From the NCBI GenBank assembly GCA_046563655.1, contig CM102283.1:8618001-8682000 (forward strand): DNA of 64,000 nucleotides, in the 5' to 3' direction. The notes below the pieces were generated by a model that worked only from the letters and a program-made list of their open reading frames with translations, did no database searches and was not told the DNA's origin. The position numbers were made by a program, and so were the translations under genes. Of the stretch, positions 1-64,000 are shown piece after piece (position 1 is the first letter of the stretch; each line of letters opens with the position of its first letter). The stretch is from Yuukianura sp. NJ FZ-2021 (taxonomy: Eukaryota).

Positions 1-1034
1 AGTTTTCAAATTTTCATTAAGAAGCCCTTTTTAACTTCTGTTCTGAACTTCCTCGAGCTTTTTACATTTAAATTCTTCAAAGAAAGTTAAAAAACGAGAC
101 ATAACTTGACTTTTTAAGAAAAAAGAAAGCCAAAAGTAGAACATCGCCGCTGTCGTGAGTTGAATGAGAAAAAGAAAATTGAGTTCAACTTGATAAGGAA
201 TTTGAAAAATGCTCAATTTTAAATTTCATTATGCTTTGTTGTATCTTCCAAACAAATTTATTCCAAAATCCCAAAAACTGGGCAAATCCAAAACAGCTCA
301 AATTTTTTGAATATTCGACACTTTTTGGAACTTTTGAGCTGAACGAAGGTTGCTTAGCAGCCTAGATTTTGCAATGGTATATCAGATTTCAAAAGAAGAA
401 GATTTCCCAACCTTTTTTTGAAATTCTGGATTTCGAAATTTCTTGAAAAAGACGCATTGACTCCAGGAAGTTGAATTCAGGTGTCGTAAAAAGATTTGTA
501 AGGAAAGAGTGGACGGAAGTGTCGCCACTTTATTTCTTCCACTTCGTTTCTTCCTGGAGACATTGATGTCTACGGTTGAACAACTTGGAGAAAAAGTACA
601 GTGTGAATGCCACTAAAAAACCGGGAAAAAGCCAGGGGTGAGAAAACTACCGGTGAACATTCAAAAAAAAGCGGTGAAAGTAGAGTAGGCTAAAGGCAGG
701 AGAAAGACTATTAGGAAGAGAGATGCTATCACAAATCACAAAGGGAGGCACAAAGTTATGGAACGACCCTCCCGTGACCGTTACCCACCAACCCCCCCCC
801 CACCCATCACATACACATAGACCCCCCCATTCCTCCTGTTACCCGGTTTTTTATTACCCGCTTCCCCACTTCCGTCATTTTCTAGAGCAGTAGGTCTCCC
901 GGATCACCAAAAACTTTTGCAAATTTTAGTCAAAAATTTTCAAAGTAGGGTTATGCGTTTTTTAAACTTTTGAGAAATAAAGTAAAAGTTGAAAATGTTG
1001 AAAATTTTTAAGTTTCCCGCTTTTTTTTTTGCAG

Positions 1035-1491
1035 AACGCCATTGGCATACTTGGCTTCCTGTCATCGTTTCCGAGAGGAATTTACTTCCCTGTTCTTTGG
1101 AAGTGTCCCCAGAAGACTTTTTCAGAAGATTTCAACTGACAAGAAAGTGGCCTGTGGGCCCAAGAGTCACTTGATCATGCGCAGTGATGGGAAGAATATG
1201 AGACACAAAGTGGTTGCTAGGCGACCATCCACTCCAAGGACACTGACCTCTACGACATCTTCTTCGACGTCGTCCACTGCAGCTACTGCCACAGTGTCAG
1301 TCGTCCCTTGTCCAAAACCGGTACGACCACACCATCTACCGGCGGCAACTCAAAGTCGCTCCCCAGACCAGTTCATGTACCGGTTTTTGCAAAGGAAGCA
1401 AACGGGGTCACCGGCAGGTCACGTAGCGACCTACTTCAAACATCATCATCAGTCTGAGTCATCCAATCCTAGTCCCGTAGATTTCATTTAA
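1035..1491 (+). CDS. Probable 3' terminal coding exon of a gene starting upstream; possibly a GPCR C-terminal tail
   Basis: Strong acceptor (T)10GCAG ending at 1034. Open frame TPLAYLASCHRFREEF...PVDFI* resembles a TM7 PxxY plus helix-8 FRxxF, followed by a Ser/Thr-rich tail and an AT-rich 3'UTR-like stretch. Confidence 0.4.
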
Positions 1492-2736
1492 ACTTTTCTA
1501 AAAAAATCAAAATTCAAAAAAATGTAAAAGTGAAAGCAAGAATTGTATGGACTGATCTCACCCTGAGTGGTGCTTTAGAAATTGTAAGAGAAAGGCAATA
1601 ATTTGCAATTTGCAAATTGCAAAAATGGCAAATTACTCAAATTTTAAAAAGTTACAGTTTGTCGTTTGCCAATGTAAATCAAAAAGTTATTGTTTGTGGT
1701 TGTGCACATAATTTTGTAAATAAATTGTATTCCATAACTTATTAAAATGTAATTTATCATTTCCAATCCATTTTCAATATTTCTCACCCTAAATAGTACA
1801 TAGTTGTGCATGTAATAATGTCAATGGTCAAATTGAAATATTTAAATATCTTTGTACATATTTATTAATTTTAGTTTAGTTTTAATTCAAAATTCACTCG
1901 AATCGTATAATGGAGTCAAAATTTCTCAAAATTCTTTATGCTCCAATCACTTTATTCATAAACCTGATGAAGGCCTAACTCTAATACTCTGATTAATGTG
2001 TAAAATTATGCAATTTTGCAAACAAGTGGCACAACTTACGGTGCCAATGGCTTGGTGCCAAAAAAACAGTTAACCATAAGTTAAATTTAGACGACTTTAA
2101 TTCATAGCACAAACTAAATTTTAAACTACGTTAGTTCTATTAGTTTGTCAGTGAAATTGAAAATTTCAAAAACAAAAAAAACTTTCTTGTCAGAAATAAA
2201 TGGTCTTGAACAAAACAAAATTTTTCAAGAAAAGAGCAATTGTTGCATTGAAAACTAATTAGAAGTTGGCAAAAGCTGCTTTTGAAAAATTTAATGTAAA
2301 AAATGTAACCGACAAAAATGAGCACAAATTAGACGTTTTGTAAAATCACAAAAGATGCGCTTCTCGGAAAAGGAAATACATGAATGTACTTTTAGAGTGT
2401 ATTTTTTGTGCGTGTATTTTGTGTGTCTGGACATACACGGGTGTGTCTTTTGGTCATTCCAACGTTCTTTGAAGATTCTATTGTTCTTTTTTGAAGAAGG
2501 ACAATGGAATTTTGTAGGGAGTGAATTATGCCCTCAAGAACAAGAATCTCCGCAGGTAAGGCAGAATTCAGTTGGGATTTGGCTCTTCAAGGTCTTTCTA
2601 TTTAACACTTTAACATAGAAACACACAAGAAGTGGCTTCGGCATAATGAAAACTTTTGTATTTTCAAAAATTCTCTTGATTTCACAAAACTTCCTTAATT
2701 AAAAGTGTCAAAGAGCTAAAATACTGTTAGATTAAA

Positions 2737-4358
2737 ATGGTTTTGCTTAGACTTTTGTGTTCGTTTGTGATTTTTTGGTGTTCATCGGTCAGTGCCGGAA
2801 CGCCGAGCGGTTTATACCAAGATGACGGTGATGGACATACCATCTTGGCTCAAAAATTTACGAAAAGAGACGTTAGGGAGATGTCATTTGACCTGTTGAG
2901 TTTAATGGGATTCGAACAGAGACCGAGGCCACATCTCGTGGAAAGTCGCTCTCCAGCGTCACAGTTTCTGTTTGAAGTGTATGAATCGCTGGCAGAAGGA
3001 GAGGAGCTGATTGGTCTATCCAGAAACAGCGCCGTTAGTCCAATGAATCTGTCTTATTCTAGATTCAATCTCGATTTGGAAGAAATCAAAGCCATTGGAA
3101 AAGCAGATGCTATCGTCAGTTTTCTAAACAAAGGTAACTTCCAATAACTGCAGGAATTATCTAAATGAAAGTAATTATTTAATAATAATAATTAATATAT
3201 ATTTTATGTGGTGTCTTAGGACATCGATATGCATCTCTTCTCAAAGGAGTTGAAGATGAAAAGGCGTTTTGGTTTGACGTGAGCGAACTTTCAGTAGACG
3301 AAACTGTTCTAGGAGCAGAATTGAGAATTTGGAAAAAAGATTTGGGCCCGAAAGCTGCTGGAGACGCTTTTCGAATTTCGGTTTCCGCCATTTTGAAAAA
3401 TCAAGATGGGTAAGTTTCAAAAAACTTGTCAAAATGGCACTGGAATTTAAATGGAAGCTGTGCACAACTCTAAATTGGAAACACGCAGTGGTCTAAAATT
3501 TTAAATTTGTTGTACAGGACATATGCACCGCACGAACTGGACGAAACTGTTGCGACTGCGTGGGAAGAAGGCTGGTTACGCTTGAACGTGACAGAATGTT
3601 TCCGGAAATGGATCCATGACCCCTCATCTAACTTTGGTTTGGTCCTGTCTACGAAGAGAGCTGACAATGGTAAAATTTTGAAATTTTAGGCGCTGAAATT
3701 CAAATTTTGAAGAAATTTTGAAAATTTGTGCAATATAGGTGAGGAAGTGATGATGAAAGCCAGTGGACTGGCGACTGTTTCTGACGTTGAAGAGTATCAG
3801 CCGTTCCTCGTCAGTTTTTTGGTTGGTCACGGTAAAACACGACCGAAAGTTGAACGTCCTCCAAAGCGCCGACGCGTTAGAGTTGCCCGGGAGACGGAAG
3901 GGGGTCGTCGTCGGGGGAGGAAAAGTCGTAAACGCAATGACTTTGAAGACTTGTTTGATCGTCCGAGAAGTTGTCAAATGGGAATGCTGTATGTTAACTT
4001 TGAGGATTTGGGCTGGAAGGACTGGGTCATTGCCCCGGATGGGTTCATCGCTTACTACTGCACTGGAGAATGCTCGTTTCCACTTACAGCAGCTATGGTT
4101 AAAAAAAATTAAGCTCAAAATTTGAATTTTAAGTTTGAATTCTAGAAATTTGACACGGAATTTTTTGGTTTTCAGAATGCAACTAATCATGCCATTGTCT
4201 CTACTTTGGTTCACACTTACTACCCGCAAGAATTCCCGAAACCAGCCTGCGCTCCATTAAAACTCGGTTCAATTTCGATGCTTTACTACGACGACAACTC
4301 GAACGTCACAGTGAAAAAATACAAAGACATGGTCATCAAGTCATGCGGTTGCAAATAA
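2737..4358 (+). CDS. TGF-beta family ligand, BMP5-8/60A (gbb-like) class, 5 exons
   Basis: Exons 2737-3133, 3220-3409, 3518-3669, 3739-4097, 4176-4358, all phase-consistent GT-AG. Signal peptide; prodomain motifs ([27 protein letters not shown]); polybasic furin sites ([10 protein letters not shown]); mature domain [53 protein letters not shown]...CGC. Confidence 0.93.
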
Positions 4359-4656
4359 TTGGTTTAACAATCAGCTTTTGCTTACTTTATCCTAACCAGC
4401 CAAAATTCAAGACTGTAACTGTGTAAAGAAAGAGGCTACACTCATTAAAATTTTCAGAAAGAAAAACTCTCATTTCAAAAAAGTTCAGAAAAGTTGAAAT
4501 TTTAGTGGAAAACTTCGAATCCCGCTCCCTCTACTTTCACTTTTCAACATTCTAACCCTCTCCCCTGTTTTCAGAAATTTCTGTTCCAAAGCGTAGTGTG
4601 TCTCTCGTGTAGCAAACTTTCACTTTAAACTTTTCCCACCAAAAACCAAAATTTGT

Positions 4657-4863
4657 TCAGAGTTGGGCATCACACCCACTTTAGCCACAAACCAGTGTTC
4701 GGCATTCATTTTTTCAGCGCTGGGTAAAATATTTTTTCCACAGTTGGGCATCATCCACTTTAGCCAAACTTTTTCAGCGTTGGGCAGAAAATTTTCTTCA
4801 GAGTTGGGCATCAACCATTTTAGCCAAAACTTTTTCAGCGTTGGGCAAAAAATTTTCTCCAGA
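4657..4863. repeat. ~60-bp minisatellite, ~3 copies
   Basis: Units start with (A/C/G)AGTTGGGCATCA at ~4660, 4741 and 4801; each contains TTTAGCCA and TTTTTCAGCG(T/C)TGGG. Confidence 0.8.
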
Positions 4864-7800
4864 GAATCTTGTCTAAAAAGCGAAGAAGGGCGACAGTCTG
4901 GTTCTTTTGTTCTTTCGGTTTCGGGTGGTTGGTTTTATTCTTTGTGAGTGTCTGGAGAGAAAGTTCGCCTGGAGTCTCTTCTTAATTTCGTTTAATTGAG
5001 GGCATTAGAGGGAGATTTTAATGTTGAGGGGAACTAATCCTCCTTTTGTTAATCTCCGACTCCTTCTGTGCGTGATTTTTCATCCAAAGCGTCTTCTTTT
5101 ACCCTCTCCTCCAAAAGAATCCCAGGAAAATCCCTCCGAACGGCCTCTGAATCCCAACCACCACTTAATTACTCCCGAATAATTAACCAACCAACTACCA
5201 GAACCTTCCTACTCCGTCTTAATATGAACAAGATGAAGGAGAAAATCTTTGGGAGAAGATGAAGGGAGGACAAAGTTCACGTTCTTCCTCCAGAAAAATG
5301 GCCTGGAGATGAGGGCATTTGAGGTCTTAGACTTAGACTTGATTGTGTTTGTCCTGTTTGTGGAAGGAGCTTTGAGCTGTAACTTTGGTGGTCTTAATTT
5401 CTGTAGAATTGGGAGATTTGACAAGAGGGAGTCTATAAAAAGAGAAAGTAAATCATGTTGGAATTGGAGGGAGAGACAAGACGGAGGGTTTTGGAATTTG
5501 TGTACACCGTGGGTACGATAAATCAAGATCTAAAAACCCAACAAAAACTTTTCCGTCTATCGCAACAGAAACACTAAACTGCTCCAAGGACTTTCTCTTT
5601 TCTGGACTGACCAGACAGGAATTTCAGCTTTCACTTCATATTTTGAAAAAAAGGCCAAAAATTTCTGCTTTTTGGTTTGTAGATTTGATTAGGCAAGGGA
5701 GAAAATGAATGCTGGATGGTCGTTGATGCTTTCTTTGACTTTCTCTTTTGAAATTAAGCGAGAGTATCTCCGCGGATTCCACAAAGGTTAGTCTTTGGAG
5801 TGTCATCTAGAAAGTCCATTTCAGTAATTACTGGGCTCTTGTCCTCGTCAAATGATTTGGAAACAAATTTTTTCTTTCATTTTGACCACTAAAGCAAAGG
5901 TCACCAAAGGTCAATCAATACTCACAAAATTCTACTCGCTAAATAACTCAAATGTTTTGAAAAAATGTAAGTATAGGGTGAGAGGGTGCAAGAAGAGATT
6001 TTTTTCCTTCAACCTTGGCACTAGTGACTCGCTTTCTCCTACTTTCACTCTTTTTATGCATGAAGTAGCATAGTTACTCCCTTCATTTTTTGTGAAAAGG
6101 CATAGTTACTCCTTCCATTTTTTGAGAGATTCGTAAAACTCATTTGGCTCGTGGATAATTATGATTAAAATGGTGTTTAGGAATAATTCTTTCCAACTGA
6201 GTTGCTCCTTCTACTAAGGTTTTTTCTGAACATTAAGTTCTAATCCCCGGGAACAGGGGGGCTATGTGGAGTAATGGAGAGAAAGCAGTCAAGAGCTCAG
6301 ATGAACGTTACAACTTTCTCATTTTTTTAAGAGAGGGAACAAGACTTATCTCGATAAAATATGAGACTCACTTATGAATCTTATTAAGATATCATTTTTC
6401 CACTTTCTCTCAACCAACTGTCGTAGCCAACAACACAAAAAAAATCCAATCCAAAAAAATTTTAGAAGGAAATTTTTATTTTGTAAATTTCATAATTTGC
6501 GACCCCAAACTTGTAAAATTGTGAAATCAAAATTTCAATTTTTTCCCCGTCAAATCTTGAGAAGATGTCAAAGATTGGTGGAACGCCAGAGTAACTGAGA
6601 ATGTAATGATAGTACAAAAAGTGATTTTTTTTTGAAAATTTTACAAGGAAGCTACGACATGCAAGATTTGATTTTCCCACCTCCTTAGCTTTTCCTTATT
6701 TTTTTTTCTTCTACAAAGATGAAGACGTTTAAGAAGAGAAAAGAGGCGGAGAAAGTGTGGGATGAGGCCTAAGGTGGCATCATGAACAATTTTTTCCCGC
6801 GCTTTTTTGGCTTGGTTTGTCCTTCACCGTCTTAAGTCGTGAAGGCGAGTGGCATTTGGAAAGATAAAGTCAAATCATACCCAAAATTATTACTTGGAAA
6901 TGTTCATGAAAATGAGTCCAACCCCAAACCTAAGATGAACAAACTTACCACGAGATAATGTGCCAAGGGTTTACTTTCTCCAGCACTTTTTTCTCTCACT
7001 TTCTCTCTTTTTTTAAAAAGTCTCATCTCCTTTCCCGCCTTTCGTTTAATGGACAGAAATCCTAATTGAATTGCTATGCTCAGCTACTAAATCTTCCTTA
7101 TCGAGTCATGGCCCTTCAAACAACGACTTTTTAAGAAAGCCCGCTCACTTTTCCCGCCTCCAACGTCCACCTTATCCCTTAATAACTTTCCATTTTTTCA
7201 GTTTTTCTCATTTTTTCGTTTTTTTTTCAAACTTCGCTCCATACAAAGTACAAAATCATACACGTTTTGCCAAAAAAAAAGAGAAAGCAGCTTTGCTTTC
7301 TCCATCGCTCACTAGAGCATCAGTTTTCAAAAAAAAATCGAAAAAAACGGGATTTTTTTTTGAACAGCACGAGTTTAATTGGCTGAACCTTTTTGAATTC
7401 TAGCGATTCCGCGCCTTTGGCGCGCTATGCAGCCTGGAGCTAAAGATTAAGCTATTGTAGAAGCCCTACTACGTTGAAAGACATTCGTTCTTTTTCTAAA
7501 AAGGATGAATTTTAATATAAAAGGAAAAAGAGTTAAGGAGAGGGCAAATTCAAAAATGAAAAGAAGAGGGAAAATTTGAAATCCGCTTAGGATCTCCATT
7601 TGAACTCTCTTTTCTACTCTTATTTGTCTCTGATTCCTTCGTCCTAATCTGCAACTCCAAACTATTAGCCTTCCTGTTCCTCTCCCTTCCAGAACTTTTT
7701 GGATGTTGATGTCAAGGAAGATCTTTAAGACGGTCTTTTCTAAAACCAAATTGGACTTTCCATAGGAACAGAAACCTAACCAAAATCCGGCACAAAATGG

Positions 7801-8368
7801 TAGTACTTTTCGTTTCAAAATTTTATTTTTTATTTTCAACAAACGACTCAATTTACATCGTATTACTTCAGAATCAGAAGGTCGGGCATCATCCGAATTC
7901 GGTGAAAGTCGAATTCAGTGAAAGTCCTAACCATGATTTAACAAATCAATTTTTTTGAAAAGTTCAAGAGCTTAAAGAAAAAAACGAAAAAGTTAAAGCT
8001 CACGTTATAAAGCTCAAGTAATAACCTAACCCCTACTTTTTCTAACCCCCTTTACATGATTGTAAATACGACATTTTTCCTAAACAGTAAAATTGCACAC
8101 AAGAATTTCATCAACAACGTTTCTTTCGAAACTAGTAACTTAAACTTCCTGTTTAAAAAAAAACACTAAAAAATATTTTTTTAAATAAATACAAGTTTAG
8201 TCGCTCCTGTTAATTTTTTAACAAAATTTTTGGTTTCAAAATTTTTTAAATTTGATATCTATGAAACTCAAGTTCTTTAAGATTGATTATGTTATGTTAA
8301 GTGAAAAACAAACGGTGAATATTTTTTGAAAACTGAAAGGTCAAAGGTCAACTTAAATTTCTAAGATT

Positions 8369-11300
8369 CTAGATAGCCATTTTGAGTCTTTTGGACTTTG
8401 CTCGTCTGTTTTTGAACCAAAATTGGACATTTTTGGGTTCTAATTTTGGAAATTTTTGTCTGTAGGGCATTCTATTGAGCTCTTCAGTGTATTTTAGAAT
8501 TAGTGCATGTGAAGGGTGGGTGTTTAGAGAAAACCAAGCTTCTAGTCGTGGAACTTCACTCACAGGGTCAATGAACGTTCGATTTCGCTTTCTCCTTTCA
8601 TCCAACGATGACCCCGTGACCTCTTCCTGTCTTTTGGCCAAAAGTGTTGAAATAAGTTCTTCTGATCCAGAATTTTGCTGCAGAGCGGGAAAAAGATCTT
8701 GGCGATGAGAGTAACCAGCAGAGTGAAAGTCAAAGGAAAGTCGTTTGTGGGCCGAGGGGGGTTCAAGGGCCTGGTGAGTAGCAAAGGGAAAGGCGTTGAG
8801 ATGATGACTGTAGGCCATGAAAGAGTGGTGGTCAATGATTGGTGGAAAGCGGGTGAGGATTTGGTGGTGGTGGGTAGCGTGGGAAAATTCAAAATTTTGG
8901 CGGGGAGAGAGCGGGGGTGAACTGCGGGGTGAAAGTGCAGAGCAACTGGAATCGTCATCCCCCACAGACAACTCGGCTTCTTCTTGCTCCACTTTTGGTT
9001 TTTGCATTTCCAGGCTTAAGTTTCTGGGTTCACTTTCACCTGAAATGCAAAAATTTCAATTTTTCGAAATTTTTGAGAAAGTGAAAGTTTTTACCTTCAT
9101 GAACTTCTACATCGACTGAAGTAGAATCGTCTTCTTCTTCCTTGATTTTGATTGGTGGATTTCCTTCTTTAGTGGAACTGGTACTAGGTGAAATGTTTTC
9201 GTCTTGAGAATCTCCTTGTCCGTTATGATTCAACCTGTGTGAGTTGTTATTCGGATCACCTTGGCCATTTGATTGTCTTGGTGGGGTGGGGAGTGAAAAT
9301 TGTGGGTGGGGAGAAAGTCCATTATAGCGCAACTCGTTTCGTTTTTGAGCTGCGCGGGCATTTTTGAACCAGTAGATTACGTTGTTGATGTCCAGAGGTT
9401 TGCGGTCTTTGCGACATTCCAGGGCGTTCAACTCTCTAACATAATGCTGGATCTACAAAACCAAAAAAAATTGAAAAAAAAATTTTTTTTTTGAAATTTT
9501 GAAAATTTTGACTTTCACCTGATGCCTCGACGGATGTGGATTTTCGGCAAACCAGTCTTGGAGTCTGGGCAGCTCCATTTCGGGATCAAACGAGGTGCGC
9601 ATGCGCGTTTTCTGGTGCGGTGAGATTCCTTGGTACACTGGATGATTTTCCGGATCAGATCCAGCAGTGGACTTGTGATGCTGATGCTGATGCTGGTGCA
9701 TATGAGAGATAGTAGTGGGAATACTGGGGGGTTGGTCAGAGGTCATTGACCCTCTGAAGCGAGGTCATTGACCCTTGACCTCCCTGATTCTCTTGAGAGA
9801 GTGAATTCAACAAGGAAGTTAGTGTATGCGTGTGTTGAGCGGAGTACCACAAGTCGAATCTTCTCCTGAGCTCTTCCGCTCCACTCCCTCCCTCTTTGCA
9901 TGTCACCTGGAAATAAGTTTTTCCAAAAATAAATCCCGCCAGTTTTTGAAAATCTTTTGAAAATGGATCTTGTGAAGAAGAAGGAATTAAAAGTGGAGTG
10001 TTTGGGATGATAATGAGGAGTCTTTTGAAGAGATTAAGAATTAAAAATCCTCCTTCCGTCATCCTCTCCTTGCGTCTTCAGTCTATTCAGAGGGAGATTT
10101 TGAAAAGTGGGGGTACAAGAATAGTCTAACTTTGGAATTTGTCTCAACGTGTTGTTCTGAACAGACTCACCTGAGCCGCCATCTTCTCAGGGGAGGATTA
10201 AAAGAGCGGGAAAACAGGATGTTTTTGAAATTCTTTTGAGAAAGAAAGTAGTATTTATCGGAGCGAAAGTTTCAACTCATCCTGTTCTTTCGGGTTTGAT
10301 TTGGGGTGACGCAAGTTCATTTTTAGACAAAGATTTTGAATTTACGGGAGATCGAATTTGAATTTACGGAAGATTAAATTAGAATTTTAAAGTTTTCAAA
10401 AAAGTTGAAAAAATTTACCTGTCCGAGCGACGGTGCTGTTCCGGAAGATTGAGCTAGCAGCAGACGCAAAAGCTTTTCCTTGAGATCTTCTGGAGCTGGT
10501 GGACATTTTGTTCTGTTCAAACAAAAACAAAGTAAAATTTTCAAAATTTAGAAAAACTTTTTTTTTAAATTTCAAAATTCAAAACACATTGTTGTTCTGT
10601 AATGACCTGGTTATGAGAATCGTTAGAGTTGCATGATTGGTCAGATCGTGAAGGATGTCACCCACTGTGTTCTGTGTTGAATCGGAAACTTGATCTAGTC
10701 TTAGCGGTTTCCAGTTTCTAAGTGAAATCCAACCTAAAATTGCAAAAAATCAAGAATTTTTTTTAAAAAAGACGCAAATTTTTGAAATTTTGTATTTTCC
10801 TTTTACCTTCTGCTTGTGGAAGTGTTTCTTTGGAGTGACCTAGAAGTGACAATGCCGTTGGCAAGAGGTCATTGAATGGCGTAGCGGCGGGAACAATAAG
10901 GTAGTCGTCAATGTCCGCAACAAGGTTGTTGCTTTCACTTGACCCGCCTTGAGCTGAATTTGAATTTTGAGTTTCTCCCGCCACCGGACTTTCTCTCGTT
11001 TTGAGCAGACAGTGCACCGGAATAGCTGCTTTCCCTCCTACAAAGAAAACAGGCAAGGAATGCCTCAATTGAAACTGGTTTAGATTAAGATAAGAAGTTC
11101 ATTAGGATAGTTTTGGGAGATAAGTTGGGATAGTTGCGATAAGGAGCCACCAGGAGGTGACACTTTTCCAATTGGCAACTGTTGATTCACCATACCAAGA
11201 GAGGCCATTTCCTTTAGTTCTTTTCAAATAAGAGAGAGGATCGCAGTTTCAAATCTGGCTGTTCCCAAACCGTCCATCAAAGGAACTGAACTTAACTTAG

Positions 11301-14300
11301 GTTGGCGGGAAATTTTAAAGTGTTGGTGTAAGATTTTGAAAAGAGGGGAAATGGACTTCATCTTGAGCGTATCTCTTCATTATCGTCCTTCCCGCCTCAA
11401 CTTTCTCCTGTCAACTTTAACACCTCCGCCGGCAAACACAAGCAGAAGCACAAGATAAAGATGCCGGAAATACTCAGAAACCAACAGGGGAAGGAAGAGG
11501 CGGGAAAAGTTTTTGGATTCGAAACTCAAAATTTTGAAGTTAAAAAACCAAAACCCAGAATTCCGACCGAATTTCAAAAATCAATATAGGATCACTTTCC
11601 AACTTAAGTTTTTTGTTTCATTTTCTTATTAGAGAGATTGCGCTTACAAAACTCAGAGTGACTGTGGGTTTAAAAAAAGATATCTAATATTGTAGATAAA
11701 AAAAATCTTAAGTTGTTATAATCTTGATATTTTTTTTTTCGAATCTTCCTCGAATGACCTCACGTGACCTTTGGATTCAGCTCGAGTTTTTTTGAGTTTG
11801 ACTTTTTGGAATCAAATTGGTTTGGACTGATATTTTGAAACGTCTGAGCTGAAGTGACACGCGACTGTCCCCTGTGACCTCTTCCTTCTTTCTCGAGAGA
11901 AGCTGCGACATTTTTTGGTTAAGATGCCCAGGTTATGTTAGGTTAAACCTATGTTAGGATAGTTATTCCATGTTAGGTTGCTAAGGTTAGGTTCAGCAGA
12001 ACACCTTAAGCTTCCAGTGCCTGCTAACACTGCCTGGAAGGAGTTTTCTGGAAGAGATTTTGGGGAAGCCAGAGGAAAGGAAGGGGATTAAGCACAGGGA
12101 AATCCGTCGTGTAAGAAGGAATCCTTCTAAAAAGTTTCTAATCCGCCTTTTCTTAAGGAAAACGAAGCCTCTCTAATCCAGTTTCTCTTCTGTCTACCAC
12201 TCCGACGAGGAGTGGAACTCACAGCCTTACTTTAGGGGAAGCTAAACCTAGAGAAACCCTAACTTTAAGGTTCTCCACTCCCTTGTGTCTCTCAAGAGAC
12301 GAGGATTTAGTTCCGTATTCTGGAAAATAAAACCCTCCTGAACACACTTTGACACTATACTTTCCAGGGTTAGGCTTTAGACGTTCCTAAATCTTATTCC
12401 AGATTTTGAACCCAATTTATCTGTTGATGCTCCATTTGAGTCACGCATTTTCAAAAAAAAAGGAAAGAAAGTGCTGTTTTCACTTTTGCAAAACATTAGG
12501 AATGTTTGAATTGGAGGTGCAGTGGTCTACATAACCTTGAAAACTGAAGCCAATCTAATGAAAACCTGGGAAAGTCATTAGTAAAGCTAGGAGAGAGCGG
12601 ATTTAGAGAGAAATTAGAGCTTAGGAATTGGTTTGAGTTGAGGCTGGTATGAATTATAAGTTCTTATTTGAAGAAAGTTGTGGAAGGATAGAATGGTGGG
12701 AAGTGTGTGTGCTGGTGTAGAGTGGGAAGTAGATTAGAGACAGCCGGATTAGAGAGAGACGAAGGATGAGGGAAAGTCTCTCGAACAGAATTCGGCTAAA
12801 AGGCTAAGCCCCTTCTTCCTTTCCTGCACAGTCTACGACCAACGTACTTTTCATTCTCCCGCCAAGAATGTCCGAATTAAAAAAAAATAAGCCTCTATTG
12901 GCAATCCACTTTAACTTCAAAACACAAATAAATTAAAAAAAAATTTACATGAAATAAAAAAAACAATTTTTTAATTATTATTTAAAAAAATAAAATAAAA
13001 AGTTATCGGATTTGAGTGTCCTCAGTTTTTGAATTTCAGAACCTTTTTTTAGTTTTTAGCAAATTAAAATTTCTGAAAAATCCACCTTTTGATAACTGAT
13101 ATGCTTGCAGACTTTGAAATTTTGAATTTTATCAAATTTCCGGAGGCGTCAAAATGTGACATACGGCCCAGACTGTCTAGCGAGTAGAGGAGTAGAAAAT
13201 CCAGAAGAAAGTTTTCCCCTCGCTGCTAAATCCCTCACTTTCTCTGCCGTGTCCTCCCTCAGCCTCCTTCCGCCGTCATTCCGCGCGGGAAGTTCGGTTC
13301 TCCAAGGCAAAACTTCGCCTTGGTGAGAGAATGGAACTAAGAAGATTATCTCTCTGATTGATGAATCCAAATCCAAATCCCCCTCACAAAAAGAACAGAT
13401 TACAGTTTCCCCTACGCTCCAGCTCCAACAGACATTTTCAACAAAACCACGACGACTACTGGCTACGATCAAGCAGAAAGAATATTTCAGAGGCAGACGA
13501 AAACCGTAGAAACCAAACAATCATTCCACGAAACTCTCCGTCCAAACTTTTTAGCCGTGGGCAATTCCATGTCTCCGAAATTTCAGTTCAAACTTTTAGT
13601 CATCCGCTTTAATCCGGTCATTCCCATCCAAAGCCAAAGTAAAAGTGACCTCTGACAACTCAAGGTCAAACCACCAACAAATTCTGGAAAAATTTATCCA
13701 AGTTAGAATCTGAAATTTTGAACATTCATGATTTTTCAGATTTGAACATTTTCACATTGGCGATGAATGTTCTGATTATCAATGGTAGTGGGGCATTGTG
13801 AGACAAAATTTTCAAACGTTTTGAAAATTCAAACACTTTGTTGAAATTCTCATGATTAGTATTCAGGAAGGAGGAAGAGATTAAGTCTAAACTCCAAAAT
13901 CCAAATTCAACTGAATTTCTACCAAATTTGGTTTTACTTTAAACTTTTCTTGTCTTTTCAACAAAGAGGACCAAAGGAGAGGATTTTCCGACTTTCTGCC
14001 GAAAAGTTCGTCTCTCCCTTTAGTTTTGATGTTGAATTTTGAAAATCCCGGAGAAAAAGGAAATCTGTTGGATTTTCTCCTTGGAATCTCCAATAAAAGG
14101 GATTTTGTTGGATTTGGAGTTAAGGGATTAAGGCCTCCAGAATTCCACGAAAGAAGGGAAAGCACAGGAGAATGTTAGGTAGAAAGAGAAAGCTAGCCTA
14201 ACCTAACGTTAGGTTTTCCTTTCTTTCAGGACCTAGATGTTAGATTTTGTGCTTTTAGCCTAGTGGAAGTGCCTCTCTTTTGGTAAGTGGAAATTTCTGG

Positions 14301-17300
14301 TGTGAAGAAAGAGGATTAGGGGGTACTACTATTCCTCTCCTTCGTCGGAAACGGGATTAAGCAGAGACGCACACACCTTCCTTCCATCTCCTCCATTTGG
14401 ACTAATGGGATCCAACCAAATCAACTTCCATCCACCAGATCCAATTCTACCACTCACTCTACTCCCAAAGATCATCTCTACGTTTCCAGGGGCAACGCAA
14501 AACAGGCCATTTCGAGCAAAATCTCACCCCCCCCCCCCATTCCAGAAACTTACAGATGGGGGGGGACTTAACAACTTAAGTGATACAGGCACAGCCACTT
14601 TGCTTGAATTTGGAGAAAGCAAATTTTGGCACTAAAGAGAAATTAAGATCCGAATTTACCAGAATCCACTTTTGAATTTCAATTTGCACGACTTTCAAAA
14701 TTTGAACTAAACAACTCACTTTCTCCCCAGTTTTGATTTTTTAATTTTTGAAATCAGACTTCATAACTTCCAGTTTTTGGCTAATTTTGACTTTAAAGTT
14801 GCGTAGGCAGACAGAGCTTGAGATAATTTTTGAGACTGGCGGGAGTAACTATGTGTAGGTGCGGGATATTTGAAAATAAAGTAAAGGATTGACTGGTGGG
14901 AGTCTCCTGGGAGTTTGAGGATTAGAAGAAATAGTTTCTCCCTCTGACATGAAATTTATTCTTCTTCTTCTTAATTAAAAGGATTAAACTTTAGAAAAAG
15001 GATTTCCTACTCATCCACAACTTTCACTCTACTTTTGTACAATGACTACTATTTACTACTACTTTAAGTAAAAGGAGAGGGAAATTTCAAAAAAGGAGGG
15101 AAAATTCAAAAAGAAACGATTCTTCCCGTCACTCTTTTACAACTCAAGGACCCTTGGAATTAATTAACTTCTCTTCACAAAATCAAATCTCAACTCTTAT
15201 CCCCATCAACTACAGAATCAACATCTTTAACATTTCACTTTTCTCTAAAAACAGACTCAAACATAACCTAAATTTACAACTTTCACCCTAACTTTCTGTT
15301 TCCACTTAACCTCAACATTTCTGTTTTGCTAGACCAGAAAAAAACTAAAACTGAGAATTCTAGGAGCCGAATTCAATAGATAAGACCAAAAATTTCTTAA
15401 CCCGGATTAGACCAAAAATTGCTTAAAAAGTGATCAGCTCACCTGTGATTGGCGGGTTAACCGGATTTGAATTTCTGCGGATCGTTGACAAGTCCATGCC
15501 CGGTGACGTTTGGGCTGACGACGATGTCGACGGCAGTTGAATGCTGGTTGTTCTGTGATGTTCCTTGTGTCTCCGCACCTAGGACAAGAATGGTGACATT
15601 AGGAAGACCTAGCCTAAGAGTTTCTCTTTTTTCAGAGGATTATCCTCTCCTATTTGGCTGGTGGTGGGTCTAATCCTTTGGAAATGAAGGAAAAGAAGCG
15701 TCTGCGCAGGAAGTGGACGCAGACTAGCCTCAATGGAGGGATTATTTGAAATCCTCTTCTACGCTGGATTAGGGATTAGGCACATAAATCTCCTTATCTT
15801 TTCCTACAGGCTCTAAAACTTCCTAAAACTGATGGGCACGCAGAGAGATGAGGAGGGGGAAGATGCGGAGGGGGCTAATACTCACAGATTCAAAAATCCC
15901 CCCGCTCAAACACTTTCACTCACAATGGAAAAAATTTGAAAAAGCCTTTAATCCTTTTCCTAAAAAAGTTGCAAAAAATGTTTACTGATCAGGGCAGTCC
16001 AGCTAATCGTAAGTTGGAAATTTTCAAAATTTTGAAATTTGGAAATCACTTTGGCTGTTCTTTGACTTTGCTTATTGGTGTGAGCTGTTAAGTGGTTTTG
16101 TCACCTTGCAATTGCAGGGCAGAAGTGTCGGAATTGTGTTTAATGGAGGCCACTTCCAGTGTGTTTGATGGACTAATCTGTCCAACATGAAAGTGGGCAG
16201 AGATTATACCGATTGTTTCCTTTGTCGGTACCTGGATGAGGCGTAATTGGGACGCTGTGCATAAATTACACATAGTATATGACACAGGATACGATAATCC
16301 CCAAACATTATGCATTTTATAACCTAACATTACTACGTTAGATTAGTCATCAAGACACTTAATCTATGTTAGACTAAAGATTTTTAGCTAAGGTTTAGTT
16401 AAACCTAATTTAAAACTCGCGTCATTTTCTTTGTTAGCAGCAGCAGAAAATTATTTACAAAATCACAACAATGGAAAATTGTTTTCGTCATAAAAATTGA
16501 TTGTTTAGATTTTAAATTTTTTGCTTATGTTTTTTTTTGTAAAGAAAATTTTTCGTAACAATTAAATCGTCTGATTGTTTGTTTTGTCTTGCAGGGGGAG
16601 ACTTTTTTTGGATGACAGCCAAAACTTAAAGTCGTAAATTTCAAACTAGTTCAAATTTTAAACAACAGTTTAAAATTGGATCAATTTTCAATTTGACACC
16701 ATTAACTTCGTCAAAAGTGAGCATGAAATCATGATTGAACAATTATCTTCTCAATGCGAGGTTAGTTAGTTAACTTTAGTATAGTTTTAGTACAGAGTAT
16801 ATTCTAAAAAGTAAAGAGAGTGTTGTGAGTAGGAAAGATTTTAGGATTTTATCTAATGCGAAACCATGTTTTCTCCTAATCTCTTATTGCTGCTATTAAA
16901 CTATTTGTTAGGATAAGTGGTTTGGATAATAAGCGGATAGTTACAAAGCTAAGTTTAATCACACTTAATTTCCAATTTTAAGTAATCCATTAGCCATTAG
17001 TCAAAAATTAAATTGTGATATTGGCGGCAACTCTCTTTGGTTTTTGTTTGTTAATCAAACGACAAACGGAGATAATTCAACTGCACTTTTTGTAGAACGT
17101 GCTATTTTTGAAAATTTGTGGAACACAAAATTCAAGGTCGAATGCTAGAAGTAGTTTGAGGAACGACGATTTAACATTCCCTAATTAAGTTTTTAACTAA
17201 TGTTAATTAAATTTTAGGTAAGTTGAGCTTACCTGAAGTTGTTGGTTGTTAGACTCCGCTTCCAGTTCTTCTCTACCGGCAGATTGAATTGGTGTGTTTG

Positions 17301-17406
17301 AATTTGGAACGATTGGGAATGGGAGGGTTGGATGAAAATTGAGTTTTCCCGCGTTGGCAGCCACCCAAGCCTCTGCAAAAGTCTCCATCGCTGACTGGAA
17401 GTCCAT
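8369..17406 (-). CDS. dve: Defective proventriculus (SATB/COMPASS-class homeobox protein, two homeodomains)
   Basis: Exons 17406-17233 (MDFQSAMETFAEAWVAA), 15578-15443, 11037-10807 (IPVHC..DDYLIVP..TALSLLGH, CMP domain), 10733-10607 (GWISLRNWKPL), 10512-10419, 9906-~9773, ~9723-9519, 9452-9095, 9039-8369. HD1 RMRTSFDPEMELPRLQDWF...NNVIYWFKNARAAQKR; HD2 RKRNRTFIDPVSEVPRLEAWF...NVQFWFKNRRAK. The intron at 9724-9772 is inferred. Confidence 0.93.
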
Positions 17407-17794
17407 CACTTCTCAAAGTTTTTACCGAGCTATCAATGGTCTGCAGACTACTTCGGACACAACGCTGGCGCAAATTCCACTAAATCAAAAAATATCACAA
17501 TTTTCAAAAAAAAATCAAATTTTCCGTAGTTGTTATTTTTAAGGGGCGGTGAAACCGAAATGAGAGACTTACATCTGCAACCTGTTTTTCTGAGTGACTA
17601 ATCTCAGACTAAATCCAACTTACTGCTACAGCAGATATAGTTGTGCAGTTGACTATAAAATACGAGGGGTGTTTTTCAAAATCTTGGGATTTACAGAAAT
17701 AGTTTTTAGTCCAGAAGTAATGAAAATTTTTTTGAAAATGATGAATTTTTAAACAGTTGAATTTGAATCCAGAGGGAAAGTTTAAGCTTAATCC
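12085..17794. promoter_or_regulatory. Cluster of K50-homeodomain sites (TAATCC/GGATTA) in dve introns and 5' region
   Basis: 20 exact hexamers read directly between 12085 and 17794. Confidence 0.55.
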
Positions 17795-20551
17795 TCGGGA
17801 GAGAAGCGGAGGATTTAGAATATTTGTGTGTTATTGTTAGGGTGAAAGTTACCTTTCTCCAGGATCCTCCAGGATCCAGAAGTTCCTGGACAGAGATGTG
17901 CTTTAGCGTGTAGATGAAGGCTGACTGGCGAGTGAAAGGAAGTTGTCGTGGTCTGGTCTTCCAGAAGGAAGTGGCGGATAAGAACGTAGCTTTCCTTGGA
18001 TTTAAGACTTTCCTTCGAAGGAGGCTGCTTATCTCAACGCATGCATTCTAGAGGAGAAAGTCCACAGAGAAAGCTCCCCCTCTTCAACCCTTTACCCAAC
18101 CTTTCACCCCCTAACCATAACACTAAAACTACTCAATTCAAATGTTAACTCCAGGAATTTCAACCCCCTTAACTCCAAATCCAACATTCATAACATAACT
18201 TTCACCCTTAACGTACAGAAACGCGCATAGCATCCACTCAAACGTACAAAACTAAAATAACTTTCACTCCTAACGAACATAACTAACATAACATAAACAA
18301 AAATCAAAAATACTTACATAATTTATGTTCCAACTTTTCAGCTAAGGTGACTCCGTCTGTAACAGCGCCCGGACCGACTAATTCTCTGATGTTTCTTTTT
18401 TCAAGATTTCTCGATTTTGTCAATTTTTCATTTTTTTTTTTTTGGAAATTAAAAAAAAATACTTTTGAAATACAAATGAAGTGTGAGTGAAGCGTGCCAC
18501 TAAACTCTGTTTCGGCTAGACATGAGACATAACGTCCTTTGTACACCTTCCACCTGCTTCTTTAGTGTATAAAATGGATGCAGTAAATCTATAACGCTAA
18601 AATCTAATAGCATCTAGAATAATACCTACCGATCATCAGTCGTCATGATGTTAAGTTTTTTGTCGTAACAAATATTCCATACAAAACTTCGATTTTACTA
18701 ACTTTGAAATCCGACACCTTTGGTTTTTGGCAAGAGACAATGAGCCATTAAGATTCAGTTTTTGTAATTGTTGATTCTAAGAAGTTAGACTTATAGATTC
18801 ATCCTCACTTTTAGACTTTATAACTTTTAAGATCTGATAACTTTACCAAAGCACAAACTCGTTACTTCCTAAGAAAAAAAAAGTTTTTGAAATTTTGAGC
18901 TTTCCAGAAATTGAAAAATCCTAATTCCTTCTCATGTTTTCTCCCAGTAGGATCATTTTTCATATTCAAATTTTTTTTTATAAGGTTAGGTTACAGTGAA
19001 AGCTTTTTGACAAATCCGACTGTTGAAGCTACAAAAAAAGAGCGGGAAAATGGTTTTTACGGAAATCCTATGTCATGTCAGAGGGAGAATTCAAATTTTG
19101 TTTTCATGGGAACAAAAAGTATAAAGTAAAAGGAAGATTTGGTCTTGGGTGAAAGTCTTTCAGAAAAGCCTCCGGAGGGTATGACGTCATAACGAAGATT
19201 GGAGAAAGCAAATGTTAAGTTAACTTTTGTTAAGAATAGGCTATGGAGGGCCTTAAGGTTATGAGAATTTATGTTTAAGAACACTACACTTATTTTCCGT
19301 TTTATTGTTGGAGCTTCTCTTGGTTTAAAAGTCTTACAAAAAGAATTAAGTTTTCGTATTTCAAAAGCTCCCGCGCTCAAAATGGGAAAGGCGTACACTT
19401 TGTTTCTAAGGAAGATTTGGGGTCAATGAGCTTTTGTACGAAGCAAAAAGCTTCTCTAGAAATTATGCGCAGCAAAAAGGTTCCTAGAAGGATTCAGGCC
19501 AAGAGATTCCTAGTTCCACACGAGCCTAAGAGCTTCCTAGAAGTATACAGCGCAAAAAGCTTCCCCAGAAATAATTGTAGAAGCTCATTGGTTGAAATGG
19601 TGGAATTCTTTTGTATTCCAGAGACTTTCTCCTTTGATTAAGTGTAGTTCATTATAAAGTTAGAAAAAGAGGCGCCGGAATTTGAATGTAGGCTAAGAAA
19701 TATGGAAGGGCTTTGGAGGTTGGTGGGATTTTGGCGGGTCTTTTCGGTTTTTAATCACCCCCAGCAACCCCAGAGGGATCTTGTGGGAAAATTCAAATGG
19801 ACCAATGGCAGAGCAGGGTTTAAGTCCGTATCCATTCCTTCTCAAGCACGTTTCTTTCTACTAAGACTTTTAAGTCCCCTTTCTCACTCTCTACAAAAAC
19901 TTAGCAATTAATTCATTTTTCATATCCACCACCCTATGTTAACTTTGTCCTTAGAAGGACTTCTCGAAACTACTGCCAGTATATACTGCCAGTACTGTTG
20001 GTTTTGGAAGAAGACACCACTTGACAAGATTCTGTTCTGATTTATGCTGCCTAAGAACACTTTCCCAGGGGAAAAATTGGAAAACTTTCTCCTCTGAGGT
20101 GGATTAGTAAACCTTTTCTTTTTAATTAAACAAAACCAACAGCCTTTGTCTCTTGACAAGAACTAAAACAAAAGAACACGAATCTTAGAGGCTTCCAAAA
20201 TTTCTAAATTTTCAAATCAAAAGTTCACAATTTCTACCTTCTGCTCACGTTTTCATCAGAAGATCAGGAGACGTCATGGACCAATGCATCTGAAATTTTG
20301 AATTGTGAAATTCCACAATTTCAAAATTCGTTTTGATTAGTCTCATCAAATTTCGAAAAAGTGTGGATGTGGCTAGAAGTAATTAGAGCTTGATGAGAAT
20401 AATTAGGAGATGGAAAAAAATTCTGCTGGATTTCAAAAGAGAAAGTCGACTTTCTCCAATCAAACAAGAAGGTCTCTTCTATTCATCGGAAAGCACAGAA
20501 ATGTCCAGATTTGACTTCAGATCAAAAGAGAAACTAAAAGTGAAACTACTA

Positions 20552-20645
20552 AAATACTATAACTAAAGTAAAAGTACTATCAAATACTAACACTAAAGTA
20601 AAAGTACTATCAAATACTAAAACTAAAGTAAAAGTGAGTACTATC
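20552..20645. repeat. 30-bp tandem repeat x3
   Basis: Unit AAATACTA(T/A)(A/C)ACTAAAGTAAAAGTACTATC. Confidence 0.85.
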
Positions 20646-21244
20646 AGATACAAAAGGAAAAGTGAAAGTCGGAAATCATAATTTCCAGTGCTCTTTCTGT
20701 AGAAGAATTTCTGGGAGCTTTCACTTTGTATGATTTTGGTATTTCTGTAGAAAGAAGTGGATTTTAGTAGTAGAGTTCCATTTGAACTGAAGTGTATCAA
20801 AAGGAGCCTCGGAGAAGATCTTTTTGGTTAACTGCAATTAAGTCTCATTTAGCTGAGCAATTAAGCTCCTAGTAATTGAATGATAAAAAGTGAGTTTGGC
20901 TTTTAAGTTTCTAATGCGATTAACTGTTAGGAGAGGAGAAATCTAGAATCTGGAGTAAGAGGCAGAGTGACTCATTAGATTTTCCTAAACATCAAAAGAA
21001 AGTGAGCTTTCCAAGGATCTCCAATCTCTACTTCATCATCCACAGTCCTCCTTCAACTTCATTTTCTACCTTCAACTCAACCATCTTCACTAACCTAACT
21101 TTAACTTATTTCACTCTAGTAAAACTAAATTTTACATAAAATTTTCAAGAGCTCCACTTCTGACTTATTTCAAAATCATCTTTTCAAATTATCGACAAAC
21201 AAGGAATAAGTTAAGCTCTGAATTTCTACTTTACCGTAAGGTTT

Positions 21245-21556
21245 TGATTTTGAGTTTTAATATTTAGATTTTGTGTGTTGAGATTTCGAATTTTGAAATT
21301 TTGTTGAGATTCTGAGTTGAGCTTTCAGATTTTGAATGTTGAGATTTTGAATCTCGAGCTTTCAGGTTTGGAATGCTGAGATTTTGAGTGTTGAAATTTT
21401 GAATCTTGAGTGTTGAGATGTTGAAATTTTGGGTTTTATGATTCTGAATTCTGAGATTTTGAGTTCTCAGAGTCTGCATGTTTAGGTTTGAAGTTTTGAG
21501 ATTTTGAATGTTGAGATTTTGAGTTTTTGAAAATTTGAATTTTTGAGATTTTGAAT
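21245..21556. repeat. Degenerate ~15-bp tandem array (GTTGAGATTTTGAAT-like)
   Basis: Repeated GAGATTTTGA/GAAATTTTGA units. The overlapping ORF 21264-21479 is an artefact of the repeat. Confidence 0.7.
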
Positions 21557-23143
21557 TAATTAGATGGGATATTGTGGACTTTGGGCGGGAATGTTTAGTA
21601 TTTGTTCCTTGTTAGAGTGTTTGCTCTATGGTTGGAGACATATTTTTTTGATCCAGTTCTGTTTGTTTTTGTGGAGAGTCCTTTGGGAAAGAAAGAGATG
21701 AAAGAGGCGCTTCTTTTAATTGGCTCCAAAATTCAAAATTCTTCCTGCTGGATTCCGGAAATGAGAGAAAGGATAAAAGGGAAGGGAGAAAGTCAGTTTC
21801 TGCTTCTTTTCCTTTGAATTTCGTAGCCAGAGTGAGTTTTAGGTGCTACTCCTATGGAGAAGGCGGTGGAGAGGAAGAAGGCGATAGGGGAAATGAATAT
21901 AAAAATGAAGATAAGTAGGGAATAATTTCCTCTTTTCTCTGAATCACAATCTTCTTTGTCTAGCTTTCTCTTTTTAATTTCCTAGGATTCTCTGCCCATA
22001 ACTCCATGTGCCTAAATTCCTAAGTAAAAGCAACTCTAGATCAACTTTCAAAAAATAAAAAAAAAGTGACGCTTTTCATTTTGAAAAAAAAAACTTTCTC
22101 GTTTTGACTGTCATGTTTGTCGGGAGATCTGACTTTCACCTGCCAAGAGAGCAGACACACGTTAAACATGACGTCAGAAAGAAAGTCAAGTACTGTGAAG
22201 ACTAGAAAAAGTGGATGCGGACGAATAAAAAAAAGTTTGTCTATTATTATCTAATTATTATTATTATTACCTAATAAAATAAAAAAAATTAAAATAAAAT
22301 AATGAACTTAAAAAAATAATTTAAAAAAAAATCCAAACCCATAGCTGAGAATTCTTTTTGTTTTTGTTGTTCGTCAGTGTAAAAAAAGAGAGAAATTGTG
22401 TAGAACACTACGATACATTTGAGATCGCATTATGCAGTTTGCTTCTGTGTAAGCTCAAGCTTTGAAATTTTAAGTTTCTGTGCTTTCACTTCCAGATAAA
22501 GTGAAAGTGCTGCTGGAGACCTCTTTTGAACAAGAAATTTACTTTGTGTGAAAATTTTGGAGTATTTCTTTTCTGACGCTGATTTTTTGAATTTCACTTA
22601 CAGATGGAAGCCTTTCGCTTTTTTTTTTCCATATTTTATAGCATCACCAATATAAATCTTTTTTGTATTATTTTTCAAAGTATTTGCAAAATTTCAGACC
22701 GGCTTGACAGCAACAGTTTGCAATGTCAAGGAGTTGAATTTTTTGAGAAAGCAGCAGGGTTAACTGTTAAAACAAGGCAGGCATGTTAAGATGACATTCC
22801 ATGTCAAAGGTCAAGTGGTGCCGACTGTCTGTTTGGCCACTTATGTCGAATCAACTGAACTGAATTGGTTGAATAAGTGTGCAGATTTCTCACAGCCCAA
22901 AATAGCTTTTTGGCCAGTGGCCAACTAGACTAGTGTTTATATTCGCAAATTGAAGGCTGGAAGGAAGTGCTAACTTGGCTTTCGTCCTTCCTCAGTTCTG
23001 CTTCAACGGAAATGTGGTGTCTCATGACACAAACCTTTTTTTGAATGCATTTGAACAAAACAGTTCTGAAAATTAGAACCTCAAAATTAGCATTTTGTAA
23101 TTTCAAAACAAATATTTGGTTGAAATTTTGATTTTTTTTAAAT

Positions 23144-24102
23144 ATGGAGTACAATGAAGTAGTTCGAAAGCGGGGATTCAAGCCATCGGATCGATTCGAT
23201 CCCAACAAGGCGGAAGTCCTGACTTCATTGACGAAAAAAATTCTGCACTTGGTAAATGTTTGTGTAAAATCCAAAATTTCAAAAAATTAGAAATTGAAAT
23301 TTGAAAATTTTACAGGAAGAAAGAAAAAGTGGGCACGGATATCCAACAGATTGGCGAATGCGAAAAATTTTGTGTCCAAGACCGGAGTATTTCCAGGATC
23401 CAGAGCCACACCCTCAACGAATTCAGAGTTTTTGAAAAATTTTAAAAATTGAATTTTGAAAAGTTGAAAAAGAATTGTTTATTCTTTTTTTTTTTTCAGA
23501 AAAAGTCTTTGCGTCGTCCGATTTCTTTTCTCAGATCCATCCAACATTAGACGAAGAAAAATCCAAAGCGAAGGAAATCTCTACTTCGATTACACTTCCT
23601 GAAAATGCAAACTCCAAAGGACAGGTCATGTTCCAGTCCAGGAAGAAAAAGTCAGTCAAGTGGGTCCATCAAGGTCACGAGTTCCAGAAAGAAGTGGAGG
23701 AAATCCATGAGGTTTTTGAAATTTTTTCAAAATTTCCGCCAAATCAAAATTTTTGATTTGAAGTGTCGTGTGATTTCACTTTAGAGCCCAAATTGGAATT
23801 CGCTAAAGTCTAATCCTGCACCTCCTCCGCTCCAAAAATCGTTTTCGGCTGGAAGATTCCCAATTTCCTGGGATCAACCGATATCACCCAAGAAGGTGAA
23901 ATCAAAATTTTGAAAAATTGAAATTTGAAAAGCAATATTTCAAAAAAACGAAAAATTACTTGTCCAGGACGTCTTTCATCTCCCTGTGACCCACAACTTT
24001 CGGCAGCAGCTTAGACATGTCGAACACTGGAAAACTTACAACACGGCCCCCCGAGGGTACTTCCAAGGTCAAACAATTTACCATCCAATTTACATGGCTT
24101 GA
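23144..24102 (+). CDS. Uncharacterised 225-aa protein, 5 exons
   Basis: Exons 23144-23251, 23316-23427, 23500-23711, 23785-23895, 23968-24102 splice in frame from ATG to TGA (MEYNEVVRKRGFKPSDRF...HPIYMA*). No family recognised. Confidence 0.65.
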
Positions 24103-24369
24103 AATTTTGAAAAAATTAGAACAGTTGAACAGTTCGAACTTTTCAAAAATGGACGCTTCGCAGTATAACCTAGGTTCAGAAAAAAAACTGACATTCATTA
24201 AAATCCGAAATTTTGAATGTTGTCATGACCACATTTTCAATGATCTGCAAACATTTCGTTTTCTTTGTTCCATAATTTCCGTTTTCGAAGCACAGTAGAT
24301 GTTCAAATTTTCAAACAAAAGTCATTTCTTCAAAAATTTTGAAACTTTTTTGAAAGAATTTTGCTAACT

Positions 24370-25269
24370 ATGGCTAGAAACACTGCTCTCTTCGTTACTG
24401 AACTGGTGTCACTGGTGTCATGTATTGGCGCCTTCGCTGTGATTGGTCAGAGGGCTCCAGATCGGTTGGCACTTTTCTACTTGTCGCCATGGTTCATTTC
24501 AGCCGCGTGTTGCAACGCCGCTGGACTCTTGTCGCTAGGTAACATTCCAGTACTGTCTAAATTTCAAATTTGTGCTGATACTGATGCTGCCAATTGATGC
24601 TGGCAGCATATTACTACGGTGAAGACGAAGACCAGATAACCAAAGCCCATGACTGGCTCCACAGACACTACGTTCTGTGCTGGATAACGATTATTCTGGG
24701 ATATCCTACACTTGTGACAGCCTTCTGGTTGACCTACTGCCCAACTCCGCTTGCCCATGTAAGTCACGTGACTGAAATTTCAAAATTTCAAAAACAATTA
24801 AAATTTTGAATTGAATACAGGCATTTTTTGTTTTTGGATCCTTACCATTTCTGGCATGGGCACTGGAATGGCCCGATGTGATTCCGATGGTGACCAAAGT
24901 CTGCGTGTCCAGCCTCATCCTTCTCCATGTTGCCGTTTGTGTTGCGGGTACTTTCAACTTATGTGCTGCCAGTACTTTTTAAAATGTTGACAACATAAAA
25001 TACTTGTGATACTTGTTACAGCAAACAATTGGTTTGGAGTGGAAGGGACGTTTGTGATGGTGGCCAATTTGGTGACTCTGACGATTCCGACTGGCCGAAC
25101 GACAATCTTTAACATCTCTCCGAGAGAAGCATTTGTTGGTGGATTGGCCGTCGCATCAGTACTGTACGCTCAAGCGATTCGTCAAATGTACGACAATCCA
25201 GCTCCAATCGGTTGTACATTTCACGACATCCTTCAACATCTGATCAATTTGATCATCAAGTTCAAATGA
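24370..25269 (+). CDS. Uncharacterised multipass membrane protein (231 aa, 4 exons)
   Basis: Exons 24370-24538, 24607-24758, 24821-24947, 25022-25269 are phase-consistent, with ~6-7 hydrophobic segments. Confidence 0.75.
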
Positions 25270-25448
25270 CCACGATGACACTTGCAAATTCTAGACTTTC
25301 AAGTTAAATTAACTGAGACATTTACTTAATTATAAGTTAAGTGGAAACATGAAAATAAAAGTATGAGCAAAATGGTGACAAAAGTGGCAACAATTTGACA
25401 CTGGCTGAACACTGAGAAATTGAATACATAAGTGGAACTGGGATTATT

Positions 25449-26041
25449 TTAGACGATTCTCTTGGCGAATTCTTCGTTTGGATTCTCCTTGGCATATTTC
25501 TGGAGAAAAGTACAACTGAGCTTCATCTTCAAATCTTGATCCAAGACGTAATAGAAAGCCGCCTATAACAACAAAAGTAGTTTGTAAAGTTAACATTAAC
25601 ATAGTAAGAAACCTTAATTGAACTTAGTATGAAAATGTTCAAAATGTTACCTCAGCAAGTAAGTTTCCAAGTTTCTTTCCGCGATGTGACACTGGGACTC
25701 CAGTATGATACAAATCCAGAACTCCATTGGGACTCTCGTTGTACTCCAGCACAGCCTCTTCTGAATCTGTAAATCCAAATTCAAATAGAAAGTACCACAG
25801 TGACACTTGAAACTAAGCTAAAAAGTGTGATCTTACCCGGTCCAAGATCAATGAAAAACTTATTGTTTTGTTGATCATGCTGTACTTGGAATCCAGAGTC
25901 AGTGGCATATCCAGCAGTTGCAATGGCACGTCCAGGAGTTTTACAGGCGTGTCCACCAATCGGAATAGTGATGTTCATGGCTTCACGAGCTTTGGTTAAC
26001 TGGCTCAGCGCTCGAAGAGTTTCACGAAACTGAGACGACAT
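25449..26041 (-). CDS. NATD1: NATD1/GTLF3B-like GNAT (Acetyltransf_CG type) protein, 3 exons
   Basis: Exons 26041-25837, 25766-25651, 25562-25449. FQVQHDQQNNKFFI...AVLEY...LDLYHTGVPVSHRGKKLGNLLAEAAF...KMKLSCTFLQKY. Confidence 0.88.
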
Positions 26042-29000
26042 TGAGAACTAAAGTGCAACAAATCTAATCAAACTGACAAAAAAATTATTACAAACAGCTC
26101 GGCTTAAATCAAACTTTTAAAATTGGTACCGTACAGGAACAAGAGAAACTCAGAAGATAGTTTTTTGCTGTTAGATGTCCACGCACGCACTTCCAGAACT
26201 GAAACAAAGAATAAAGTTCATCAGCATCAGTAGTGAGTTATGAATATACATAAATGCGCAGTCGCAATAACACATCGGGGTTGTACTGCGTATGACCATG
26301 AAAGTTTTTGATTCAGTGTGCGACCACGATCAGAAAGCACACAAGTTCCACTTGATTTGGATTCCAAAGTTTGGAATTAGGGCTGCTTTGAATAAGTTTT
26401 CAAAATTGTATTTAGTTCTGAAAAGTTTAGAAATTCGTGTCAGTTAAAAATAATTTTGTTTAATTAAAAATACTTTTGGACAAACTTAAGGAAAAAAGTT
26501 ACCAAAAACCTTGGAATTTAGCCTTTTTTCTAAATAAGCCGACAGTTAACCCAAGAAACTAACCGTATCCTAAGCATTTCAATTTTACAAGGAAACTTTA
26601 ATTTTAAACAAAAAGTTAACCTTTTTCCTTTTTGAAATGTTTGAACGAAAAATAACAATAGGTTAACCTTCATTCACAGCAGGAGGGATTCTACTCAAAC
26701 CCCATTTTCAAACTGTGTTTTCAAAATCCAAAAATTATTTTCAAAATTGAAAAAGGTACAGCTAAACTAACTTCAAAAACAAAGTTTTTCAAACAAAATG
26801 AACCTACAAACCTAACAGAAAAAAAGTATGCTACGCTCTACAAAAATTAACTACCTAAAAACTAAACTTGTGGTCTGCTTTCTACTTACTACAATAATTG
26901 GAATTTCCAATTTGGAAACCAAAACCAAAATGTTTCGAAACCAAAAACTTTTTGTTAAATTAGCTAAACTTTTACATTAGTAAATAAGAAAAAAAAAAAC
27001 ACTGTGGCAGTTTGTTTTTCAGGTAAATGTCAATAATTTTGAGTTGTGGACCAATCAGAAGCCTTGGATTCAATTTCGCGGATATCCAGTATAATACTTT
27101 GGCAGTTATGATTTGATTAGTGTGGGGAAAGTAGCTCTTTATCCTAGGAGCTAATTGTATTAGGGTATAGCTACTATTTGTTAGGTTGTAACTTTTGAAT
27201 AGTTTATTTCTCTTTAGCTATGAATCTAAATTTTAATCCAAAATCGATGAGGAAGAAAGGGGTCCTGGACTTTCCCTTGACTAAAAGTGAAAGCAAATGC
27301 CCATTAAATTCTGCTTTCACATTTACTTTAGTAGTCCAAGTGGATATACAATTCTAACTTTTCATATTTTCTCCGAATCCCCGAATTCGGAGAGAGAGAG
27401 AAGTTTATGAAAGCGTAGCAAGAATTTTTGGAAGATGATGATGATGCTTTAAATATGAGTTGTGTGCTTAGTCCTATGCTTTTAAGTTTAACTAGAGTTT
27501 CGACGTACTAACTCGAGTTGCGTTGCTAAAAACCTAGAAACTTTATGCCCTGTAACTCCCTGCTACTAAAGATAGCGTCGTCCGGAAATAAATTGATTCT
27601 GGGGATTGAGCTCACAAGAGTAGTCCGAATATATAAAAAAAAAGTTAACAGGGGGAAAGTCCATGATTTCATAACTTGAAATGCTTACTACTCTTAACAT
27701 TTAGGGTTAGGTTTTACAGAGATCTAAACTTAAAAAATTCGGAGGGGAGAGAGAAGGAGTCGTGCGGGTCGATCCGAGTTCCCGAATTTCGGAGAATTCC
27801 GGCCCCCATGACTCTCTTTGTGAGTGTCTCCCTAGTTTCAGTTAAGTTTGCAGCTTTAGCTGTGGAGTGGTAAAGTTTTTTTGAGCATTTGGGATATAGG
27901 TAAGCTCAAGAACTTAATTGACATTTAGAATAGGGAGAGCCAGACAGAGCCAGAGTAGCCATCATTACTTTACCAAAACTGGCAACTTAAAGGAAAGAAG
28001 GATTATTAACCCAGGACAAGGGAGGAAAAAGTTTTAACAAAAAATTTCCCCTGGTTTTGGTTAGTAAGCTGGATCTCAACTAAAACTAACTTAACAAACT
28101 GCAACTATCTAACCTCAACTTTAGTATATTTGGAATCCCTTCAGTTTTTTTTTCCTTTCGGGTTAAGTTCCAAAGTAGCCCTGAGCTAAATCCTACCAAA
28201 CAAAAAAATTTTAAGTTTAACAAGGGAAAGAAGATCCCAAATTCTCCTGTATACACTTTTAGTTTAGTCAAACCTTACGATCCACCGATCTCTTCACAAA
28301 AACCTAACAAAAGATCTTCTCCATCACCTTCTTCTTTGGGTTTAAGCGTTGCAGTTGCCGCAGCCAAATGCCTCCTTCTGCTCCTTTCTACAAGTTAGAC
28401 AACAATTAACTTCTACTATAGTCAGACGTATCCAAAAAAGTTATCCACCAACGCAACTTAACACAAAGAAGGACAACCATTATAAGTGTTTTTGGCGTGC
28501 CTCTCCTGGTATTATTTTTTACACTTAACTACAACTTATAAGTTTATCAAGGTGTTACTAATCGTGGTCCACTCATCTCGATCTCTCAGTGTCTCGTCGT
28601 TAATCGTCATTGCCATTACCAATACCTGTCAGTTCCAAGTTGTGAGGAATCCGAAGTTGACGAATCCAGGTGAATCAATTGGTCTGCTTGTTTGATGGTG
28701 ACTCAGGACTTGATCTTGAACAAAGAACAAAGCAATTAAAGGATTTCTGAGGTGAGTTTGATGATTTGGGTTCTTTGTCTCATACCAAGGCCTCTCTTAC
28801 CTTACTACCACGCGCTCTCTTAAGTTTATAATGCAGTTGAAGATGAGTAGACTGTCGGCGTTTTGAAGACGTTGACGAACTCTGCAGTAGTTGCTAAGTA
28901 GTGATGCAATGATTCAATTGACGAATGACGATGTAAGTTAATTGATGATTTGTGGAAGGAGAGACAGATGTAAAAGAGATGTTGAGTCCTTGAAGACAGA

Positions 29001-29489
29001 AGAAGCACTGGAGAATGTTCAAGAAAGAGAAAAAGCAGTGAAACAAAGAGAAATTTAAATTTCGCTGATTTTGAGATTAGAGTTTAAGCGATTACATTGT
29101 TGAGACTTTTGTTGGCGGGAAGCACAGGAAACTTCTGTTTATTAGCTAAAAGTTTAACAAACCGCTCGTGGTTTTCATAATTAGTTAATTAATGCTAATT
29201 AGCTTAACGTGACTTAATCAAGTTAAGCAACGTCGAAGCATTGAATCACTACGTGGACACAAAATTAAGCAAAGGTATTGGGTGCCTGTGTGCATGAATC
29301 TCAATTGAAGTTAAAAACGATGTTGAAACGATTGTTTGTTTATAACTAGACGTAGATGAGGAATGAAGTAATTGAAAGTGAGCTAATTTTAATTGTTGGT
29401 TTCAGCGTATCATAATTTTGGATCAAACAACGGAGAAAGTGGTGGTATCGATTGATTCCACCAGTACGGACAAAGATCCGGTATCTAAT

Positions 29490-31518
29490 ATGTAAGTTAA
29501 ACTTACGAAAATTACATTTATGGAAATGATTTGCTTTTGGTTTTGTTGACCGTTGATTATGGTTTTTCATTTCAGGCCTTTTTTGCATGAAGGAAGTCCT
29601 GCAGGAAATTTCGCAACAGCTCTCAGCCTTGCCGACCTCAAAAATGTAATTGGAGCAGCATCTCAGCAGCGCAGTGTCCAGAAAATCCTTCCGCGTGATC
29701 CACAGAGGAAGTCGTCTTCTGTGTCAGTGATGGGGACGAAGATGATGGGCAACGGATCTCCTAGTAGTGCAGCTCTCGCTGTCGCAGCCATGAATAACTT
29801 TCAGAGTCCGGGAGAACGGGATGCCTCGTACGTCGCATCCAGAAGAGCCAGGAGCAATAATTTCACATTGAAGGAAACGTTTGACCTCCTCAAGGTAACA
29901 CAGAGTTCTCCAAGTTCATATTCAGCCAGTATGTATCGTTCCTGAAATGATAGACATTGTACTTGGGCGTTTTAGGTTTGGGCGAGTCCAGAAATGCAGT
30001 GGCAAATGAAGCACAACTTTCGGAACTTTCGTGTTTGGTACGTTTTGAAACTGAAAAGTCTGATTCCAGCATTTGGCATCGTGCCGTTTACGGTTTTACT
30101 TTACGGTATTTTGTTTACAGGGAAGCCATTTCGTATTCAATGTCTGAATTGGGGCATGATCGGACTGCTATTCAATGCAAAAACAGAATTCAGAACCTCA
30201 CCTCTATTTTCTACCGGATCAAAAAATCGAAGCAGGATTACCGATCTTTTAACTTCCCATACTTCAAGCTGATTGGCGATGTACTTGAGGGGAAGAAACA
30301 GGGGTCTAGCCTGGGTTCACTCGGTAAGCTATTAACTCAATTACTAATTAACAATTAGTTTATATTAATCCTCTGTTCGACTGATCAATTGGTTTTTCTT
30401 GCAGGATTACATGCACCATCCGTAAATGCCTACGGACAAGGCCTAAATCCAGCTGACTTCCAAGGATCAAATGACAGTCCTCCGCAAGCTCCAGGGTAAA
30501 AACACAACTGCTACAATTTTAGTAGATGATTCCACAACATCATAACATTTGTAACATTACTATTTGTAGATTCGCTGCGGCAGCTCACATGGCTCTGGTT
30601 GAAGAGTATCAGCATTTAATTAACGGACAACCCGAGGCTTACGCTCTGCCACCACCTTCGTCACCGCAAAATAACGATCACATGAGCGTTCTCTCACCGG
30701 AAGTCTCTCTATCTGAAGGAAACTCGCCAATTCGGGTCGAGAATCAAGGTTTTAAAACGAGCTTAAAACTTTTTTACTTTAACTTTTTTTTAAACTAATT
30801 TATCGTTTCATGACAGTTTACTAGACTTAGATTTCATTCCTAGGTCATTTTCTTGTAGGCGGCTCAGGAACTGGACTTCGAAATGGAGCTCACCATGCAA
30901 AAGAAGATGACGAACGAATGGATGACGAAGAAGGAGCATCTGAATTTGACGAGCAACTACAAGACGAGGACGAAACTTCTGAGTAAACTTAAATCTCAAA
31001 CTACTTTTGCCACTAATCGTTTCAAATCTTTTGTTAAATCAATTAATTGACTCCTTTTTGTCTCACATAGTCCTCCTGAATCTGTTTCCAGAAGTCGAAA
31101 GCGTCCATATCCTCAGAGTTACTCTCGAGGATTTCCTCCGAAGAGGCCACGGGGACATTCTGGGGGCAGTGGGGACGGTAGCCTTGGTGATCCCGTGTCT
31201 CAATACTTAGCAGAAATGGTTGAGATAGAACGTGGATGGCTGGAAATGGAACGAGAACGGGCCGAAAATGAGCGACAGATGATGATGTACATGATGCAGA
31301 TTCTGCAAGCTCTTGTGTCACCTCAAGGTCAAGGTCAAGAGGAAGAGTCTGAAGCTGAAGAAAGTACTCCACCTCCACCACAACCCAAATCTACTAAAGA
31401 GGAAAATGGACGACGAAGTGGAGATGAAGGGGCGGGAGACTTGAAAGAAGTTGTAAAAGAAGAGGACTTACAAGAAGAACCTCCCAAAATTGAAGAAAAT
31501 GGAGACACCAGCGATTAA
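29490..31518 (+). CDS. Myb/SANT-like trihelix DNA-binding protein (MSANTD-like) with C-terminal coiled coil
   Basis: Spliced RRARSNNFTLKETFDLLK|VWASPEMQWQMKHNFRNFRVW|EAISYSMSELGHDRTAIQCKNRIQNL...FPYFKLIGDVL matches the trihelix pattern. Acidic linker, then ERGWLEMERERAENERQMMM coiled coil. The start is uncertain (candidate ATG split by an intron). Confidence 0.8.
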
Positions 31519-32344
31519 GGGCCCCTACGAAGGGCCTCTTTTTTCCTACAAAACCAGCCACAACTGAAACACCTTCCTCTTCAATTAAGACTCGCATGAG
31601 ATTAATTAACAAAAAAAAGTATTAGACTTCCTTCGTCGTTTTTCATGCAAAAAAGAAGGATTCACGAGAACTCATCAAGACTTTGTTCGAAAACGGAAAT
31701 GCAATACGGTTAGACATTAGAAATTACACAAATCCCAACTTCGTAAAATCTGGAAACATTTTTTCAAAAATTGGAACTTGGTTTTTTCCTAGAGAAATAC
31801 CTCCTGTGTAAATAGTAGGTGAGAGAACTCTTTTTAAAAAGTATTGCCAGTTGTTAATTGTTTGTGTAAAGATATGCAGCATCTCTCTACCATACTCCAA
31901 AGACGAAGAAGAAAAATCGAAGCTCTCTGAAAACACCACACTTTGTAATACTACCAAGAAATAACTAAAATTATTGTTAAGTTTTAGTTAGAATTGAACT
32001 CTTTTTTTGATTTTTTAGAAATAAGTCTCCTTTTGTGATCTCTTGTTTAGAAAAAGAAGGTGTGTGACTAAACCTATTATGAAATAGAAGAAACAGAAAT
32101 AACTCCTTCCCCTTACAACTGAAAAACTCTCATCACGAAAACAAAACTCACAAAGTCCTCAGTATTAACCATAATTTAACACTCTCACAAATAATCTCTC
32201 TTAATTGTAACTAAATTGTATTATTAAATTTTAGTTAAAATGTAAAATTATTTAGCCCTCTTTTCTCCAGCAGCTGGATTTTAATAAGAATTCAATAAAA
32301 AGCAAAAAGCTTATTATTTAAAAAAAAATTCAATTAATTCTATA

Positions 32345-32541
32345 ATTTGGGTTGAAGTAAACCTAAATTACATCCATTGTAACCACGCAGTGTTACCATC
32401 GATGCTATTCTTGTTGCCACTGATGCCATTTTTGTTACCACCGAAGCCATTTTTGTTGCCACCCTGATTACATTCAGGTGGATACAAAAATGGCGTCGGT
32501 GGTTACAACGGATGCAATTTACGGTTACGTCAACCAAAAAA
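32345..32541. mobile_element. Small foldback/MITE-like element with imperfect long TIRs and internal 21-bp repeats
   Basis: Left TTTGGGTTGAAGTAAACCTAAATTTACATCCATTGTAACCA versus the reverse complement of the right end TTTGGTTGACGTAACCGTAAATTGCATCCGTTGTAACCA; GCCATTTTTGTT(A/G)CCACC-type units in between. Confidence 0.55.
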
Positions 32542-32777
32542 TGTAAGTTCAAAATTCGTCATAAAATAAGCTCAGGGGGGAATCACTTCATAAAAAAAAC
32601 TTCTGGTAAGCAAAAACATGTTTGCTGAGTAAAATTTGCTCAAATGGCGAATGAGTTTTAATAATAGCCTCCGGCAAGAGTTGTTAATTAGTTAGTTAAT
32701 TGTTCGCCTTAAGTCATGAAAACATTCCGTGATCGTGTACGTAGTAATTAATGCACAATGCGTGGAGAAGATTCAAT

Positions 32778-35700
32778 TTATGCAGAAATTTCTTGGTCTC
32801 TTGAATTACTTTGTTGTTGTTGGGGTTGAACTGAGTTTTGTTGTGTGATTCCACCGTTCGTCGTTCGTTGACTATTCGTGTTGTTTTTGTGTTGCTTCCG
32901 AATGAGGTGCTTGACCCATTGACCTTGCGGTTCGTCCGCTCTGCGTCGTCTTTGGTAAAAGAGAATGTAGGCAGCAGACGTTTTGATTTCGTCTGTCGAT
33001 CCCAGTTCTCTCACTCGAGTATCATCAAAGGCCCACCATGTCTTCTCCACTGGGTTCCGGCAAAAGGCTGTCATTATCAACCAAAAGTAATTAGAATCGT
33101 GATTAATCCACACAAAGTTAATCAACACCTTAATTAGTCAACTATCCTTATGAATGTAGAGTGTGTACCTGTGTAGTGTCCTCCTTGTAAGTCCTTTCCG
33201 TGGTGGTTGCAGACAGCGAAGAGGTCGTACTGCAGATTTTCGTCGTCATGGAAGCCATTGATTTTGGGCAGTTGAGTAGGCAGTGGTTTCCGGAAGGAGG
33301 CCCTCTGCCTCCACCCCCCGAAAGAATTGTTCTTGACCTTGGGGGGTTCAGCGGTGCTAGATTGCTGGAGTTGGGCTTCGGCTCGATTCCGCTTAGAAAC
33401 GTGTGGAGCCAGGTCAAGCGGAGTTTCCAGTGGAAAGTCCACCAGAGACGAAACTTTACTCACTGAACCGCGAGCACCCTGAAAAAAAAACAAGTTTTTC
33501 AAATTTTCATTCACAAATTTTCACAATTTAAAAAAAAAAGTTTCAATCAAGATCCATACCTGTCTAAATCTCTTGAGATGGAGGACGAGTATTTGTGGAG
33601 CCGTGTGAAGGCCGATAATTTTGAGCGTTCCCTCTTCCTTTCGATTGCAATGGGGGCAGTGATAGCTGTTAAAATTAAGATTAAGTTAATTAAGTTAAGG
33701 TTAAGATTAAGTTAATTAACAAATCATTTGAATTTAACTTACGAGTTGTCTCCTCTCAACTCCTCAGCGCCAGTGTACAAGTCAAAGCACTCTTTCAGGT
33801 CAACTGAAACTTCGCGTTGGGCTGAATGCCTCTCTCGTGTTTCGCCAAGACTCAAATGCTCTTCGACCATTTCAGACTCATCGGCTATAATTCTGCAAAA
33901 TAAGAAATTCAAAGTAATTGGTTATGCACGACGGTAATCGATTACTAAGAAAATCAAAAAATATAAACAGCTTACTCTTCTTTGGACTCTGGTTTCCATT
34001 CAAGAAGTAGCTTGACATGTGGAAAGATTCCACCAGTGCATAGAGTTAGTGCTTCTTCAATTGCTTCTGTGAAGAGAGGATGCTGGACGGATGGGTCTAG
34101 CAACGTTCCCTCGGCAGTGCCATCGACAATCCGAATTCCAAAAACTCCCGCCTAAAAATTCAAAAAAAAGTCAAAATCTGTTCTTGATCGTGTCAATTGA
34201 GGTCATCCAAACTTCACCTTTTGGTCAGACACGAGAACTCCTGGTTTCAGAATCGTAGCCATCTCTTTGAGCAGAAGTTTCTGGAGGTCGACGTATGCCG
34301 TTTCTCGACTCAATTGAGAAACGTAAGGACTACCAAATCGGACTCTTGTTTCTTCTGCTACGAGTACATTTGCCCATAGGACAACAAGTGACTCTTCTGT
34401 ACTCTCAGGCATCTCTAGGGCATAAAGTGACTCGTTCCGCGTAACAGCTGATAGGGGCTGTCCATCTAATGGTTTTACAAAAATTAAGAAATTCATTCAC
34501 TATTTTTTGGGGCACTGTGAGAAAAATTTACCAGTGAACGTTCTGTGAAATCCTTCTCCATCAATTTCAAGTAGCAGCATTTCCTTGATCCCAGTGTCGG
34601 TGACCAGAGCAGTCGTCAGATCTTTGACGTCTCCGGTTGACGGAAGACTAAGGCCCAGCTTTACCTAAACAACAGAAGTTAGCTTTTAGTCTGAAGTAAA
34701 AACTGATTAGCATATTCTTATGCTAATTATTAGCATATTTATAATGCTAAACTTCAGTTTTGGTTGCTTACCAAGCGAGGTTGCTGACTGAGGAACATAA
34801 CATGAACATAAATTGGTAACTCTTCCTTAATTTCAGGAATTGGGAGTGAGACGGTTAAAAATGGTTCAAACGTTGCACTTTGGCGACCACAACCTGGACA
34901 GGTCAACGAAGATCTGAACTGGGCTCCGAAAATTTCTTGAATTACAGAATGATTAGCACGACTCCACTCTTCTGCCGCTTCTGCAGCAGCTTCTTCTTCA
35001 CTCACACCAGTTTTCTTCTAAAACAAACAAACATGAAAGATTGAAACGTTTTGAAATCGTTTTGTTTTAAAATGTACCGCATGTTTCGTTACCTTGCTTT
35101 GTTTTCCTTTCGAAGACGATTGATTCAAATCTTCATGGAGTCTGTCCAGCATCCAGAGTAAAAACTCTTGGGCGTCGTGTTCTTCAGAACCTTTTAACAA
35201 AAACATGTTAATAAATCAAGTAGCACTGATTCATTTATAAGGATTTAGATCTCAACTGACCTCTCCATTGAGGACAGCCCCTGTCAATCGCTGTTTTAAA
35301 CTTTACAGCCACTTCTTCACTTGAATTCAGTCGTAGCCAGGCGTTTTTCAGAATCGAGGCAAACTCCTCCGTAACTTCGCCCTAAGAAATATTGAACGAT
35401 AAAATAACATCATTGAAGGTCATGAAGAACTTGTTGATTAATCGTTAGTCGTTAATCGCCAACCTTTCCCTTCTTGGTCCATAGTTTCCTGCGGAGATGT
35501 CTTTTGTAGGCATCCGTGACAAGGAATTTCGCCAAAGCGTCTGTATGACTGAGGCACTGTACAATGGAATTCATGTAGCAAGTGTTCCCCTGATTCTTGA
35601 GGCCCACGGCTGCTGGAAGAAGGTCACCTAGAAGCAAAACAATCAAAACACATTAGTTAATTTGTTAAGATTAAAGTTAATTAAGAATAATTAACCAATT

Positions 35701-36035
35701 GGTTAATTAAGAGTCTCATTCCCTTAGCATATGGAGTTAGTACCAAACGGTTGGGCGGCGCCAGGATCCTCGTCTTCCTTCTCCTGTTTGTTTTTAGTTC
35801 TAGGGCGAACAAACGTAAGGAAAATGTTTTTGACGAAGTTTGAGCTACTGGATGCTGGCGTATTTTCCCCAGTTGACCTGCTAGACATAATGTTTCTGGG
35901 GAAGGTCAACGATCGACGAAGGGATCCCCTTGAAAAAGTCTTCTGTTGCTCCTGCGGTGGTAACGTTCTTGCTTTTGTTTCCTTGGGAAGAGTCGTATGG
36001 TTATCCAGTCGCCCTGTCCCACCGCCCTTTAACAT
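32778..36035 (-). CDS. Ubiquitin-specific protease, USP31/USP43-like, ~12 exons
   Basis: Cys box GLKNQGNTCYMNSIVQCL; HDAQEFLLWMLDRLHEDLN; CPGC and CPHC zinc ribbon; LHLKRF; His box YDLFAVCNHHGKDLQGGHYT; WWAFDD; AAYILFYQRR. The splice phases I checked were consistent. Confidence 0.92.
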
Positions 36036-36497
36036 CTTGAACACAGACTGATTAATTGACCTCGTCAGCACTGAACATAAAAACTAAAAATTTAAAACTA
36101 CAAACTAATTGTTTGTCGTCGTTTTTCGGGAAGGAAAAGAACAAGGTGGGTGACTCATGTTATAGCGGATCCTTATCGACCCATACACACACAGCTGGGC
36201 AATATGGACATGGCAAATCTATGTTTGTGTGATATGGCATTTATCCAGAAGTTAATTAATTTCTGGAATTACGATTAACGGGATTCTCCGTACTTAATTA
36301 AGTACAGAGTCTCCCATTAATCATAATAGATAACGCTTCAAATGGGTTATTTTATTAACCATTAAGTAACACGTGAATAATCTTACTTTTACTTGCAAAT
36401 TAGGCCTAATTTTTGGAGTGTACACCTACCGCAAACACCAAATATTTTCGGCATCTTCGCCAATTTTTCTCTGCATTTGTTTATTTGGGTGCTTTGC

Positions 36498-36584
36498 TTG
36501 CGATGTACGCTGGACTCCAGCGTACATCGCAAAGCAAAAATGAGTTTTTCACCTCCAGCGGCTGGAGGTGAAAAACTCATTTTT
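36498..36584. repeat. Two abutting perfect inverted repeats (17-bp and 24-bp arms, 1-nt spacers)
   Basis: TTGCGATGTACGCTGGA-C-TCCAGCGTACATCGCAA (36498-36532) and AAAAATGAGTTTTTCACCTCCAGC-G-GCTGGAGGTGAAAAACTCATTTTT (36536-36584). Confidence 0.95.
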
Positions 36585-36689
36585 CGAAAAATACATTTTT
36601 CAAAAAGAAAAATCAAAATTTTCAAAACGTTTTTGAAGATGGTAGGTAGTGTTGTTTCCGACACTGAGTCGTGAGGTGTACATAGCCGT

Positions 36690-37720
36690 AAAAGGGACAA
36701 GACATCTTGGATTTTGCATCACCTACACTTACACTGCTCTATACATGAAACTCTGCAGGTTTGACCTCTGACTTTCAATTCTTGCGTCATATAAGTTGAG
36801 CTTTGGGCTTTTTAGGGTTTATTTGACCTTTCGAGTCAAATCGGCTCACAAAATCAAACTTATGGAAAAACACTTACTGCATTGGATGAGTCCAATCATG
36901 GTGATTATGCTTCTGTACCTAATGGCGTCGACCATATCTGTTCCCTTCAACTTTGAAGTTCTCAAAACACATGATGGAAAAAGACTCCATCAGTGCATCT
37001 ACAACTGGTAAAACTTCATTGGCAAAATGTCAAAGGTCAAATCCTGTTCTGTAGACCTCTGTAGGTGGGATCATGTTTTGTCGGTAGGAGAAATCATATT
37101 TTTGGCTTTTATGGAGTTTTGATTTGTTGGCGAATTCGGGAGAACCATGACGCCCAGTTCATTTCCTACTCCATCTACAACATCGCTCTCGTCAACGTCA
37201 TCATGGTCACGCTTCAGTATGAAATTTTTTTCAAAAAGTGTAATTTCCAAGCGCTTCGGCAGAAAATCAGTTAATTACGTGCATTTTTGAACTAAGTTTG
37301 ATAGTAATGCCAAAACCCGGTCCTGATATGAAGTACCTGTTAGCTATCGTAAGAGTTCAATTTACGACCATTACGATTGCGCTTTGTTCTTGGAAACAAA
37401 GTGAGGAAATACTTGAATATCAAAATACTTTTTTAAAGATACCCAAATATGAAATTGCTTTAGTTTTTTTAATGCTAAAGTACGTGGTGACGTTTTTAGG
37501 TTTATAGAGCTTACCGTGGCGACTATCCCAGAAGTCGCCAATGGATTTGCTGGGCATCCTTGACCTCGGGGAGGAAAATGAGCAGTTGAAAGAAGAATTG
37601 CAGAAAATGGCATATCAAATGGAAAAACTCAAGTCGTACGCCATGACGAAAAACAACAGACACATTTCCAACACCAGTGGACCAATTCCTGATAAACTGG
37701 ACAACTTAACTTCTCTGTAA
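36690..37720 (+). pseudogene. Truncated, frameshifted class C GPCR (GPR158/179-like) fragment
   Basis: RHLGFCITYT.ALYMK..R|VYLTFRVKSAHKIKL...QCIYNW|WDHVLSVGEIIFL, FISYSIYNIALVN, GPDMKYL, ENEQLKEELQKMAYQME...NNRH. Frameshifts near 37105 and 37383; no N-terminal domain or first TMs; introns retained. Confidence 0.72.
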
Positions 37721-38414
37721 AGAGGTCAACGGTTTAAAACAAAATTCACAATTTCCGTCGAAAAACGTTTCCAAACGAAAATAAATTAGATTGATTTCGT
37801 GGTCTGTCTGGGCCAATTCTGAATCCTTTATTAATATTTTAATCTTCATAAATTTATTTTGGATCTACACTTCTCTACTTAGGATCTACTTTTGCTTCTT
37901 CGGAGGTGGTTCAACGTTTGTGTCCGCTGGATTTGCTGCGTTGACCTACGGAAGGTTTGTCAAAGTCGTAAAATCGAAAGCATAAAAAACAAAAAATAAA
38001 CAAAGCAAAAAGGCATTTCAACTATCAACTAGAAACAAAACTAACAAAAATTATGAAACTAACTACGGTTTGAATTTGAAATAATAGCCAGTGTGTGTGT
38101 GGCGTGTGGTTCAGTAAAAACTAGGGAGTTGCAAATTATAAAGGTTAAGCGTCATAGTAGCAAAGGTTAATTTAAAATCAAGAATCTGAACAAAATAGTT
38201 TCGCAGTTCTGTCAGATGCATCTAATTTCACGTGAGCAGAAAAACCCTGGAAACTGAAATTATCAAATGCAGAATTAGCAGAACTTCTGAATACAGAAAT
38301 TGTGAAGCTACAGCTAAACTACCCCATCATAAGCAAGTTGTAAGCCGCACTTTCGAAACAATATAAAAAGTGGCAATCCTTACCACTTGTCCCATATGGC
38401 CTGATGCGCTCCAG

Positions 38415-39103
38415 GGGCTACATTCTCCACATTGAGTTGGGATTGTCCTAAGTCGGGCAGTCCCAGCCCAAAGTTGGGTCTGCTCTGGGATATCCTAAGT
38501 TGCGACATTCTCAACATCGTTCCCAAGAGCGCCCATCTTTAGGGTAAAGATAGGAGTGGACTTTCACTTTTCACTGTATTCTCTTATGTGATTGTCTGTT
38601 GGTCAAGCCCAACTTAGGACAAAACGTAGGACAGATCCTAAGTTAGTACTCCTAACTTGAAATGCACCTTTTGCATAGATTCTATAGTTGGTCCCTTACT
38701 ATAAAATATTATATATTAAAAATAATGTAATTTTAAAAAAGAAAATTATATAATTAAAAAGTTATATATTATTATGTGTTATAATTATATAATATTATTT
38801 ATAATTACATAAATATAATATATAATATTATGTTAATTATATATTATATGCTATGAATGTTATAATTCTTTTGGACGGTATTCTTCTGCTAAAATTACCC
38901 AAGGGACTGCCATTTCGTATATTTTTTTGAAGAAAACGAGTGTCAAAACGAGTTGGGATTGAGTTAGGCTCAATAATTAGCAGCTCTAAAGTTAGGACAA
39001 ATTTTGGTGAATTTGGGCGCGCCTAAAGTGTGGAGAATCTAACGGATCCTAACTTTGTCCCAAACAAAAGATGGGACTGCCCAACTTGTGGAGAATGTAG
39101 CGC
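38415..39103. mobile_element. Non-autonomous DNA transposon (MITE), PIF/Harbinger-like
   Basis: TIRs GGGCTACATTCTCCACA / TGTGGAGAATGTAGCGC (1 mismatch); 3-bp flanking direct repeat CAG (38412-38414, 39104-39106); subterminal AGTTGGG/CCCAACT repeats; AT-rich core ~38700-38870. Confidence 0.75.
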
Positions 39104-39205
39104 CAGGTCTCCATTTTGTCCAGAATTTCTACGTACTCTGTAAAATGAAGAGTGAAAGCTTAGAATATCATAAAACGACAAAAAAAAACTTTAAAAAAAT
39201 GGAAC

Positions 39206-39293
39206 TTTATTGCGATTTTCAAAATGATTCTATTATGAATTTTTTATTGCAATTTTCAAAATGATTCTATTATGAATTTTTTATTGCAATTTT
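39206..39293. repeat. 37-bp tandem duplication (~2.4 copies)
   Basis: TTTATTGC(G/A)ATTTTCAAAATGATTCTATTATGAATTT repeated with period 37. Confidence 0.85.
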
Positions 39294-39294
39294 T

Positions 39295-40330
39295 AAGCCC
39301 CTCACCTTGCTCGGAATACAAACAAAAGCGAACTGTAACTTGTTCATCCTCTACGACCTCAAATGTGTAGTTCTTTCCAGTGTCTTTTATGCATTTGGAT
39401 AAATCAGGACGACTGAGCACAACTTCGTGCAGTGCTTTTCTGGGGACCATGTCTAAAAAGAGTTGAAACAAATGTTAGCCAGATAATTACATTTCAATTT
39501 CAGACAGTAGCTTTTGCAACCTAAAACTAAAAGAGGATGTTGTAGCAGTCAAAAACCAAAATCTGTTCAGTGCCTGTCCCATCCGAGTTAAGGTTGGCAG
39601 AAAAGAACGAGATGGTAACCCTTTTCTTGTCCTCCATGTGGTTCCGATTGAAAACTACAAATCCATCGGCGTTTGGCTTTTCTGAACTGTCGACCACCAA
39701 CAGTTGACAACGAACTATGATACTGTCCATGTTGATACAATGGATTATGTAATTCACTTAATGGAACAATTCACTTTAATTAACCTTTGACTGGGCGACA
39801 CGCTTAAATTTACGACAAAAGCCTACAGAAACCACGCCGTTGGTTGAGAATAAAATGGTGGCAGTATCTTTTCTTCACCGGCGAGAAGGAAGATGTTGGG
39901 TGGGATTGTTGTAGTTTCTCCAGAGGTTACGGAACGGCCTAAAACCAGCGATCTTCTCCCTCTGTCCACGTAACAAATTGTAACAAACGTCTGGAGAACC
40001 GTAAAATGTGCAAATTCTCAAGGGCGGGATTTGATTCCTGTTCCAGGGGGATCCGCATACGTAGCGTATCTGTACAAGTTCGTATTCTTTATAGTTGCAA
40101 TTGATAGCGTCGTTCACTTACCCTAGTTGAGCCTTAGAAAGATGCTTGTCTCTCAAGCACATCAAAATTTTACCTCAAACCCCAACCTATCTTAAGACTT
40201 GGTTTCCAATTTTAAAAGCAGGGGTAAAATTTATAACATTTGAAATGGCAAGCCGCGGACATTACCAGACCTTTGACCATACGGATGTTGAGTTAACCCA
40301 TCAACCTCCTTGTCCTTATACATCTTAAAG
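39295..40330 (-). pseudogene. Possible degraded intron-containing gene of unknown family
   Basis: Several GC-richer exon-like blocks with splice-like ends, interrupted by an in-frame stop and a frame change. No family recognised. Confidence 0.3.
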
Positions 40331-41165
40331 TCCACTTTTTCCAAAAATACTAAAATCCCCTATTCAAAAGATTTTGAGCTTTTGTTTGAAATTGTTGGCT
40401 TGAGAATTTTAGGGTTACTTGATTCAACTAAAAGAACAGCAACAGCATGACCCTTTCCTTCGCTACTTCTTATATTTAGCAATTCAATTTCTTCTTTATC
40501 TATATTATAGTAGTACACCAAATTGCCGACTGCCTTAATAAGCGGTTAGGTTAAGGGCGTGGATGTTCTTCCTAAAAAAACTTTTATAAAGCAATAATTT
40601 TATTTGCATAATTTAAAAACTAAAACTACATTTTTAGGCTCAAATGTTAATGTTATTTTAGTTCTTGGTAACAGAAGAAACAAATTTATTCAGATTCGTA
40701 ATTTTTAAGTTTTAAGCATAACCTGCGCAAACATTGGATTATTTAAACTTTAGATTACACTTTAATTAAACTCAAATCCACATCGGGTTTTACTAACTGA
40801 CATACTGTTTCACTTGACTAAAGCTTTAGCTGACCTCAGGTCAACCGATGTGACCTCAATGTCAATGTTCAGTTTTTACACAAGTTTTAAACTTTCTAAA
40901 CTTACTCTTAAACTGTTCTCCTAGTTTTTTCTTAAATTGACTTCTTCTCTTTAGTAAAGTTAAGATTAACTAAGCCTTAATTCGTGAATAACAATTAAAA
41001 GTAAATGATCGGTCTACACTGCAAGTATTTGTATACTAGGCACACGGGTTGTATCATGTGTGAAAATTGCAACACTAACATGGTCGCTACTATTATTATT
41101 ATTAATATTATTACTATTGATGTAATTAGTAAGTTACAAATACTTCTACAACTAATTAAAACGAT

Positions 41166-41705
41166 TCATCGGTCGCCGGGGACATTGGTTTGCATATCGA
41201 TTTCTTCTCTAAACGTTTCTTCCAGGAACTCCTTATCGAAGATCTCCCGTTCGTTGGTAGTGAGTGTTCGAATAGTGTTTGTACTTTGATCCACTTCGAA
41301 CCTAGTTGGTTTGGACATTGTTAGACCCGAGAGACTATAAACAGTTGCTTTCGGAATTCCCAGGACTTTAGCATAGTGGAACGCTGAAACAAGCAATAAG
41401 AACCACTGAAAATCATTAAGAATTTAGAGAAAAAAAATTCGTGGAAAAAAGTAGGTGAGGACTTGTAGATTACCTGGACGTTCATTTACTTCTTCTTCCG
41501 TTTGTAGTTTTGCTTCTAACGGCCAATGAATAACACCTTTACCAAAAATTTGATACAGAACGAATCCTGCTGCATTCCATGCAATCACTGCGTAGGCAAT
41601 TGCGAACTTCTTTTTGGCTCTCTCGGCTTCCTCCTCCGTCCGAGGAACCATTCGTCTTCTGAAGAAGCGGCGGACACCCCGAGGCATTCTAAAGAACCAA
41701 GCCAT
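41166..41705 (-). CDS. Small single-TM protein with basic amphipathic N-terminus (possibly mitochondrial), 2 coding exons
   Basis: Exons 41705-41474 and 41383-41166 in phase. KKKFAIAYAVIAWNAAGFVLY...HW...PAFHYAKVLGIPKATVYSLSG resembles an uncharacterised arthropod family (from memory, not searched). Confidence 0.75.
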
Positions 41706-44700
41706 GTCGAACCTACCTGAAGAAAAATAATGTCAATTAGTCCCATGCAAACCAAAACCAAGTGTTGTTAACTGTTTCTTCTTACTTTTGGACGCTTATT
41801 TATCGTCAAGTTTCAGCAAATATTCGCTAACCATCCCTCTCCATCCAATCACGTTCTGTTCCTTGACAGTATTGCAGTGCGGTCAGTCAATTGGTGCCTT
41901 TAAAAACGAAATAATTAACTTACCTATTTAACAATTAGTCGATGCTTTGGCTTCGTTGAATGATTTTTCATCTTGTTTACAATTTTTTCAGGGAAAAAAA
42001 TTACACTCCGTAAAATTGTTTTTTGCCAAATTTGAAATTCGCGGCAATAAAAGAACGAATGAGACGCACGTAAAATCTTTCTTTAAAATCTTGAAACAAT
42101 AAGACAATAATTTTTTATTTAGAGATTTTATCCAATAAAATCATAACAAATTGAATAATGTAACTAGTTTATGCATTTAGTTAGTACATTTTAACATAAT
42201 ACATGCTCTAGCTCTAGCATATTGAAAGCCAATCTCATGAATAACACTATCGTTAATAAATTTTCAGTCACTTAACCTCCAATCTCTCAGAGAAGTTAAA
42301 TTTAGACCTCTGCAGAATTACGGTATTTCTAAAGTCTTGGCCTAGTTATTTTCCAATTATGATCGATGCGTGCCAAATAATAACTGAACCAAGGCTATAA
42401 AGTTAACTTTAGTTATGTTATTGTGTTCAAAGTGGAAGATGACATAAGAGTTTTGGTTGGCCATATTCTAAACCCATCACCTTATGAATACACGATCATG
42501 TTAAGGAGTTTCCTTGTGGCTGAGGTTTAAAAAACTCCTGCGGATTCCTAATTTGGTCGATGACATCAGTTCGCATTGAGTGTTTCGTGTTGGAGGTATA
42601 GTCTTCTGCAGCAGCCCCTCTTCAGTATCTTCCGTGTGTTTAGTATTTGCAGTTATAATCCAAAAGTTGAGTACTTATTCTCAAGTGATTATTAATCAAC
42701 AACAACAAGGGATTTTAGGAACAACGGATCTACTTATATAAAGGAATTCCATTCAATAGTCTAAATACAGCTGGTACAAGTGTGGGAATGTCAAGAGCCC
42801 GCCAACTGCCATTTTGAAATTTATTGTGCAAAAACGCATTCCCATTGTCCTCCTCCGCTTTTTTTGATACTCGACGCCTACAGAACAAAAGTTGGCTCTC
42901 AAATTTCGTCATTGATTTTTTAGTACCAACTAAAAAGTTTTTGACTAAAGAAACAAGCACGAGAAAATATCACGTTTTTGGACAAAAACAGAGCGTGAAT
43001 GAACTGAATTGATTTTGAAGTGAAATTTGAATTGCTTCTTTGGAAAAACTTATTACGTCAACAAAATTGAAAGCTCATGGTCATGATCTAGTCATCTCGT
43101 ATAAAATCATATGCACTAATTACAGGTAATTAATTTCCAATCACGTCATTTTCGGTAACAACAAAAAGTTTAAAAACGCATTTATTTTGTTTTATTTTTA
43201 ATTAGACATTTAATTTTTTTGTGAGCTTGTATGATGGAACATTACAGCTTCGAATTATGCAATCTCAAAAGTTAATTTCTAAATTAGGTGACGAACTAAC
43301 TTTTTGAAAATAGTTTTGAACTTTGAACCTAAAAACTTTTCAGTTTATCTCTTTTTGCCAAATGCCGAAACTTGGAAATTTTGAAAATGACATTGACACT
43401 AAACAGAAGATGTAAAGTGCGCGTATGACATTGATCTTGTTGATCTTGGATAAAACCCAGCCGAAATCCATAAAAACATTACTTTCTTTTTAACAAAATT
43501 TTTATGTTGTTTTCTGTTGATCTAGATTCTATTACGTCCAAATTCAACTTTTGTGAAGCAGGGGAAGGTCAAGTAGCGGTGGGGCTCATGACCTCGTTGT
43601 CTCAATGGGGATTTCTATCAGTCGTAAGTTCGAATCAACCTAAATCCAAGCCAAAAAAAAAGTATAGTCCTTGGGTCGGGTCCATGTCTATGTTATGTCA
43701 TCTACCCTTGGGTTGAAAAACTTGAGGTCACTCGTTATAAAAACTAGAGTCCTTGATATGTCTTGGAACCGCTTTTTTCTTGTGTTAAACTCTTGATGCT
43801 CTCTCAAGTGTTGATTTGTAATTGAGTAGTAATTGGGCAACAATATTTTTTTTCTTGGAAGGATGCATATGGATAAATTTTGTGGTAAGGAAAAGTGCGT
43901 CGGAGGTTGTTTTTGGCGTGGGTTTTATTTATAGGGTGAACCGTGGGTGTAGATGGACTCGTTTGTGAATTCAAACTTTCAAATCCACCCGCCATCAAAA
44001 ACTGCTTTATAAAAATATGTTAAGTTACTCAATTTGGCTACTTTTGGAAAAGATCAATTAGGAGAAACAACTTAAGAGCTCAAGGCATGTGCACTTAAGG
44101 AGAACACAACCTTTAACCCTTATCACTTTTGAGTTCAAATATTACGTCATCATTTTTTTTCTAATTTTTGAAAACTTGTTTTAATTTATACTAATTGTTT
44201 ACAACTTATGTTAAATAACCATACCCAAGTATGCATAAATATGCACAATTATATATAAATATGCATAAATATTTACAACTTACAAATATACCCACAGCTG
44301 TTTACCAAATATGCTATTGTCGTACAGCGCCACCTACACATTTTTGCGTAATTTACATTATGTTTTGGAGTAAACATGCCACCCTAACCCCCTCACCCCT
44401 GAAATTGTTGATAGCGTAATACGTGCGCGACTCCTACTTAACACGTTCTAATCTCACGCTTTTAAAGAATTTTTGATCATGATGAGTCCATTTTTGGGTG
44501 ACTTGTTTTGCAGTGGAATTTTTAAATTTAACCTTGAATTTTTAAAATCTTTTGTCAAAATTTCTTGTTGAAATAAAACAAAAGCCAACAACAACAATTG
44601 CTTTTTCTTATGAAAACTTTTCCTCATCCTTATTTTTCTTATAACCTCGAGGACACTTCCAGCATCTAGACAAAAGATTTTTATGCTGAGCTCATGGTTT

Positions 44701-46947
44701 TAAGTTCAAAAGTCTCGATTTGGTCTGACATCACTTGGAGTCTTCCGGTTTAATTGACCATGACAATCCTACACACCTACCAAATAGCACACTCTGCAGC
44801 ATTTACATTAGGTTAGGCCCATAACCTAACCTCTACACATTCTACAACCAACGATGATCATCAAGTCCCCTCACTTTGAAAAAAAAATACTCCGCAGTTT
44901 CCCATTTCGAAGATGATCTCATTGGATATCAAAGTGGAAAAAAAGTTAAGTTTTAGCTACGGCCCATTTGGGACGAGGATGACTGAATTTTCATTGTTTC
45001 TGCACACAAATCGTGATTTAGTCAACAACAGTTTTGAATAAATCTGAGATCATGCTTGTTCTATTGTTCTGTGTGGTCATTATGACCTAAAGTTCAATAT
45101 AATTAGTTAAAATAACTTTAATTAGTATGAAAATTAAGTGAGACTAAAACTCTGATTTGTCGGATTTCAAGTTTTTCGATTGTTTCCGAAAGTATTGTGG
45201 ATGATTTAATTTTTTTCTGTGAAAAGTTTTAATTGTAAAACTTAAAAGTCAAGTGTGTTGTCTCCAATTTTTTTTTCTGTTGACATGCAACTGTTTAGCA
45301 AAAAGTTAAATTTGCAAAAGTGTAAATTAGTGCAAAAGTGTGCAAAAAGAGACATGTGGAATGATCTCATTGTTGGATGAGTTCATTGGGATTTGCTTGT
45401 TCGTGATTATATCAAAGTAGAATCACTTTTTAAAAAAACTACTAAAACATGACTACAAAGGGAACAGATAAAAAACAATACAAAAAGTACATACTAAAAG
45501 CATTTTCATCCCCCTCTACTTTTACTTGCAAAAAAGTAAAGGACCTTAGTAGTCGTCAAGCAGTCTAACGTAAAACAGTACTTTTTCAGTTGTGCAATTG
45601 ACGTCAAGTGAAGTACTTCCAAAGTTTTCAAAAAAAATTCAAAATTCCCTCCAAAAACAGTTCAGCTTCTTCCTTCCTTTCGCGTCTGGCGCGCAACTTC
45701 CGCGTCAAATCGCCAAAGGTCAAGGATCCGGAAGGACTTTTAGTAAAACAAACACAACAAATTAGTAATCAAAGGTCAGTAAACGTTAGGTTCTTTTGTA
45801 CACTTTCAAAATTTCAAAATTTGGCGCCAATTCTTGGTCAAAAATAACAAAATTTCCCACATTTTGAAACTTTTTTGTGGCTATTGCTCAATTTTTGAAG
45901 GAAGGAAGAGGCAGATGGAAGTTTTTATTTTAAGCGATGACGCCACTTCCTAATCTAAACAAAAACAAACGAAGCGAGGACTTGCAAAATTCATTTTCAA
46001 AAAAGCCTATCGTTGTACTATTTTTTGCGACTATTATTTAGTTAACAACTACCAAACCAATTCATTTTTAGCCTAGTTAGGTTTTAGACTCTTAACTTTT
46101 TGGCATCACAGACAATAGAACTTTTTGAGAGCGAGACAATTCGAGAGTCTCATCAAAATTGCAAAATGATAATTTTGGCAAAGGCTTTAAAAAGCTTGCA
46201 AAAAATTGTTTAAACAAGCAAAGTCAGAAAAAAAGAGTTTTTAAATACTCAAGGTGAATGACTTCATAATGCTAATGCTTTTTACTGAGTTGGTCAATCA
46301 ACACGTAACAACGTAATATCATAACCTCTACATGTAACTAATTGATTGATTACTATACTGTCAAGTATTGATTGATTTTTGCAATGATTTGGCAATTACT
46401 CAAAAAACCTAAAGGGCACACCATGACCTCATACACGCTTTTTGCAAATTTTTGCAACTCTAAAATTTGTAACTGTCGAGTGAATTTTTTTTTTGGCGAA
46501 TGTAAGAAAAGTGTGTAGGTTTGGCCTCATGCCGTTTTTAATATCATAACTTTTGCATTGGAAATCTCAGTGCTAAAAATCTTTTATCGTTATAGTACTA
46601 GGGACTAAAAATTTTTAGTCGTACGCCTATAACCTTTTGGGTTTTGGAACGACCACGACCTCAGTCTCATACATTGAGAGCCCAAGTCAGGTTGCAAGTA
46701 TTTTTAGCTCCCCGATTTTCACATCTTCTGGATTCAGTTCAAGCACAGTTGGCTCTTGAGTTGAAGTTTTTAGAAAAAGAATCGCTGAACAGCGTCACAA
46801 ACGCTTAGAAGCGATCAGAATCGCTGTTTTTTGAAGAGCAGTATTGCTTATAGTGTTTTGGAAAATTGAACAAGTGAATTGAAATTTTGAAATTTTAACT
46901 TGTGCAGGGCGTCGGTCGTTACAGGCGGAAAATCTGAAGGGAACGCC

Positions 46948-49145
46948 ATGGAAGTTTGCAGTATGCACCATGCAGAATCTCAAGGTACGTTTTTCAAAAT
47001 TCAAAATTTTAGAAAGTAGGAGGAAACTTTTTTTTGAGAAAAAAGTTGAAATGTGGCAACTTTTTAGAAAAACAAGGTTGAGTGGTACTTAAAAGTCTAT
47101 TTTGGCGTTATGACAGAATCCTGACCAGGTCATTTCTATTCATAGACTTTTATTTTTTCACCTTCTTCTGTCCTTGATTGAGCTTTGGAGCTAATCAGTC
47201 ACATTTACAACAACTGATTATGCTCAACCTAGAAAATTCAAAAATCCAGTGTGGAGGGAAATTTCAAAATGTGTTGATTTTGAAATTTTAAGATTTTATG
47301 ATCAAGAGCGTATGTCTGAGCAGTTTTTTGTACTTTTAGGATATGAGATGAGAGTCAGTAGCCTATTGGACACACTTCCCGAGTACAAGAACTTCAGAAA
47401 AGGACATCCCAAGGGCCTGGGCCCTTGTCAAGGGTCACTTCCAAGGTCACTCACCCCTCCAGTGGCTGACATGAAACGAACTCATAGCGAACGAGACGGA
47501 AACCACAAATCTCCGTCGTCACCAGCAACCTCTTGCCTCACAACCAAAATCAAACAGAAACTCACGGCGCATGTCCAGCACCAGCAGTCCACAACTGCAA
47601 CTCAAGTCATGAAGTCAGAAAAGTGCGAACTCCAGACCAGTTGCAACAGTAAGTCAATCAAGTTCATTGACCTTTGACCTTTCACTTCTTTAAGGTCATT
47701 GACCTTTGACCTTTTCGTGTTTAGACAACGGCTCATCAGAGGTCACCGACTGTGAAATTTTTCTCGGTGGATCCTGTAACCCGACGAGCTGGAGAAAAGA
47801 CATCGCCATTCCAATTCTCAATCACTCAGGAATCTCATTTTATAATCCCGTAAGGATTTCAAAATTTTGAAAACATTGAAAATTTTTCCAAAATTGAAAT
47901 TTTTTGGGTATAATTTGTGTTGTAGCAAGTGTCAAGTTGGTATCCAGAACTGATGAAACTGGAAAACGAAGCTAAAGACTTGGCGAATTGCCTGTTCTTT
48001 GTTATTGACTCAGAAACTAGAGCTGTCGCAGCTCTCGTTGAAGTTGCGTATCTCATTGCGCAGGGCAAGAACATCATTCTCGCTATCACTGGACTTCCGC
48101 TTCCAGGAAACATCATTTGTGGAGAACCAATCAAAGAATCGTAAGATTTCAAAAAAGTTCAAAATTTTGAAAACTTGAATTTAAAAATTTTCATTTTGTA
48201 GTGAAATCCAAGAGTTGGCCTCCGCTCGCAGCCTCGTGCGTCAACTGTCGTCGAGAAACAATATTCGAGTGTTTGAGTGTATCCGAACTGCTGTACAAAC
48301 TACTGCTGGCCTCCTTCGTCACCATGACGACGAACAAGGTTCAGAAGTCGGAGGTCACAAGGTCAATGGGCGTGTCACGGGACTTGAGTGTCGACCAATC
48401 ACATGCTCCGCTGCTGTAACCAATCAGGTTGCTCCAAATCCTGCTGCAGCCAATCAGGTTGCTCCAAACCAATTCTTGCCAATTGGACCGACCAAGTTTG
48501 ACGTTTTTCTGGGCGGAAGTTGTTTAACAGATGAAGCAATTGGTCACCTGAGGTATGTCCGACTAAAATTTTTGAAAATTGTCTAAAAAATTACATTAAA
48601 AAAAATTTTTTTTTTTTTTGAAATTTAGAAAAAGTGGTCTTAGTTCCTGGACACTTACTTCAGATGACAAAAGCTCTCTGCTAGCTGACCCCAGAACAAA
48701 CGACACAACAATTTTATTTTTCTATCTCAGCAGTTCCTCACGCGAATTGGAAACGCTTATTCTCGTAAGTTCAAAATTTCAAATTTTTTTTGAAAATAAA
48801 CTTTTCAAAATGAAACCATTTCATTTTTTAACTTTTAGGCTGCCTACTATGTTGGTCTGTCCAAAAATGTCGTTTTGTGTATTGAAAAACTGGAAGACGG
48901 TTGTGTCATTGGCGATGAAGTTGTAAGTGCCGACCTCTGCAACTTTTTTTTTCTAAAATTGAAGCAAATTTTCAAATTTTGCAAATTTTGTTTAGTTGTC
49001 TGAAATTGCCATTAAAGACTACAATCGTGGAAGATGTTACTTGAGAGATGCTGCTGCACGACACAAAGTCCCTGTTTGTTCTTCCTTAGCAGAAGCGATG
49101 GACACCATTGTTGCTAACACTAAATCACCACAATCAGCATCATAA
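46948..49145 (+). CDS. raw: Raw-like protein (two nucleoside 2-deoxyribosyltransferase-like repeats)
   Basis: EIFLGGSCNPTSWRKDIAIPIL..SGISFYNP|QVSSWYPELMKLE...LFFVIDSETRAVA..VEVAYL; second repeat FDVFLGGSC...AAYYVGL...AIKDYNRGRCYLRDAA; ~8 exons starting MEVCSMHHAESQ. Confidence 0.85.
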
Positions 49146-49924
49146 AATGCGTCATATGCTGTACAGTACTAAATCAAAACCATAAACAAAATGGAGCTAT
49201 AACCACAAAAAATTGAAGTATTTACCAAGAAATCTCAACTTTGGCTCCTCCTCTTTTTCAAATTTTGGTTCGTCGCCCCTGATCCACTTAACGGATCATT
49301 CATTTTGTAATAATCAGAGACAATTTCTGAAAAAAACGTCAACTATACTAAACGGCGGAGAAAATCACAGTTACATAGTAACTGAGTAATTTAAATTTTT
49401 TGGAAATTATGAAAACCTCTAACATTTTTTGATATTTTAATGCCTATATCATGTAAAAAACAACTAACCTGTAAAAGTAAAGTTTAATTGTACTTATTTT
49501 TATCATGCATAATACGACGGTAATCTGATTAATAAAACAGATTAATTCCACTTAACTTCTGCGATGTCAAAACATTTGCCGCGACAAGATGTAACGGTCC
49601 TCGGGCGAAGTCCCGGCAAGCATGCTAAGCATGCCTGTACTTTCCTAAAAATTATTTATTACATTATGTAATAGATTCGAATTTTGAACTGAAAAGATTT
49701 CAGACAAAACTGAAATCGAAATTGAAGCGGAAATTTTTCAAAAGGTATTCCTAGCCTACCTTCTGACTTCTAATCTAAACTTTACTTTTCGAAAACGTTA
49801 TGTTCAGGGGTTATGTTTAGGTAAAAACGTCACTTTCTGGGTAACTAGTGGACTGGAACTTTTTCAAAATTTGAAATTTAATGGGAGTAAATGGGTAAAT
49901 ATTTTGAAAATTTTTTCAGAGTAA

Positions 49925-52181
49925 CTACAGAACAACAAATCGTGCAACGATTGCTGTAAACATTGTGACCATGGCGGATGACAAGCTGCTCCGAATAGCA
50001 ACATCACCAGACCACTGTGGATTGTAAACCTGTTCAACCATTGCTTTCAATTTGTCACAATGTGACCGATCAGCAGAGTTGTAGCTGACTTGATCACAAA
50101 TAATTTCATTAACGCAGTTAATGTCTGGACAAGGCGCACCGTTGTCGTCGTTGTTGCTCTTCCGGTAAATGTTTCGGTACTCTTCAAACAGCGTTTTGTC
50201 CTCGATCATGCGCAGTGTGAGGTTGTAGTAGTCGGCAGGTCGGTGGGCAGTGAGGTTGAACTTTTGTGATGCCGAGTACTCCAAGAACCAATCAGGTCGG
50301 TTGCCATCCATGTGTGATGCGGTGATGTTCAACATCCAAGTTTCATGGTCGATGAGTTCCCAGGTTGATTCTTCGCCACGCTTTCCGTCAACGTAGTATA
50401 CTTTGTATCCTATAAAAATCAAAATTTTAGATTTTTTTTTCAAAATTTCCAAACACTTTGTCACCAAATCACGACTTACCAATACCAGCTCCCTTGTCAG
50501 GTACGGCAGACGGACCGCAAAATCCAACTGAAACTGGTCGTTCGGCTTCTAAAATTTCAAAATTAAACTAAAAAAAAACTTAAATAAAATGAAAAGAGCA
50601 TCTAGTTTCGACATTCCAGCTTACGTGTAATGTCGCTGTCCATAGTGACAACATGGAATTCGTTGTGCACATGACCATACACTTGAAACGTGATGATATG
50701 AGCATATCTGTCGATAATTCTGTACATTTGATGACTGTAGTGTGGCCAACAGGCTCCACTTCCCGGCGGAATGTGCATCACCAGCAGTACTTTCTCATTG
50801 GCTGCTTCAGCCTCTGCCATTGTCTTGCTAAACCAATCCAGTTGTCCAAATGGATCCCGGGCTTCATATGGTAACCAGAAGTTCTGGATGTAGCAAATGT
50901 TGGAATTGAGAATGACAAAACGGAGTCCAGGTTCGGGAGAGACAGTGTAGAATCCACCACGGTTGAAGCGATACAACTCTTCGTCAGAACCAAAGTACTG
51001 CTGAAACGGATCGCTCATGGCCATGTACATCCAAGTCAGGGAAAACTCTTCTTCAGTGACTGAAGGTGGTGGGTACATGTTGACAGTCGGAGTTTCATGG
51101 TTGCCAGTGACGACGATAACTGGAATTCCTGGAAAGTGGGTGGCCAGAGTCTGCGTGACGGTGGAAATGACTCGTTCGTTTTCTTGTCGATTGTACAGCC
51201 ACACTCCAGAGTGGATGTAGTCTCCAGTGAGCAGAATGTATCTCACGTCCTGAAATTTCGCAACCGTTTAGCATTACTAATATGTTATATAAAACATGTG
51301 ATATAAAACGTGACATTCACAGAGCGCGAAATTCAAATTTGAAATTACACGATGCATGCCCTTTGCATGTTCAAACATCTCGACCAATCCGTCATATGGT
51401 AGGCCACATCGTCCATGCCCATACTTGCCAGCGGGTTCAACTCCTTCCGGCGCAGGTCCATTCATGTCACGACAACAAATTGGATACACGCATTCCGTAC
51501 TCGTTCCAACTTTGTAGTCCAAGTCAACATGTAGATCCGTAAAGTGAAGAATTTTACTTCCTTCCCTTCTTCCAACATTGGCCTAAAATTCGAAAAAGTA
51601 CTTGAAATTTTTGACATTTTTTAATTTCATTCACTATTTTATGTAAGTTTTGAAATTCTTACCGGAAGCGGAGGTGGTTCGACATACTCCGGCTTTCCTT
51701 CGGCTACATTCGTTGACCAGCTGTAGTACTCTGGATCGATTGTTCCACAATCTTCGTTGATGAATCCACAAAAGTCGTCGTTGGACATTTCTGGATCATT
51801 GAGGATCATGTAGGCAATGGGTGTGACGTAGCCTTGAATAGTTGCATAACAAATGTCGTCCGATGGAGCCAAATTTAAAATCATACATACTCTGGCAATG
51901 GCTCTGGTAAGTTCTTCTTCAGCCTCTGGTCCACCATTTTCTAACATTGGTCTAGCAAGCGTAAGCGCTGGATGGCAGACACTACATGTCAAGTATTCAG
52001 CTCTTGTTGATGGTCCGTCCACGGCTAGTGCATACGCCCAGTCCTTGATTTCGTCACGGTATGGACGGATCTTCTCGATAAATTCGTCCGTTAATTGGTC
52101 AATTTCCTCCCGACTTAACTTCCCCTGGCAAGAGACTACTATGCACAGTAATAGCCATGCGCAAAAGAACCTTGCCGCCAT
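49925..52181 (-). CDS. Acid sphingomyelinase-like phosphodiesterase (saposin B + metallophosphoesterase), copy A, 5 exons
   Basis: Signal peptide; saposin cysteines (CSVC...C...C...C...C); HFTDLHVD, ICCR, LLTGD, GNHE, MHIPP, YGHVH; hydrophobic C-terminus. Exons ~52181-51663, 51582-51349, 51249-50625, 50548-50480, 50409-49925. Confidence 0.9.
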
Positions 52182-52565
52182 TTTTAGAAACTTTAAAAAA
52201 ATTCAAATTTCAGCGCCCTAGGTTCTTGGACGGTGAGTACTGCGTAACTACGGAAGTCCACTTTCTACATTCCTCATGATACTGCGAAACTAATCTGGAT
52301 ATAATTAATCAGCGCTTTTCTGATAAACTCATCAGAAAATCGCTGATTACTTGAAATGTTTTGCAATTTTTTGGAGCGTGAAGACCTTGACTTTAGAAAA
52401 CAATGAAATACATTTTTATTTAAGCTGACAGGATTAGAATTTTTTTCATTTTTTTTTATAAACGTTATAATCTAGCCTCTAAAGATAAAGTGCCGGCTTC
52501 TGCAACACTTTTTTTCAAAAAGTGTTTTAAAATTGAGGTAAATGTTTTGAATTTTTTTAGAGTCA

Positions 52566-54844
52566 CTACTGAACAACTAATCGTGTAACGAAAACTGTAA
52601 ACATTGTGATCATGGCGGAAGACAAGCTGCTCCGAATGGCGATATCACCAGACTGCGGATTGTAAACCTCTTCAACCATTGCATTCAATTTGTCACACTG
52701 TGATTGATCGGCAGAGTTGTAGCTGACTTGAAAACAAATAAGTTCCTTAACGCAGTTAATGTCTGGACAAGGGGCGCCGTAGTCGTCGTTGTTGCTCTTC
52801 CGGTGAATATTTCGGTACTCTTCAAACAACTCCTTGTCTTCGATCATGCGCAGTGTGAGGTTGTAGTAGTCGGCTGGTCGGTGGGCAGTGAGGTTGAACT
52901 TTTGTGATGCCGAGTACTCCAAGAACCAATCAGGCCGATTGCCATCCATGTGTGATGCGGTGTTGTTCAACATCCAAGTTTCGTGGTCGATGAGTTCCCA
53001 GGTCGATTCTTCGCCACGCTTTCCGTCGACATAGTATACTTTGTATCCTAGAAAAAATCAAAATTTTAGATATTTTTTTCAAAATTTCAACGCATTTGTC
53101 ACCAACTCGCGACTTACCAATACCGGCTCCCTCAGGTACGGCCGAGGGCCCAGAAAATCCAACAGAAACTGGTCGTTCGGGTTCTAAAATTTCAAAATAA
53201 AAATCAAAAAGTTAAATTGAATTAAAAAAAGAGAATCAATTTTCGACATTCCAACTTACGAGTAGTGTCGCTGTCCAAAGTGACAATATGGAATTCATTG
53301 TGCATGTGACCATACACTTGAAACGTGATGATGTGAGCATATCTGTCGATAATTCTGTACATTTGATGACTGTAGTGTGGCCAACAGGCTGGACTTCCAG
53401 GAGCAATGTGCATCGTCAACAGCACTTTCTCATTGGCTGCTTCTGCCGCTGCCATTGTCTTGCTAAACCAATCCAGCTGATCAAATGGATCCCGGGCGTC
53501 GTATGGTAGCCAAAAGTTCTGGCTGTAGCAAATGTTTGAGTTGAGAACGACAAATCGTAGTCCAGGTTCTGGCGAGACGGAGTAGAATCCACCACGGTTG
53601 AACCGAAACAACTCTTCGTCGGAACCAAAGTACTGTTTAAACGGATCGCTCATGGCCCGGTACATCCAAGTCAGGGAAAATTCTGATCCAGTGACTGAAG
53701 GTGGTGGGTACATGTTGACAGGTGCTGCTTCATGGTTGCCAGTGACAACGATAACTGGAATTCCTGGAAAATGGTCGGCCAGAGCCTGTGTGACGCTGGA
53801 AATGACTCGTTCGTTTTCTTGTGGAGTGTACAGCCACATTCCATTGTGGATGTAGTCTCCAGTGAGCAGAATGTATCTCACATCCTGAAATTTCTCAACT
53901 GTTTAATCATGTGACATAATATGTGATATATAACATGTGGTTTGTGGTATAAAACATGTGACATTTGTAGAAAGCGGGAAATTGAAATTTGAAACTTACG
54001 CGATGCATGCCCTTTGCATGTTCAAACATCTCGACCAATCCGTCATATGGTAGGCCACAGCCAGTGTGTCCATACTTGCCAGCAGGTTCAACTCCTACCG
54101 GCGCAGGTCCATTCGTGTCACGACAACAAATTGGATACACGCATTCCGTACTCGTTCCAACTTTGTAGTCCAAGTCAACATGGATATCCGTAAAGTGAAG
54201 GATTGTAGCTGCTTCTTTCCTTCCTATATTGGCCTAAAATTCACAAAAAAAATACTTGAAATTTTTGAATTTTGAGAATTTAGTCTATTTTATGTAATTT
54301 TTGAAAATCTTACCGGAAGTGGAGGTGGTTCAACATACACCGGTTTTCCTCCAGCTACATCCGTTGACCAGCTGTAGTACTCTTCACCCATCGTTCCACA
54401 ACTTCCGTCGACGAATCCACAAAAGTCGTCATTGGACATTTCTGGATTATTGAGGAGCATGTACGCCATGGGTGTCACGAAGTTTTTGATAGTTGGATAA
54501 CACATGTCGTCCGCTGGAGCCAAATTTAACATTGTACATACTCGGGTAATAGCTGTAGTCAGTTCTTCTTCGGCCTCTGGATTACCACTTTCCAACATTG
54601 CTCTACCAAGGTTTAGTGCTAGATGACAAAGGTTGCATGTCGGTGTCAAGGATACAGCTCTAGTTGTACTTGCTGGCCTGTCAAAGGCTAGTGAATACGC
54701 CCAGTTCTTGATTTCTTCACGGTATGGACGGATCTTCTCGGTAAATTCATCCGTTAATTGGTCAATTTCCTGACGACTTAACTTCCCCTGGCAAGAGACT
54801 ACTATGCACAGCAGTAGCCATGCGTAAGAAAACCTTGCCGCCAT
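52566..54844 (-). CDS. Acid sphingomyelinase-like phosphodiesterase, copy B (tandem paralog)
   Basis: Same 5-exon structure and high identity to copy A (HFTDIHVD, LLTGD, GNHE, MHIAP, YGHMH), with a hydrophobic C-tail. Confidence 0.9.
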
Positions 54845-55286
54845 TTTTAAAAACTTTTAAAAAATTCAAATTTCAGCGCCTTATAGCTTCTCGAACGGTG
54901 ACTACGGTGTAATTACGCAAGCCAACATGCTGCAGTGCTCCTGATACGTGAGTAATCTGAGATAATTAATCGCGGTTTGAAGTAATCAGCGATTTCCTGA
55001 TGAGTTTATTAGGAAATCGCTGAATACTTGAACAAAAAATTTCTTTGTGAAGAGTGAACCCCTTGAAAACATAATCTTTGAAAACAATTAAATACACTTT
55101 TATTGAAGCTGATCGAGTTAGAGTTTTTTTTTCATAGTTTTTCATAAACGTTGTAATAGGTACTAACCACTAAAAAGATAAAGTTGACAGGGATAAGTGC
55201 AAAGGTTAAAGTCAATTAAATTTTGTTTTTACCAAACGTTACGATTACCATATGACATGGTCCATTTCCTCAAAGGTTGCCAGTAC

Positions 55287-58200
55287 TCATGACACAGCTG
55301 AACCTGGTTGTGTCGTTTTATCTTTCTGCCATTTAAGTTGATGTACTGCCGGTATTTTTCCACCAACCTTGTTTTCACCAATACTTCCTCCAGGATGGTA
55401 GTGGATGCAACTGGAGTCAACGCAATTGACTCCATATCGACACGGTTTCGGATGATAGAAGACGCAATCCACTGTACTGCATTTGGGAAAGAAGTGACAC
55501 AACTTCTTGTTCGGAGCCGCTGGGGCATAGTGAGATACCGGTGGTTTGTAAGTCGTCTGGCCATAGGTGTCCGGTCCGTCATGTTTGTATGGACAACTTG
55601 GTCTTTTTGCGCAACCGCTGCCAAACTTACATTTTGGATGAGTAAACTTGCAGTTGTCGCCGAATGAACATGTTGGCCAGAACTTGCACAGGGTTGACGG
55701 AGCCACAGGAGCGGTGTGTTCTGGCAGCATTCCTGGGAGACTATCGTAGAAGTACGGTGTAGTAAAATAGGATGGTACAATTGACCGGATCGGATAGGCG
55801 GGTGCTGGAGGAGGGGGAGGACGAATTGGCTGGACTTGGAGTGGCTGATACGACGCTGTATTCGTCCTTGTAATCGCTGCAAGTTTTGCCCTAAGGTCCG
55901 TCAATCTGTCTGGTTTTTCTTCAACGGTTCTGCAAAAAGCAAAGGTTGAACTTAAAATTCTCAAAATTTTGAAAAATTGGAACTCACTTTTTCTCTTCCT
56001 CTTTTTCTTCATTGTTAGCCTCAGCTTCCTCATTGTGCTGCTGCTGCGGTGGCAGGAGGTCGTCAATATCATTGTCCTGGTTTACAGTAACTTCCAGCTC
56101 AGCTTCACTTTCGCTTTGTTCCACCACAACTTTCCGTTCATTTTCTTCATCAGAATCCGATTCGTCGCTGGAATTCATTACTTGAATTGAAATCCGGTTT
56201 GGAGCGACATAACCCTTGCCTGTCTTCCAATTGGCCGATTTAGTTGGAACAGAAGATATGTCGCTTGTTTCCTCGGCCAATTTCGGTGAAGCTTCGATTC
56301 TCTTCGCTGAAATCACAATCAAAAGGTCAATCGTAGCACAAATTAGAAATTAAAGTGTTTACCTTTGTCATCTTTTGGATTACTGAGGTTTCCAACGCCA
56401 AGGTTGGGCACATTGATAATAATGTTGAGGTCATTTTCAATGTCACGCAGTTCATTCAAGTAAGCTTCGTCCATTAAGTCCTCGTCCACGTCTAGTTTAG
56501 AATCACGTCTACCGTGATGCCTCTCCTGCGAAACTTGCTTTTCACCCAGCCGATCCTTCATACTCATTCGACCTCTTTTGGTAAAAAGTTGAAGCGGAGA
56601 TTTTGATCTTGATCGTGACCTGGACTTGTTACGCTTGACAGCATTCCGCTCTCGTTCTCTGTCACGTGACGAGTCTCTCCTGACACGGCTCCTGTAACTT
56701 CCGTCACGGTCACGGTCTCTTCCAGAATGATCTCGAGATCGTCTACGGTCACGGTCACGACTTCTACTTCGGTTGGAACGAGGAGACCGCGCTATTCTCC
56801 AACTTTTACTGCGATTACGATCGATTTCCCAGTCGTAATCCCGGCTTTTCCGCCTTCCAGCTCCGCCATCGTCACTTGATTTTGTAGGTCGCTTGATGTT
56901 GTCAATTTCAACTTCCTTCATGGCCTTCATTATTAACTTGGAATTCATGCTGGTGGTGTCTCGTTTCGGCCGTTTATCATCCGTGACACAGACGACGCTG
57001 GACAGTTTGTGGATTCTGGGTTTCTCTGGATCGTACTCTTCTGATGAAGGTTTGCTAACGGCAGAAACGACTGAACGAAGTTTCTTTGGTGGGGGATCCT
57101 GTTCAACGGGTTTTGATGTATCGGATTTTGAATGTGAAGAATGAGAAGTGGAGTCCTTATCCTTGCTTTCCGCTTCATCACTTTGGCGTTTCCGTTTGTT
57201 ACTGTTTTCTTTTTCAAAATTCAATACCATTCCACGGAGAGCCGTTACGTTACCGGAACCAAGTTTTCTTCTTGATGACTTCCCGTCTTGTGCTATTTTG
57301 TGAAGTCCTTCCACATCGGACTCTTCAACGGCCGCGGTGGCTTCCATTTCTGGAGCAAGATTTGCTGAAGCATCTTCTACATCTTCACCGAATAAATCGT
57401 CACCGTCGTCTTCTCCAAGGTTGAGTATGTCCTTGTCTTCTTTCTCTTGTGCGGAGTCGTTGTGTCCACCCTCATCTTGGTGACCAGTCGGAGTATCCTT
57501 GGACTCTGACACCTCTGTTCCACTGAAAAACGCAATCAGAACGTTATTTTGACGTAAAATGGAACATTTGAGTTGGAGAAGAAAAACTTACGTTTTGTCG
57601 GATTTTCGTCCAGCAGCTTCGGCCTGTTTGCGATCAAACTCCGTTTTGTTGACAAGATTATTTTTGAGTTTGAACTGTACTTTTCCATCGCTAACTTTTT
57701 CGGATGATTTGCTTGATGATGAGGTACTCCCGGACTTGCTAAGTTTCTTGTCCTTTTCACTGTGATCATCCTTCTTCTGGTGTTTGTCTGAAGTTGGTGC
57801 AGATTTTGCCGATGTTGAAGTCTTGGATGAAGAACTCTTGGACGTTTTCCCCGGACTTTTCGACGTTTTTGATTCCTCGCTCTTTCCAGATGAACCTTTC
57901 ACACTATCCTTGTCTTTTCCCGACGATTTTGAAGATGTATCAGAAACTTTTGTATGTTTGTCCTTATCGTGACTGCTTTTGCTTTCTTTTGCCTTGCTCG
58001 TCTGGGCTGCACTTGATGTCTCTGCTGCTGGTTTCTCTTTGCTTAGTACTGCAATTGAGTCGGCCAGGGTCACCTGCTCCAATTTCTTTAGTACATGAAA
58101 CAACCAGGTTGTAAATTTCTGTGTGTTTTCCGATAAGAACAACTCCAAGTCACTCTCCATTTGGGGTTTCGAACGTCGATTGGCAACGAGTACCATTATA

Positions 58201-58431
58201 TAATCTGGCAGTTCATCATCTATAGAATTCAAACATGTTAAGCAATCCATGTAAGACATGAGGACTTCTTGTTTGCATTGAAACTTACCAACATGCACTC
58301 CTAATTCCAAGAGTTTGGCCTTAATTGCAGACTAGAACAAAACAATGATAAAATTCAGACTTCAGTTCAACAGTACTGCCGAGATAGAGTGACCAACTCA
58401 CCCTGACTTTTAAGCTGACTTCAATCTCCAT
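55287..58431 (-). CDS. ZC3H14: Zinc finger CCCH protein 14 / Nab2 ortholog (poly(A)-binding)
   Basis: N-terminal PWI-like region SAIKAKLLELG..DDELPDYIMVLVANRRSKPQMESDLELFL...FTTWL; EYDPEKP motif; RS/RD-rich middle; C-terminal tandem CCCH fingers followed by QLKW. Confidence 0.88.
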
Positions 58432-59206
58432 GTTTGCCTCTGCCGAGACTGGCCAAATTCCTGGTACAATTAATTAGTAAAGTAACTAAGGAAACTAGGA
58501 AACGAAGTGTTCCGATTCAATCTAATCTTCCAATGAATTCCAGCAGTATTCCACGTTTCTTAGGCTTCTGGGATACGCTTATGTCAAATCTCCAGTAATC
58601 AGCAATGTAACACCGGTGGTTCGAGGTTCTAGGACGTATTGTAGTATCAATTAATTGAATACTTAATAACAAATTAAGAAATCAACTAAATTAAAACCAA
58701 TTTCAAAGATAAAGACAAGGACAACATGCAGAAAGAATAGGCGGGCAGGAAGCCAGATGCAAAATTACACACAAACAAATAGAGCCAGCAAAAAAAAACC
58801 CTAGAACTTTCGTCATCTCCACTTTTTTTTGAATTTCAAGATTCCCGCCATCCATTTATAACTTCTCAAGAATAGCGTCGTCGCCTCACTAACGTCGTTT
58901 TTCAAAAAAATTTCGCATGAATTTTCAAAATTACTAAAAGTACTAATTAATTAACTATCCCAATTAACATTAAATAACATGTTTGTTGGGTGAATGAAAA
59001 GGAAGGAGGGGATCACGTTTTGGTGGGTTTCATGGGGGCGTTCATGTGAAATTCAAAATCGAACCACTTGAAGTTGAGAAACAAAGTTTTTTTTATTTCA
59101 AATCGAACTTTGGAAATTTTATGATGAATTTTATTTTTGTTAAGTTTAAAAATATGACCGACTTCGTCAAGTATATGACAACTTTAGTCTGGATCGACTA
59201 AAGTTG

Positions 59207-61322
59207 TCATGTCGTTGGCTTCTGCACATCCTTCAAGTAGTCATCTTCTGGTAAAAGTAAGTCAAGCCTGTAATGGATCATCTTTCCCCTCAGTTTGCTA
59301 TAACTGTTGTCAAAGATCACGAAATCTGGAAACACAAAAATCATAAATAAAGATTTCAAAAAGAAGTGCAGGAGAAAGCAATAACCCAAATTCCAAAAAT
59401 AACTACGTGATCATAGACCACAAAATCCCAAAATATGGAACTCTAAACATAAATATTCCAAAACCTTGGAAAAAGTTGACTCACAGTCTCCCGTTTTTTG
59501 GCAAATGACATTTCCAGTTTCTTCATTCAAATGGGAGTTGCATCTTCTAGGTGCCACCACTTCCTCAGTTCGGTTTAAATTGATGGAGAACCCGATGTCA
59601 TAACTCTCCGTCTCAAATGTCCATCTAACAACATCCCAAGAACAGGAAATTAGTCACTGTCAGACGGAATCCGAGTTTTAGGGGAGTCCCAATAAAATTA
59701 CACAATTCTGGATTCGGGTTGTGTCACAGTCAGAGCCAGTTCAAATTGTTTTCCAGCTCCAACTTCAATTGTGATGTAATTCACACTGAGTTTCTCGGTG
59801 AGAGATCTATCACGATACGGTAAAGCTCCAACTGAAATCTGAAAAAAATGGCGGGAAAAATGATGTCGTTCAAATCTTAGTGCTCAATTTCTTATTAAGG
59901 AGATGAAATTTTGTGGTAAGTAATCAGAAAAGATCGGTGCTTAAGATTTACGATTCATAAATCTTAAGGACCAATCAATTTTTGAAATTACCCGCCGTCC
60001 AGATCTCACTCCACCGTATTCTGGTGGTAAAATATTTCGCGGGATGTTTTGAATGAGCACGGGTTGCCATTTGTCTGGAGTAGTGAAAATATTCACTTTT
60101 CCTAAAGTTCGTGCAGACAAAATCGGTTTGACCATGGAAAACAACATGTTGAAAATCCGCGAAGCGTTGACGATGTAGACTTTATACAGTATTTCAGGAT
60201 AGTTAGCCTTTTCAAATAATTTAAAATAATAATAACAATAAAAATAAATAATAAAAATAGTTCAAAAGTTAAAGAAAGTTATTCAGCATTTTTACCTCAA
60301 ACAAGTTCACAACCTGCATTATTACGTTCACGGCTAAAACATGAAATGGACGAATCAAAAAATTCAGCGTCAAAATTTTCTTAGTTTGTTGTTTCATTTC
60401 GAAATTTTGAAAACTCACTGCTTAAGGAGGCCAATTGTCGGAAAGAAAAATTTGCAGTGTCAATGATGAACTTAAACTGGGTCACTTCTTTGCCAATTGT
60501 TTTGGAAATTTCCTTAAGTCTTTCTAAAATTTCTTGAAAAACTTTTGTAACGTACTTCACAACAGTTTTTCCCTCTCCCGCCGTTACTACTTTACGGATA
60601 TCCCACTCTCCAAAAGGAATAACCAAAACTATAAAGTACAAAAATTAATTAATACAAATTAATTAAAACTTAATCAATTAATGAATCTAACTAACCTGGG
60701 TGACCCTCCTCATCTTCCCCAACAATGTCATAAGGGAATTCGTCCACAATGTGACTCGGTGGGTCCCATTCGGTCACTGTGTCCACTTCCATTTCCTTCC
60801 GCCAAACCAAATGCTTGCCCAGCATTTCATTGGCTTTAGACAAGTTTTGGTCACGTGCTCGTATCCAAGCAACACACTCCATGTCTGTGTATCCATCGAC
60901 CAATGGAACGCCAGCATTTAACTTCCGTAACTGAAATTAACAAATTATCAGCTCCAAGGTTTGTTCACTTTGATTTTCTCTAATAGGTTGAGTAATACCT
61001 CATGTTTTTTCGATGTTGCAAAAAAAAGTGTCTTTCATTTCTTGGTATCGAATACTGCCGAATTTTTTAAATTTTACATACGAATTGGTACCGTTTTTTC
61101 TTTTTTTGGATTGGTACCAAAATTGGTGCCATTTTTTTGTTTTTTTTTTGTCAACAAGCTAGGGAGTACTCAACCTGTTAAAGAGAATTCATTTTTTGTT
61201 GTCAAGAAACCTTGGTCAGCTCAGTTGTATCAAAGCTAAGATTGACTCAAATTGCATAATTTTCAAATTTTTGAAATTACCTCCTGTATTAGTTTCAGCT
61301 CTTGTGGTGTAGGAGCAGCCAT
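59207..61322 (-). CDS. SEC14-like lipid-transfer protein (CRAL-TRIO + GOLD)
   Basis: WIRARDQNLSKANEML..HLVWRK, GEDEEGHP, ANYPEILYKVYIVNASRIF, LPPEYGG; GOLD domain WTFETESYDIGFSI, VAPRRCNSH, FDNSYSKLRGK; ~9 exons. Confidence 0.9.
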
Positions 61323-64000
61323 TTTAGTCAAATGCGCAGAAAATGGTGAGAAGTTGATGCGTTTGGGCAGTTATTAAAAGTTTTTGTTTACTGACGTGAT
61401 TACCAAACCTGACTAAAACAAGGAACTTTTGGAGTAAAACTTTTGTTTTTAAATTGTTTAAGTGTGGGACTGCCAATTACATTATACGCAATAGCCAACT
61501 ATTAAAATTTTCTTTGAAAAGCAGGTTTTTGATTGGCTAACCATAAAAAATGTGGAATACTGATCTAACTCATAGTAGTACCAATTATTGATGTGATTGT
61601 GGTCTAGACTATGGTTCGTTTTTTAAACTTGTTTTTGCTATCATTGTTGGCTTTGGTTTGGTAACCTCGAATTTAACTTCGATCTTTAATTAACCATAAA
61701 CTTCATTTCCTTAAAAAATAATTCACACGCGACTGTCCAAAATCCGCATTAATTTTATATCCAAAACCAAAAATTCTTGGATATTCACCAGCCTGATTTA
61801 ATTTTATTTCCAAAATGCAGATTTTTCCAGATTTTTTTTGTCAAGTTTTGCAATTTATACTGACAATTAATTGTTGTGAGAAAACGCGTTTTGGTTTTCA
61901 AGGATTTCCACACGTCCAATTTGAAGGCCGTGCCATGACAAGTGCCAAAACTTTTCAAAAAACTGGAATTCTATTTTTTATGTGTTGAACTAAAGTTTTC
62001 AGGAAAAATAATTTTTGTTTAAATCGTTTCGCCGAATTTTAGCTAAAAAGTTAATCGCAAACGCTTCAAGATTTCATTGATGTTAGTTTTTATAGCACAG
62101 ATCATTAAACATATCATGGAGTGTATGACTACTGGAACTTCAGTTCAGGATTTCTGGACGATTGGACATACATTTCAAGCCTTTTTGGACACGAACATAA
62201 CACAGCACTGTATAGATTTAGACATGTGCACGTCCATTTGACTTTTCTAAAGTCCATAAGCTCATAACTCATCTTTTTTCTATTCCTTTCAACCATTTTT
62301 TATATTCTTTCAACTTTTTTTTTATATTCTTGGCCCGCGCTTTTATTTAAATTATTCAGGAAGCATGCAACGAGCACCTTACACTTTTCCCATCGTCTTC
62401 TGTGCCTTATTCCAACTTAAAAATGGAGTCTCATAGCCATTGTCTTCTGGAAATTTTGAAAAAAAAAATTCGCGGGTAAAAGCTTCCCTTTGTTCAGTGT
62501 GTGGCACGTCAGAAGAGATGCTGATTGATAACTTTCGTTTTCAAAAAACTGAAAAAAGAGAAAAGAGATTTCAGATTTTCTGATCGTTTACTTTCTCTTT
62601 TTTTCATTTTTTGAAAAAACTAGTTTTTTCCGGGTGCTCAACTTGATACAAAATCAATTCTGAAATGAAAATCCATCTAAGCTGCACCTCTTCAAATAAT
62701 GGTTGTAATGAGGTCGTACATCACACCGCCAGCTTCTGTTTTTTTAGTTTCGTTTTTTCGAAACCCATTTTCAAAAAAAAAGAGCGGGATTTTAGGATCA
62801 TAAAGTGTTTATGGTCGGATTTACTCTGGCGAAAAATCATAAAGATTGAAAAATCTAAAGGTGGAAACTATTCGAAACAAAAAGTGTTTAGCGACTTTTT
62901 TTTTGAAAAAGTTTTTTTTTGTGAGTAAATCGCTGCTCATAACTCAAAGTTTCTGAAAATCAGGCGATGAGCTCCACCCACTCGACATTATATTGACTTG
63001 GCCAGTGTTTTAGTCCTACTGTTCACTATTTGCGTGGAATCAATGAAGAGAAGGGAGGCATTAGTCTTTGTCATTGCTTGTCCAAAGTACCCGTGTCCAG
63101 AGAGCCCTTGTCGCCATGGTCACTTGTCAAGAAATATTTGAACCTGTCACATGAAAAACAACCAAAAGGACTTAGACCAAATCGAACCATTTCTTACAGA
63201 AGTGGGACATCGGAGTAAGTCTAAGCAGTGGACTCAACATTAGTCACATTTTGAGTCGTTTCCAATAAATTATTTTACGAAAAAGTTTCTGCGCATGCTC
63301 AAATTCAATGCTAAACCTCACCCCCGCCTAACTCTTTAGCAATTCCAGACCAAGGACGAAGAAAAACATCCAAAATCTACAAGATATTGACTTGCTAAAA
63401 TTTTTTGGAACCGAAAAAGGCCTCCCGCGGGGCTCTATTTTAATAAAAAAAACTGTTTGTAAATGTTAACATTTTTTTGAAAAAAAAAAAAACTTACAAT
63501 CTCCTTTTTCATTTATACTAAAAACCAAGGGTAAACTTGAGCTCCAGCGGTGTTTACTCTAAAAATTGCCAAAATTTTGTAATTTTTGAAATTCAGCATT
63601 CTGTTTTTTATGGTCTCTCAAATCCAATTTGTACTGAAAAGCATGAGATTTTGAAAAAAAAATGCCAAAATAACAACGAAACATGGTTTTCTGACCTTCT
63701 AAAACTACAAAAAGCGCGCCAGAAGATGAACTCCCGGATGAACAATTTGAAATTGGCATTTCCCGCTTTTTTCCAGATTTCGGCTAGCGCATTTTGTAAT
63801 TCACGTAAAAACTTTTACTCCATTTGAGCACCGTTACTTTCACCACACACAAAAAAATAAACAACGTTTTCTCTTATTCATTTCCCAATTGGGAAAGCCT
63901 ATATGGAACTCATCAACAAAAACTACTCACAAATTTATAAACGGTCTGCTTGAAATGGCAACATTTTCGAAAAAAGAAACTTTCAAAAACGAAAATGGCC

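Follow-up and report, generated by a model that had tools for sequence, protein, structure and literature searches.

A clade-wide loss of the interchain cysteine in a Gbb/BMP5-8-class ligand of springtails

BMP ligands with and without an interchain disulfide

A covalent link between the two subunits is generally seen as a hallmark of the bone morphogenetic proteins (BMPs). The ligands that lack the cysteine responsible for it - GDF9, BMP15, GDF3, Lefty and TIG-2/TIG-3 - are regarded as rare exceptions, associated with subunit exchange and with latent or regulated activity. GDF9/BMP15, GDF3 and Lefty, the last of which also has no fourth cysteine, belong to subfamilies other than BMP5-8 that occur only in vertebrates and serve specialised functions in oocytes or embryos. 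In arthropods, heterodimers of Dpp and Gbb are central to dorsoventral patterning. Drosophila Screw (Scw), a fast-evolving duplicate of gbb, coexists with a canonical gbb and keeps the interchain cysteine.

GDF9 and BMP15 have lost the fourth cysteine and their dimers are non-covalent, as stated in the available part of one report (PMC9282257). The accessible text of another adds that GDF9/BMP15 heterodimers can arise by subunit exchange, and describes C. elegans TIG-2/BMP and TIG-3 as 'members of a rare subset' without the dimerisation cysteine, which is replaced by lysine; the two proteins were modelled as non-covalent homo- and heterodimers and are functional in vivo (PMC11210861). Nothing on a springtail gbb was found in the literature searched, which covers few subscription journals. 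In the accessible portions of two papers Folsomia is mentioned only for Sog and Tsg (PMC8051952, PMC13232752), and the available text of a scallop paper speaks of seven conserved cysteines and does not mention the glycine of the scallop BMP5-8-like protein (PMC10763453).

Structure of the gene

The window, i.e. the whole 64-kb stretch of DNA that was analysed, contains a Gbb/BMP5-8 gene whose five exons on the forward strand encode a TGF-β preproprotein of 426 amino acids with one terminal stop. The four introns are 69-108 bases long each, and every border is GT..AG. The features of the gene are the following.

2737..3133, + strand: exon 1, with the ATG, the signal-like N-terminus and the start of the propeptide; donor GTAACT; Pfam TGFb_propeptide, E 2.2e-11
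2737-2799, + strand: hydrophobic signal-like stretch, about residues 1-21, read from the sequence
3220..3409, + strand: exon 2, propeptide; acceptor TCTTAG, donor GTAAGT; Pfam TGFb_propeptide, E 1.9e-08
3518..3669, + strand: exon 3, propeptide; acceptor GTACAG, donor GTAAAA; Pfam TGFb_propeptide, E 5.8e-08
3739..4097, + strand: exon 4, end of the propeptide, multibasic region and knot residues 1-42 (knot Cys 1-3); acceptor ATATAG, donor GTTAAA; Pfam TGF_beta, E 3.5e-12
3906..3935, + strand: multibasic stretch, residues 303-312, a likely proprotein-convertase site, read from the sequence
3972..3974, + strand: first cystine-knot Cys (C325), start of the knot domain
3972-4097 plus 4176-4355, + strand: knot domain, 102 amino acids
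4176..4358, + strand: exon 5, wrist helix, finger 2 and knot Cys 5-7; acceptor TTTTCAG; Pfam TGF_beta, E 4.2e-17
4200..4202, + strand: Ser375 (TCT) in the wrist helix, a clade-fixed substitution
4245..4247, + strand: Ala390 (GCC) at the position of the interchain ('fourth') Cys
4302..4310, + strand: N409-V-T411 N-glycosylation sequon in finger 2, specific to the springtail clade
4356-4358, + strand: stop codon TAA, end of exon 5

In an alignment the gene model is collinear from end to end with the Folsomia, Orchesella and Allacma proteins. The position of the exon 4/5 intron is common to another relative, P0231, whose protein reads into the intron after the identical residue. The Pfam matches, PF00688 on exons 1-3 and PF00019 on exons 4 and 5, all lie above the curated cut-offs. 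A stretch rich in K and R is found at the multibasic position in all aligned springtail orthologues; cleavage there, with the mature peptide starting at N313, is likely. The six knot cysteines (C325, C354, C358, C391, C423 and C425) align to columns that are Cys in all 100 non-springtail rows. No second TGF-β domain was detected in the 64-kb window, where a tblastn search with five proteins matched the gene itself and gave otherwise only E values of at least 0.37.

The overall architecture is that of Drosophila Gbb (protein 60A) and of BMP5, 6, 7 and 8: a signal-like N-terminus, a propeptide, a multibasic site and a six-Cys knot are common to all of them, as is the conserved N-A-T sequon ahead of the wrist helix. 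The mature domain of a springtail relative, P0304, matches the solved structures of BMP6 (156 bits) and BMP7 (152) better than those of BMP2 (125), GDF5 (109) and BMP9 (98). GDF9 and BMP15 are far less similar than BMP6/7, and no GDF9/BMP15 chain occurs among the structure matches. The nearest named database proteins are annotated as 'protein 60A' or 'BMP7/5' of arthropods and other animals. The gene had initially been annotated as a gbb/BMP5-8-class ligand of an arthropod. Both parts of this assignment hold: the class agrees with the Pfam and the BMP6/BMP7 structure matches, and the nearest relatives are Collembola. A nematode origin, which the short introns and the TTTTCAG acceptor had suggested, is rejected, the nearest proteins being those of springtails.

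The interchain site in the window's gene

The translation of exon 5 comprises the C-terminal 60 residues of the TGF-β domain followed by TAA. It can be aligned to BMP6 without gaps (HMMER, E 6e-24), 'pkpAcap' being placed over 'PKPCCAP'. The corresponding E value is 2e-22 for BMP7, whereas the match to BMP2 is far weaker (1.6e-16). The codon at 4245-4247 is GCC, and the protein thus reads P-K-P-A-C-A-P where BMP6/7 have PKPCCAP. The alanine and its codon had been reported in the initial annotation, and the translation and the BMP6 alignment bear this out; so does the cysteine count for its statement that only the cystine-knot cysteines are left, since the 102 residues from the first knot Cys to the C-terminus contain exactly six. 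No substitute cysteine for the interchain role is found in the mature region. The prodomain contains a single Cys beyond the signal-like stretch, in 'NVTEC', and this residue is not common to the four aligned orthologues. Since 88 of the 100 non-springtail BMP5-8-class rows have Cys in the column of the interchain site, its absence here cannot be put down to chance at a variable position.

Loss of the cysteine throughout the sampled springtails

Relatives were sought with exon 5 among longer proteins, and 15 of 17 candidates proved to be matches, 87-97% identical. They include 'bone morphogenetic protein 7 [Folsomia candida]' and products of Orchesella dallaii and Allacma fusca, three springtails that represent two orders (Entomobryomorpha and Symphypleona). 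All 15 relatives read PKPSC, i.e. have serine at the interchain site. The search among short proteins gave one match, also with Ser, and no Cys-bearing springtail variant was found among such exon-level relatives. Thus there are 17 springtail-clade sequences that cover the site, and all are without Cys: 16 have Ser and one, that of the window, has Ala.

A quick IQ-TREE phylogeny was calculated from 102 BMP5-8-class rows and 426 columns. The column of the trait itself was taken out, and the input excluded 14 vertebrate rows as well as 14 others that shared at least 95% of their residues with a row that was retained. The 16 springtail-clade rows, the window included, form one clade (SH-aLRT 100). 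Within it the window groups with P0004 (support 100), its closest relative, with which it shares 329 of 417 residues. The lineage of the window is the deepest one sampled, because the prodomains of the window and P0004 are 49-52% identical to those of the three named species, which are 62-69% identical among themselves. With Ser in 16 of 16 relatives, the interchain Cys was therefore lost before the sampled springtail lineages split. As far as can be judged from these sequences, the missing cysteine is a clade-wide, anciently fixed trait and not a one-off.

This changes the interpretation of the initial annotation in two respects. The loss is not peculiar to this one gene copy, as all 17 sequences lack the Cys. 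The argument that a single sequencing error is unlikely because two substitutions separate the Cys and Ala codons is moot, as the 16 relatives carry Ser. Ala is probably one base step away from a TCC serine codon (TCC to GCC), and Cys TGC to Ser TCC to Ala GCC would be a path of single steps. A one-base error or a polymorphism could account for Ala instead of Ser, but not for the absence of Cys across the clade. At the level of the databases, the gene is placed in a clade that already lacks this Cys, an outcome that the initial annotation had named as refuting its interpretation, although no paper saying so was found.

The serine of the 16 springtail sequences is also the residue that replaces the fourth Cys in GDF9 and BMP15. 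C. elegans TIG-2 is likewise an ecdysozoan BMP-class ligand without the dimerisation Cys, with Lys at the site where springtails have Ser or Ala. The springtail loss is independent of that in nematodes, to judge from a tree without TIG-2 on which the clade I nematodes (Phe or Tyr) fall outside the springtail clade.

A constrained but remodelled mature domain

Of the 102 knot-domain positions, 88 are invariant across the 16 springtail rows. The mature domain of the window's protein shares 91-98% identity with its springtail counterparts (91-94% with the named species), compared to 49-76% for the prodomain (49-52% with the named species). A conserved mature domain next to a diverged prodomain is what one would expect of a working ligand under purifying selection rather than of a decaying copy. 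On this evidence, the gene is intact and under strong constraint.

Outside the clade the picture is quite different. The springtail mature domain is only 61-69% identical (median 66%) to that of any other BMP5-8 protein, whereas the non-springtail rows, from cnidarians to vertebrates, have a median identity of 83% to each other, and a copepod and amphioxus still share 87%. Only 3 of the 100 non-springtail rows are as isolated as the springtails. On the tree, the stem branch of the clade amounts to 1.96 changes per column. At 24 positions of the knot domain the springtails have fixed a residue that is rare or absent elsewhere. In the wrist helix, Q375S is found as Ser in 16/16 springtail rows and Gln in 100/100 others; V401M replaces a valine present in 100/100 non-springtail rows, L412V a leucine present in 99/100, and Ile at position 420 a valine present in 97/100. 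Such substitutions also fall in the pre-helix loop. Near the first knot Cys, three basic residues have been replaced. The net charge of the springtail domain is -1, compared to a median of +3, and its pI is about 6.3, compared to 8.5. The replacement of Ile by Thr at position 411 creates the N-V-T sequon, which occurs in 16/16 springtail rows and 0/100 others; N409 may be glycosylated in the mature protein. Compared with Gbb/BMP5-8, the springtail ligand thus lacks the interchain Cys and differs in 24 fixed changes, in a charge of -1 and in the extra N-V-T sequon.

Of the 24 clade-fixed substitutions, 6 fall on the 31 predicted interface residues, compared to 25 of the 78 other positions, which is no enrichment (Fisher p = 0.62). 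Compensation for the lost disulfide is therefore not apparent. Nor does loss of the Cys by itself entail a divergence of this kind, because other Cys-less BMP5-8 proteins, those of Trichuris and the copepod-like P0024, are still 86-94% identical to canonical ones. Judged from these comparisons, the long stem, the 24 fixed changes, the drop in charge and the new sequon would also fit a changed role, such as that of a partner-only subunit, a modulator or an antagonist.

A model of the dimer and a possible mechanism

A two-copy model was calculated for residues 70-184 of the Ser-bearing relative P0012 in three runs and compared to 3 controls. Its score is 0.69, and the best of the 3 controls reached 0.07. 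The runs agree in at least 97% of the contacts, and the partner pLDDT is at least 84. Residues 147-151, which include the serine, are located in the modelled interface, and the interchain site is thus predicted to lie in the interface of the dimer. The mark used to evaluate such models was reached by 21 of 30 microbial proteins solved as one-chain pairs and by none of 23 single chains. For eukaryotes the numbers are 17 of 29 pairs (7 of 16 in animals) and none of 30 single chains, and among eukaryotic pairs without an older solved relative only 1 of 7. BMP dimers are themselves solved structures, and the pass of the P0012 model, which may be an echo of them, shows likeness and not binding.

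The protein is probably the Gbb/BMP5-8 orthologue of a springtail, or of an animal very near to the springtails, and would be functional and signal as a non-covalent dimer. The following sequence of events can be envisaged. In the common ancestor of the sampled springtails the interchain Cys would have been replaced by Ser, which in the lineage of the window would have given way to Ala. Synthesis of the proprotein, its processing at the multibasic site and its secretion would most likely follow the usual course. Two mature chains would then most likely form the usual butterfly dimer of BMPs, held together by the hydrophobic interface between wrist helix and fingers alone. Signalling could come from non-covalent homodimers or from heterodimers in which the ligand is paired with BMP2/4-type Dpp, in a manner similar to GDF9/BMP15 and C. 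elegans TIG-2. It is in this way that we infer dimerisation, secretion, cleavage and signalling activity of the springtail ligand.

Alternative explanations

The initial annotation had proposed a divergent gbb duplicate acting as a modulator, an antagonist or an exchangeable heterodimer partner. Such a protein would be a fast-evolved paralogue that resembles Scw and exists beside a canonical, Cys-bearing gbb. This explanation is unlikely, although several properties of the ligand speak for it. Like Scw, the springtail protein is a BMP5-8-derived ligand that has strongly diverged from the class consensus: its stem is very long (1.96), its mature domain is 61-69% identical to BMP5-8 proteins that share about 83%, a distance found in only 3 of 100 rows, substitutions have occurred at otherwise invariant sites including those of the pre-helix loop and the wrist helix, basic charge has been lost and a sequon gained. 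The number of copies was examined in a word-indexed protein search with the Folsomia mature domain as the query, in which the best 120 of 345 matches, down to 49% identity, were considered. Unlike the case of Scw, no canonical partner copy for springtails was found among these 120 matches. Folsomia candida, Orchesella dallaii and Allacma fusca are represented once each, with no second, canonical BMP5-8 protein for any of the three, although a canonical copy at about 66% identity should rank among the best 120 of the 345. Furthermore, in a profile search the best 150 of 3233 representatives lead from the springtail clade directly, where they are named, to spider, wasp, copepod and barnacle, and the 64-kb window holds no second TGF-β domain.

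This counter-evidence is an absence from protein sets rather than from a genome search, and the lack of a second canonical BMP5-8 protein in three annotated springtail proteomes is weak evidence against a divergent duplicate. On the tree, the springtail clade is attached by a long stem to an unresolved base, with one match per named species among the best 120 of 345. The gene may be the sole BMP5-8-class gene of these animals, to judge from protein searches. The proposal of a duplicate, modulator or antagonist has found no positive support, given one match per named springtail among the best 120 of 345 and a single TGF-β domain in the window.

Loss of the disulfide could also leave the ligand a monomer, or a weak dimer that dissociates, whose activity would be reduced or inhibitory and which would occupy receptors without assembling the full complex. 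The missing interchain Cys and the lack of enrichment of the clade-fixed changes in the interface are in line with this explanation, which is nevertheless very improbable: the hydrophobic residues of the wrist helix and of the finger interface are kept, the two-copy model passes its controls (0.69 compared to 0.07), and the known Cys-less members of the family still dimerise. An error of sequencing or assembly, or a pseudogene, hardly merits consideration. The difference between Ala and Ser could be due to one base, but none of the 17 springtail-clade sequences, which come from independent sources, has the Cys, the frame is open, the splice sites are canonical and 88 of the 102 knot positions do not vary within the clade. 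A sequencing error as the cause of the absence of Cys is already refuted; it is the identity of the residue as Ala or Ser, and this alone, that hangs on the reads. A functional ligand that forms non-covalent dimers is thus the explanation that we favor.

Loss of the interchain cysteine elsewhere in BMP5-8

The interchain Cys is also missing in 12 of the 114 non-springtail proteins retrieved. The site is occupied by Asn in Tetranychus urticae, Gln in Parasteatoda tepidariorum and the near-identical P0083, Arg in Uloborus, Phe in Trichuris muris and T. suis, Tyr in Soboliphyme, Gly in Tegillarca, Mizuhopecten and P0107 as well as in P0082, and Ser in P0024. When mapped on the tree, the trait requires at least 8 changes, 5 of which are forced by well-supported branches.

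An exhaustive search of 1.84 billion representatives with a springtail profile resulted in 3233 matches, the best 150 of which were examined. Of these, 124 have Cys at the site, 23 are complete and without Cys (2 of them from springtails) and 3 are truncated. The Cys is thus missing in 21 of the 145 non-springtail representative clusters that cover the site (14%) among the best 150 of 3233. The residue found instead is Ser in Pollicipes (a barnacle) and Panonychus (a mite), Leu in Paramacrobiotus (a tardigrade), Brevipalpus (a mite) and a '60A-like' protein of a dolichopodid fly, and Gln in Bmp5-8 of Meara stichopi. Some of the Cys-less cases may be extra copies or prediction errors. The distribution suggests, from sequence comparison, that loss of the interchain Cys is not rare within invertebrate BMP5-8. 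It had been proposed that the ligand is an arthropod BMP that evolved independently of GDF9, BMP15, GDF3 and Lefty. The independence stands, as the gene is nested in the BMP5-8 class, but the ligand is not unique among invertebrates.

The losses concern spider mites, some spiders, a barnacle, a copepod lineage, a tardigrade, clade I nematodes, pteriomorph bivalves and a nemertodermatid, which suggests that the interchain Cys has been lost far oftener than the searched literature implies. A more far-reaching reading, put forward tentatively and with considerable doubt, is that the only BMP5-8/Gbb of springtails is a remodelled ligand, acidic, without covalent linkage and provided with one more glycan site in finger 2, within a class in which many invertebrates have lost the Cys. 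If this were true, a burst of about 24 substitutions, some of them at positions that are otherwise constant between cnidarians and vertebrates, would have occurred on the springtail stem and the result would then have been frozen across the deepest sampled splits. Receptors, partners or antagonists would have co-evolved with the ligand, and Dpp-Gbb heterodimers might be able to exchange subunits. BMP5-8 ligands could then do without the interchain disulfide, which would not be one of their defining features. The Cys-less springtail Gbb would represent a natural experiment on the role of the disulfide and on the function of Dpp-Gbb heterodimers without it. The basic picture of the family is unchanged, as Cys-less, presumably non-covalent TGF-β ligands are already known; the points worth following are the remodelling of an extremely conserved ligand and the frequent parallel losses in invertebrates.

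The large Cys-bearing clade that is nearest to the springtails by score includes calanoid copepods. Inside it there is a copepod-like cluster in which all 8 members have Ser at the interchain site. The mature domain of its Ser-bearing representative is 94% identical to that of P0021, a canonical protein of the copepod clade.

Absence of the interchain cysteine among invertebrate BMP5-8 proteins

The cysteine that forms the disulfide between BMP subunits, replaced by Ala390 in the gbb-like gene of the window, is also missing from BMP5-8-class proteins of many other invertebrates. It is absent from 21 of the 145 non-springtail representative clusters that cover the site, these being drawn from the best 150 of 3233 profile-search matches. 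The arthropods concerned include spider mites, two spiders, a barnacle and a copepod-like lineage, and outside the arthropods the same absence is found, among others, in a tardigrade, clade I nematodes, pteriomorph bivalves and a nemertodermatid. The residue that takes the place of the cysteine varies among these animals and can be S, G, L, Q, K, N, R, Y, F or I.

BMP5-8-class database proteins, none of them from the window, that lack the interchain cysteine
P0023, P0024, P0066, P0067, P0070, P0082-P0084, P0086, P0104, P0107
P0111, P0164, P0168, P0178, P0181, P0187, P0240 and others

Exon 4/5 intron and 3' flank of the gbb-like gene

P0231, a database 'protein' related to the window gene, matches exon 4 and continues directly after ...TAAM with unrelated residues. 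Its sequence is that of an exon-4 read-through into the intron, and it shows that the position of the exon 4/5 intron is common to P0231 and the window gene.

A tandem repeat (60-base unit, 2.6 copies, 87% matches) occupies 4710-4864 (+), about 350 bases past the stop codon, within the gene's 3' flank or UTR. A 24-base period is nested inside it.

Other open frames in the window

8372-9055, perhaps on to 9452 (-): homeodomain-bearing open frame (Pfam PF00046, E 1.2e-08)
29954-30355 (+): Myb/SANT-like DNA-binding domain frame (E 1.6e-08)
33137-33520 (-): ubiquitin carboxyl-terminal hydrolase fragment (E 5.6e-08)
49928-51267 (-): Metallophos and ASMase_C domain matches, copy one of a tandem pair
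52569-53902 (-): Metallophos and ASMase_C domain matches, copy two of the pair
55290-58331 (-): Nab2-type CCCH zinc finger (E 2.1e-14) in long open frames

The first of these is a homeobox gene, which is on the strand opposite to the BMP gene and some 4 kb downstream of it, and carries its homeodomain at the C-terminal end of the frame. The tandem pair, each copy of which appears as two adjoining open frames, represents two copies of an acid-sphingomyelinase-like phosphodiesterase gene. The frames at 55290-58331 represent a ZC3H14/Nab2-like gene; besides the zinc finger they show a PWI match that is weak and sub-threshold.
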